Shown here piece by piece: positions 1-64,000 of a DNA stretch of 64,000 bases. The DNA lies in assembly GCF_036365525.1 (NCBI RefSeq), contig NC_090385.1:23430459-23494458 (forward strand), given 5' to 3'. The position numbers were made by a program, and so were the translations under genes. The notes below the pieces were generated by a model. It had not been told where the DNA came from. It ran no database searches and saw only the letters and a program-made list of their open reading frames with translations. Within the stretch, counting starts at the first letter, position 1. Each line of letters opens with the position of its first letter. The stretch is from Heterodontus francisci. Its lineage: Eukaryota.

Positions 1-380
1 ACCCACCTGCCATCCACGTCTCTGCTTTAAAGACGTCTGCAAACGCGACATGAAATCCTGTGACATTGATCACAAGTCGTGGGAGTCAGTTGCCAGCGTT
101 CGCCAGAGCTGGCGGGCAGCCATAAAGACAGGGCTAAAATGTGGCGAGTCGAAGAGACTTAGTAGTTGGCAGGAAAAAAGACAGAGGCGCAAGGGGAGAG
201 CCAACTGTGTAACAGCCCCGACAAACAAATTTCTCTGCAGCACCTGTGGAAGAGCCTGTCACTCTAGAATTGGCCTTTATAGCCACTCCAGGCGCTGCTT
301 CACAAACCACTGACCACCTCCAGGTGCGTATCCGTTGTCTCTCGAGATAAGGAGGCCCAAAAGAAAAAAAAGAAAAAAGA
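1..380 (+). mobile_element. RTE-clade LINE, 3' end (ORF C-terminus, 3' UTR, A-rich tail)
   Basis: ORF 50-313 ends in a CCHH motif (CSTCGRACHSRIGLYSHSRRC) typical of RTE C-termini, followed by a short UTR and an AAAAG-rich tail at 357-380. Confidence 0.8.
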
Positions 381-681
381 ATGTGGATGGTCCTACTAGA
401 GAAGGGGCTACACTCGACCTCCTCTTAGGAAATGAGGATGGGCAGGTGATTGATGTGTCAGTGGGGGAGCACTTTGGAACCAGTGACCATAACTCTATTA
501 GTTTCAAGATAGTTATGGAAAAGGATAGGACTGGTCCTCAGGTTGAAGTCCTAAATTGGGGGAAGGCTAATTTCGATGACATCAGACAGGAACTCTCAAA
601 AGTTGAATGGGAGAGGCTGTTTACAGGTAAAGGGACATCTAGCAAGTGGGAGACTTTTAAAAGTGAGCTAGGAAGAGTTCA

Positions 682-993
682 GGGCTGGCATGTGGCTCAG
701 TGGTTAGCACCGCAGCCTCACAGCTCCAGTGACCGGGGTTCAGTTCTGGGTACTGCCTGTGCGGAGTTTGCAAGTTCTCCCTGTGACTGCGTGGGTTTCC
801 GCCAGGTGCTCCAGTTTCCTCCCACAGCCAAAGACTTGCAGGTTGATAGGTAAATTGGCCATTATAAATTGCCCCTAGTGTAAGTAGGTGGTAGGGGGAT
901 GTGGTAGGGAATGTAGGATTAGTATAAAATGGGTGGTTGTTGGTCGGCACAGACTTGGTGGGCGAAGGGCCTGTTTCAGTGCTGTATCTCTTT
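682..993 (+). mobile_element. HE1-type V-SINE (tRNA-derived)
   Basis: A-box TGGCTCAGTGG, B-box-like GGTTCAGTTC, V-domain-like core (GGGTTTCC..GTGCTCC.GTTTCCTCCCACA) and CR1-like tail GGGCCTGTTTCAGTGCTGTA; near-identical copies at 36411 and 50407. Confidence 0.9.
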
Positions 994-2115
994 ATGTCTA
1001 TGTTCCTGTTAGATGGAAGGGCAAGGCTGGCAAGTTTAGGGAACCTTGGTTGACGAGGGATAGTGAGAGTCTGGTCAGGACAAAGAAGGAGGCACAACAT
1101 GTCAGGTATAGGCAGCTGGGATCGAGCGAGTTCCTCGAGGAGTATAGGGGATTTACTTCTTACACTTAAGAAGTAAATTAGGAGGGCGAAAAGGGGTCAT
1201 GAGATTTCCCTGGCAAAGATAAAGGCTAATCCTAAAAGATTCTATAAGTATATTAAGAGTAAAAGGGTAGCTAGGGAGAGAGTAGGTCCCCTTAAGGATC
1301 AGTGTGGCAATCTATGTGTGGAGCCACGGGAAATGGGCGAGGTCTTAAATGAATATTTCTTGTCCGTATTTACCATGGAGAAGGTCATGGAAGCTAGTGA
1401 GTTCAAGGGAGGGAACATCGATATCCTGGAGCATATCAACATTACAAAGGAGGAGGTGTTGGAGGTTTTGAAGCGCATTAAGGTGGATAAATCTCCAGGG
1501 CCTGACCAGGTGTATCCTAGGATGCTATGGGAAGCAAGGGAGGAGATTGCTGGGGCCCTGGCAGAGATTTTTGTATCATCGTTAGCCACGGATGAGGTAC
1601 CAGAAGACTGGAGGATAGCTAATGTTGTGCCTTTATTTAAGAAGGGCAGCAGGGATAAACCAGGGAACTACAGGCCCGTGAGCCTTACATCAGTGGTGGG
1701 AAAGTTATTGGAAGGGATTCTGAGAGACAGGATTTATATGCATCTGGAAAGGCATGGTCTGATTAGGGATAGTCAGCATGGCTTTGTGCGTGGGAAATCA
1801 TGTCTCACGAATTTGATTGAGTTTTTCGAGGAGGTGACCAAGAGGATTGAAGAGGGCAGGGCGATGGACGTCTACATGGACTTTAGCAAGGCCTTTGACA
1901 AGGTCTCGCATGGTAGGCTGGTCCAGAGGTTCGAACACATGGGATCCAGGGTGAGCTAGCAAATTGGATACAAAATTGGCTTGGTGATAAGAGGCAGAGG
2001 GTGGTAATGGAGGGTTGTTTTTCAGATTGGAGGCTGGTGACCAGTGGTGTGCTGCAGGGATCGGTGCTGGGCCCTCTGTTGTTTGTCATATATATTAATG
2101 ATTTGGATGTGAATG

Positions 2116-2386
2116 TATTCTTATTCTTTGGCCTCCTTATCTCGAGAGACAATGGGTAAGCGCCTGGAGGTGGTCAGTGGTGTGTGGAGCAGCGCCTGGA
2201 GTGGCTATAAAGGCCAATTCTCGAGTGACAGACTCTTCCACAGGTGCTGCAGAAAAATTTGTTTGTTGGGGCTGTTACACAGTTGGCTCTCCCCTTTCGC
2301 TTTTGTCTTTTTTCCTGCCAACTGCTAAGTCTCTTCGACTCGCCACACTTTAGCCCCGCCTTTATGGCTGCCCGCCAGCTCTGGCA
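2116..2386 (-). mobile_element. 5'-truncated RTE 3' fragment inserted in the CR1 RT domain
   Basis: Reverse complement aligns closely with 102-365; it splits the CR1 between YINDLDVNV and GMISKFADD. Confidence 0.9.
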
Positions 2387-3320
2387 AGGGGCATGATTAG
2401 TAAGTTTGCAGATGACACCAAAATTGGTGGTATAGCGGACAGTGAAGAAGGTTGTCTAAGGTTACAACAGGATATAGATCAACTGGGAAAGTGGGCAAGG
2501 GAGTGGCAAATGGAATTTAACGCAGACAAGTGTGAAGTGATGCATTTTGAGAAGCTAAACCAGGGCAGGACATATACAGTGAATGGCAGGGCCCTGGGGA
2601 GTGTTGTTGAGCACAGAGACCTTGGGGTGCAAGTACATAGTTCCCTGAAAGTGGCAACACAGGTAGACAGGGTGGTGAAGAAGGCGTAAGGCATGCTTGC
2701 CTTCATCGGCCGAGGCATTGAGTACAAGAGTTGGGACGTCATGTTACAGCTGTACATAACGTTGGTTAGGCCGCATTTGGAGTACTGTGTGCAGTTCTGG
2801 TCGCCGCACTACAGGAAAGATGTGATTAAGCTAGAGAGGGTGCAGAAAAGATTCACAAGGATGTTGCCTGGTTTGGAGGGCTTGAGTTATAAAGAGAGAC
2901 TGGATAGGCTGGGTCTGTTTTCCCTGGAGCGAAGGAGGCTGAGAGGGGACATGATAGAGGTATATAAAATTATGAGAGGCATAGATAGGGTAGATAGCCA
3001 GAGTCTGTTTCCCATGGTAGGGGTGACTAAAACTAGAGGGCATAGATTTAAGGTGCGAGGGAGGAGGTTTAAAGGGGATCAAAGGGGTAAATGTTTCACA
3101 CAAAGAATAGTGGGCATCTGGAATGAGCTGCCTGAGGAGGTGGTGGAGGCAGGAACAGTAGCGACATTTAAGAGGCATCTGGACAGGTACTTGAATGAGC
3201 AAGGCATAGAGGGATATGGAATTAATGCAGGCAGGTGGGATTAGTATAGATAGGCATTATGGTCGGCATGGACGCGGTGGGCTGAAGGGTCTGTTTCTAT
3301 CTGTACCACTCTATGACTCT

Positions 3321-5270
3321 AGGATTGGGAGCAGTTTAGAATTCAGCAAAGGAGGACCAAGGAATTGATTAAGAAGGGGAAAATAGAGTACGAGAGTAAG
3401 CTTGCGGGGAACATAAAAACTGACTGTAAAAGTTTCTATAGGTATGTGAAGAGAAAAAGATTGGTGAAGACAAATGTAGGTCCCTTACAGTCAGAAACAG
3501 GGGAATTTATTATGGGGAACAAAGAAATGGCTGACCAACTAAATGCATACTTTGGTTCTGTCTTTACAAAGGAGGACACAAATATCATACCAGAAATGTT
3601 GGGGAACACAGGGTTCAGTGAGAGAGAGGAACTGAAGGAAATCAGTATTGGTAGAGAAATGGTGTTGGGGAAATTGATGGGATTGAAGGCTGATAAATCC
3701 CCAGGGCCTGATGGTATGCATCCCAGAGTACTTAAGAAAGTGGCACTAGAAATAGTGGATACATTGGGGGTCATCTTCCAAGATTCTATAGACTCTGGAA
3801 CAGTTCCTACAAATTGGAGGGAAACTAATGTAACCCCACTATTTAAAAAAGGAGGTAGAGAGAAAACAGGGAATTATAGACCAGTCAGCCTGACGTCGGT
3901 AGTGGGGAAAATTCTAGAGTCCATTATCAAAGATTTTACAGCAGAGCACTTGGAGAACAGTGGTAGAATCAGACAGAGTCAGCATGGAATTATGAAAGGG
4001 AAATCATGCTTGACAAATCTACTAGAATTCTTTGAGGATGTAACTAGTAGAGTTGATGAGGGGGAGCCAGTGGATGTGGTTTATTTGAACTTTCAGAAGG
4101 CTTTCGACAAAGTCCCACATAAGAGATTAGCGTGTAAAATTAAAGCGCATGGGATTGGGGGTAGTGTATTGCGATGGATAGAAAATTGATCAGCAGACAG
4201 GAAACAAAGAGTAGGAATAAACGGGTCTTTTTCCGATTTCAGGCAGTGACTAGTGGGGTTCCACAGGGATCGGTGCTAGGACCCCAGCTATTCACAATAT
4301 ACATTCATGATTTAGATGAGGGAACTAAATGTAATATCTCCAAATTTGCAGATGACACAAAACTGGGTGGGAGGGTGAGTTGTGAGGAGGATGCAGAGAG
4401 ACTTCAGGGTGATTTGGACAAGTTGAGTGAGTGGGCAAATGCATGGCAGATGCAGTATAATGTGGATAAATGTGAGGTTATCCACTTTGGTAGCAAAAAC
4501 AGGAAGGCAGATTATTATCTGAACGGCTATAAACTGAGGGAGGGGAATATGCAACGAGACCTGGGTGTTCTCGTACACCAGTCGCTGAAGGTAAGCTTAC
4601 AGGTGCAACAGACGGTAAAAAAGTCAAATGGTATGTTGGCCTTCATAGCGAGAGGATTAGAGTACAGGAGCAGGGATGTCTTGCTGCAATTATACAGGGC
4701 CTTGGTGAGGCCACACCTGGAATATTGTGTGGAGTTTTGGTCTCCTTATTTGAGGAGAGATGTTCTTGCTATAGAGGGAGTGCAATGAAGGTTTACCAGA
4801 CTGATTCCTGGGATGGCGGGACTGACGTATGAGGCGAGATTGAGTCGGTTAGGATTATATTCGCTGGAGTTCAGAAAAATGAGGGGGATCTCATAGAAAC
4901 CTATAAAATTCTAACAGGACTTGACAGGGTAGATGCAGGAAGGATATTCCCGATGGTGGGAAAGTCTAGAACCAGGGGTCATAGTCTAAGGGTATGGAGT
5001 CAACCTTTCAGGACTGAGATGAGGAGAAATTTCTTCACCCAGGGAGTGGTGAACTTGTGGAATTCGCTACCACAGAAAGCAGTGGAGGCCAATACATTGT
5101 ATGTTTTCAAGGAGTTAGATATAACTCTTGGGTTGAAAGAGATCAAAGGATATGGTGTGAAAGCGAGAACAGGTTACTGAGTTGGATGATCAGCCATGAT
5201 CATAATGAATGGCGGAGCAGGCTCGAAGGGCCGAATGGCCTACTCCTGCTCCTATTTTCTATGTTTCTAT
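3321..5270 (+). mobile_element. CR1 LINE, 5'-truncated (second subfamily)
   Basis: ORFs 3365-4189 and 4174-4788 carry RT motifs ([16 protein letters not shown]); TTCTATGT tail at about 5256-5270. Confidence 0.95.
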
Positions 5271-5974
5271 AGAAATCAGGCAAGTTTCCCACCTCCAATG
5301 GCATCTGGGACACAACTTTTGATGGGCACCAAGAAGAGAGGTCAGAGAACAAGTGCCTCAATCTATTTGTCCTTCATAGGACACTTATGGTAAAAAGGGC
5401 AGTGTGGTGTTTGGAGGTATAGAGTCTCCACCTGAAACCTGGCCCATGGGTATGCCTCCATGTGACATTAACTGCAACTGTTCTAAATCAAACATAGGAA
5501 ATTAAGTTGAACCACAGTCTAAATCTAGTCCCTAGAGGGTATGAGTCCAATGCATGTAAACTGTCAAGTCTTATTTGGATGAGCAAGGGAATGGCTAGAA
5601 TGAAAAAGAAAAATGTTATATTAGTGCAAAGCTGATCAAACAGCTTGTCAATATTGTAACAATAAATATTGATCCACCTCCAATGGTCTTGTAAGTAAAT
5701 GCACCACCCAATGTAGGACTGAGCTCTACAAAATAGGAAGGTCTCGGGTTTAATATCCAACTTGTATTTTTAGCTAAACACAATAATAATTTATTCATTT
5801 GTGGCACTATCAGTTTAATGTTTGACTCCTAGAAATTGGGTGTATTTTACTGATAGGAATCCAGCTTTACTTGTCAATCAACCAGACAGGGTTGGCAAAT
5901 CTTCAGCAGAGCAAAAAGCAATGGGGTCAATTTGACACTGTCACTCAGTAAAAATTAACTTCTCCCTTTACTAT

Positions 5975-8900
5975 TGTTACCACCGACTGCTCAAGACAAA
6001 GCCCCCAATCAAAATATATGATTCTGATTGTGATGCGAGAAACACACTGTTGATTCAATCCCGCCCCTCCACCGATCACCTAACAAATATTAAACTTTCC
6101 AAATTAAAGACCCAGCCAAATTGTACCATCTATTAACCCCCGAATGAGGCTAACCAAACCAGGTGTCTTTAGATCAATAAATTAATTGCTTAATTAGAAA
6201 AACTAAATTCTTAAACACTACTACGATATAAACAACATTTTAAATAGAAAAAAATAGTGTCCTTGCAGATTTACGCTCATGCTGAAGTGGACTCTTCCAA
6301 TGTGGGACAGTCTAAGGTTGCTTGAAGATGGGGGAAAAAAAAGGTTCTTCAATAGTAGAACGTGGTCTAATTCAGCAGTTGAACTGATGCTCTTCTTTTC
6401 CAGCGATGAATTTCAGCAATTACAGTTCAGTAGTTAAAGGAATTTGGTTATTTTCTTTTAAGAAATTAATCTGACTTGACATCAGAATTCTGAGAATATA
6501 ATAAATAGGATTTAAATAAACCAAAAGAGAGCTCTAATTTCCTTCAGTATATGCTGGTCCAGCTGTCTGTGTATCTCTGTTAACTGTGTCTCAAAAGCCA
6601 GATTTTCAGCTAGTTTCAAATGTCAATCGGCAACATTGTATCTCGTGTCCTTGGTCCTGAGTGGCTGTATCCTACGGCAATAAGAATGTATTCTTTGGCT
6701 CAGTCCCTGGAGCTTAGGAGCATGCAGGTGGCGGAAAGCGTCATAGACAAGAGTTTTAGAGAAGTGGTTACACCCAAGGTGCAGGCAGATAGATGGGTGA
6801 ACGCTAGAAGGGGCAGTCAGTCAGTGCAGGAATCCCCTGTGGCTATCCCCCTCTCTAACAAGTATACCGTTTTGGATACTGTTGAGGGGGATGGCCTATC
6901 ACGGGAAAACAGCAGCAGCCAGAGCAGTGGCACCACGGCTGGCACTGTTGTTCAGCAGGGAGGGACAAAGCGCAGAAGAGCAATAGTTATAGGGGACTCT
7001 ATAGTCAGGGGCACAGATAGGCGCTTCTGTGGACGTGAAAGAGACTCCAGGAAGGTATGTTGCCTCCCTGGTGCCAGGGTCAAGGATGTCTCTGAACGGA
7101 CAGAGGGCATTCTGAAGGGGGAGGGTGAACAGCCAGAGGTTGTGGTACACATCGGTACCAACGACATAGGCAGGAAGAGTGCTGAGGTCCTGCAGGGGGA
7201 GTTTAGGGAGTTAGGTAGTAAAAAAACAGGACCTCTAGGGTTGTAATCTCTGGATTACTCCCTGTGCCAGTGAGGCTAGAAATAGGAAGATAGTGCAGCT
7301 AAACACGTGGCTGAGCAGCTGGTGTAGAAGGAAGGGTTTCAGATATCTGGACCATTGGGCTCTCTTCAGGGACAGATGGGACCTGTACAAGAAGGACGGG
7401 TTGCATCTAAACTGGAAGGGCACTAATATCCTGGCTGCAAGGTTTGCTAGCGTCACTCGGGAGGGTTTAAACTAGTGTGGCAGGGGGGTGGGAACCAGAG
7501 CAGTAGGACAGCTAGTGAAGTAAATGAGGAGGACATAGTAAATAAGGCCAGTAGGACTAAGAGGAAGAGCAGGCAGGGAGATGTTGCTGAGCACAGCGGG
7601 ACTGGTGGTCTGAAGTGCATTTGTTTCAATGCGAGAAGTATAACAGGTAAGGCAGATGAACTTAGAGCTTGGATTAGTACTTGGAAATATGATGTTGTTG
7701 CTATTTCAGAGACTTGGTTGAGGGAAGGGCAGGATTGGCAGCTAAATGTTCCAGGCTTTAGAAGCTTCAGGCGGGATAGAGGGGGATGTAAAAGGGGTGG
7801 GGGAGTTGCATTACTGGTTAAGGAGAATATTACAGCTGTACTGCGGGAGGACACCTCAGAGAGGTCATGCAGTGAGGCAATATGGGTGGAGCTCAGGAAT
7901 AGGAAGGATGCAGTCACGATGTTGGGGGTTTACTACAGGCCTCCCAACAGCCTGCGGGAGGTAGAGGAGCAGATATGTAGACAGATTTTGGAAAGATGTA
8001 AAGATAACAGGGTTGTAGTGGTGGGTGATTTTAACTTCCCCAATATTGACTGGTACTCACTTAGTGCTAGGGGCTTGGACGGGGCAGAATTTGTGAGGAG
8101 CATCCAGGAGGATGCTTGAAACAGTATGTAGATAGTCCAACTAGGGATGGGGCCATTCTGGACCTGGTATTGGGGAATGAGTCCGGCCAGGTGGTCGAAG
8201 TTTCAGTGGGAGAGCATTTCGGGAGCAGTGACCATAATTCCATAAGTTTTAAGGTACTTGTGGATAAGGATAAGAGTAGTCCTTGGGTGAAGGTGCTAAA
8301 TTGGGGGAAGGCTAATTATAACAATATTAGGCAGGAACTGAAGAATTTAGATTGGAGGCGGCTGTTTGAGGGTAAATCAACATCTGACATGTGGGAGTCT
8401 TTCAAACGTCAGCTGATTAGAATCCAGGACCAGCATGTTCCTGTGAGGAAGAAAGACAAGTTTGGCAAGTTTCGGGAAGCTTGGATAACACGGGATATTG
8501 TGAGCCTAGTCAAAAAGAAAAAGGAAGCATTTGTCAGGGCTGGAAGGCTAGGAACAGATGAAGCACTTGAGGAATATAAAGACAGTAGGAAGGTACTTAA
8601 GCAAGGAGTTAGGAGGGCTAAAAGGGGTCATTAAAAGTCATTGGCAAACAGGATTAAGGAAAATCCCAAGGCTCTTTATACATATATAAAGAGCAAGAGG
8701 GTAACCAGGAAAAGGGTTGGCCCACTCAAGGACAGAGATGGGAATCTATGCGTGGAGCCAGAGGAAATGGGTGAGGTGCTAAATGAGTACTTTGCATCCG
8801 TATTCACCAAGGAGAAGGACTTGGTGGATGATGAGCCTAGGGAAGGGAGTGCAGATAGTCTCAGTCATCTCATTATCAAAAAGGAGGAGGTGTTGGGTGT

Positions 8901-10585
8901 CTTGCAAAGCATTAAGGTAGATAAGTCCCCAGGGCCTGATGGGATCTACCCTAGAATACTGAGGAGGCAAGGGAAGAGATTGCTGGGGCCTTGACAGAAA
9001 TCTTTGCATCCTCATTGGCTACAGGTGAGGTCCCAGAGGACTGGAGAATAGCCAATGTTGTTCCTTTGTTTAAGAAGGGTGGTAAGGATAATCCAGGAAA
9101 TTATAGGCCGGTGAGCCTTACGTCAGTGGTAGGGAAACTATTAGAGAGGATTCTTCGGGACAGGATTTACTCCCATTTGGAAACAAATGAACTTATTAGC
9201 GAGAGACAGCATGGTTTTGTGAAGGGCAGGTCATGTCTTACTAATTTGATTGAGTTTTTTGAGGAGGTAACGAAGATGATTGATGAGGGAAGGGCGATGG
9301 ATGTTGTCTATATGGACTTTAGTAAAGCCTTTGACAAGGTCCCGCATGGCAGACTGGTGCAAAAGGTGAAGTCACACGGGATCAGAGGTGAGCTGGCAAG
9401 ATGGATACAGAACTGGCTCAGTCACAGAAGACAGAGGGTAACAGTGGATGGGTGTTTTTCTGAATGGAGGGATGTGACTAGTGGTGTTCCGCAGGGATCA
9501 GTGCTGGGACCTTTGCTGTTTGTAGTATATATAAATGATTTGGAGGAAAATGTAGCTGGTCTGATTAGTAAGTTTGCGGACGACACAAAGGTTGGTGGAG
9601 TTGCGGATAATGATGAGGATTGTCAGAGGATACAGCAGGATATAGATCGGTGGAGACTTGGGCGGAGAAATGGCAGATGGAGTTTAATCCGGACAAATGT
9701 GAGGTAATGCATTTTGGAAGGTCTAGTGCAGGTGAGAAGTATACAGTAAATGGCAGAATCCTTAGGAGTATTGACAGGCAGAGAGATCTGGGCGTACAGA
9801 CCCACAGGTCACTGAAAGTGGCAACGCAGGTGGATAAGGTAGTCAAGAAGGCATACGGCATGCTTGCCTTCATCGGTCGGGGCATAGAGTATAAAAATTG
9901 GCAAGTCATGTTGCAGCTGTACAGAACCTTAGTTAGGCCACACTTAGAATATTGCGTGCAATTCTGGTCGCCACACTACCAGAAGGACGTGGAGGCTTTG
10001 GAGAGGGTACAGAGGAGGTTTACCAGGATGTTGCCTGGTCTGGAGGGCATTAGCTATGAGGAGAGGTTGGAAAAACTCGGATTGTTTTCACTGGAACGAC
10101 GGAGGTGGAGGGGCGACATGATAGAGGTTTACAAAGTTATGAGCAGCATGGACAGAATGGATAGTCAGAAGCTTTTTCCCAGGATGGAAGAGTCAGTTAC
10201 TAGGGGACATAGGTTTAAGGTGCGAGGGGCAAAGTTTAGAGGGGATGTGCGAGGCAAGTTTTTTACACAGAGGGTGGTGAGTGCCTGGAACCTGCTGCCA
10301 GGGGAGGTGGTGGAAGCAGATACGATAGCGACGTTTAAGAGACATCTTGACAAATATATGAATAGGAAGGGAATAGAGGGATATGGGCCCCGGAAGTGCA
10401 GAAGGTGTTAGTTTAGGCAGGCATCAAGATCGGCGCAGGCTTGGAGGGCCGAATGGCCTGTTCCTGTGCTGTACTGTTCTTTGTTCTTTGTTCTTGTTGC
10501 CTTAAAGCAGTACTGATCCTGTTACAGCCTTAAAGGCACACTGCATACTTCCCGGAAAAGAAATAAAAACTACAGGATCATAACA
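5975..10585. mobile_element. Solo LTR (about 830 bp) split by a CR1 insertion
   Basis: TGTTA at 5975 and TAACA at 10581-10585, with a 4-bp TSD CTAT at 5971-5974 and 10586-10589; shares motifs with 37931-38949. Confidence 0.7.
6714..10495 (+). mobile_element. Near full-length CR1 LINE (ORF1 esterase domain, ORF2 APE-RT)
   Basis: ORF1 SGNH/GDSL blocks IVIGDSIVRG, VVVHIGTND and DGLHL; ORF2 CFNARSI, SETW, YRPP, GDFN, SDHN and RT motifs; (TGTTCTT)n tail; several frameshifts. Confidence 0.95.
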
Positions 10586-10906
10586 CTATCTTAAGGAACT
10601 TTTAACCTCTAACTAAGCCTATTTTCTTAGGACTGTAAAAATCCTAGTCATATTCTCATCGGGATGCTTTGAGATGCATTTGCGGATAGGGCAGAGGAAG
10701 TAACTGGGCCGAAAAAGCAGTTAAGGCCAGAGCAAATGGAACCAGTTATCAAGAGTACATTATCAATTATGCAAATTTAGTAACAGCTTACATATATATA
10801 CATTGCAATTTTAACACAAAAAAAATCCTAACATGCTTCATAGAAGTGTAATCAGACCAAAACAGACAGAGCCAGAGACAGCTATATTAGAAAGAGTAAT
10901 CAATAG

Positions 10907-11039
10907 TGCTGTGCATTCACGAAGTCGAACATGAGATCGTACTGTAAGCAGCCATTGTCGAACTTTATTTATACCTCGAAAACAGAGAGGGCAGCAGAGA
11001 GGCAGTAAAACAAATGCTCAGCTATTACAATATATTACA
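10907..11039 (-). repeat. Gypsy 3' LTR
   Basis: Direct repeat of 16859-16989 (about 20 substitutions and one 2-bp indel by manual count). Confidence 0.9.
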
Positions 11040-11331
11040 CTCCCACTTAAAAAAACTTATACATTAAAATGTAAAAAGTACATGTGCATAATTTTCCAGA
11101 ATACCATACCTGAAATTTAACAGGTTGCGCTGCATGCTTGTTGTTACTGTAATCACAACTAAAACATATGACCAATAATTTACATGTAAAAAAATTGTTT
11201 TTCCTTAACACCAGTATGGCTTTAACAAAAATATCATTTGACAAGATGTAATGAAAAGAACAACTGATTTCTGCTTCCGTCTTATATACTTTCAATTAAC
11301 CTTATCTGGCGTCATTCTCTTTCTGTCTAGA

Positions 11332-12020
11332 TATAAGAACATAAGAAACAGGAGTAGGGAGTAGCCCATTCAACCCTTTGAGCCCACTCTGCCATTCAGT
11401 GAGATCTACTCCAACTTCTACTTCAACACCATTTTCCTGCACTATTCCCGAATCCCTTGATGTTTATAGATAAAAATCTATCGCTCGCTGTCTTGAACAT
11501 ACTCAATTGCTGAGCCTCCACAGTCCTCTGGGTCAGGTAATTCCAAAGATTCACCACCCTCTGAGTGAAGAAATTCCTCCTCATCTCAGTCCTAAATGGC
11601 CTGCCCCTTATTCTAAGACTGTGTCCCCTGGTTCTAGACTCCCCAGTCTGGGGAAACATCCTTCCTGCATCTACCCTGTCAAGCCCTGTAAGAATTTTGT
11701 ATGTTTGAATGAGATCATCTTTCATTCTTCTGAACTCCAGAAATAAAGGCCCAGTCTATTAAATTTTTCCTCATAGAACAATTCCTCCATCCCAGGAATT
11801 AGTTTGGTGAACCTTCATTGCAATCCCTCTATGGCAAGTATATCTTTCCTTCAGTAAGGAGACCAAAACTGCACACAATGTTCCAGGTGCGAACTCACCA
11901 AGGCTCTATATAATTGCAGTAAGACATCTTTACTCCTATACTCAAATCCTCCTGTAATAAAAGCCATTTGTTTTTTTAATGGCTTGCTGTACCTGCATGT
12001 TAGCTTTCAGTTACTCCTGG
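11332..12020 (-). mobile_element. CR1 3' fragment inserted in the Gypsy 3' region
   Basis: ORF 11423-11725 matches the CR1 C-terminus (RTRGHSLRI..FFTQRVVNLWN); TTCTTATG tail. Confidence 0.9.
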
Positions 12021-12175
12021 ACATCATCTTCATTAGCTTGACTCTGTTCTTTCAACATCTCAGACTGTCAACCCTGAACTTTGACTTTGACTACCAACTC
12101 CACTTAATGGTTGGGGCTGTGAAATTGATTAGTCTTAATAAAAGACACTGACTCACTTTGCTCTACCAGTGGATT

Positions 12176-13420
12176 CTATGATACTGGCAAACTTTCAGTT
12201 TCTTTGTGACTTGCACTTGCTTTCTGACTTTTACTTGGGATTGTAGGAATTTGGACTATAGGAGGTTTCTCATGCTCTCCCTCTGTCAGATTTCCTCTTT
12301 CAAGCAAATTATCTATATGACGCTGATGAAGTCTCTCTCCAATCCTCACTAGATATGGGAATGCACCTAGTCTTTTTACAACAGCGCCAAACACACACTT
12401 CTCCTTATCACCTTGATGATTTTTCACCATGACCTTCTGAACGACACTGAACTCTCTAAATTGCATGCCTCGAGTATCATGACTCAGTCATTCTGTCTTG
12501 CTTTTGTCTTACTTTGCCATTGACATCAGGCTTAAGCAAACTAAACATTGTCCTAGGAGCGTGTTTAAGCACTAATTCGTAAGGTGAGAAACCTGTTGTC
12601 GACAGTGGTATTATTCTATAAGACAGCAGAAAATTGTCTAGCCTGTGTTGAAGAGAAATATGGAAATTACTGCCTAGTTTGGCACCTAGCAAATACTTCT
12701 TCACAATTTGTACACTTTCTGCAGCACCATTCAATGCTGGGTGATATGGTGGTATTAGAGTGTGTTTTACTGCATTCTTACTCAGAAATATTTCAAACTC
12801 TTCTGACATAAACTGTGGATCATTACCTGACATCAACACTTCTGGCAACACATGAATTGCAAACCAACCTTTCAAAATCTCAGTAGTTTTAGCACTTATG
12901 GTATTGGGCATAGACTCAATATTTAGTCACTTGTTATAGCTATTGACCAAAACAAAATACTCTTTCCCTTCCGTTTCAAAGAAATTGACATGGACTCGTT
13001 CCCACGGTTTCCTTGTGTTTGACCATGGAGTGAAAGGAACATTGGTTTGGTCATTTTCATCCTGAAACACATTGCACAACTTTTCAATATCTCTATCTAC
13101 CTTTGGATACCAAAAATAGCTTCTTGCTACTGCTTTCATATGGACTATTCCTGTGTGCTCTTGATGAAGTTCCTCGAACAATTTCTCCTGAAACCTTGGT
13201 GGAATAATAACTTTTAATCCCCACAGGAGACAGCCATGATCTACACTTAGTTCATTTCTACATGTGAAATACTCCTACAATTTCTCATCATCACACTCTT
13301 CAGGCCATCCATCCATGACATAATTAAGTACTGTACTGAACACCACATCCTTGCATGCTTCTTCAGAAATTTCTCTGGCAGACACTGAAATGTCATTGAA
13401 CTAATTGACAGGTAACTCAA
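12176..13420 (-). pseudogene. Gypsy integrase remnant
   Basis: Zinc-binding region LHQEHTGIVHMKAVARSYFWYP, PWERVHV, and catalytic-core remnant NDPQF..PPYHPALNGAAE; stops and frameshifts. Confidence 0.85.
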
Positions 13421-13439
13421 TAGCTAAAATTGAATGTTT

Positions 13440-13743
13440 TAAAATTCATTCATAGGATGTGGGCATCGCTGACTAGGACAGCATTTATTGCCCACCCCTA
13501 ATTGCCCTTGAGAAGGTGGTGGTAGCTGCCTTCTTGAACTGCTTCAGTCCATGTGGGGTGGGTACACCCACTGTGCTGTTAGGAAGGGAGTTCCAGGATT
13601 TTGACCCAGCGACAGTGAAGGAAGGGCGATAAAATTATTAGTCAGGATGGTGTGTGGCTTGGAGGAGAACTTGCAGGCAGTGGTGTTCCCATGCAACTGC
13701 TGCCCTTGCCCTTCTAGGTGGTGGAGGTCGCAGGTTTGGAAGG
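13440..13743 (-). mobile_element. Family B LINE 3' end
   Basis: Reverse complement matches about 39345-39645, including the CAAGGGCAATTAGGG...TGAATGAA tail. Confidence 0.85.
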
Positions 13744-13878
13744 TGAGGTGAGAGTGACTGCCCTCGACATCAAGGCAGCATTTGACCATGTATAGCATCA
13801 AGGAGCCCTAGCTAAACTGGAGTCAATGGGAATCAGGGGGAAAACTCTCTGCTGATTGGAGTCATACCCCACACAATC
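13744..13878 (+). mobile_element. Family B LINE internal RT fragment, inverted relative to its neighbours
   Basis: Matches about 37485-37615 (EVRVTALDIKAAFD..HQGALAKLESMGI). Confidence 0.85.
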
Positions 13879-14805
13879 GTACCTGCTTCCACCACCTCCC
13901 CCGGCAGCAAGTTCCAGGCACTCACCACCCTCTGTGTAAAGAACTTGCCTCACACATCCCCTCTAAACTTTGCCCCTCTCACCTTAAACCTATGTCCCCT
14001 AGTAACTGATTCTTCCACTCTGTCCATGCCGCTCATAACTTTGTAAACCTCTATCATGTCGCCCCTCCACCTCCGTCGTTCCAGTGAAAACAATCCGAGT
14101 TTATCCAACCTCTCCTCATAGCTAATGCCCTCCAGACCAGGCAACATCCTGGTAAACCTCTTCTGTACCCTCTCCAAAGCCTCCACGTCCTTCTGGTAGT
14201 GTGACGACCAGAATTGCACGCAATATTCTAAGTGTGGCCTAACTAAAGTTCTGTACAGCTGCAGCATGACTTGCCAATTTTTATACTCTATGCCCCGACC
14301 GATGAAGGCAAGCATGCCGTATGCCTTTTTGACTACCTTATCCACCTGCATTGCCACTTTCAGTGACCTGTGGACCTGTACGCCCAGATCTCTCTGCCTG
14401 TCAATACTCCTAAAGGTTCTGCCATTTACTGTATACTTCCCACCTGCATTAGACCTTCCAAAATGCATTACCTCACATTTGTCCGGATTGAACTCCATCT
14501 GCCATTTCTCCTCCCAAGTCTCCAACCGATCTATATCCTGCTGTATCCTCTGACAATCCTCATCATTATCCGCAACTCCACCAACCTTTGTGTCGTCCGC
14601 AAACTTACTACTCAGACCAGCTACATTTTCCTCCAAATCATTTATATATACTACAAACAGCAAAGGTCCCAGCACTGATCCCTGCGGAACACCACTAGTC
14701 ACATCCCTCCATTCAGAAAAGCACCCTTCCGCTGCTACCCTCTGTCTTCTGTGACTGAGCCAGTTCTGTATCCATCTTGCCAGCTCACCTCTGATCCCGT
14801 GTGAC
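13879..14805 (-). mobile_element. CR1 internal RT fragment without a 3' tail
   Basis: ORF 13950-14702 is nearly identical to the 9375-10325 part of the CR1 at 6714-10495. Confidence 0.95.
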
Positions 14806-15348
14806 TTGATATTACGTGGAGTGAATCGAATGGCTGAAAACTGTCATCTGTGATGCTGGGGACTTCAGGTGGAGGCCAAGATGGGTCATCCACTCGGCAC
14901 TTCTGGCTGAAGATTGTTGCAAGTACTTCAGCCTTATCTTTTGCACTGATGTGCTGGGCGCCCCCATCATTAAGAATGGGGATATTCGTGGAGCCTCCTC
15001 CTCCTGTTAGTTGTTTAATTGTCCACCACCATTCATGACTGGATGTGGCAGGGCTGCAGAGCTTTTATCTGATCTGGTTGTGGCATCGCCTCGCTCTATT
15101 ATATGCTGCTTATGCTGTTTGATACGCAAGTAGTCTTGGGTTGTAGCTTCACCAGGTTGACACCTCATTTTGAGGTATGCCTGGTGCTGCTCCTGACGTG
15201 CCTTCCTGCACTCTTCATTGAACTAGGGTTGATCCCCTGGCTCGCTGGTAATGGTAGAGTGGGGGTTATTCCGGACATGAGGTTACATATTGTGGTTGAG
15301 TACAATTCTGCTGCTGTTGATGGCCCACAGCACCTCATGGATGCCCAA
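14806..15348 (-). mobile_element. Family B LINE internal fragment
   Basis: Reverse complement matches about 35590-36040 plus 37016-37105. Confidence 0.85.
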
Positions 15349-15359
15349 TCAGATCAGAA

Positions 15360-16670
15360 TCGGTTTTCACTTCCTCAATGTCAGACCTTCTCTTACTGAT
15401 CCCCATTGTAAATAACTCAGCCCACTTTAAGTGTATTTTCTCAAGTCAATTTCTTGCATCAGGGAGATTTGTTCCCTCCTCCTACGACCTATAATAAGAA
15501 GCATCATTGTATTCCACCCTAACACTAACTTCACCTAACACTGGGATACTGTTATTGGAATAACTAGTCAGTTTCACACCAGCTTTCCTTAAGGGAATGT
15601 GGCTTTGGAACTTTTTGTACTCTCCTTCCGAGGTAACAGACACTGCTGCAGCTGTATCAACAATGAAAGTAAATTGCGAATCTCTGACTTTCATTTTTAC
15701 CATGGCCACTGGACTTATATTCTCAGCCCTTTAACTCTCATCTTCCACGTGCTGTTTTTCTTGCTCACTGATTGAGTACAACTCTTGATCTTCCTGCTCG
15801 ACAACATCAACTTCCGTTTCCATATCTATCATGTGCGCATTTGAGGACTTCCAGGCTCCTGAACTAGCTTTAGGTCTACTATGACCTTGACCTGGAGCTT
15901 TACCATGACCTGGAGCAGTACTGTTTCCTCCACTACTGGATATGACAGACTTTCCCTACAGGCACTTTGACTGGAAATGGGGGCATTTAGATGGTTGGTG
16001 TCTATCATGGCAAATGTAGTATCTAAATTTCTGACTCTGTGTCTATAAACTTGGCTGCTGTTGCCTGATTCCTGCTGAAATTCAGTGGACCTCCCTGCTG
16101 GCTCAGGAAAATAACTTGCTTACAATCTCTTAAGAACTTCTTACTCTCTCTTCCTGCCTTTTCCATGGCTGTGGCCTCATCGAAGGCCTCCTTCCACGTC
16201 AGCTTAATTTCCTTTACTCAAAGCTTGGCCTGCATTTTACTGTTTTTAGACCTCCAACGAATGTTTCTGTAAGGTTGACTTCTAAGTTTGCGCCATAACC
16301 ACAGTGATGAAAGTTTCTTTAATTCAAGAATACAATCTGCAATAGACTCACTTGGGAACCGCTTCCTTTTATGCAATTCAACTCACATGGCAATTTCATT
16401 CTTAGTTGTGCTATAACATAACTCGAGAATCTCATTAATTTCAAAATAGTCCAAAGTATTGAGGCCTCATGGGCAACATTAGTTAAACACCACCTCAAAA
16501 GCATCTGGCCCCATCATGGTGAGAAAAACTTTCACTTTATCCTCATCCACTATTTTATTAGCTTTTAGCCAAATGTGTAACCTTAGTTCATAATTACACC
16601 AGTCCTTTTTATTAGGGTTGAATTCCCCCATTGTCCCAAAATACGTCTCCAGTGCCATTTTTTTTTCAAT
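15360..16670 (-). pseudogene. Gypsy gag and aspartic protease remnants
   Basis: Gag N-terminus (FGTMGEFNPNKKDWCNYELRL..WLKANKI) and protease motif FIVDTAAAVSV..SYSNNSIPVLG. Confidence 0.85.
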
Positions 16671-16858
16671 GACATACCGTGCTGACTCAGAGTTGTACTT
16701 GAACAGGACATGCAGGCACATCAGAAGCAATCGACCAACTCGCCCAAAATTTCTCAAAATTGACTTTGGGAGTTCCAAAGTGTCACAATATTCTTCAGAC
16801 CATAATCTCTCGAATGAAATGTAAAAAAAAAATCAATCCCATTTCATCATCATCTTTC

Positions 16859-16989
16859 TGCCATGTATTCACTAAGTCTAGCGTCAGGTCTTACTGTGAG
16901 CAGCCATTGTTGAACTTTATTTACACCTCCCTAACAGAGGGCAGCAGAGAGGCAGAATAACAAATGCTCAGCTATTACAATATGTCACA
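16859..16989 (-). repeat. Gypsy 5' LTR
   Basis: Direct repeat of 10907-11039, lying upstream of gag on the minus strand. Confidence 0.9.
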
Positions 16990-18152
16990 AATAGCTTGAT
17001 CAAAGAGATGGGTTTTAAGGAGGGTGTTAAAAGAGGAAGGGGAGAATTAGAGAGGTTCAGGATGAAAATTCTAGACCATGGTGCCTAGAAGGCAGAAGGT
17101 ACAGCCATCAATGGTGGGGTAAAGGGAGAGAAGGATGCACAAGAGACCAGAGTCAGAGGAACAGTGAGTTTTGGGGAGCTGGAAAAGGTTGCAGAGATAA
17201 AGAGGGCAAAGTCACATAGTGATCTAAACATAATTAGAATTGTAAGTTGGAAGTATGAGGTCTGGCAGCCAACATAGGTCAGCAAGGACAGACTTGGTGC
17301 AAGATAAAACATGGACAGCATGAGCTGAAGTTTACAGCTCAGGATTGGTGGTTGGCCAGGGGAGCATTGGAACAGCCTAGTTTGGAAGTGACAAATACAT
17401 GGATGAGTTTCAGCAGCAGATGGGTTGAGGCAAAGGAAGGCTGATTTCTGCCAGGACCTAGCACAGCAGCCGAATAAAACTGAGGTACAATCTTGAAGCT
17501 CAGCAGGCTAACAGCAGTAGATAGGAGGATGGATAATTTAGGCTGGAACAGGTTAGCTCAAATTGGAAGTGAATCGAATGGTTCAGCAGTCACGGCAGCT
17601 GAGGGATGCAGTGTAGTGTAGCAGAGCTGTGCAGTGCTATTGGCAGAGGATTGATGAATCCAGGAAATCAAATTCTGTCCATACATTCATGAGTACTGGC
17701 CTTTTCCCTCAATGTATTTGAAGCGTTGTTAGTTCTTATACAGTGCTAGCCCACAGACTTTTCTACCTTTACCTTAATTTACCCACTGAAGTAGCAGGGA
17801 ACTTCCTCCCTCTTTTTTTAAATCCTTTGCGGCACAGAGCATACAACAATATTGCTTTGTCACCATGCACAGTATCACGGTGGCCCAGTAAAGCATGATT
17901 TTGGTTGTGTAGTGGGTGGGGATGCGAAACTTTAATACAATATTGAATTGTGAAAAACAGCAAGCACTGCAATTACAGATTTTGTCCTTTCAAAGTAGAG
18001 TAATTTCGGGAAAGAACATTTGGAGTACCCATGTTTCCGTGTGTTGGCTTTTCCACCAGGAGTGACAGCAGACCTTGGAAGAGCATGCCTAAAAATTGGA
18101 AGTACATATTTTAATGAAGTGCTAAAGGATCACATTTTCCATCATTGCCGCC

Positions 18153-18186
18153 TTAACGTTTCAAGTCTGTGACCTTTCATCAGAAC
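18153..18186 (-). ncRNA. Minimal Penelope-type hammerhead ribozyme motif, isolated
   Basis: Minus strand reads GTT-CTGATGA-AAGGTCACAGACTT-GAAA-CGTTAA: conserved cores, stem II and palindromic AACGTT stem III. Confidence 0.65.
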
Positions 18187-19934
18187 CCAAATTTAGGTTG
18201 TATTTACACTATAACTAGAGCAGCAAAATTGCTTGACATCAATGTACAGTTATAGTCTGAATGTACACTACCAGTATCACATATTAAGCCATATTGGCTT
18301 AAATGCATTTTTTTCCCCCTTCTGTGTATTTGTCAAATTGCTACAGCACTGGCCAAGGCTCCCATAAGGTGACAAATTCATTCATTCCACGAGGAATGGC
18401 AATGCTGAAGAACAGTTAGCTGAGAGGATAATCCCACTATAAAGATTTTCATTTGACAAAGAATTTTGTGTGTCCCTCTGCTCTGTTCTTTTGATCACAT
18501 GGTTTGGTTTGTAAACTATCAACACTTGATAGAACTCTCTTTTCGTAGTTAACATGTTCGTTTAAATAATGACTTACTCCTTTTTATTACTTTTTGTAGA
18601 CAAGTGGTAGATTTTGATCCTGGAACGATGAAAATAGTTTCTCTCTGAAATAAACTAATCTGGTTTGACTTACTTGACTCCAGGCGTAATGCCAACTACA
18701 ATCAAATTAGTCTTGGCCAAGCTGTAACTTCCGAATCAGATTGACTCAATTTGCTAAATGGGAACAGGAAGGGAGTTCCAGCACTCAATGACTTCCCTGT
18801 GTGCTCTAATCTGGAGTGGAGTGCAGAACACAGGATACAATTATTACTTTACAAGATTAGCAGAGAGAAATTTGCCAGGGCCAGACTGCTGGTAGTGTCT
18901 TGTTTATAGCAAGGTTTTTTTTTAACGTATCGAGACATTAGCACTGCTGAATGTCTGATGCTGCTAACTGCTGGATAATATGAACTGCAGGATTGAGTTT
19001 ACACAGAATGTTGAAAGTACATACACTTAGCAATTTTTTTGGGCCAAAATGTCCATCAAGGTAGAAATTAATGGATGTTTAATTTATGCAAAGTTTCTCC
19101 AGCCTTCTCTGCTTACATTTGGGGGCTTTAGAGTACTCATTTTATTTTGATAGCCTTTCTTCAAGTTTCAGGAGAGGGAGGGGGAATTTGGTCAAACTTT
19201 TTAAAGAACTAATTGCTTTAAATGTATAAAAGTGCAGACACTTCGCAGAAATTTAACACATTTTTCTTAACCTGGGACAGAATTACATCAACTTTACAGC
19301 AGATACAGGTCATTCAGTCCATCTGGCCTATGCCAGCGTTTATGTTCCGCATGAACCTCCTCCCACGCTACTTCAACTAACCCCATCAGCATATCCGTCT
19401 ACTCCTTTCTCCCTTGTGTACTTACCTAGCTTCCCCTCAGCAGAGTGCATCATGAATCAAAAGGGCTGCTGCATGTAAAAGCAGCTGGCTGCTGATTTTA
19501 AGTACTGAACGAGGCTAATTTAGTTATGAATTCTTTCCATCTCTATTTTCATTGAAACTATTTGTAAAATTTACCTTTTTTTAAAAAAATACTTGTAGGG
19601 CAGCATTAACAGTGCGTGTTGATGTTTATGGAAAGAGATCTCTTGCCCTACTGGCCAAGAAGAACACATTCAGAGGATTTCTACTTGTTGCATTCTGTTG
19701 GCTGCTACATCCATGTTTATGCTTTGGGGGACAATTTTCAAGAGATGACCAGAATTGTGGTGCTATACCTCAATAGTACTGGCCTAACAGGGTAAAATAC
19801 CCCAAATAGTAATTATTTTTTCCTTCACTGGTTGGTGTGAATTTGAAGCTGTAGTTTTTGCCAGAGGCATTGAGCTTTTGGAGCATCGACATGCAGTGCC
19901 AGGGTGTAAAAGGTGGAGCTATGAACCCCATTGA

Positions 19935-20095
19935 GCATGTTCAAGGCAGAGATTGATAGATTTCTAGATATTGAAGATATCAAGGGATATGGCGATAGTG
20001 CGGGAAAATAACATTGGGAGGTAGATGATCAGACATGATCGGATTAAATAACAGAGCAGGCCAGATGGCCTACTCCTGCTCCTATTCCATATGTT
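19935..20095 (+). mobile_element. CR1 3' tail fragment
   Basis: Matches 5110-5270 (GATATCAAGGGATATGG...GGCCTACTCCTG). Confidence 0.7.
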
Positions 20096-20424
20096 CAGTT
20101 CCCAATTTTGAACTGCAGGGACTCTTACCAAAGAGGAAAAGCACCGCCTAATATAGTCAGCTAGCCAGTAAGAACATTGGCAGGGCAGAACCTGGTCAGT
20201 GGCCCATCTACCGATACGGCAGCAGAGGCATGAGCCTCGGTGACCTGAAGAGTGAGGATAATTTACAGACCTTGGATAAATGACCAATAAAAAAGATTTG
20301 GAAAGATAAAACAAAATGTCTCACTTTGCACCTGAAATATTAATATTGGAATAAACACATTTCTAATTTTAACTTTATTCTTTGACAAAAAAAATTAGGG
20401 ACGACTGCAATTCTATGACTCCCT

Positions 20425-20520
20425 ACGATTAATGTAGGATTAGTATAAATGGGTGGTTGCTGGTCGGCACAGACTCGGTGGGCCGAAGGGCCTGTTTCAG
20501 TGCTGTATCACTATGACTCA
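20425..20520 (+). mobile_element. HE1 SINE 3' tail (5'-truncated)
   Basis: Matches the 3' ends of the HE1 copies and ends in CTATGACTC. Confidence 0.8.
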
Positions 20521-20904
20521 CTGCTGCTGTTCTAGTTAACACCAATAGGTGGCGAGGTTGACAACTCATCAGCAGGGCACACAGTAATTTGCAATGATTA
20601 TACAGAGAGCATATTAAACTAGGGATGGTTGCGTCCATAACTTTAGAAACACAAAATTACAGTTTCTTTGAAGAAAATGGACGAGTATTTTTCTCTAAAT
20701 CTCAAAGTAAAACTAAATATGCCTAACTCAGTGTCTAATTTATGACTACATTTAGAAAATTTGCAGCAGTGCAAGTTAAGATTAATCTTATTGCTTTTCT
20801 TACTTTAACTATTTACGACAACTGAACCTCACTATTCAAGTGTCCAAAATTAGATGTGACTCTGCAATTGGACAACATTTGCTAAATAATCCGCAGCGTG
20901 CTAA

Positions 20905-21345
20905 GAATTACGCTGACAACCAATTTAAGGTAGTCAGTGGGGCTCGCAGTGTGGCGCATTTGCACCTACTGGAAGCTACATATATTAATACATAGGGCCC
21001 TGTTCTTTGCACACAGAAAGAACATGTACACATAGCACCTGTTTCAGCTGAACAAAATAAGTGACAGCCATTTGCCGGTTCATTCCTCAGGGCAATGCCT
21101 TGACCAGTCAAGCTGCCTGGCTTAAATTTCAAACAAAGCTTGGTGGTTAACGGTCAGTCACCATAAACGAGTGCATTCACCATGGCAACGCCTCTACCAA
21201 TCAAAGCTCACTTGCCAACCAATTAGCACTCTCTTCTCATGCAGTATAAGCTGTTGTTTTCCCTTACATTGGTTATTCTTGCCTATTGTCCTGATGAGTG
21301 CAAGACGAATAGCTTCAACAACAGGTCTCTATTTTCAGCAATTTT
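20905..21345 (+). mobile_element. Penelope-like pseudo-LTR fragment with hammerhead motif
   Basis: CCAAT-like and TATA-like boxes followed by a hammerhead-like core at 21286-21321. Confidence 0.6.
21286..21321 (+). ncRNA. Degenerate minimal hammerhead ribozyme
   Basis: TTGTC-CTGATGA-GTGCAAGAC-GAAT-AGCTTC-AACAA: CUGAUGA core, GAA(T), AGCT palindrome and stem I TTGT/ACAA. Confidence 0.55.
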
Positions 21346-21354
21346 CACGTTAGA

Positions 21355-21965
21355 ATATGGTGAAAATCAAAATTTCAATTCACCTTGTGACATCACATAC
21401 AAAAGTATGGATGAAGGTTTCAGCAGCAAATAGGACACCAAGGTTATAAATAGTTTGACTCAGCCTCATGCAATGTCCAGGGAGATGACTGGAGTTAGAT
21501 GCTCGGGAACAGTTTGTGGCAGGGACCAAAATCAATCATTTTGGCTATCCCAATATTAATTGCTGGAAATGTCTGCTCACCCAATACTGGACGTCAGACA
21601 AGCAACATAACTCCCCCACTACCTATGATCTGTTAAGGAGAGGTGGTGATGGAGCTGGGTTTAGGCAGTGTACATGTGGAAGCCGATGTGTTTTCAAATG
21701 ATATTGCTGAGAAGCTGCATGTAGATGAGAAATAGGAAGGAGCGGAGGAAAAATCTTCGGGCAATCCCAGAGGTGGCAGTTTGGGAGTGGGAAGATTCTT
21801 TGACTATAACTGGATAGGAATAAAACTATGTGAAGGCAGTCATTCTCAGATACACAGCAGAGGACAGATTTTGGAGGGGGATCATGTGGTTAACCGTGTC
21901 AAAGGCTGCACAGGATGAGAAGGATGAAGAGGGTTTGTTACCATGGTCAGAGTCATGTAGGATGT
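21355..21965 (-). mobile_element. Old L2-type LINE fragment
   Basis: Degenerate RT-region sequence resembling the reverse complement of the other L2-like pieces. Confidence 0.45.
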
Positions 21966-23024
21966 TACGTAAAGAATAGGATGTAAAGAAAGAAATAGAA
22001 AGTTTTTCAAAAAATTAATTGGGGTTAAATAAAGAAAAAGGAAATTGTTGTTGCAGCAATAGAACATTTGCAATAGCTGCAGAGTCTGATCTGTTTGTAT
22101 CGGCTTATGTCAGCAAACTGGTAATTTTGTAACATTATTTTTCGCAATCGCTGTCTGTGGCAGCCAACAGAAAAAAAGGGGATGTTGTAACTTCAGTTTG
22201 AGGCCAGTGCTCATCCTGCTTCTTGTGCTGAAACAAAGAAAATGTTTGTCTCCATTGGAAATGACATCAGTTCCTTGTTGGTAACAGAGGTTGTTAGATA
22301 ACATGTTGTTACTACGATGACTTCTACAAGCCAAGGCGAAATTACGTGGTTAAATAAAGTTCCATAAACACAACACAAATGGTACACTACAACAAAATTA
22401 CACACAGTACAAGATGTGCTTCTAATCAACTTCATAATTGTTTAGTGAGAATTGTTTTAACCCTTTGGTAGTACTTTACAGATAAAATATGTAGTTAAAT
22501 CTGTACTTGGTCACCACTGCAGAACAGTCATTTGTGCATTGCTACCACCCATTGCAATTGCAAATAACAGATGTGAATAGGAATTTTCTACTTTAAAATG
22601 GTTACTGTGTACACTGTATTGTGGTCAGTTAAGCCACGCATTAATGCCTTGATGTTCCATCTTTATAGAACATGGCTCAATAGCAAAGCCATTTTGTGCC
22701 AGCTATGTTCAAATTTGTGCCTCTTGGGGGTGGAAAAATGACTAGGATGGGAGACAGCTAAGGTTTTGCTGAGGACGTGCACATCAAAAAGGTGGAGGTG
22801 AAGGGCTGGTTGAGTAAAAACTGGTGCAGAAGATATGATAAAATGAGTAAGGAGAGGAAACTAGTCAACGTACCAGATAATGAATATGACCACTGTAGGA
22901 AGGCCCAGCTCTTTCTACACCTTGATACAAGCCCCCCAATTGAGCCAGTTTGTTCATCAAACTAAAATAACATTACCTTATTGAACAAAGAACTGAGCAG
23001 GTGTGCACCTAACACTTTGCTACA

Positions 23025-23185
23025 GGACATAGGAAATAGGAGCAGGAGTAGGAGTAGTCCACTCAGTCCATCAAGCCTGCTCCGCCATTCAAACAGATCA
23101 TGGCTGATCACCTAACTTCATGCCATTTTTCCCCACTATCCCCATATCCCTTGATGTTATTAGTATCCATAAATCTATTGATTTC
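23025..23185 (-). mobile_element. CR1 3' tail fragment
   Basis: Reverse complement of the tail at 5110-5270. Confidence 0.75.
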
Positions 23186-23469
23186 TCGCAAACATCTGAA
23201 ATGCATCAGTGCTGAACCAAATAAGAGGGTCCTCCACTGGCACATTATGTGCTGCTGCTCCAATACTTTGCACTATCGTATTATAAAATGAAAGCTTTGA
23301 CTTTACACATATGAAATAGAGGGGCTTTTGCACAAACTGAAAAGGTCAACTAGGAACCAGATCACGAGAGGTATAAAAGCAGTTCACCAACCCACCCGCT
23401 CAACCCCTGGAGCTCAAAAAGGAAAACAATGCAAAAATGAAAACATAGTAAATTACACAAGAGATGCAA

Positions 23470-26400
23470 GCAATAACATGAACACAATTTTATTGCATGT
23501 AGCTCTATGGAAAGCATTTGTGATAAATATAAACACTATACAGAACTCTAAGCCAGTCTCCCATTCACAGACATGGTGGATTAACATTAAACTGCTAAAC
23601 AATATTTACAGTGGAAGACACAGCAAGATAAAGTTAGATATTTTTAACCTTCTGTCGTGTATGGTGCAGGAATAGCAATATATAGAGTATCAACTGTCTG
23701 CTTTTCTGTACAGCCAAAAAAACTATGTCCATTTGTCAAATTAATTTACAGAAGGAATACAATTGTTCCATCTTTGTTTTCTTTTATTATACAGCAGCAT
23801 ACTATTGTCTGGAAGATGCAACTTTTATTTTGTATGCACGAAATGAGGAAAGACACCTGCATATGCTATAATGAAAAGGACCATAAGCAATTCTCCTTCC
23901 CCAACAATGCACTTACAAGAAATTATGAACCAATCATTTATACAGCCAGGTTACAGTAATTTGGAACAGTTTTCAATAATGGTCCTGGTGACCAATGAGA
24001 ACTGTACTTCATTCCACTCCACCCCACCCACTCGCTTTTCCAGGATTTGTGCAATTTCCAACCATGATGGAAAAGATGGCAAGGAAAGTAGCCTTTTCTT
24101 GCACAAACAGGATGGGTACTGACCAATGTACTGACAAAAGGTTGCAAAAGAGTTAGCTGACTTTTGACGAAATCTACAAATTACTAACTTCATCACTTAT
24201 ACCTTTTCCTTCACATGGAAGCAGGTACCTGCCCTCATTTGCTTTTATGTTGCTTTCCACCACTAGTAATTTTTTTGAAATTATTTCTTCCATACCTATC
24301 AAGTGATATGTAAATCCTTATCTGGAAATAGTTTTCCAGCACAATACTGAGTAATTTAGTAACTCTATAAGCTACAAGTAGATCAAGGAAAATAGAATTG
24401 CATATTGCGTATGCCATAACTATTTAGCCAGAAGTTGGCTTTTGAGATTACTGTATGAAATCAGCACACAGGTCATCAGTGCTTAGTTTCGTGCACTAGT
24501 AACCTTCAGGACCCAATTGTTTGATTTATTAGCTAAACTGCATGATGATGCTGGTAATCCTTTCTCAGCGTATGTTGGCTATTTCATAACTATCAAAAAG
24601 AACTCAAAAAACCATAAGTACCAGAATGTACCAGTCCAGTTAGATCTGTTACATTTTAATTCAGTACCCACTGATACTCGTATATTATCTCTACCTATAC
24701 TAAATTTAGGAAACTATATAGGATTCAAAACCCCTTAAGTTGAACTATAGTGGTCTTAGTGAATGCGTAGCGTGAAACCCACAAACCAACCCCCCACTTT
24801 TTAGAATTTTATTTAAAAACCAGCATAGATCTCTTAACAGAATGTATTCCTATCTCTATTATTACAGATTCATGCAGTATCTGGTGTCTATAATTATCAC
24901 TGAACCACAAAGTACTCATTGGGATGGGTCAGTATCTAGAATTCGTACCTCACTATTACAATTCATATAGTACTGTCTGTAGTACAAAGCCAGCATGTAG
25001 TATTTGTACCTTTGTTAGCACTGGTGTGATCTGCAGTCGCTAGTACAAACTGTAAAGCCTCACTATCCTGTTACAGGTCTAGAACCGGTTATTTGTACAA
25101 ATATATACTGTAAAATTTACCAGCAATGTGATGCCAGAGAAAACAACTTAACTTTGTTGCACAATGCAACATACTATTTTTCCTACTTCATAATCACTGT
25201 AACCGCCTTTATTGCCTTTCCAACATCGCTCTGCCTCTACAATGCGAACAGTCTCATCACACAGCATTTTAAAATTACTCAGTACAACCATCATATGCGA
25301 CAAGGAGTTTATGTAAGTAAACAAATCTTAGGGTACTGCTGACAGTCACTGGAACTTTTCCAGTTATGATGCCATGTGAACTGCGCAACTAAATGTGGGT
25401 CATATTTTTACTATATGTATATAAAATCCTTAATAATGCATATCACCTTTACTACCATATTCTTGGTGGTTGGTGCAGGCTTGAATGAGAAGGGAAGTGC
25501 TAGATGATCAAATTTTTATTTCTAGTTGTGCCCAAGGTGTAAAACACTTGTTTCTTCACTAGCTGTGTTGTATTTAACCTGAGATTTTCAGCATTTGTGA
25601 TTTTTCTTTTCATTTCTTCTGTTGTGGACTTAAAATGGACAAGCTGGGTGACACAAGCCATGGAGACTACCTTGAAATATTTAAGTACCCAATAGAGAAG
25701 ACATTGAATCAATCTGCTTTCAGACCACTCCACGACCCCTGATCGTAGAAGGTGTGCTTGTTAACGATCAGTCTAAAAACTGACAGATCATGAAATCATC
25801 AAAACATCTATATTCAGAAATAGATTCTCAAAAAGCATTGGCTTAAATCACTCTGGTCTGCCAATTTCAATGAAATGAAAGAGATATTAGGCATAACAGA
25901 GAAATCCTGAAAAAAAAAAGATATTTTTAAAGCAGTGGACATAATAAAGACCCATGCAAACCCATCCATTCCTAGAGTTGCCTTCTCCTTCAAGTTAATA
26001 ATTACTACAAAAAGTGATAATAGTTAAATATTTTTGGACCATTTTTCCCCACATGAAAATATATTTAATACAGAAAGTGAGTACTGGAACTGGGGGGCAA
26101 TGCATATGTTATAGAATGGCTACACACTCTGAACTAGACAAAATAGCAACAGAAATTGGTAATGTCATATTTGACTGGCTGAAGAAACCATTTTATGTTA
26201 ATGGTTACTTAATTAGGAGCATTCCTTCCGATAAAATCAATTTTATTAAGATCTGTTTTAGGAGTGTTCTGAAACATGGCTCAACACAGTGAACCTAGGA
26301 TGGTTAACTGTCTCAGTAGAAAATAAGCTACCAATACAGTATGATCTTTAAATAAGTACTGTAATAAAAGTAAAAAAAATGGCCAATTTACTGCATGTAG

Positions 26401-29257
26401 ATATAATAGAAACTAGTTACTTAATCCTTTGCTAATCATCCAAATGGTTCTCCTAATTTAAAAAATATTGCCTCCCCAACCTACATACTATCCTCAGATC
26501 AAGAGGGCAAGCAAACAGGTAATGAGCACACAATTCCAAAATTCCCTTTCCCTACATCTAGAAGGGCTTCAGATTTCCAGACATCCAATGGCAACATCAT
26601 AAACCTCTAGCGCTGCTGGGTGGGGAAGGAGGGGACCAAAGAGTATTATGAAGAACATGAGAAGCCATCTTGGCTCCTATAACTTTATGGCATAGTAAAC
26701 TGACTCATCTTATGCCATGAGACAACCAACCTCTAACCATCCACCACTGCTGCCCACGCCCCCACTCCACTTTCTCTATTTGCCCTCCCCTTCCAAGTAG
26801 AACCAGCTTTCTTTATAGTTGAACAGTAAATTAAAACGAAAATAGCCAACTGATGGCAAGGATTTTGATGTAAACACCTTCAAGTGGTCAAACACATTGC
26901 TTTTCTGTGTATCAGACTAATCCCTCACTGAAACTGTAAACTTTTGATAACCTGGATTAATTGGATTTAATAAACACTTACATAATTTTGCTGAAACCAC
27001 ACTTAATTAAAAAACTGGATGAGTTAGTGTACAGACAAACAATGAATTTACAAACAGTGTGAAATGAATACTACACCCAACAGCTTGGATTAGTTTGTAC
27101 TTGGTGGGGGAAAACCAATGTTTGCATATACATTAGTGTTGATGCATATTTTAAAAGCAGCCAGGGGATTTCATAACTTCCTATAGTTCAACACACTGCT
27201 GAAAGGTAGCACCATGGTCCATGATCTCTTAGTACCATTAAAATAAAACCACGTCTCAACAATTCAGGAATATGTATAAGAAAATAACAAGTTTTAGTCA
27301 GCAACCCAAAATAGATCTAACAAACGAGATTTAAAATATTTTGAATGTTATGACCAGCTAAGTAACATCTAGTACCTTTTGAATAACTGATGACTTTAAA
27401 AAGTGGCATTTTCTATATTGGGCACTACATATCTTTTGTGACTGGTACTTCAGAGCAATCCACTGAACTTCTGTTTCAATTATACTCTTTATTGCGGGCA
27501 CTGTTGATATCTTTTCTTAAGAAGTATTTGAGAGCTGCAATAAAATGTGGGCACAATTTTGTTTGGAACCAAAATTTATTTCTCTAACCTAGAATAAATA
27601 TAGTTCATTGTGCACCAGTAATTAAAGCTGCATTATTCCTTATTCAAAATACATATTTAATTGCTTAAGCCTTCTCACAGCTCTTAGTTTTATACATTTA
27701 GAAAAATCTTCTGTAGCTTAAGCTGTCCAAAATTGCACCCAACGTAAAGAAACACACCTTAAAATGACTAGCTACTGTTCTGACAAAAAAAAGCAAAAAT
27801 AAAAATCACACACACACACATACACAGGTCAAAAAGAATACACGAGAAGTGTACTGTGAGCAAACTGGACCAAGGGACACGGACAAGCAAAATTACTATT
27901 GATGAATATTTGGCATCATTCACTCTGCAGCTGTGCAGAAGAGGATGTGGAGATATATCAGTGATATTACAAAGGCAGTGTGTCACAACAATGTAATTAA
28001 CCCTACAGAGGACAGCTACAAGGAATACTGGAACTGTTAGTGATTACTTTTTAAAATCATACAATGACTTTTGGAAGAATAAAACCGGCATATTCATTAA
28101 AGGGTAAATTCCATCAGTTGGGGATCCTGAAAGTGGATTTTAATGTGCATTTACATAGTGCCTATGTAGATCAAGAGCCAATCCCACCATAGCTTTTAAA
28201 GTGAAATTAAGCAACTTTTAAAAACAGAAAAAAAATCCTGGTAAAATGAAATTCGCTGAGACATAACTGAGTGAACATATTAAATATCTGATAAAGGAAA
28301 CGCATGGGTTTACAAATATTTTTGTAGTTTGTGACCTCAAGGAGAAGCTAGCTTGCCCATACAAGTTTAAACTTTGGGTCAGCCTATGCTATATTCACAC
28401 TAGGTTTAACAATTTGGCCTACTTGGTGAGTGGCCACACAATAGTTGCAACATGACTGCTTTGAAACCTAGCACAAGTTAAAGCAGGGAACAGAAAGCAA
28501 TGAACTATGTACAGCTGGCCTGAGAAGCTGTTTAATACCTTGGGGATCTGTTCGACTATCCCAGCTTAGTTTTCCAAAGGTGTAATGCATGAACTTAAAC
28601 AATGGTCTAGTAAACCCACCAGTCCTTTGTCAGGATTCATTCCAAATCTTCAACCCCTCCAAAATAAACAAATCTGGATGCATAGCAAAACAGAATATAC
28701 TTAAGGATGCCATGGAACACAGAAGATGTTCCATGATGCTTTGTAAACAAATGTGAAATGCTTTTCATACTCCACTATGGATGGTAACAGTCACACCAGT
28801 TGCCTTCTAGCACTAGTCAGAAAAAGTCCATTAGTGTTTGAACTGGGGAACATTGCGAAGAAGATTTTTTTAGCAGGTATTTCTTGGTGAACAGCTGTAT
28901 TGAAAAAAAAATGAGCATTTAACTGTTACTTGTTAACATTCAAATGGATTTAAAACACTTCAGTAGACAGGTTCACATTAGCTATGGCTCTTTGTTTTTC
29001 TTTTTTGCTCAGCTGAGACTTGCAGGAAGAGTGCGTGTCTTTTTGTTGAAGGAAGTACCAAGCAATTTGCATTCCTGTTGAGATTCACATGTTGGCTTTT
29101 CCCACTCGAGCTCACGGGAAAATAGCAGGTCTGTCCATATTCTTGCAATAAGGTGACTGCTTCGGACAGTACCAATTCCATCTAGTGAGTTGTACAATTG
29201 CAATGATAGGTACCATGGGAAAAGGTACATTCAACCCTTTCCTCTGTAGGCGTGGAT
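23470..29257 (-). other. Putative long 3' UTR of an unidentified host gene
   Basis: About 5.8 kb AT-rich stretch with no recognisable TE, between a strong 3' splice site (29282-29310) and a poly(A) signal. Confidence 0.5.
23489..23494 (-). promoter_or_regulatory. Candidate polyadenylation signal AATAAA
   Basis: TTTATT on the plus strand; downstream on the minus strand is a GU/U-rich tract (TTGTGTAATTTACTATGTTTTCATTTTTG). Confidence 0.5.
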
Positions 29258-29281
29258 TTAAATCACGTCGATGTACTTAGT
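29258..29281 (-). CDS. Candidate coding part of the terminal exon (TKYIDVI* if phase 0)
   Basis: Strong acceptor TTTTAATTTTCTGTTTTCTGCAG with a TTTAAC branch-like site; local CpG retention; reading frame uncertain. Confidence 0.4.
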   Translation of the reverse strand, partial: TKYIDVI

Positions 29282-29595
29282 CTGCAGAAAACAGAAAATT
29301 AAAATGGTTAAAAACAGAATACTAAAAAGTGCATATGGCAGCAAACTCTTGCCTTGAACAGTTCAAGATTCCAGTCTAGTTTTGAGTATCAAACTCATTC
29401 CGGGTATGACACACTAGCCGAATACATGAAAATCTAAGCATATGACTAACATGCTGCAACTCAAAACTGGCCGAGTGACTTGTTGCGAAGTGCTGCGCTG
29501 TAAGTGAAGGATAACCGTACAGTCTGTTCACTATTTGTACTCAGAAATAAGCTTTTGCAAAACATCACTTTTATATTAAAATATACAGAAAATAC

Positions 29596-29698
29596 TTGCT
29601 TTTTTGGGAACAAAAGCCTTTCAACCATTTCCCATGCTACAAAACTGTCATGCAGGTGGCGCACAATAGTGGCCTCGGATAACTCTTTCCATGTCTGT
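29596..29698 (-). CDS. Candidate penultimate exon (103 nt)
   Basis: TTGTAG acceptor and GTATTT donor; open frame QTWKELSEATIVRHLHDSFVAWEMVERLLFPKKQ ends in phase 0, matching the next exon; an alternative frame ends CATCMTVL*. Confidence 0.4.
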
Positions 29699-29869
29699 CT
29701 ACAACTGTATGACTTATTAAGAAGCCACAACCTACTGTCCCCTGGCACAGCATAATTGTACTTCTTCCCTAGTGAGATTCTTTCCTAATGGTATTGACTC
29801 ATGCTTTAATTTTATGGGCATCAGAAACATTTTGCTATCTTATCAGAGCATTCAAGCAGAAGCCTGGAC

Positions 29870-30125
29870 AGTATCAGCAGACTGCTTGAGCATGGAGGGC
29901 ATCAAGGCGAAGTGTGAGCTGACCTCATTTCAACATCCATATGAATAGACTTGCAGCAGGGATCAAGATACTGATCAAGAATGGGAAAGACATGTTTGAT
30001 TTTCCACCTACGGACTACCAGAATATTAAAGCCAATTACAATGCTGCATGCAGTATGAATAGTGCATAGACCCAGAATTGCACCCTGGACCTTTGTAGGT
30101 CTGTTTGGCTCAGTGCTACATAGGA
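29870..30125 (-). mobile_element. Highly diverged tRNA-derived SINE relic
   Basis: Minus strand shows CTGAGCCAAACAGACC..AAGGTCCAGGGTGCAATTCTGGGTCT (B-box-like); a similar relic lies on the plus strand near 5700-5780. Confidence 0.3.
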
Positions 30126-30289
30126 TGGGCTAGAAGTACTTTTTTTTTTTCCTTTTAAATTGCACTGCATGATATCTCAGATATGATCAATATGCACCAA
30201 GGAGTTGTGAACAATTTACTCAAAACATTAATCTTGCATATCTGATTGTAGCGAAAGCATCTCTGGCAGTAGTCTGATCTCCTGCCCCT

Positions 30290-31175
30290 GTATTACCAAC
30301 TCTGGATTCTCCCAAAGATCTATCCTTGGCCACTACTGTTCCTCATCTACACGCTGCCCTCCACCATGTCGTCCGAAGACGAGCTCAGATTCCACATGAA
30401 TGCTTATCTCTCCACCACTATTCTCGACCCCTCCATTGTCTATGTGTTGTCAGATTGCTTGTTGAGCATTCAGTTTTGGATGAGCCACAGTTTCCACCAA
30501 TTAAAGATTGGGAAAACCAAAGCAGTAGGCTTTGGCTCCTACTGCAAACTCTGTACCCTTCCTGCTGATTCCATTCCTCTCCCCACCTCCGTCTCAGGTT
30601 CAACCACTCTTCACAACATCAGCGCCATATTCAATCCTCAGCTGAGTTGCCAATCCACATCCTCTATCACAAATATCACCTATTTCCACATCCATAACAT
30701 TGCATGCCTATTTGGAATCCTCATCTATACCCTTGTTTCCCCACAGACTCAACTATTCCAATGCTCACCCAGCCAGCCTTGCATCCTCCAGTCTCAATAC
30801 ACTTTAGTTCATCCATGACAGAGCTTCCTGTATCCTATCCTGTACCAAATCCCACTCACCCATGACTCCTTCACTTGCTGACCTATACTGGCTCCTCATC
30901 CCCTAATGTCTCAAAACTAAAATTGTCATTCGTGTGAGAAAATCGCTTCAGTGCCTTGCCACCAAGCCCATTACTGTAACCTCCTCCAGTGCTACAGTTT
31001 CTCCCAGAAATCTGCATTTTTGACTGACATCTTGTGCAACCCCCATTTTGCCGCACGACTGGCTGCCTTGTCAGCAAGACTATGTTCTTGAATTCCCCCC
31101 AAAACCTCTTCATCTCCCTCTCCTCCATTAAGATCCAGCTTTAACTCTACTCTCTGACTAAGCTTTTGGTCATCG
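30290..31175 (+). mobile_element. L2-type LINE 3' region, degenerate
   Basis: ORF 30366-30818 retains L2-like DCLLSIQFWMSHSFHQLKIGKT and YFHIHNIA. Confidence 0.7.
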
Positions 31176-32904
31176 CTCATAACAGAAATAACAGCTCTGT
31201 TTAATGTGCATAAGCATCTTTGTCCATTACTAATGGCTTGGATAATTGGTCGATAACTACCAGGTTTATGCTTCACTTTCAACAAGTGTATACCTGCAGT
31301 TCATAACTCCCAATCAAACCTTGAAATTGCATTATTTTTAGAAGTTTAGAATTTAAAAGAAAGTTGCAAAATACTCGAGAATCCTGAAGTACACATTTTA
31401 CTTAGCCTTGCAACATTCCTCATCTGAGAAGGAAACAACCTGTTACTTTCAGGTCTCTGATTACAACTTCAGTAACCCACTAAGCTACCTGTTAGAATTT
31501 TTTTTATTTCCATGACAGATTTGAGTTAGTCCACTTCTAAATATGCCAATGTAGATCACAGTATACATAACATTTACCAATGTTAACAAAATGTACAACA
31601 AAATTTAAAAAGACTCCCTCCCGCACCACACCATCCCCAGATTTAAAGTTCTGCCAATTATATTTGTGTTTACATATGTTGAGTGTGAAAAGTTCTTCAC
31701 GTTTTGAAATAGTCTTTCAGCAGCCAAAAGTATTAAATCAGACTAAGTATAAAATGTGTTACATTCATGCCAAAATTGTCAACATTTAAAAATATCCTAT
31801 GGCTGTCTTTGTACTGAATATAGAAGCCAGACTGGAATCGTGTAGGGGGTTGTTTCTTAAATATTTCTCATGTCTCTGTCCCGTATTACCTAATGCGAGA
31901 GATGTTTTAATTGATGCACCCATTTCTTCAGATAGGAGCAAAAGGCTGTTATTTGCTATTTCTCCCTCATTTTTTGGTGAATGTTGCTACTTTGTCAAGA
32001 TGAGGGCATCAGTAATTTGGAATAAACATTTTCCAGTTTAGATACCTGGATTCAGAATTAAGTATCATCCAAACACAACCTCAAATCTCATCTCCTACTG
32101 CATCAATACATTTTCATTTCCAACACTAGCGATCTCCTTGTTGGCTCAATTTGTTTTTGGATTGGGCTACATGTGTCCCAACTGTCTATAGGGTGCTTCT
32201 TTCAGCCCCAGACTTCCATGTTTACATACATGGTAATGACAGTAACCAGATTTCAATACAAATATAACACAAAACAGAATTAAAGTGCAAGACTTCAACA
32301 TTTTATGTTGAGCAAACAAAACAGCTTATAATGTAGTAAATTCACATTCTGGCATGTTGATGCTGAACTGGCTAATCCACACATCATGTACAGTAAAACA
32401 GGATGTTTTTATGGAGCAGCTTACTGCAAGGCAGGGAAGATTGCCTAAATAATAGCGCATGATACTGCTCTTAAGCAGGAATTGTCCTACTCAGAAAACC
32501 CAGATAATAAATGTCACTGAAAAATTAGGGCTCTGCAAAATTGACAGTTCACTATGCAGAGATTAATTTTTACTGAACTACTTTCAGTGTTACTGCAGCA
32601 ACCAAGATCTGAAAAATGTTTGTTTATTGCCTCAAGAAAGCAGGTTTTGTAATATACATTAATTTCTATTATGTTCTGTATTATAGCCAAGGCTTTTAAT
32701 CTTGTCACCAAATTTTCAAGTGTTATTATAATAACCACAAACAGTGTTTACCAACACAGGTGAGAAGTGGCTGAAATTGTGCCCAGAGTAAAGATAAAGA
32801 ACTTACTGAACAGAAGCTATTCAAAAATCAACAGTACAGATAAACAATGCTCCCCAAACCATACCATGGCTGTAGGTTTGAGATTGAGAGAAAGGGGAGA
32901 AAAA

Positions 32905-33740
32905 GGAAAGAACTTAAATTAATATAGGGCCTTTCATGACATCTCAAAGTACTTTATAGCCAATGAAGTACTTTTGAGGCGTAGTAACTGTTGGAATGTA
33001 GGAAACACAGCAGCCAATTTACACACATCAAAGATACCACAAACAGCAATTAAATGACCAGATAAACTGTTTTCTTGTTAAAATATTAGCCAAGACACAG
33101 GGGAGAACTCTCCTGTTCTTCAAAATAATGCAATGGAAACATTTACAAAAATTTTTATTTATACAGCTCTCTAACATAGTAAAGCATTTCAAGGTGCTCC
33201 ATTGGAATATTATCAAACAAAATCTGAACCCAAGCCACATGAGACACATTAGGATAGGTGACCATAAACTTAGTAAAAAAAAAGGATCGGTTTTAAAAGG
33301 AGGGGAGAGTTTTGTGGAAGGAAATTCTAAAGTTTAGGGTCTCAGGAGCTGGAAGGCACAGTTGTGAACAATGGGCAATGGAAAATGTGGACACAAGAGG
33401 CCAGAATTGCCATAATGCAGAGATCTCGAAGGGTTGTAGTGCTGGAGGAGGTTACAGAGATTGGTTGGGTGGGTGGGTGCATTGCAGGGGGACAGGGGTA
33501 ACAAAGCTCTGGAGGCATCTAAACATTGGAATGAGATTAAATTCAAGGTTTTGCCATACCACGAGCCAATACAGGTTAGCGAGCACAGGGCTGATGGGTG
33601 GATGGGACTTGGCTCCACCCGAGGGAGTAGACGGGACCTTGGTTTAACATCTCATCTGAAAGAGGGCATCTATAATAGTGCAGCACTCCTTCCATACTGC
33701 ACTGAAGTGTCAGCCCAGATAATGCGCTCAAGTCACAGGA
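32905..33740 (-). mobile_element. Deu-domain SINE (SacSINE1/AmnSINE1-like), split by an L2 fragment
   Basis: Deu-like core GGTTTAACATCTCATCTGAAAGA..GTGCAGCACTCC..ACTGCACTG at about 33615-33740; tail part at 32905-33145. Confidence 0.6.
33150..33612 (-). mobile_element. L2-type 3' fragment
   Basis: Similar to 16990-17430 and to the reverse complement of 30850-31170. Confidence 0.55.
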
Positions 33741-34104
33741 GTATTAATTTACCGAGTCTTACATGAAAACCCAATGGAGATGGGAAAAAAAAGGGAGATT
33801 TCTAAACATGTTATCAATCAAATGCTTTTTTTTTTTTACGGTGCAGGCTAGAATTAAGCTGCATATTTATATATCACTGTTGTTGGTTGAATCACCAATA
33901 TTGTTATTTTGCAAATCAACTACCCACCAAATAAAATAGAATTCCAAATCTTTCAGCTGGAACAGTTTCCCCAGACATGTACAGAAAGCATGTGAAATAA
34001 ATAGAGGGATTTTTTTTCCCACTTTGGGGGAGGGCTCAACTCTGGGCTACTACATGTACATCTTACTCTATCACCCGATACTTGATTCTCTTACATTTTA
34101 CATC

Positions 34105-34365
34105 ATACAATCACAGAACGGTTACAACATGGGAGACGACCATTTGGCCCATCATGTCCATGCCTGCTCTCAGATAAGAACTCACCTAGTCTCACTCCCC
34201 AACCTTTGTCCTGCAAATCTTTTCTCTGCAGACAATTATCCAATTCCCTTTTGAAAGCAATGATTGAATCTGCCTCCACCACACTCAGGCAGTGCATTCC
34301 AGACCCTAACCACGCGCTGCGTAAAAATAAAAGTTTTTTTTCTCATATCATCTCTGGCTCTTTTG
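34105..34365 (-). mobile_element. CR1 3' fragment
   Basis: FTQRVVRVWNALPE motif on the minus strand plus a CR1 tail. Confidence 0.8.
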
Positions 34366-36043
34366 CCAATCATTTTAAAATCATCCTCCGCCATTTCCAC
34401 CACCTCCAGCGTGATGCCACCAAACACATCTTCCCCTCCCCTGTCAGCATTCCGAAGGGACCATTTACTTCGCGACACCCTGGTCCACTCCCCACACAAG
34501 GCAGGGAGGCAGTGGCATAGCGGTAATGTTACAAGACTAGTAACCCAGAGCCCCAGGCCAATGCTCTGAGCTGAAGGTGAAATTTGAATTCAATTAATAA
34601 ATCTGGAATTAAAATCTAGTCTAATGGTTACCATGAAACCATTGTTGATTGTTGTAAAAAACCATCTGGCTCACTAATGTCCTTTAGGGAAGGAAGTCTG
34701 GCCTACATGTGACTCCAGACCCACAGCAATGTGGTTGACTCTGAAATGGCCTAGCAAGCTACTCAGTTATATCAAAACACTACAAAAGGAAAAGGAATGA
34801 AACCGGACGCACCACCCGGCATTGACTGAGGCACTGGAAACGACAACGGCAAACCCAGCCCTGTCAACCCAGCAAAGTCCTCCTCACTAACATTTGAGGG
34901 CTTGTGCCAAAATTGGGAGAGCTGTCCCACTGAGTAGTCAAGCAACAGCCTGACCGTCATACTCACTGAATCATACCTTACAATGTCTTTGACACCGCTA
35001 TCACCATTCCCGGATATGTCCTCTCCCACCAGCAGGCCAGACCCACCAGATGTGGCGGCAAAATGGCATACAGTCAGCAAGGAATTGTCCAGAGATCCTC
35101 AACATTGACTGCAGACCCCACGAAGTCTCAGGGCATCAGGTCAAACATAGGCAAGGAGACCTCCTGCTGATTACCACCTACTGCCCCCACCCCAGCTGAT
35201 AAATCAGTGCTTCTCCATGTTGAATACCAATTGGAAGAAGCACTAAGGGTAGCAAGGGCACAAAATGTACTCTGGTCAGGGAACTTCCATGCCCATCACC
35301 AACAGTGGCACCACTACTGACTGAGCTGGCTGGGTGCTAAAGGATATAGCTGCTAGACTGGGTCTGCGGCAGGTGGTGAGGGAACCAAGATGGAAAAACC
35401 TACTTGACCTTGTCCTCACCAATCTATCGGTCGCAGATGCATCTGTGCATGACAGTGTTGGCAGGAGTGACCACTGCACAGTCCTTGTGGAGATAAAGTC
35501 CCGTCTTCACACTGAAGGTACCCACCATCGTGTTGTGTGGCACTACCACAGCGCTAAATGGGATAGATTTCGAACAGAGCTAGCAACTCAAAACTGGGCA
35601 TCCATGAGGCATTCTGGGCCATCAGCAGCAGCAGAATTCTATTCAAACACAATCTGCAACCTCATGGCCCGGCATATACCCCATTCTACCATGACCATCA
35701 AGCCAGAGGACCAACCCTGGTTCAATGAAGAAGGGTACGCCAGGAGCAGCACCAGGCATACCGAAAAGTGAGGCGTCAGCCTGGTGAAGCTATAATACAG
35801 GACTACTTGTATGCCAAACAGCAGAAGGAGCATGCAATAGACAGGGCTAAGTGATCTCACAACCAACGGATCAGATCCAAGCTCTGCAGTCCTGCCACAT
35901 CCAGTCATGAATGGAGGTGAACAATTAAACAACTAACAGGAGGAGGAGGCTCCACAAATATCCCCATCCTCAATGATGGAGGAGCCCAGCGCATCAGTGC
36001 AAAAGACAAGGCTGAAGCATTTGCATCCATCTTCAGCGAGAAG

Positions 36044-37016
36044 TAGCACAGAGTCATATAGTTTTACAGCACAGAAACAGGCCCTTCGGCCTAACACATC
36101 TGCACCGACAGCAAGCACCCATCTAATTTAATCCCATTTTCCCGCACTTGGCCCATAGCCTTGTATGCTATGGTGTTTCAAGTGCTCATCTAAATGCTTC
36201 TTAAATGTTGAGGATTCCTGCCTCTACCACCCCTTCAGGCAGTGTGTTCCAGATTCCAACCACCCTCTGGGTAAAAAAGTTTTTCCTCAACTCCCCTCTC
36301 CCTCCTGCCCCTTAACTTAAATCTATGCCCCCTGGTTATTGGCCCCTCCACGAAGGGAAACGGTTTCTTCCTATCTATGCCCCTCATAATTTTGTATACC
36401 TCAATCAAAAGGGCAGCATAGTGGCACAGTGGTTAGCACTGCAGCCTCACAGCTCCAGGGACCCGGGTTCGATTCTGGGTACTGCCTGTGCGGAGTTTGC
36501 AAGTTCTCCCTGTGACCGTGTGGGTTTTCGCCGGGTGCTCCGGTTTCCTCCCACAGCCAAAAGACTTGCAGGTGATAGGTAAATTGGCCATTATAAATTA
36601 TCCCTAGTGTAGGTAGGTGGTAGGAGAATATGGGATTACTGTAGGGTTAGTATAAATGGGTAGTTGTTGGTCGGCACAGACTCGGTGGGTCGAAGGGCCT
36701 GTTTCAGTGCTGTATCTCTAGATAAAAAATAAATCAGGTCCCCCCTCAGTCTTCTCCGCTCCAAGGAAAACAACTCCAGCTGATCAAGTCTCTCTTCATA
36801 ACTGAAATGCTCCAGCCCAGGCAACATCCTGGTGAATCTCCTCTGCACCTTCTCCAGTGCAATCACATCCTTCCTATAGTGTGGTGACCAGAACTGTACA
36901 CAGTACTCCAGCTGTGGCCTAACCAGCGTTTTATACAGCACTAACATAACCTCCCTGCTCTTATATTCTATGCCTCGGCTAATAAAGGCAAGTATCCCGT
37001 ATGCCTTCCTAACCAC
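36044..37016 (-). mobile_element. CR1 3' fragment nested in family B
   Basis: ORF 36636-37031 has RPQLEYCVQFWSPHY; tail at 36044-36070. Confidence 0.9.
36411..36725 (+). mobile_element. HE1-type V-SINE nested in CR1
   Basis: A-box TGGCACAGTGG, B-box GGTTCGATTC; near-identical to 682-993. Confidence 0.9.
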
Positions 37017-37930
37017 AAGTGGATGATCCATCTTGGCCTCCTCCTGAGGTCCCCAGCATCACAGATGCCAGCCTTCAGCCAATCTGATTCACTCTACGTG
37101 ATATTAAGAAACGGCTGAAGGCACTGGATACCGCAAATGCTATGGGCCCTGACAACATTCCAGCAATAGTACTGAAGACTTGTGCTCCAGAACTAGCTGT
37201 GCCCCTAGCCAAGCTGTTCCAGTACAGCTACAAGACTAGCATCTACCCAGCAATGTGGAAAATTGCCTGGGTATGTCCTGTCCACAAAAAGCAGGACAAA
37301 TCCAACCCGGCCAATTACCACCCTATCAGCAAAGTGATAGACGGGGTCATCGACAGTACCATCAAGTGGCACTTTCTCAGCAATAACCTGCTCACTGACG
37401 CTCAGATGGATTCTGCCAGTGCCACTCAGCTCCTGACCTCATTACAGCCTTGGTCCAAACATGGACAAAAGAGCTGAACTCTAGAGGTGATGTGAGAGTG
37501 ACTGCTCTTGACATCAAAGCAGCATTTGACAGAGTATGGCATCAAGGAGCACTAGCAAAACTGGAGTCAATGGGAATCAGGGAGAAAACTCTCTGCTGGT
37601 TGGACTCATACCTAGCACAAAGGAAGATGGTTGTGGTTGTTGGAGGTCAATCATCTCAGCTCCAGTTCATCACTACAGGAGTTCTTCAGGGTAGTGTCCG
37701 AGGCCCAACCATCTTCAGCTGCATCATCAATGACCTTCTCTCCATAAAGGTCAGAAGTGGGGATATTTGCTGATGATTTCACAAAGTTCAGCACTATTCA
37801 CGATGACTCGGAAACTGAAGCAGACAATGTCCATATGCAGCAAGACCTGGACAACATTCAGGGTTGGGCTGATAAGTGGCAAGTAACATTCGTGCCACAC
37901 AAGCGGCGGGCAATGACCATCTCAAACAAG

Positions 37931-38949
37931 TGTTATGACCAAGGTGGGACGAGCGCACTGTTTATTCTACTTCCACTTCTCCACGGATCACTACGTATAT
38001 TTAAATTTTTTCCCACTTACTGGCACGGTCAATCATAGACTGTACTTTTATCCCAGAATAAAAAACACCAACCAGGTTTCTTTAATAAACAACAAAATGA
38101 TGAGATTATAAAACAAGGCTTAACCAGTAATGAAATAAAGCGTAAACACACAAATATGAAAGTTCACTTTTTTACCTTCGCCCCTCACACACACAACAAA
38201 ACTATAGGGGATTTTTGTTTACAAGTGTTATAAAAAAAAAAGAAAGAGACAAATAAAACAGTTCGGCTGAATACTTGCTCATTCTTGAGGAAAGACGGAA
38301 AGATGTCTTTTGTTTTGGTTTGGCGTTCCAAATGCATCTCGACGGCTGTCACTGGGATCTCCCTAAAGCAGTTCTTGCCAGGCGATGACAATCAGTTTGG
38401 GTAGGCTTTGCAAGACATGCAGGAACATAAGTTACAGATAGGCCTTACAGGAGAAATGCAGCAACAGGGTTTTCAGTTCCCAAACACATGGGATATGCAG
38501 GGTTTCAAATACAGGAGGAAAGAGGAGACTAACACATTGGATATACAGGGTTTCTTTCCGAGAGAGAGAGAGAGAGAGATGAGCTGGGGTTTTTTTTTTT
38601 TAAAGCAGGCAAAAACCAACCGTCTTTTGTAACAATTCAAAAAGTGAAACCAAAAACATTCCAGAAGTCAAGCCTCCTGACCTCTACAAATCTTGACCTG
38701 TCACTTCTCTGTAAACATCTTCTCCAAGTCAAATCAAAACAACAAGCTCCCTACTGGTATTTGATCTGAAAACAGGTGCCTTCCAGCAAGGGCTTGCTAA
38801 CAAGCCAAGTCCAGGAACCTTCTGGTGACTTCTTTTTAAAAAAACACAAAGTTCAGCATCTCTTCAAGCTTCCAGATGAATCAATGTCCATAATTCAACT
38901 ATAAGTCCTTAAAACATATTTTACAAAAAACAGATTCACTCTCGTAACA
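37931..38949. mobile_element. Solo LTR (about 1 kb) nested in family B
   Basis: TGTTA...TAACA termini; the LINE frame resumes after it; TSD imperfect; related to 5975-10585. Confidence 0.7.
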
Positions 38950-40327
38950 TGAGAGAATCTAACCATCTCCCGTTGATGATCAATGACATTACCATCGCTG
39001 AATCCCTCACTAACATCCTGGGTTACCACTGACCAGAAACTGACCTGCAGTAGCCATCTCAATACCGTGGCTACAAGAGCAGGTCAGAGGTTGGGAATTT
39101 TGCAGTGAGTAACTCACCTCCTGTCTCCTCAATGCCTGTCCACCATCTTCCACTTGGCTGGATGAGTGCAGCTCCAACAACACTCAAGAAACTCAACATC
39201 ATATAGGACAAAGCAGCCTGCTTGGTTGGCACCCCATTTACCACTTTCAACATTCACTCCCTCCATCACCGACACAGTGGCAGCAGTATGTGCCATCTAC
39301 AAGATACACTGCAGCAACTCACCAAGGCTCCTTCAACAGCACATTTCAAACCCACGACCTGTGCCACCTAGAAGGACAAGGGCAGCAGATACATGGGGAC
39401 ACCACCACCTACAAGTTCTCCTCCAAGCCACACACCATCCTGACTTGGAACTATATTGCTGTTCCTTCATTGTCGCAGTGTCAAAATCCTGGAACTCCCT
39501 TCCTAACACGGTGGGTGTAACTACACCCCATGGACTGCAGCAGTTCAAGAAGGCAGCTCACCAGCACTTTCTCAAGGGCAATTAGGGATGGACAGTAAAT
39601 GCTGGCCTAGCCAGCAACGCCCACATCACATGAACGAATTTTTAAAAAACGCAAGAGGTGTAATACCTGCCCTGTTACTTTCTCTCTTCTCACCGTCCAA
39701 GGTCCCAAACACTCCACCAGCGATTTACTTGCATACTTTCAATTTAGCATACGGTATTTGCTGCTCACAATGCAGTCTCCTCTATACTGTGGAGACCAAA
39801 CGCAGATTGGGTGATCGGTTTGCAGAGCACCTCCACTTGGTCTCCAAGCATGACCCCGAGCTTCTGGTTGCTTGCCATTTTAATTCACCACCCTGCTCTC
39901 AAGCCCACATTTCTGTCCTTGGTCTGCTGCAGTGTTCCACTGAAGCTCAACGCAAACTCGAGGAACACCACCTCATCTTCTGATTAGGCACTCTGCAGCC
40001 TTCTGGACTCACTGAATTCAACAATTTCAGACCATGAGACCCATTTTTTTTTTTATATATACTTTCTTTTTTTTTTAATTATTTTTTTAAACCATATGCT
40101 AGTCTTAAACTTGCTTTTCAGGTTTTTGCTTTTGGACAGAGCTGTTCATTATTCTGCCATCAGCACTCTCTCTAGACTCATGCTTTGTCTTTTACTACAA
40201 CTATTTAGCACTCCATTTGCATTCTGTTCCATAACATTTGTCATTTAATCTCTCCTGCTCTCTGTCCTATCACAGATCTTCCTTTGTTTATGTTCCCCTC
40301 CCCTCTTTCACTTGCTCAAAGACTGTT

Positions 40328-40370
40328 ACAGTTCTGACGAAAGGTCACAGACCTGAAAGGTTAACTCTGT
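40328..40370 (+). ncRNA. Minimal hammerhead ribozyme in the Penelope pseudo-LTR
   Basis: GTT-CTGACGA-A-AGGTC-ACA-GACCT-GAAA-GGTTA-AC, with a perfect 5-bp stem II. Confidence 0.7.
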
Positions 40371-40799
40371 TTCTCTCTACACAAATGTTGCCAGACCTGC
40401 TGAATATTTCCAGCACTTTCTGTTCTCATTTCAGAGTTCTGGCATCCACAGTATTTCGCTCTTTCTTTAAAACTAGTGTGCTCTGGTTCTTGACCCTTTC
40501 ACCAATGGGAACAGTTTCTCTAGATCTACTCTGTTCATGATTTGGACCACCTCCATCAAATCTCCTCTCACCTTTCTCTTCTCCAAGGAGAACAACCCCA
40601 GGTAGCTATCTTCATAATTGAAGTCCTTCATTCTGGAACCACTCGTGAATATTTTCTGCATGCTCTCCAATGCCTTCACATCCTTCCGAAAACGTGGTAC
40701 CCAGAATTGATCACAATACTCCAGTTGGGGCCGAACCAGTGTTAAAAAAGGTTCAGTGTAACTTCCTTGCTTTTGAACTCTATGCCTCTATCTATTACT

Positions 40800-42665
40800 T
40801 TTTAAAATTAGTTTGTGGGATGTGGGCGTCACTGGCGAGGCCAACATTTATTGCCCATCCCACTTGCACTTGCGAAGGTGCTGGTGAGCTGCCTTCTTGA
40901 ACTGCTGTAATCCATGTGGGGTAGGTACTCCCACAGTGCTGTTAGGAAGAGAGTTCCAGGTTTTTATGACCCTGCGACAGTGAAGGAACGGCAACACAGT
41001 TCCAAGTCAGGATGGTGTGTGGCTTGGATGGGAACTTGCAGGTGGTGGTGTTCCCATGCATCTGCTGCCCTTGTCCTTCTAGGTCGTAGAGGTCGTGGGT
41101 TTGGAACGTGCTGTCTGAGGAGCCTTGGTACATCTTGTAGATGGTGCACACTGCTTCCAGTGTTTTGGTGGTGGAGGGAGTGAATCTTTGTAGGTGGGGT
41201 GCCAATCAAGCGGGCTGCTTTGCCCTGGATGGTGTCGAGCTTCTTGAGTGTTGTTGGAGCTGCATCCATCCAGGCAAGTGGCGAATATTCCATCACACTC
41301 CTGACTTGTGCCTTGTAGATGGTGGACAGACTTTGGAGAGTCAGGTGAGTTACTCGCCACAGGATTCTTAGCCTCTGACCTGTTCTTGTAGCCACGGTGT
41401 TTATATGGCTACTCTAGTTCAGTTTCTGGTTAATGGTAGCCCCTAGGATGTTGATAGTGGGGGATTCAGTGATTGCAATGCCATTGAATTTCAAGGGGAG
41501 ATGGTTATATTCTCTCTTGTTGGAGGTGATCATTGCCTGGCACTTGTGTGGAGCGAATGCTACTCACCACTTATCAGCCCAAGCCTGGATATTGTCCAGG
41601 TCTTGCTGCATTTCCACATGGACTGCTTCAGTATCTGAGGAGTCACGAATGGTGAACAATATGCAATCAGTGAACATCCCTACTTCTGACCTTATGACTG
41701 AAGGAAGATCATCAATGAAGCAGCTGAAGATGGTTGGGCCTAGGACACTACCCTGAGGAACTCTTGCAGTGATGCCCTGGTGCTGAGATAATTGACCAAC
41801 AACCACAACCATCTTTCTTTGCGCTGGGTACAACTGGGTACAGCAGAGAGTTTTCCCCGATTCCCACTGACTCCAGTTTTGCTCGGGCCCCTTGATGCCA
41901 TACTCGGTCAAATGCTGCCTTGATGTCAAGGGCAGTCACTCTCACCTCACCTCTGGAGTTCAGCTCCTTTGTCCATGTTTGAACCAAGGCTGCAATGAAG
42001 TCAGGAGCTGAGTGGCCCTGGCAGAACCCAAACTGAGCCTTAATGAGGTTATTACTAAGCAACTGCCGCTTGATAGCACTGTCAATGACACCTTCCATCA
42101 CTTTACTGATGATTGACAATAGACTGATGCGGTGGTAATTGGCCGGGTTGGACTTCTCCTGCTTTGTGCGTACAGGACATACTAAAGCCTGGTCACTCAA
42201 CCCGAGCCCAACTAGACGCAACTATACGTGTCAGGTCAAAATTCTGAATCCAGCATTCGGGCTCGGGTTGGGTCGGGCTGGACACTGCTTCCGGGAAGTC
42301 ACAGGATCAGGCTTACCCATGATTCCCTACAACTCTGGCTGCAGGAATAGCCTGCTGCCGGAAGGAGATTCGGGTCTGGTGCGAAAAAAAAATTAAAGGG
42401 CTCGGGTTCAGGTTGGCTGTGGTCGAGTCGGGCCCGGGTCGGATTTTAATTTTATACCTGAGCCAGGCTTTAGGACATACCTGGGCAATTTCCCACATTG
42501 CTGGGTAGATGCCAGTGTTGTAGCTGTACATGAACAGCTTGGCTAGGGGCGCAGCAAGTTCTGGAGCACAGATCTTCAGTAGTTTTGCTGGAATGTCGTA
42601 AGGCCCATAGCCTTTGCAGTATCCAGTGCCTTCAGTAATTTCTTGATATCACGTGGAGTGAATCT
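40800..42665 (-). mobile_element. Family B LINE, 5'-truncated
   Basis: ORFs 41748-42221 and 41564-41929 ([28 protein letters not shown]); tail at about 40800. Confidence 0.9.
42183..42472. mobile_element. hAT-superfamily MITE (290 bp)
   Basis: Perfect TIR TAAAGCCTGG/CCAGGCTTTA, perfect 8-bp TSD GGACATAC (42175-42182 and 42473-42480), and subterminal CCCGA/TCGGG repeats. Confidence 0.9.
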
Positions 42666-42914
42666 AATTTATGAAGCCCAGGATCCTACATGCCTCATTA
42701 AGCATTTTCTTAACCTACCCTGCCATCTTCAATGATTTGTGTACATACACCCCAGGTCCCTGTGCTCTTGCCCCCTTTATTTTATATTGCCTTTCCTCGT
42801 TCTTCCTACCAAAGCACATCACTTCACATCTCTGCATTAAATTTAATCTGCCACAAGTCTGCCCATTACACCAGTTTGTCCTCTTGAAATCTGTCACTAT
42901 CCTCCTCACAGTTC

Positions 42915-45900
42915 ACACGGCACAGAAAGAGACCATTCAGCCGTCGTGTCCGTGTCGGCTGAAAATAAAACTAGCCGCCCAATCTAATCACAACTTCCAG
43001 GACCTGGTCCTTGCTGGTTATAGCAAGGGTTTCTGCCTCCACCACCGTTCCTGGCAGTGAATTCCAGACACCCACCACCCTCTGGATGAAAAAGTTTTTC
43101 CCTCATGTCCCCTCTCATCCTTCTACCAATCACCTTAAATCTGTGCCCCCTGGTAGTTGACCTCTCCACTAGGGGAAACAGGTCCTCCCCTGTCTACTCT
43201 TTCTAGGCCCCTCATAATTTTGTACACCTCAATTAAGTCACCCCTCAGCTTCCTCTGTTCTAAGGAAAACAACCCTAGCCTATTCAATCTTCCTTCATAG
43301 CTGCAACTTTCAAGCCCTGGCAACATTCTTGTAAAACATCTCTGTACTCTCTCCAGAGCAATTATGTCTTTTCTGTAATGTGGCGACCAGAACTGCATGC
43401 ACGCAATACTCCAATTGTGGCCTAACCAGCATTTTATACAGTTCCAGCATCACATCCCTGCTTTTGAGTTCAATATCTTGGCCAATAAAGGAAAGCATTC
43501 CATATGCCCTCTTCACCACTTTATCTACCTGTCCTGCCACCTTCAGGGACCTGTGAACGTGCACTCCAAGGTCTCCCACTTCTTCTATCCCTCTCAATAT
43601 CCTCACGTTTATTGTGTATTCCCTTGCTTTATTTACCCTCTCCAAATGCATTACCCTCACACTTTTCTGGATTGAATTCCATTTGCCACTTTTCCGCCCA
43701 AACTGTTGATATCTTTCTGGAGTCTACAGCTATCCTCTTCACTATCAACTACATGGCCAAATTTACCAATCATGCCTCCCACATTTAAGTCCAGATCATT
43801 AATACATACCACAAACAGCAAGGGTCCCAACACTGACTACAACCCTTTGTTTCCTGTCACTGAGTCAATTCTGGATCCAAACCGCCACATTGCCCTGTAT
43901 CCCATGGGCTTTCATTTTACTGACCAGTCTGCCATGTGGGGCCTTGTCAAATGCCTTACTAAAGTCCATGTAGACCACATCCACTGCACTACCCTCATTA
44001 ATCCTTCTTGTTACTTCCTCAAAAAACACAATTAAGTTCGCAAGACATGACTTTCCCTTAAACAAATCCATGCTGTCTATCCCTGATTAATCTGCGCCTT
44101 TCTAAGTGGCAGTTTATCCTGTCCCTCAGAATTGATTCTAACAATTTACCCACCACCGAGGTCAGACTGGCCTATCCCTTGAACACTTTTTCAAAAATGG
44201 CACGATGTTCGCAGATCTCCAATCGTCTAGTACCTCTCCTGGTAAGGAGTAAGGATTTGAAGATGATCCTCAGCGCATCCACTATTTCCTCCCTGGCTTC
44301 CTTTAACAACCTGGGATGCAATCCATCCGGCCCTGGCAATTTACCCACTTTCAAGGATGTCAGACCCTCTAGTACTTCCTTTCTCATTATGCTTATTATA
44401 TCTAATATTTCACACCCCTTCTCTTTAACTACAATGTCTACATCATCCCTCTCCTTTGAGAAGACAGAGACAAAAAACTCATTAAGAACCCTGCTCACAT
44501 CTTCTGCATCCATGCATAAGTTCCCTTGTAAATCTCTGATAAACCTTACCCTTTTCTTAGTTATCCTCTTGCTCTTAATGTACTGATAAGACACCTTCAG
44601 GTTTTCCTTGATTTTACCTGCCAATAATTTTTCATGTCCTCTTTTTGCTTTTCTAATTTCCTTTTTTACTTCACACTGCACTTTCTATTGTCCTCTGGGC
44701 TTTCTAAAGTATTAAGATTTTAGTGATCGCCATAAGCTTTCTTTTTCTGCTTTAATTTACTCTGTAAGCTTCCAGAGAACCAGGGGGCTCTAGATTTGGC
44801 AATACCATTCTTTATCTTTGTGAGGATATGCCTACACTGTGCCTGTAGTATCTTGCTTTTGAATGCCTCCCACTGGTTTGCCACTGATTTTCCTTCAAGT
44901 AGCTGTATCCAGTCCACTTTTGTCAGGTCACCTCTCACTTTCTTAAAATTTGCTTTCCCCAATTTAGAACTTTTACTCCTGGTTTATCTTTGTCCTTTTC
45001 CATGATTATGCTAAAACTTACTGTATTATGGTCACTATCTCCAAAATGGTCACCCACTGCTACTTCCTCCACTTGCCCAGCTTCATTACTGAAAACTAAA
45101 TCTAGAATTGTGCCCCCTCTCGTTGGGCTTGTTCTGTGCTGGCTAAAAAATTTCTCTTGAATGTAGTTCAAGAATTTTGTCCCCTCTGTGCCCTTCACAC
45201 TGTTTGTATCCCAGTTGATATTGGGGTAGTTGAAATCCCCAACTATTATTGCCCTATAGTTTCTGCACTCAGAAATTTGCCTACATATTTGTTCTTCTAC
45301 CTCCTTCTCATTATTTGGGGGTCTTTAGTACACTTCTAATAGCGTGGCTGCCCCTTTTTAGTTCTGAGCTCGACCCATATGGTCTCATTTGATGATTCAT
45401 TTAACATATCATCCCTCCTCAAAGCGGTTATGGATTCCTTAACTAATAATGCTACACCCACTCCTTTTTTATCTCCCTCTCTATCCCACCTGAAAACTCT
45501 ATATCCAGGGATGTTGAACTGCCATTCTTGCCCCTCCTTAAGCCAAGTTTCCATTATAGCAATGATATCACGTTGCCATGTGTCTATCTGTGCCCTCAGC
45601 TCATCGGCTTTATTTACTATACTCCTTGCATTTAAATAAATACCCTTCAACACTGCCAAATTCCTGTGCTGCACACTTTTTAATCTTTGCTTCTTCTGTC
45701 TTTCAGAGTCACTAGCTAATTTTTTGCCTCTTGTTCTCTGCCCTGAAATTGTCCTATCTAAGAGTGCACTCAGGTCCCCATCCCCCTGCCAAGCTAGTTT
45801 AAACCATCCCCAACAGCACTAGCAAGACTTCCTGCAGTAGATTTGTCCCAGTCCTGTTCAGTTGCTTGTATAGGTCACACCTTCCCCAGAACTGGTCCCA

Positions 45901-48380
45901 ATGCCCCAGAAATCTTGCTTGCTAATCTCGTTCCTAACTCCCTAAACTCAGCCTGCAGGACCTCATCCCTCTTTCTTCCTATATCGTTGGTACTAACGTG
46001 GACCACAACCTCTGGCTGTGCACCCTCACCCTCCAGAATGCCCTGTAGCCGCTTGGTGATGTCCATGACCCTTGCACCAGGGAGGCAACATACCATCCTG
46101 GAATCATGTCTGTGACCACAGAAACGCCCATCTGTTCCCCTATAGAATCCCTCATCATTATTGCTCCCTCTCTGCACAGCTGAGCCATCCATGGTGCCTT
46201 GGTCATGACTCTCGCACTTTCCAGAGGAACCCTCTCTCCCATCGGTACTCAGAACTGAATAAGAGTTAGAAAGTGGGATGCCCTCTGGGGACTCCTGCAC
46301 TACCTGCCTTGACCTTCTTCTCTGTTTGGCAGCCACCCAGTCCCTCTCTGCCTGTGCTCTCAAACTCCAGGGTGACTACCTCCTGAAACGTACTATCCAG
46401 GTAGTTCTCTGCCTCGCGGATGCGCCACAGTGACTCCAGCTGCCACTCAAGTTCCGAAACCCCGGAGCTCAAGCTTCTGCAGCCGTTGACGCTTCCTGCA
46501 GATGTGCTCGTCAAGGACACATGCTGCGTCCACGACTTCCCATATGCCACAGGAGACACATTCCGCTTGGCCGAGCTGCCCTGTCATTACTTACCTTTAC
46601 AAACTAACTATTGCTAATGTAGTAAGTAGAATACAGTTACTTGCCAATCAGCTTCTTCCCCTGTAACTTGGAGGCTGAAAAGGCAGAAAAGAAACTACAA
46701 AAAGAGTACCTCTTTCCCCTAGTCCATAAAATCCCTCACACAAAACTAACAGCCTGACTCTGTTATTAAATTAAAGCACATGGGATTGGGGGTAATATAC
46801 TGGCATGGATTGAGAATTGGTTGACAGACAGGAAACAGGGAGTCGGAATAAACGGGTCTTTTTCCAGGTGGCAGACAGTGACTAGTGGGGTACCACAGGG
46901 ATCAGTGCTTGGGTCCCAGCTATTCACAATATATATTAATGACTTGAGTGAGGGAACTAAATGTAACATTTCCAAGTTTGCAGACAAAAGCTGGGGGGAA
47001 TGTGAGCTGTGAGGAGGATGCAAGAGGCTCCAATGTGATTTGGACAAGTTGGGTGAGTGGGCAAATGCATGACAAATGCAGTAATAAAACGTTGACAAAT
47101 GTGAGATTATCCACTTTGGTTGTAAAAACAGAAAGGCATAGTATCTGAATGGTGAGAGATTGGAAAAGGGGGAGGTGCAACCAGACCTGGGTGTCCTTGT
47201 ACACCAGTCACTGAAAGCAAGCATGCAGGTGCAGCAAGCAATAAGGAAGGCGAATAGTATGTTGGCCTTCATTGTAAGAGGATTTGAGTACAGCATCAAG
47301 GATGTTTTACTGCAGTTATACAGGGCCTTGATGAGACCACATCTGGATTATTACGTGCAGTTGGTCTCCTTATCTGAGGGAGGATGTTCTTGCCATGGAA
47401 GGAGTTTAAAGATGATGATTTACTAGGCTGATTCCTGGGATGGCAGGATTGACGTATGAGGAGAGATTGGGTTGACTAGGCCTATTTCACTAGAGTTTAG
47501 AAGAATGAGAGGGGATCTCATAAAAACCTATAAAATTCTAACAGGACTAGACAGGCTAGATGCAGGGAGGATGTTCCTGATGGCTGGGGCGTCCAGAACC
47601 AGGGGTCACAGTCTCAGAATACAGGGCGTGCGATTTAGAACCGAGATGAGGAGAAATTTCTTCACTCAGAGGGTGGTGAACCTGTGGAATTCTCTACCGC
47701 AGAAGACAGTGGAGGCCAAGTCATCAAATATATTCAAGAAGGAGATGGATATATTTCTTAACGCCAAAGGGATCAAGGGATATGGGGTGAAAGTGGGAAC
47801 AGGGTACTGAATTAGACGATCAGCCACGATCTTTTTTGAATGGCAAGCAGGCCTGAAGGGCTGAATGGCCTACTCCTGCTCCTATTTTCCATGTTTTTAT
47901 CCGAACAGCACTATTCTAAGTACTAATTACCAATAAATTACACTAAGTAAAGCAAAACCTTAGCAATATGAACCTGATCACTTAAAAGGTAGTTATTTGA
48001 GGGTTTTTTAAAAAATCTGATTTTTTAAAGCTATTTACAGGTAATAACAGCTGTTACTTACCAACCAATCAGCTTACAGATCTCCCGTGATGTCACTGGT
48101 AGTTTTTTCCTCTTTTCAATCCCAGCGTGCTCCAACAGAGAGAGCGAGCGCCCGCCTGCTGACGCTCTGGTCTGAGGTATGTGAGGGCCTCGAGCCTTGC
48201 TCTTTATCTCTCCAGGTCCCGCTCTGGATCCGCCGCCGCCTGCCGCTGTTCCGGATCCGCCTGCCGCTGCTCTGGCCTCCTCCCAGGTCCGCCGTCAACT
48301 GCCGCTGTTCTGGTCTAAGGTAGGTGAAGGCCTCGAGCCCCGCTCTTCATTTTGCCAGGTTCTGCTCTGGATCCACCCAG
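42915..48380 (-). mobile_element. Full-length CR1 LINE (5' UTR, ORF1 with zinc finger/leucine zipper and esterase, ORF2)
   Basis: ORF1 from about 46587 (MTGQLGQAECVSCGIWE..HICRK..LELRVSELEWQLESL; VCCLPGARV; VVVHVSTND); ORF2 YLNARSIVNK onward; GC-rich 5' end. Confidence 0.85.
46768..47900 (+). mobile_element. CR1 3' half nested in the 5' UTR of the minus-strand CR1
   Basis: Closely matches 4137-5270. Confidence 0.9.
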
Positions 48381-48555
48381 GTCAAGATCAAGAAAAGCAG
48401 TGGTCCGAATACCGATCCCTGGGGAACCCCACTACATATTGTCCTCTGGTCCGAAAAACAACCATTCACATTTTCTGTTTCCTGTCACGCAGCCAAGTTT
48501 GTACTTATGTTGCCACTGTTTCAACTTTGCCGACAAACCTGTTATGTGGCATTTT

Positions 48556-49150
48556 ATTAAAGGCTGCATTTGCTGACAATGCTACCAATAGGTGGCGCTG
48601 CAGTGGCACATGCGCAAATGCAGCATGTGCCACTAAAACATCACAGTCTGCGACTTCAGGCAGCAGCCAGGACTAAAGATGGCGCTGCTCAAATAATCAC
48701 ACGAAGGCAACCTAACCTAAACACATGGCAGCACACAATGGTGGAAGGGAGAGAGAGAGCAGGGGAAATGGGGGAGAGCAGGGAACCTGGGGGGGGGGGG
48801 GGGGGGGGAAGAAGCGGAGCGGCCGAAAGAGCAGAGCGGCTGGAGAGAGCAGTGGGGCGGGAGCAGAGCGGGCCGGGGAGAGGAGCGAGGGGGGACGGAG
48901 CTTCACACATGGTGAATACCCGTTGGCGTTGCATTGCTGTACGCGTAAAGCGCATGCACAGAGGCCGACCAGGCGCGTTGCCCGAAGATGCACAAGTCAC
49001 GTGATATCATCGGCGCATGTGCTAACCAGTCCTGGCAAGTCAGAACGCAGCACACGCGCAGACAGCAGGAGCCCGTCTGCGCATGTGTGCACCTTGGCGC
49101 AGCCTGATGACGTCAGTTGCCAGCTGCGTTGTCAGAAATCACTGTTTATA
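48556..49150. mobile_element. Unclassified GC/CpG-rich non-autonomous insertion with subterminal inverted repeats
   Basis: Interrupts the old CR1; CTGACAATGC (48573) / GCGTTGTCAG (49126-49135); internal poly-G run. Confidence 0.55.
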
Positions 49151-49756
49151 AATGCCTTTTGGAAGTCCATGCACATCATATCAACTGCATTATCCTCATA
49201 AAACCTCTGAAACAAGTTAGTTAGTCAAACACTAATTACCCTTAACAAATCTGTGCTGGCTTTCCTTAATTGATCCACATTTGTCCAAGTGGCTGTCAAT
49301 TTTGCACTGCATTATTGTTTCTACAAGCTTTCCCACCACTGAGGTTAAATGGTAGTTGCTGTGCTTATCCTTACATCCTTTTTTGAACAAGGGTGTGACA
49401 TTTGCAATTTTCCAGTCCTCTGGCACTGCCCCTGTATCTAAGGAGGTTTGAAGATTATGGCCAGTGTCTCCACAATTTTCACCCTCACTTCCCTTAGTAT
49501 CCTCAAATGCATCTGACCCAGTCTTGGTGACTTAGCAACTTTAAGTACAGCCAGCCTAATACCTCCTCTATCAATTTTTAGCCCATTTAGTATCTCAACG
49601 ACCTCCTCTTTCACTATGACTTTGACAGCATCTTCTTCCTTGGTGAAGACAGATGCAAAGTACTCATTTCGTACCTCTGCCATGCCTTCTGCCATATGTA
49701 AATTTCCTTTTTGGTCCCTAAATCAGCCCTACTCCAACTTTTACCGCCCTTTTTAC

Positions 49757-50265
49757 TATAGAACCATAGAAAAATTACAGCACAGAAGGAAGCCATTCAG
49801 TTCGTTGTGTCTGTGCCAGCCGAGAAGAAAAATAAAATAGAAACTAGCCGCCCAATCTAATCCCAACTTCCAGCACCTGGTTCATAGCCTGACAGTACTT
49901 CAGGTGCATGTCCAGGTACCTTTTAAAAGAATTGAGGGTTTCTGCCTTCACCACCATTCCTGGCAGTGAATTCCAGACACCCACCACCCTCTTGGTGAAA
50001 AAGCTTTTCCTCATGTCCCCTCTAATCTTCCTACCAATCACCTTAAATCTGTGCCCCTGGTAATTGACCTCTCCGCTAAGGGAAACAGGTCCTTCCCTGT
50101 CTACTCTATCTAGGCCCCTCATAATTTTGTACACCTCAATTAAGTCACCCCTCAGCCTCCTTTGTTCTAAGGAAAACAACCCTAGCCTATTCAATCTTCC
50201 TTCATAGCTGCAACTTTCAAGCCCTGGCAACATTCTTGTAAATCTCCTTTGTACTCTCCCCAGAG
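49757..50265 (-). mobile_element. CR1 3' fragment (same subfamily as 42915-48380)
   Basis: Near-identical to about 42920-43360; TTCTATGG tail. Confidence 0.9.
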
Positions 50266-50406
50266 CGAGAGAAGATTTTGGATTCCCTTTTATTTTGACT
50301 GGCAGTCCCTTCTCAAACTCTCTTTGATGCTCATTTCTTTTTTCACTCACCCTCTGAACTTTATACATTTAGTTTGATTCTCATTTGTATAATCAAATAC
50401 TTTTTA

Positions 50407-50745
50407 GGGCGGCACAGTGGTTAGCACCGCAGCCTCACAGCCCCAGCATCCTGGGTTCAATTCTGGGTACAGCCCGTGCGGAGTTTGCAAGTTCTCCCTG
50501 TGACCGCGTGGGTTTTCGCCAAGTGCTCCGGTTTCCTCCCACAGCCAAAGACTTGCAGGTTGATAGGTAAATTGGCCATTATAAATTGCCCCTAGTATAG
50601 GTAGGTGGTAGGGGAATATAGGGAAGGTGGGGATGTGGTAGGAATATGGGATTAATGTAGGATTAGTATAAATGGGTGGTTAATGGTCGGCACAGACTTG
50701 GTGGGCCGAAGGGCCTGTTTCAGTGCTGTATCTCTAAATAAATAA
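50407..50745 (+). mobile_element. HE1-type V-SINE
   Basis: Near-identical to 682-993, with a longer purine-rich internal repeat; TAAA tail. Confidence 0.9.
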
Positions 50746-52161
50746 GTAAAAGGCATTTGTCATATGCACTCTTTTTCTGCTTCTATGCCTTTTGTCATCC
50801 AGGGAGCACCAGCTTCATTGGTCCTACTTCTCCCCTTTGTGGGAATGTCCCTCGGCTGTATCCGAACTATCTCCTCTTTGAAGGCAGCCCATTGTTCAAT
50901 TCCAGTTTTGCTATCCAATCTTTGATTCCAATTTACCTGGGCTAGATCCATTCTCGTCTCATTGAAATTGGCCCTACATCAAAATTCTTTTACTCCAAAT
51001 TGCTCCTCGTTCTTTTCCATAGATAAGCTAAATCTTATGATACTATGATCACTGTCCCCCTAAATGTTCCCCTACTGACACTTGACCCACTTGTCCCAAC
51101 TCCTTCCTCACTGGACTGGAAACATACTGATCCAGAAAATTCTTATGAACACACTTCAGAAACTCTTTCCCCCTCTCTGCTCTTTACACTATTAATATTC
51201 CAGTCTTTATTAAGATAATTTAAAAATCCCACTATACTCTATAGTTTCTGCATCTCTAATTTCCTTGCAAATTTGTTCATCTATCTTTCCCACTAGTTGG
51301 TGGCCTATAGAACGCACCTAGAAGTGTAATGGTACCTCTGTTGCTTCTTCGCTCTAAACAATTAGATTCTGTCCTAGACCATTTCAGGACATCCTCTCTC
51401 TCCAGTCCTGTAATATTCTCCTTTATCAATACTGCCACCCCTCCTCCCTTCTTTCATTCCCTATCTTTCCTAAACACCTTGTATTCAGTAATATTTAGTA
51501 CCCAGTCCTGTCCTTTTTTGTGCCAGCTCTCCATTATCACCACAGCAACATATTCCCACATGGCTTCCTTTGCCTGCAGCGTAGCAACTTTATTTACCAC
51601 ACCCTGCGTTCCCATACATGCACAGTAACCCCAATTTAGGCCTTGCTGGGGGTGGGGGGGTTGTGGGGGAGAAAGCTGGGGGAAAGGGGAAGCAATACAA
51701 AATAGCTGTTGCAGTCAGACTCTGCATCCCTTAAGAGGGGGCAGATAACCATGAAACTAAAAGGAGGCCCAAGAAGTCTTATGAAAGAAAAATTCAATAG
51801 GAAGAAATGTTTCCCCTTAAAGTATACAAACATAAAAGGAAACCATCCAACAGAAAAGATGTTTCTACCCAGAAAGCCAATTCTCTCCAGTGTAACATGC
51901 ATGACATAACATGGTGATGGCCTACAGCTAAACCAATCCAAAATTCTTGAGGAAGGTAGTTTATACCAGGTAGAACTTCAAAAAAGCCAAAACAAGTTTC
52001 CACCAAACCATTATTAGTTATGTACTGAATAACATCCCACAGAATTTCATGACAAGTGAATCACCTATGCCTCAAATTATTCTTATAATCTTTAGTCCCA
52101 CTTCCTGCCAGATAATCTTTAAACTTATTATTGAAAGGAGCTTAATGAATTCACACTGATT

Positions 52162-52493
52162 GGAGTCTATTTTAACTGAGTGGCTGACCAGCAAAGCGGC
52201 CGCACGATTGAGGTTCTGACCCGATTTACATTCGCTAGACATACTGCGCAGGCTCTGACTAGTTCCTTCCTAAACAACAATCTGGGTCCTATTTACTCCA
52301 CAGGACCTTTATTTCTACATTAAAACAGGCCTATTGCCGAAAATAGATGGGCACTTTGGACACCCAGTGGTAGACTGTCTTTAAAATGGTGGCTCCACAT
52401 TGCCTGTGATAACAGGGAGGTAAGGCTACCAACTCCATTTTGAGGCCATTACTGCCTCTTTGACGCCAGCAGAAAAGAGTGGAAGTGTACCCC
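52162..52493. mobile_element. Degenerate MITE (PIF/Harbinger-like?)
   Basis: Degenerate TIR GGAGTCTATTTT / GAAGTGTACCCC, flanked by ATT on both sides. Confidence 0.35.
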
Positions 52494-53064
52494 ATTGACT
52501 CTGATGAGAGTCCACTTTATATAATCACAGGTAGAAGAAATTCCTATAATTCTCCAGCCCTGTTTGATGTTTAATTATGTCCTAATTTTGGGACAACTGA
52601 TAGCAAAATTGTATTATCCATCCTTTTACATCACTTTAAAGACGTGAATTATGTTACTCCTCTCATTTTATCCAGTAAAAACAAATTCCGTTTTTTCAGT
52701 CAATCCTTATAACTTAAATTTAGAGTTTTAAATCCCAGCATCATTATCATTTTCAATCTGTTTTGCTCCCACGGATCCATATCTCTTTAAAGGCAAGGTG
52801 ATCAAAACTGGACTTCATACTCCAAATGGGATGGACCTCTTCATTAAAGGTACAGAGATAAGAAAAAACTTTTATTAGGAATCAAATGTGCTAGAGATGC
52901 ATCCTAATTCATCTCAAATAAGCTTGCAATGACTGGATATTTTCTAAACAATAAACAATCACGCCCAAATCCTTCTCCTTTGCCATTCCTCAGTGGAACC
53001 CATCCTTTCTTGCACCAATATAAACAACCTTACATTTATTCACATTTCCTCTAAACTGGATTCT

Positions 53065-54080
53065 TAAATCATGTATCTTTGATTCTTTGATGAAGTAACA
53101 GATGGGTTGATGTTATGTCTTTTGAAGGTCCAAATACACATGATATAGTCCTACATAATAGATTTGTTAGCAACACTGAAGTCCATGGGATTAAAGGGTA
53201 GTAGCTGCATGGATAAGAAATTGTCAAATGGACAGAAAACAGAAGTGGTGAACTGTTGTTCTTCAGACTGGAGGGAAGTATGCAGTGGTGCTCCCCACCC
53301 CTCCTCATATGCAGTAAACAAATCAGGAGGACATAGATTAGTGAAATGTGCAAATGATTGATAAAATGTAACAGAAAAGTATGAAGTAATTCATTTTCGT
53401 AGGAAGAATGATGAGGGATAATATAAACTAAATGGTACACTTTTAAAAGTCTGCAGAAACAGAGAGGCTTTGAAGGTGGCAGGACAAGTTGAGAAGTCTG
53501 TTAAAAAGACACGAGATCCTTGGCTTTATAAAAGCACAGTGTATAAAAGTAATATAGATATGTTAAACCTTTATAAAACAGTGGTTAGGCCACAGTTGGA
53601 GTATTGTGACCAATTCTGTGCATCCTTATTCAAGTGAGGTGCACAGGAGAGTTACTAGAATGGTACCAGGGATGAAGGAATTCAGATACATGGACAGACC
53701 AGAGAAGGTGGAGAAGAGGGAGTGAAGGGCAGATTTGATAGAAGTGTTCAAATTCACAAAAAAAATCTGAAAGTAGTAAATAAGGTGAAACTGGTTCCAT
53801 TGGCAGAAGGGGCAGTAACCTGAGGACACAGATTTAAGGTAATTGGTGAAACAAGCAGAGGAGACATGAGGAAAAACAATTTACACATGATTCATGATGA
53901 TCTAGATCCACTGCCTGAAAGGGTAATAAAATAAGAACTTTCTAAAGGGAACTGATTACTTGAAGGGCAAAAATTTACAGGGTAATGGAGAAACAGCAGG
54001 GGACCAGAATAATTGGACAGCTCTTTCAAACAGTCGCCACAGACACAGTGGGCCAAATGGCCTCCTTTTGTACTGTATGA
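53065..54080 (+). mobile_element. Old CR1 3' half with internal deletions
   Basis: GGTTAGGCCACAGTTGGAGTATTGTG, GGACACAGATTTAAGGT and a CR1 tail. Confidence 0.8.
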
Positions 54081-55613
54081 TCCTATGCATCTTAGTGTCA
54101 TTAGCAAATTTTGCATCATTACTAACAGTATCCATTCAGCAAATGTAAAACACAGTAAAGGTGGTCCAGAACTTTGCGGAAGGAGCTCCTCTAGCTACTA
54201 GCAGGCAGAACTATCACCTTTTGGTCTCTATTACTTAGCTAATTTGATATCCATCTAGTTATTTTACTAGTAATACCATGCATTGCTAATTTAACTACAT
54301 CAAAACGTAGATCAAATGTTTTCCAAAAATCAAATTATATCCAAAGAATGTAACTCAAGTCGTCTTCAGAGAATTCCAACAGATTTATGATTTATGACTT
54401 TTAAAATCATTGACTTCCTTTTATGACAAGAGTACTCTTCAGGTGGATATTAATAGTATCTTGTAAAAAGCCTTTCAGAAATTTCCCAACAAGCCAGGTG
54501 AATCGAAAAAAACAAAAAATGCAAACCAAATCAAGTAATAAAAAGAGCAAATAAAAACACCCATCTCAAAAAAAAAATTGAGGGAGCACCAGACAGCAGA
54601 ACAAGAATAGAAACTTCCTCGGTGGCCATTCAACTGGCATAAATTGAATGCTGTCAGAAGACAGTGGGCTGTGATCGGTACTCCCCTTCCAGTTTGTGGT
54701 GTCATTGGAAGGGATCCTTTCATATACAAGCCCTGACATTAATAACCCTGTTCAAACACCACAAATGGGCAGTTAAAATTGTTGGGTTGGAGAGTTCACA
54801 CCGCCCATGCCATTTTAACTTGGCAGAAAACTTGTCTGGGAGGACAGCTCATGTGAGGCAGGTGGGGGATTTCCTACCTGCTCCAAAGGTGCCCCAACTT
54901 AACATTGAGGCCAAAATTGCTGCATTCAGGGCGCATTTTCCAAATAGTTTTAGAACATGGGAATTAGGAGAAAAACAAGTCTATAGAGGGTTTTCACTTT
55001 GCAACATTTAGGATTGTGACAATATATCCATCTTTTAAGCATATCTAGTTAAATTATGAACTATACAATGTATTTTACTCTCCACTCCACAAACCTAATC
55101 CAGAATAAAACAAACACATAAACCACTGCAGTTAAAAACTTCCTCTGATAAGTTCTTCAGGAGATATTTGCTGAAACTTTCCTGTTGTAGTACTACCTAT
55201 CCTCTCGGAGCAGTTTAACATTTATGTTTTAAATATTCCAAAAAGGGGAAGAGGAGGAATATTGCTTAAAAACATTCTAAATGTCGTAAAAGGTTTGGCA
55301 GGAGGCAGGTAAGATATATATATATTTTTTTAAATTACAATACTATTTCTGGAATTTTAAAACTCTAATCTTCATTTTACCTAAACACCTCTCTACAAAA
55401 TCCTTTAGAAGTTTTGATTCACATGTAGGAGACTGTGAAATGCAATTTTGTGCAGTCTTGGGGATTATGTAGATTCCATGTGTTAGTTTCCCCCCCCAAA
55501 TACACAATCCAGTGATTTTTCTTGTTTGAACATACATACTATATAGGGGCTAGATCGTGATCAGCAACGGAATGATACTTATAGGACTGATTGAGCCACA
55601 AATGAATAACATT

Positions 55614-56022
55614 GACCGGAATTTTATGTCCCATGCAGGAGTGGCCTGGAGGCCGGGGGGGTGGGGGGTGGAGGGGGAGGGCGGGGTGGGATGTGGGTGC
55701 TGCTGGCCATGTTAGCATTTATTGCCCATCCCTAATTGCTGCAGTTCATGTGGGGTAGGTACACCCACAGTGCTGTTAGGAAGGAAGTTCCAGGATTTTG
55801 ACCCCATGATAGTGGGAGGCAGGGGGTGCCGTACCTGTTGCCTTCCCGCCCAGGCTGCAAGTTTATGAGTGGTAATGACGACAAATGGTCCATCCGCCCC
55901 AGGCCAATTAAGGTCCTGAGCCACATAAAATCAGTGCATGGCTTTCAGGCCCGCTGAGGTGGGCTCACCCCTTACTTTTTGGATGGTGGGCAGGGCCTCC
56001 AGCCTGATGTAAAAATCTGGCC
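55614..56022. mobile_element. MITE with 3-bp TSD, containing a family B 3' fragment (about 55688-55815, minus strand)
   Basis: TIR GACCGGAATTTT / AAAATCTGGCC with ATT flanks; a similar terminus AAAATCCAGCCC occurs near 62550. Confidence 0.5.
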
Positions 56023-56169
56023 ATTATTCTGAAATTATCTTATCTCAGAGTAATCCAGAACAAATTTAACAAACATTGCCAATGCCCCTTTGTGCAATTC
56101 CATTGACCAACAGCAACCACATTTTGGGTGCATCACCTCATACTATTATTGGATGCCGATAAGACACTT

Positions 56170-56540
56170 GATTAATTGCCAGGGCTGTAGACCATGGTCA
56201 AGGAGGACAGGGATTTGGTGGGTTCTAGTGAAAAGGGCATGGCAGCTGCATTAGAAAGGAAGCAGTGCCACAGGCAGCTCAAGAACAGCTTTTGGGTCAC
56301 AGGTGGCAGTTTTGGGTGGAAGCAGGGATCCAGGTTGCTGGTTGCATTTTCAGGTGTTGAATGCAGGAAGCACTTAAGGAAGGATCTGACTAGGGACATG
56401 ACAGAGTAAAAGGTAGAGGGAAAGGGTGAGGGGCAGGTAAGTAGAGATGCCTGAGGCAGTACGAGGGAGTATGAACCAGACAAGCTGCATGCACTTAGGG
56501 TGGGTGAGGAAAGCAAGGAAGTTGGAGAAGGTGCAGGAAC
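56170..56540 (-). mobile_element. L2-type fragment
   Basis: Similar to the reverse complement of about 61550-61960. Confidence 0.45.
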
Positions 56541-57107
56541 ATGTGTTGAAAAGCCTCTACCTTTGAAAAGGTCCTGTAATTTAAAACCTTAGTTGTTTAA
56601 CTAACAGGAGTTCCCCAAAGTCACGGGGAACCCTTTAATGGAAATCTTCCCTTGCCATTTAAAAGGCCACTACTTACTTTAACCAAAAACTGACTTTTGA
56701 AGTGCAGGACCAGGGTTCCTTAAGCAGAATCCCCATAACTTCTGGGAAGATACTGATTTAAATGGAAATATGACAAACAGGGGCTTCCTCAAACTTTGGG
56801 GGAAAGCTGTCTAGAGAATCCCATCCCTCTACTTCCGAAGCCAGTTTTTGCTCAGGGCCAGGAATGGACTTTTGAAGTATGGATTGGAATAGATTTGGCA
56901 ATAGGAAGGAAACATTTAGTGGCAGTTAAGCAGATTGGCGTGTCTCATTGGAGGGGACAGCAGGACAGGTACATGCAGCAGTGAGGAAATATTATGGCCA
57001 CAGCAAACAAGACCGCATTGCCTTTATGGGTAGGGGCGAGAAGTAGTAACGAGCAAAAAAAAAAAATTACGTTGGAAGGTTTTTGAAAGCAGAGCTTGGG
57101 TGTATTT

Positions 57108-57243
57108 ATAAAAGCAAAATACTGCAGATGCTGGAAATCTAAAATAAAAATAAGAAATGCTGGAAACACTCAGCAGGTCTGGCAGCATCTGTGGAGAGAG
57201 AAGCAGAGTTAACTTTTCAGGTCAGTGACTCTTTTTCAGAACG
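57108..57243 (-). mobile_element. Penelope pseudo-LTR fragment with decayed hammerhead
   Basis: Reverse complement of 40330-40465; core mutated to CTGAAAA. Confidence 0.75.
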
Positions 57244-60200
57244 GGGGTGTATTTATACAGTTCAGCAGTCACAAGTACCATGGGAGGAAACCAGCACAAG
57301 CACCTTTTAAATTTAAATAATTTAAAATATAAAACTGTAGAAAATAGAAATGGAAATAAACAAAATGGGAGGCAAACCTGAGTGAGTTGCCAGTGGCACC
57401 TAGGGACTGGAGGCCTACAACTATACACAGAGGAATTCTCATTATTAGTGTCCAATTAACATTCTACACTCCAAATGTTACAAAATCATTGAAAAATTGT
57501 GGCTTGTAGGAATGGTTTGTGGACAGAAGGCTTACCATATTCAAAGCTTATTTAGATACACCTTCAGGCTTGTATAACCCAAGAAACCCACTCCCAACAA
57601 AAAATGCAGACAATGAACCTGTGGGACAACTGCTAATGAATTCAAGGCCAAACTTCATCTCGAACTAGATAGGCAATAGGATGTATAGACTTGCCCCCTG
57701 TGGAGCCAATTTGTTCACCCATCATCTCAATGCTTACTGACCTAGTTTTTAGTCACTTGCCCAAATGTCTCCTTTGCACAATGTTATTTTTGTCTGATTA
57801 TGCTCCGGTCAAGCATCTTGGGACTTTTTACCCCATAAAAGACACTATAAAAATCCAAGTTGTTGCATCAAATGGCAGATTTTCCCCTTCCTAACACGGA
57901 GACAGACACTTGTAGCATCCTAGAAATTCCCCACTGGGGATCAGCTAGCTAAGCACACAAGATCAAATAGTAGACCTTGCTCTTTTGTACAGCTAAGCTA
58001 CTAACTAAACTTACCAGACATCTGGAGGTATGAGATGGCATGAGTGGGGAACTGTGATTGCTCCTCTTGACTTGTAGAATTAAAATATTAAGATCGGCAT
58101 TTAAAACTAACTTGTGTTTCATTTCATGACAAATCTGGCAAGTTTAAACAATCCAAATTATGGCATTTACTGTTTATCACAATCACATGGCTTAGTGGTA
58201 TAACATTACAATCTGAGAGTTCTGTTATTCTTTATAGGCTGGCCTTAAATTTTGAGCCAAGCCTGGTGGTACTATAAACCGATTAGGATTCACTGATTGA
58301 TTATATTCCAGTTAGTTCACTTCCATTACTGTCGGCTGTTGCCAGCACCTTTTCTGATATTTATATGAAGTACTAAAGGACCTTTCTCATCATAGACATC
58401 CCATTGTTCACCTACTGTGCCTTTCTGTTCCACAAATTTTCCCCAAAATCCACAAGAACTGTGCACTGGTTTTGTGGTCAGAAGGGCAATCTTACAAAAT
58501 GCATGAAACAAACATACAATTTGCAGAAAATAGAAAAAACCTGTAGTAAAGCAAGCAAATAATAATTTAGCCATCAAGAGATTTGACATTTTTTGTGCCA
58601 AGAGAAGAAGGGTGTGGGAAGAGAGGAGTTGAGCCATGTTTGGTCCACTTTGCCCTATAGCCTCTCTAAATTTCTGGTATTTTGCACTAGTCTACAAGAT
58701 ATTGAAGTTAAACATTTGTAATTTATAGTTAATGAGGAAATCACATTTGGAGCAGTTAAAGGCTTGCAAGTGAATTTCATTCATGTTTTTGTTCAAATAA
58801 TCTGACTTAAATGGCAGCCTTCTAGGCAACTGCTGGAATAAAACAACATACTCTAACGTGATTATGTTCAACTGTAGCTTTTCATTACTATGCTTATTCA
58901 AAGGTCTATGTCAATCAGCTCCTGAAATATTCCATAGATTGCAATACTCCAATACCCCTCAAATGTGAATTTCTAACAACTCCTTGCATTGTTGTGTCAG
59001 TAAATTCTTCATACAGCTTTGGGTTAAATTGAGCACTTAATTCAAGATGACCCACTTTGAATTGTAGAATTGCATGTGACTTTAACTCAGTTGACTTATC
59101 TATTTTATTTCTTCCCATTGATCTACTGATTGCAGAGAAGGCAACAGGCATCAACTGTGACCCAAAAAAAAAAAAACCCTTATCTTTCGGAGTGCACACT
59201 TCATGGGCTGGAGCGCAAGATGGCAATGGAGTTAGCAAAAAATAGAAAATAGTGTGCTAATGCATCAGGAGTGAGGTACCACCATCACCTTATTCTAGAT
59301 CTTTGACTTTTAAAAAAATGTAATCATCACTCACTCCCCAAATCTTTTACAGCAGCTATCCTTGCCTTCTGACCCATATTAACTTTTGAGGAATGTTGCC
59401 AGGAAATGAACAGTAAACCCTATTTGGTGACTGCTAGTAAGATACTGGACTATCCTATACCTTCATAAGATTTCATTTTGGTTTTGAAACAGTTAAATTT
59501 CACAGTAGACGGCATCGTTAAAGTTTAAAATATGAAAATTATACAAGCGAATATATAATCCATGATAGAAGTTAAATATTTTTAATATCATTTTGCAGAC
59601 AAAAAAGTTGCATCGCTAAAAACCATTATCTAATCCTTCATATATGATTTTAAAATAGTGTTGAGATTTTCATAGCTATATATCTATATAAATACATCAA
59701 ATATATAATATGGATGTTACTCCTATCGCACATTGATTTAAAAAGGGTAATAATAGAAAATCAATTTATCACAATGGCTGACTGGAAGTATTGCATGCAT
59801 ACAGCTATTCTACCTCATAGCTGACATTTTTTAGTTGGACCATATTTGAAAATACATAAGTTTTAAACCGACCTGTGTGAAATCACAAATATGGAAAATA
59901 TTTACAGTACTAAATTATAAAGTTCTTTATATATAAAAAGGATCATATCGTAAGTCAAATATTTTATTTTGCAGGCACAAAATGTTTCCACTGCACTTTG
60001 TTCTAAGCAATAGCTATGGTTTCCATTCAAATCAAAAACAGCAGTTTGTGCTGACAAGCTCAACTATTATGATTAAATTCATTGGCTGACTCCAATAGCA
60101 TAAAATTCATACTTTTTCCACAGACCGTGGAACTTCCATAGTTCACAATTCAATTACCCACATTTCAGATTATCTGCCAGAATTTGTGGGACAAATGTTG

Positions 60201-60299
60201 CCTCACTGCACGGCCCATTAGAACCAAACAGCTCCTATCTGACATAAAATCAATTTCCGAAAATTAAATTAAAATTACATGATTACACTATTTGCCATT

Positions 60300-60940
60300 T
60301 AGCATCTGATGGCCTGATTATTGATATGATTATTTATGAGGAAGGCCATTGGCCCATCTTAATTGATCCATCCAGAAATAGTCGACAGCCACTGTTGTTG
60401 CTAATTGCCTCTTAAATCATTCAAGGGTTTTTGACTTCACAGCTCTATATGGAATTCAATTCCAAGCGTCAATCACTACATGCAGAATTTCCTTATATCA
60501 GTTCGATAGAGTTAAGGGATATCTGATCCACTTCTCAGAAGCCTAATTTCCTTGGTGAAAAATCCACATTTCTGCTGCTTGAATGTCACCTTGGTTTCTC
60601 AGTGACCAGAACTAGAAACAGTATTCAAATTGTTCACTGATCAGAACACTGCAGAGTTTTATCAGGACTTCCTCCAATTTATATTCTACTCTTTTGACTA
60701 TGTAGCTCAACATTCTATTGGAGTTTTGATTGCTGCTCTTCATTGTTTGGACCTATTGGGTGCAAGATCGACCAAGGCACTACCACCGTTCTGATTACTT
60801 GCATATTTTGTCCAACTCAATTCAATTGCTGTTCCTAGTTTGATACAGTCCAATTTCACCAATTTGCATTGAGTTCCTGAATCATTATGATTGATGTAAA
60901 TAACAAACAGCAGTAGTTCAAACATCAAGTCCAAGAGGCT
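60300..60940 (-). mobile_element. Very old CR1 3' region
   Basis: Residual LLLFVIYIN and GTGACCAGAACT..ACAGTATTC motifs. Confidence 0.55.
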
Positions 60941-60949
60941 ATCTGACCA

Positions 60950-62030
60950 TTTCCTCATCTCCCTTACTATCCACATTCCCTTTCCCACCTCCCCATAATG
61001 CCACTACCTACACCATTCATCAGTGGAGAACAAAAAACTTTCCATTAGCTTCATGTTTTTTTTCTCTGTACCTTCCAACTCCTCCTTTTATCCCTCAACT
61101 AGCTGGGAAATTTCTTCTGCCATTAACCTGCCAAACTATTTCTTCACTTTCACCTTTGGCATCCTCATCCCCAGCAAAACAATCCCAGAGTTTGGGCCAG
61201 CACATCCTATTCTATTTAAATATAGAGTGCACAAACTGGACTGTGTTTAGCTCACTTGTAATCGATCATTAGATCTAACTAGACGATGTAAATGCTTTAC
61301 CATGCCTCAAATCGCCTAATGCCAAAACTACCTACTATTCTAGAAACATTCTAGAGGGCAAGTAAACTGTAGGCTATTCTTCTCCACGACAAAACAGCTT
61401 TCTTTTGCGCACCACTGCCCCCCCCCACCCACAATTCCAACTGCAAGGAACTGGTGATTTCTTTGGTCTCCAAGATCAAGTCTATTCATGCAAAAGGTTC
61501 TGCTGCTTCCACCCCTTTCCTTCCCTCTATCTAGAAATCCCGCAATCTTCCAACCAGTCCAATTCCAACCCCTCATCAGCTCCATTTTCTCCCCTATTTC
61601 GACCTTGCCAAATTCATCTTTTCCATTCGCCCAACTTCCTGCTCCCTAGATCCTTTCTCTACCCAATTCACTCCTGAACCCTAGGCTGGCCAACATTCCA
61701 CGCTAGCTGATGTCGTAAATTGTCCCTTTCTATAGGCACCATTCCTGTCCCCTCCAAAACTGCTGTTGAGGCCCTTAGTCAAAACATTACCATCGATCCA
61801 TCAGTCTTCTCTATTGTCCCTTCATTGATATTCTTTATCACTCAAATCCTATAGTATATCGTTGCCTTCCAAATCTATGCACATCTCCCCAGAAACTCCC
61901 TGTTCAAATTTTTCCAGTCTGACTTTCATCCATGTGACACTGAACCTACCCTGGCCAAATCCTAACTGATGACCTTTTATAATGGCAAATGAAGAAGTGT
62001 CAAATCTTCATTTGGTTCATGTATACCTCT
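60950..62030 (+). mobile_element. Degenerate L2-type LINE RT region
   Basis: C-rich decayed RT-like sequence (CCAGTCTGACTTTCATCC..ACTGAACCTACCCTGGCCAA). Confidence 0.5.
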
Positions 62031-62069
62031 GTAAATCGAGTAGAAATCATTTTGTATGTTGTAGTGACA

Positions 62070-62554
62070 CTCTCACCTCCGTGTCAGAGGTTATGGGTTG
62101 CCGTCATGGGGAGACACCAAGTAAAGCCTGGTGGTCTCCTAGTGGGGCTCAGGGGTCCATCCTTTGGGCGCAATTAGCGCCACCCCACGCTGGGAAGAGA
62201 CTCTCCACCCGCAACAACCCTCCAACCCCACCAGGACCAGCCTCACTGGCCCCAGTGACCCACTTACCGGTCCCGAAGTCTCCTCCATTCTTTGGTACTG
62301 CAGGATCTCTTGTAGTAGTAGCAGTGGCCATCGCTCCCGGTATTACTGCCAGTACTGCACAGCCGCCAGCCTTCCAACTGGCCACCAGCTCTGAAGGCGG
62401 GAGCATGTCCCTAAAAGGGACGGCATCCCCGACAGCAGGCAGTTAATTGACTGCCGGCCATGGAACGACGGAGGCCCGTCAGAGGGCCAAGGTTCTCCCC
62501 CCAACGTTCCAGCCCGCCGCTGGGACCCCCGTGGCCGGAATAAAATCCAGCCCC
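62070..62554. mobile_element. GC-rich non-autonomous DNA element fragment
   Basis: Right end AAAATCCAGCCCC resembles the 55614-56022 TIR; left end not found. Confidence 0.35.
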
Positions 62555-63324
62555 ACGAGTTTCAGCTCTGATCTACTAATCTATTAACATTTTTCCCTGA
62601 TTGAATTCCATTCAAATTTTTTCAACAAGCACACGCACCTAGATGCAGAAGTTAAGTTGTTTGGTGCTTCACTGGTTGAGTTACCAGATCCTTAGCTTAA
62701 CGTAGTGGTTGCCTTTAGCCAATTGGCAGAACAAGATGAATGCCAATATAAATGGTATTTGCTTTTTTAAAAAAAAAAAAAACTTTGTTTACTTTTGCCA
62801 ACAAGATTCAATGGATGGTAAATGTGTAAAAGCAAGTTATGAGCAATCCACTACTGGGTTACCCCTCCCATTGTAAGGGATAGGCATTCTTGATAGGACA
62901 TACAGTTTTTTTTAATACATAAGCAGTGTAGTTTTGCTGCATACTGTATTTCTCCTCTGCCTGCAGTCAAAACAACTGCTTCAATTCCAAGTAGCCTCTC
63001 TGGAAGCACAAAAAAGTCTAAACACATAATGAGTACTCTATCTGAACCAGAGAACCAACAAATGAAATATAAAAATAAAGATGGAGCAAATCAGTTTGTT
63101 CTCCTTTGATGTGATTCATAGCAGCTGGTGCAATATCAGATGCCTGAAAGTAAGGCCTGTACTTGACCCTCCTAGTTTGGCAATAGTGCATTATCTGGTG
63201 CCATGGAGGAGCAGAAATTAGAATTATAGAATTGCTACAGCACAGATGGAAGTCAGTTGTGTCCGTGCCACCTCGCTGCAAGAGCAACTCAGCTAATCCC
63301 ATTCCACCTATGATAGAGTCTTCC

Positions 63325-64000
63325 TGTGTAGACTGAATTCTATACAGCTCGTGTTTGTTTTTTTGGAGATAGTCCCGGATTTGTAATTGAAACTGAAGGC
63401 TTTCAGGTTGTGGGGAGTCAAACCGAGGTTGGACAAAAACAGCCCTGTGACTGAGAAAAGTTTTTTTTTAAAACCAAGGACATGTGACTGGGGGCTTGAG
63501 TTTTCAGTTTGACCAGAGGGCTTTTGAAAGTCAAGAAGAACACTGCAATGGATGGAAAAATCAGCCAGTTATTGTTCAAAGAGACAGGCTGAGAGCTACA
63601 GGTTTTTGTGCTTCCAGAGAGGCTACTTGGAACTGAAGCAGTGGTTTTGACTATAGGCAGAGGAGCCTGGACTGAGGGATGACCATTGGTGAATGACTTA
63701 CATCAGTTGTCTTTGGTGACTGAAAAGTCATCAGCGGAACCATGGCATTGGGACGGTAGTGGGCAAGGCTTAGGTTGTTTGAGAGGTGACCAAACCAAAA
63801 CTGTTTCAAGGAAGATTACATCACTATCGACGAGACTTCATTACTTCCATATCTGTATCATGGAGGACAGAACTACCCGAGTAAGATTCTGATTTTTATT
63901 GTACTGTGGGACTGTTCGACACCATCCTTCCGACAAGCCTGTTCTGAGGATTTGTAAGGATAACCTTGGTTGCATCTGATTGTATGTATATCTTAACGGT
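63325..64000. mobile_element. Probable LTR running off the window end
   Basis: Starts with TGT after a CR1 tail fragment; composition resembles the reverse strand of the solo LTRs; no 3' end visible. Confidence 0.3.

Follow-up and report, generated by a model that had tools for sequence, protein, structure and literature searches.

The divide between LINEs and SINEs follows the polymerases, with Pol II serving coding elements and Pol III short, non-coding ones, and the relevant passages of PMC10886601 state that Pol III processivity restricts SINE-like elements to about 100–1300 nt. In the bipartite tRNA-SINEs of RTE and Vingi LINEs (Kojima 2018, PMC5786205) and in ZenoSINE (PMC6685494), according to the parts of these papers that describe them, a small-RNA head is combined with 5′ and/or 3′ parts of a LINE and the product is LINE-mobilized; there the head is joined to a non-autonomous derivative, whereas in the shark Zenon elements considered here it is the coding element itself that is headed. 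A further likeness is offered by RTE-1_DAn and elements related to it, which appear in the pertinent section of PMC5786205 as LINEs holding a tRNA-like sequence, like shark Zenon although from a different clade; our literature search for a fuller account of that sequence found none. T+ SINEs such as B2, Dip and Ves, in the excerpts of PMC8466645 that concern them, produce Pol III RNA with an AATAAA and an A-tail that can be polyadenylated, but, unlike shark Zenon, they are non-coding and about 200 nt long. Lepidopteran Zenon (PMC6740152) has, as here, a single ORF, a length of about 3.3 kb and recurrent internal-deletion derivatives composed of its 5′ and 3′ ends; the Persaeus SIDEs of that study have no tRNA similarity or Pol III promoter, whereas the shark deletion products are tRNA-SINEs from birth.

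Elasmobranch Zenon has itself been published (CarCar, RhiTyp, ScyCan and HypSab Zenon-1; SquAca Zenon-1 to -3; Stuart et al. 2026, PMC13343379), and is likewise about 3.3 kb long, ORF1-less and poly-A-tailed. As far as the accessible text of that paper goes, the word 'tRNA' is absent from the main text and supplement and 'polymerase' from the main text, and it takes up neither the head with its promoter boxes nor the avoidance of T-runs, the lack of an AUG or the SINE derivatives, all found here. As to whether the family had already been described, the answer is thus split: its sequence is known as Zenon, but its tRNA head went unrecognized in that paper. The literature that we searched, with Repbase, Dfam, SINEBase, most subscription papers and bioRxiv supplements outside the search, describes neither a Pol III-driven autonomous LINE nor a tRNA head on Zenon.

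The window analysed here is a 64,000-nt stretch of Heterodontus francisci DNA (NC_090385.1, positions 23,430,459 to 23,494,458), which at 34503–39650 carries a decayed copy of an elasmobranch Zenon LINE, a member of the CR1 group, with two nested insertions. This copy is dead. In agreement with a preliminary description of the same DNA, it sits inside Penelope-like sequence, of which a left fragment (34440–34502, plus strand) is visible in translation and a right fragment (39651–40035, plus strand) shows GIY-YIG-like motifs by eye; we take the host to be Penelope-like from its motifs, and a Pfam search of the right fragment gave no match. The single ORF lies on the plus strand in three parts. 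The first (34755–36044), comprising an AUG-less basic N-terminal extension, the APE endonuclease from 34889 and a linker, is interrupted by stops and frameshifts; the second (37018–37930) holds the reverse transcriptase (RT) core, and the third (38946–39585) runs through the C-terminal region to a CR1-group-type WNSLP...FK motif and the stop. Between them lie a minus-strand 3′ fragment of a CR1 LINE (36045–37017), which itself contains a plus-strand tRNA-headed SINE at about 36411–36732, presumably HE1/V-SINE-like, and a 1-kb element (37931–38945, no strand assigned) that is bounded by TG...CA, has a short terminal inverted repeat and is likely a solo LTR. Neither nested insertion had figured in the preliminary description.

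The proposal that head and LINE form one chimeric mobile unit is supported by the family-wide recurrence of the head–ORF junction, which all 40 of the scored matches span. When loci were selected with the APE region alone, 25 of 29 non-self matches extended to the same tRNA-Thr-like head, the other four being 5′-truncated with unrelated flanks; conversely, every locus with the youngest head type (24/24) continues into the ORF. Three successive subfamilies all retain the head, and head, body, single APE-RT ORF and A-tail move together as one unit. The family is abundant in sharks and rays. Over the first 400 nt, compared by eye, published shark and ray Zenon consensuses match its head, body and ORF start, and the same head opens those of white shark, whale shark, catshark, dogfish and stingray, while it is absent from the first 400 nt of the hagfish and coelacanth consensuses, likewise judged by eye. 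Searching twice with the head alone turned up many free SINEs made of head and tail (19 of 29 and 15 of 24 loci), as would suit a one-off event at the window locus, be it a SINE lying beside a truncated LINE or a template-switch chimera; but because the same junction recurs in the scored matches, in the APE-selected copies and in the published consensuses of other species, such an event is already refuted and retains practically no probability.

The head itself (34503–34572, plus strand) has a sharp 5′ boundary in alignment, is tRNA-derived and tRNA-Thr-like, and bears a 20-nt hairpin insert in its variable region. Both the Pol III A box (34513–34523, plus strand) and an anticodon-arm motif at about 34531–34545 are present as first noted, and the B box is indeed missing from this copy, removed by a 25-nt deletion after 34567. 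In the family consensus A and B boxes are intact, the A-box consensus motif being exact in 40 of 78 heads and two main B-box variants together accounting for 54 of the 78. The boxes persist in three subfamilies and in five other species, the B box being degenerate in the stingray consensus (5′ 400 nt). In a comparison with Thr and Lys tRNA types, the head was identical to genomic tRNA-Thr(AGT) at 50 of 74 positions, and the consensus head folds as a tRNA-like cloverleaf at a relaxed threshold. ARAGORN detected nothing in the whole window, Rfam returned chance matches only for the Zenon region, three intact heads gave no match to the Rfam tRNA model, and two intact heads matched tmRNA weakly.

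The SINE-like body reported after the head is likewise present and extends to about 34768. It is a conserved 5′ UTR (34573–34768, plus strand) with predicted hairpins, near-invariant by eye among published shark and ray consensuses, and a minimal SINE has its junction at the 3′ end of this stretch (consensus 321). Its weak similarity to the leader of invertebrate Zenon (P 0.03 for locus L161; 0/300 shuffles for locus L164, where it lies mainly over the N-terminal extension of the ORF) is only a hint; five short body motifs had no true match in hagfish SINE supplements, and no tRNA head was found in L161 or L164. The head is probably a single acquisition, made in the elasmobranch lineage by a Zenon already without ORF1. 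In a FastTree phylogeny of 72 of 144 RT regions, which included no named Zenon reference, the family stood apart from host CR1s and near sequences from hydra, crustacean and butterfly (support 0.445). Relatives sought in viral contigs were not found. Vingi and Ingi elements, which are also single-ORF LINEs that have deletion derivatives, combine an I-group RT with a C-terminal zinc knuckle; membership among them was rejected on the WNSLP...FK C-terminus and on an RT placed among CR1-group sequences, far from the RNase H-bearing outgroup.

The consensus of the full element (3285 nt, 3.29 kb) consists of a 307-nt leader followed by one long ORF of 975 codons. The order of APE and RT is supported by Pfam matches on three sister copies (Exo_endo_phos, PF03372/PF14529, and RVT_1, PF00078), confined to the N-terminal two thirds of the protein and without RNase H; the C-terminal third has a short CR1-type end, as in relatives. 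ORF1 is truly lacking, since none was seen, nor any alternative upstream sequence, in the 29 endonuclease-selected loci, but its absence is not unusual, as had been assumed, because Zenon elements are universally without it (PMC13343379). Nor does the ATG at 34797 start the APE-RT frame: it opens a separate upstream ORF (34797–34937, plus strand; 46 codons in the consensus) that is one base out of frame. The first methionine of the long ORF is residue 285, and no AUG precedes the endonuclease. An in-frame TTG after the last stop of the leader was considered, but in the whale shark and dogfish consensuses, inspected by eye, it breaks frame, and we do not claim it as the start because it is not in frame in all published consensuses; by-eye inspection also revealed no slippery heptamer joining the upstream ORF to the main one. 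Between the older and young subfamily consensuses there are 76 synonymous and 47 non-synonymous codon differences, pointing to purifying selection on the ORF. No fully intact copy was seen, the longest open frame being 513 aa and ending at the edge of its locus.

The sense strand of the consensus contains no T4 run, against 14 A4, 12 C4 and 9 G4, and the older-subfamily consensus likewise has none; the corresponding numbers in two CR1 families from this genome are 11 and 5, a difference that favours Pol III transcription, as Pol III terminators include T4 and degenerate T5 (PMC3141230, in the part that treats them). Taken alone, the zero falls short of significance when codons or dinucleotides are shuffled (P 0.09, 0.10 and 0.18), and the case for depletion rests on T3 and TT together with the two same-genome control families, both CR1. 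In the ORF, T3 runs number 4 against 12.7–12.8 expected, a value reached by 0/5000 and 0/2000 codon shuffles; TT observed/expected is 0.67 in Zenon and 1.23 and 1.11 in the CR1 families; and windows with at least five T in six number 0 in Zenon, compared with 23 and 11. The depletion spans the whole element and is absent from the CR1 controls and from headless invertebrate Zenon relatives (seven T4 runs in 2.8 kb of L161; TT observed/expected 0.93–1.06 in the five closest loci).

A tRNA-type promoter and the absence of Pol III stop signals together make it likely that a coding element is read by Pol III, and, judging from these sequence features, we consider it rather probable that the 3.3-kb Zenon unit is transcribed from the internal promoter of its head. 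Pol III would start at the GGGG 5′ end, read the entire element, because terminators, we propose, have been selected away, and halt at the first T-run in or past the tail; the AATAAA could permit polyadenylation in the manner of T+ SINEs. That signal, kept in 40 of 48 copies at 40 nt upstream of the tail, fits Pol II equally well and counts against the Pol III model, as do the processivity limit cited above, the degenerate stingray B box and the lack of a fully intact copy among those seen. Pol II could indeed transcribe Zenon from a 5′ UTR that came incidentally from a tRNA-SINE, with the head supplying promoter or enhancer activity for Pol II, or else folding like a tRNA for RNase P to cut, so that host read-through RNA gains a precise 5′ end, and with low T content due to other causes, such as avoidance of U-rich decay or splice signals. 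The A-tail accompanying the AATAAA, the head's still cloverleaf-like consensus fold, the P of about 0.1 for zero T4 alone and the treatment of all LINEs as Pol II units in the passages of PMC5786205 and PMC10886601 that bear on this would suit it. We nonetheless judge it unlikely, though a serious contender, given the A and B boxes retained in three subfamilies and five other species, a full-length T-run depletion missing from Pol II-type CR1 controls and headless relatives, and the lack of an in-frame AUG for cap scanning.

If Pol III is the transcribing enzyme, translation of the uncapped RNA would dispense with an AUG, relying on the conserved and structured 5′ UTR or on a coupling with the overlapping ORF upstream. 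Labour might instead be split. Pol III would then produce the template RNA as well as the SINE derivatives, and the protein, made from a separate capped RNA, for example host Pol II read-through, would act in trans. This would account for promoter boxes and terminator avoidance with no need for uncapped-RNA translation, and the plentiful deletion derivatives indicate efficient trans-mobilization; but purifying selection on the ORF is most easily maintained by cis preference, and a capped RNA would equally lack an in-frame AUG, so that we think this arrangement improbable. For the fuller Pol III scenario, in which an autonomous coding lineage switched to Pol III, has been kept in sharks and rays as a 3.3-kb uncapped RNA translated without an AUG, and spawns tRNA-SINEs by internal deletion, we see an even chance. 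If true, a natural 3.3-kb Pol III mRNA would break the rule dividing LINEs from SINEs, put to the test the length limit that Pol III is supposed to have, expose cap- and AUG-independent translation of a retrotransposon, and lead directly from a LINE to SINEs, opposite to the usual model in which a head is joined onto a LINE tail. Zenon would thereby offer a compact, self-promoting retrotransposon design.

At the 3′ end, a short UTR (39586–39650, plus strand) includes a predicted stem-loop with the AATAAA, mutated in the window copy, and the TGAA-type end reported earlier, which here together with a T5A6 tail occupies 39630–39650. Complete copies carry A-rich tails behind the TGAA-type end, with a T-run ahead of the A-tail in only 11 of 48, a further contrast to T+ SINEs. 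The protein would bind the stem-loop, and the RNA would be inserted by target-primed reverse transcription without target-site duplications (TSDs). The TSD suggested around the window copy (six of seven matching) found no support: among 28 complete copies the best scores were none in 17, 4 nt in nine, and 5 and 7 nt in one each, no better than mismatched-flank controls, and TSD formation by the family is rejected on this ground.

Short SINE-like elements are mostly internal deletions of the LINE. The earlier idea of the free SINE as a deletion derivative is supported for most short forms, whereas the minimal form (321/3222) may be either derivative or donor. Only these derivatives are both short and non-coding, as tRNA-SINEs are; the full LINE is coding. 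In contigs assembled from four RNA runs, which carry neither transcript ends nor strand, the family and the minimal-SINE joint were found in organisms A, B and E. All short derivatives retain the minimal 3′ part, equivalent to 39586–39650 of the window copy.

The element at 34503-39650 (plus strand) belongs to a known family, the Zenon LINEs of elasmobranchs. The host is regarded as a shark, since the closest named proteins matched are shark proteins. According to the portions of Stuart et al. 2026 (PMC13343379) available to us, all Zenon elements of five elasmobranchs are without ORF1 and carry a poly-A tail, and hence the missing ORF1, which the preliminary description had singled out, is not a peculiarity of this element. 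When the first 400 nt were compared, the shark and ray consensuses of that study opened with the same head and body, and the hagfish and coelacanth consensuses had no such start. The family sequence has already been published as Zenon, but the words 'tRNA' and 'polymerase' are absent from that article as far as its text was accessible, and a whale shark preprint, in its accessible part, only names CR1-Zenon. Our RT tree, weakly supported and including no named references, is consistent with this placement. Four features had gone unrecognised: a head with a tRNA promoter, a sense strand free of terminators, the lack of an AUG and the birth of SINEs by deletion.

Head and LINE form a single unit, as had been proposed. 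A junction-spanning query against the 6.0-Gb genome returned 10,854 candidates, and both body and ORF were covered in all 40 scored. An APE-only query, chosen so as not to select for the head, gave 8,742 candidates; among its best-scoring matches, which are not a random sample, the tRNA head was reached in 25 of 29 non-self loci (interrupted by an insertion in one), and the remaining four were truncated in the leader (two) or at the ORF start (two), with unrelated flanks. ORF1 was seen in none of these 29 loci. The 5′ boundary is sharp, with a GGGG start, and the scripted family consensus of 3.29 kb comprises the head (1-95), the body (to ~321), one ORF of 975 codons interrupted by just one CpG-type stop, then 55 nt of 3′ UTR and the A-tail. 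It is this recurrence across copies that establishes the unit, not the target site duplication thought to bracket head and LINE: across 13 full-length and 15 short copies, all 28 of them complete, duplications did not surpass those of mismatched flank pairs, and the 6-of-7 match at the window locus is therefore no evidence.

The consensus head resembles tRNA-Thr(AGT) (ARAGORN, relaxed threshold), sharing 50 of 74 positions with a genomic tRNA of this type and carrying an additional 20-nt hairpin ahead of the T arm; in a comparison covering Thr and Lys tRNA types, it scored higher against Thr. The Rfam tRNA model gave no match on three intact heads. Of 78 heads, 40 have the exact A box and 54 carry one of the two main B-box variants. 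The ATG at 34797, previously taken as the start of the APE-RT ORF, opens a 46-codon frame one base off the APE-RT frame. The long frame instead begins after a TAG, and an Arg/His-rich extension leads into the endonuclease; the first Met of this frame is residue 285. A comparable basic extension is present in invertebrate relatives, with Met likewise absent from it in one (L164) of the two examined.

Vertebrate Pol III terminates at T4 or longer runs and at degenerate T5 signals (PMC3141230, accessible part), and a 3.3-kb Pol III unit must therefore be free of both. The 3285-nt consensus contains no T4 run, as against 14 A4, 12 C4 and 9 G4, although this zero alone is weak (P 0.09-0.18 in three shuffles). 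A finer measure gives a strong signal: with protein and codon usage kept constant, the ORF has four T3 runs (equal to its count of TTT Phe codons) versus 12.8 expected, and none of 5000 shuffles was as low; TT observed/expected is 0.67. The controls, two CR1 families of the same genome, showed no depletion against their own shuffles, with 11 and 4 T4 runs in the ORF (2745 and 1842 nt), 11 and 5 over the whole consensus, and TT ratios of 1.23 and 1.11; windows with five T in six numbered 23 and 11, compared to none in Zenon. One of them, at 7341-10323 in the window, is a young family: identity among its copies is 97-99%, and its consensus frame is continuous over 915 codons. Headless invertebrate relatives contain T4 runs. 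In Zenon, the depletion extends over the entire element, and individual copies have 0.22 T4 versus 4.85 A4 per kb (193 kb). The older-subfamily consensus, with 151 site differences, 76 synonymous and 47 non-synonymous codon changes, and third positions accounting for 83 of the 134 changes in the ORF, is likewise T4-free. A lineage making its own enzyme thus retained both its promoter boxes and its T-poor strand. Possibly, some other cause of U-avoidance produced this strand. We consider transcription of headed Zenon by Pol III moderately probable, and give about even chances to the full case, in which Pol III makes the RNA and it is also translated in cis. No autonomous LINE driven by Pol III was described in the literature searched, which lay outside Repbase and Dfam; Kojima 2024 (PMC10886601), in its accessible part, describes element length as limited by Pol III processivity. 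Two traits of the 3′ end limit the Pol III reading: AATAAA is retained in 40 of 48 copies, and no more than 11 have a T4 or longer run ahead of the A-tail. The number of T's that follow the TGAA end and lead up to this tail varies from 0 to 8 (for example, at window 39640 and in copies L070, L085, L087 and L088), which may reflect post-insertion slippage or a built-in terminator.

The free SINE had been viewed as either a deletion derivative or the head donor. Head-only searches recovered 10 LINEs and 19 short forms among 29 loci with the middle-type head, 8 LINEs, 15 short forms and one unclear case among 24 with the old-type query, and 24 LINEs out of 24 with the youngest head. Leader/3′ joints on the consensus are many (321/3222, 329-335/3153-3158, 345-350/3151-3157 or 3180, 354-359/3138-3140, 398/3173 and 424/3102), several with short microhomology and some repeated in several copies. 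All forms other than 321/3222 retain pieces of the ORF start and end and are therefore deletion derivatives. The minimal 321/3222 form, which was found with the old as well as the middle head type and also in contigs from three other organisms, may be an ancient derivative of the LINE, or else the donor from which the head originally came. Lepidopteran Zenon also gives rise to deletion derivatives, but these are without a Pol III promoter (PMC6740152, accessible part). Since LINEs alone were seen to carry the youngest head type, save for a single deletion copy (L079), the LINE evolves its own head.

Two invertebrate Zenon-like relatives without tRNA head or ORF1 share a conserved leader of roughly 250 nt with GC-rich hairpins (L161 ~430-750, L164 ~365-600); this leader may be a structured element with a role in translation or as a promoter. 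In two further loci (L165 ~400-460, L167 ~300-350), CR1-group ORFs begin with D-I-E-x-(N/H)-P-G-P just before the endonuclease, which we take to be a 2A-like motif.

The window copy, 84-88% identical to the consensus, is dead: it is disrupted by stops and frameshifts, and the B box noted earlier as absent was lost with a deletion of 25 nt. Two later insertions, absent from sister copies, interrupt it at 36045-37017 and 37931-38945. The second spans 1 kb, is bounded by TG...CA and has a terminal inverted repeat of 8 nt that is nearly perfect; it is probably a solo LTR, and another retrieved locus (L023) contains a related piece. A different tRNA-headed SINE, presumably HE1/V-SINE-like, has three copies in the window (36411-36732, 688-991 and 50411-50750), one of them the innermost of four nested layers: this SINE in a CR1 fragment, in the Zenon copy, in a Penelope-like element. 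The window is crowded with LINE fragments, including at least four further 5′-truncated Zenon pieces, mostly on the minus strand (40799-42668, 14805-15380, 13437-13876 and 55687-55824). Finally, shark protein annotations for a storkhead-box 1-like (P0006) and an aldo-keto reductase-like protein (P0033) include Zenon ORF pieces, 74-84% identical, probably through contamination of the gene models by the LINE.
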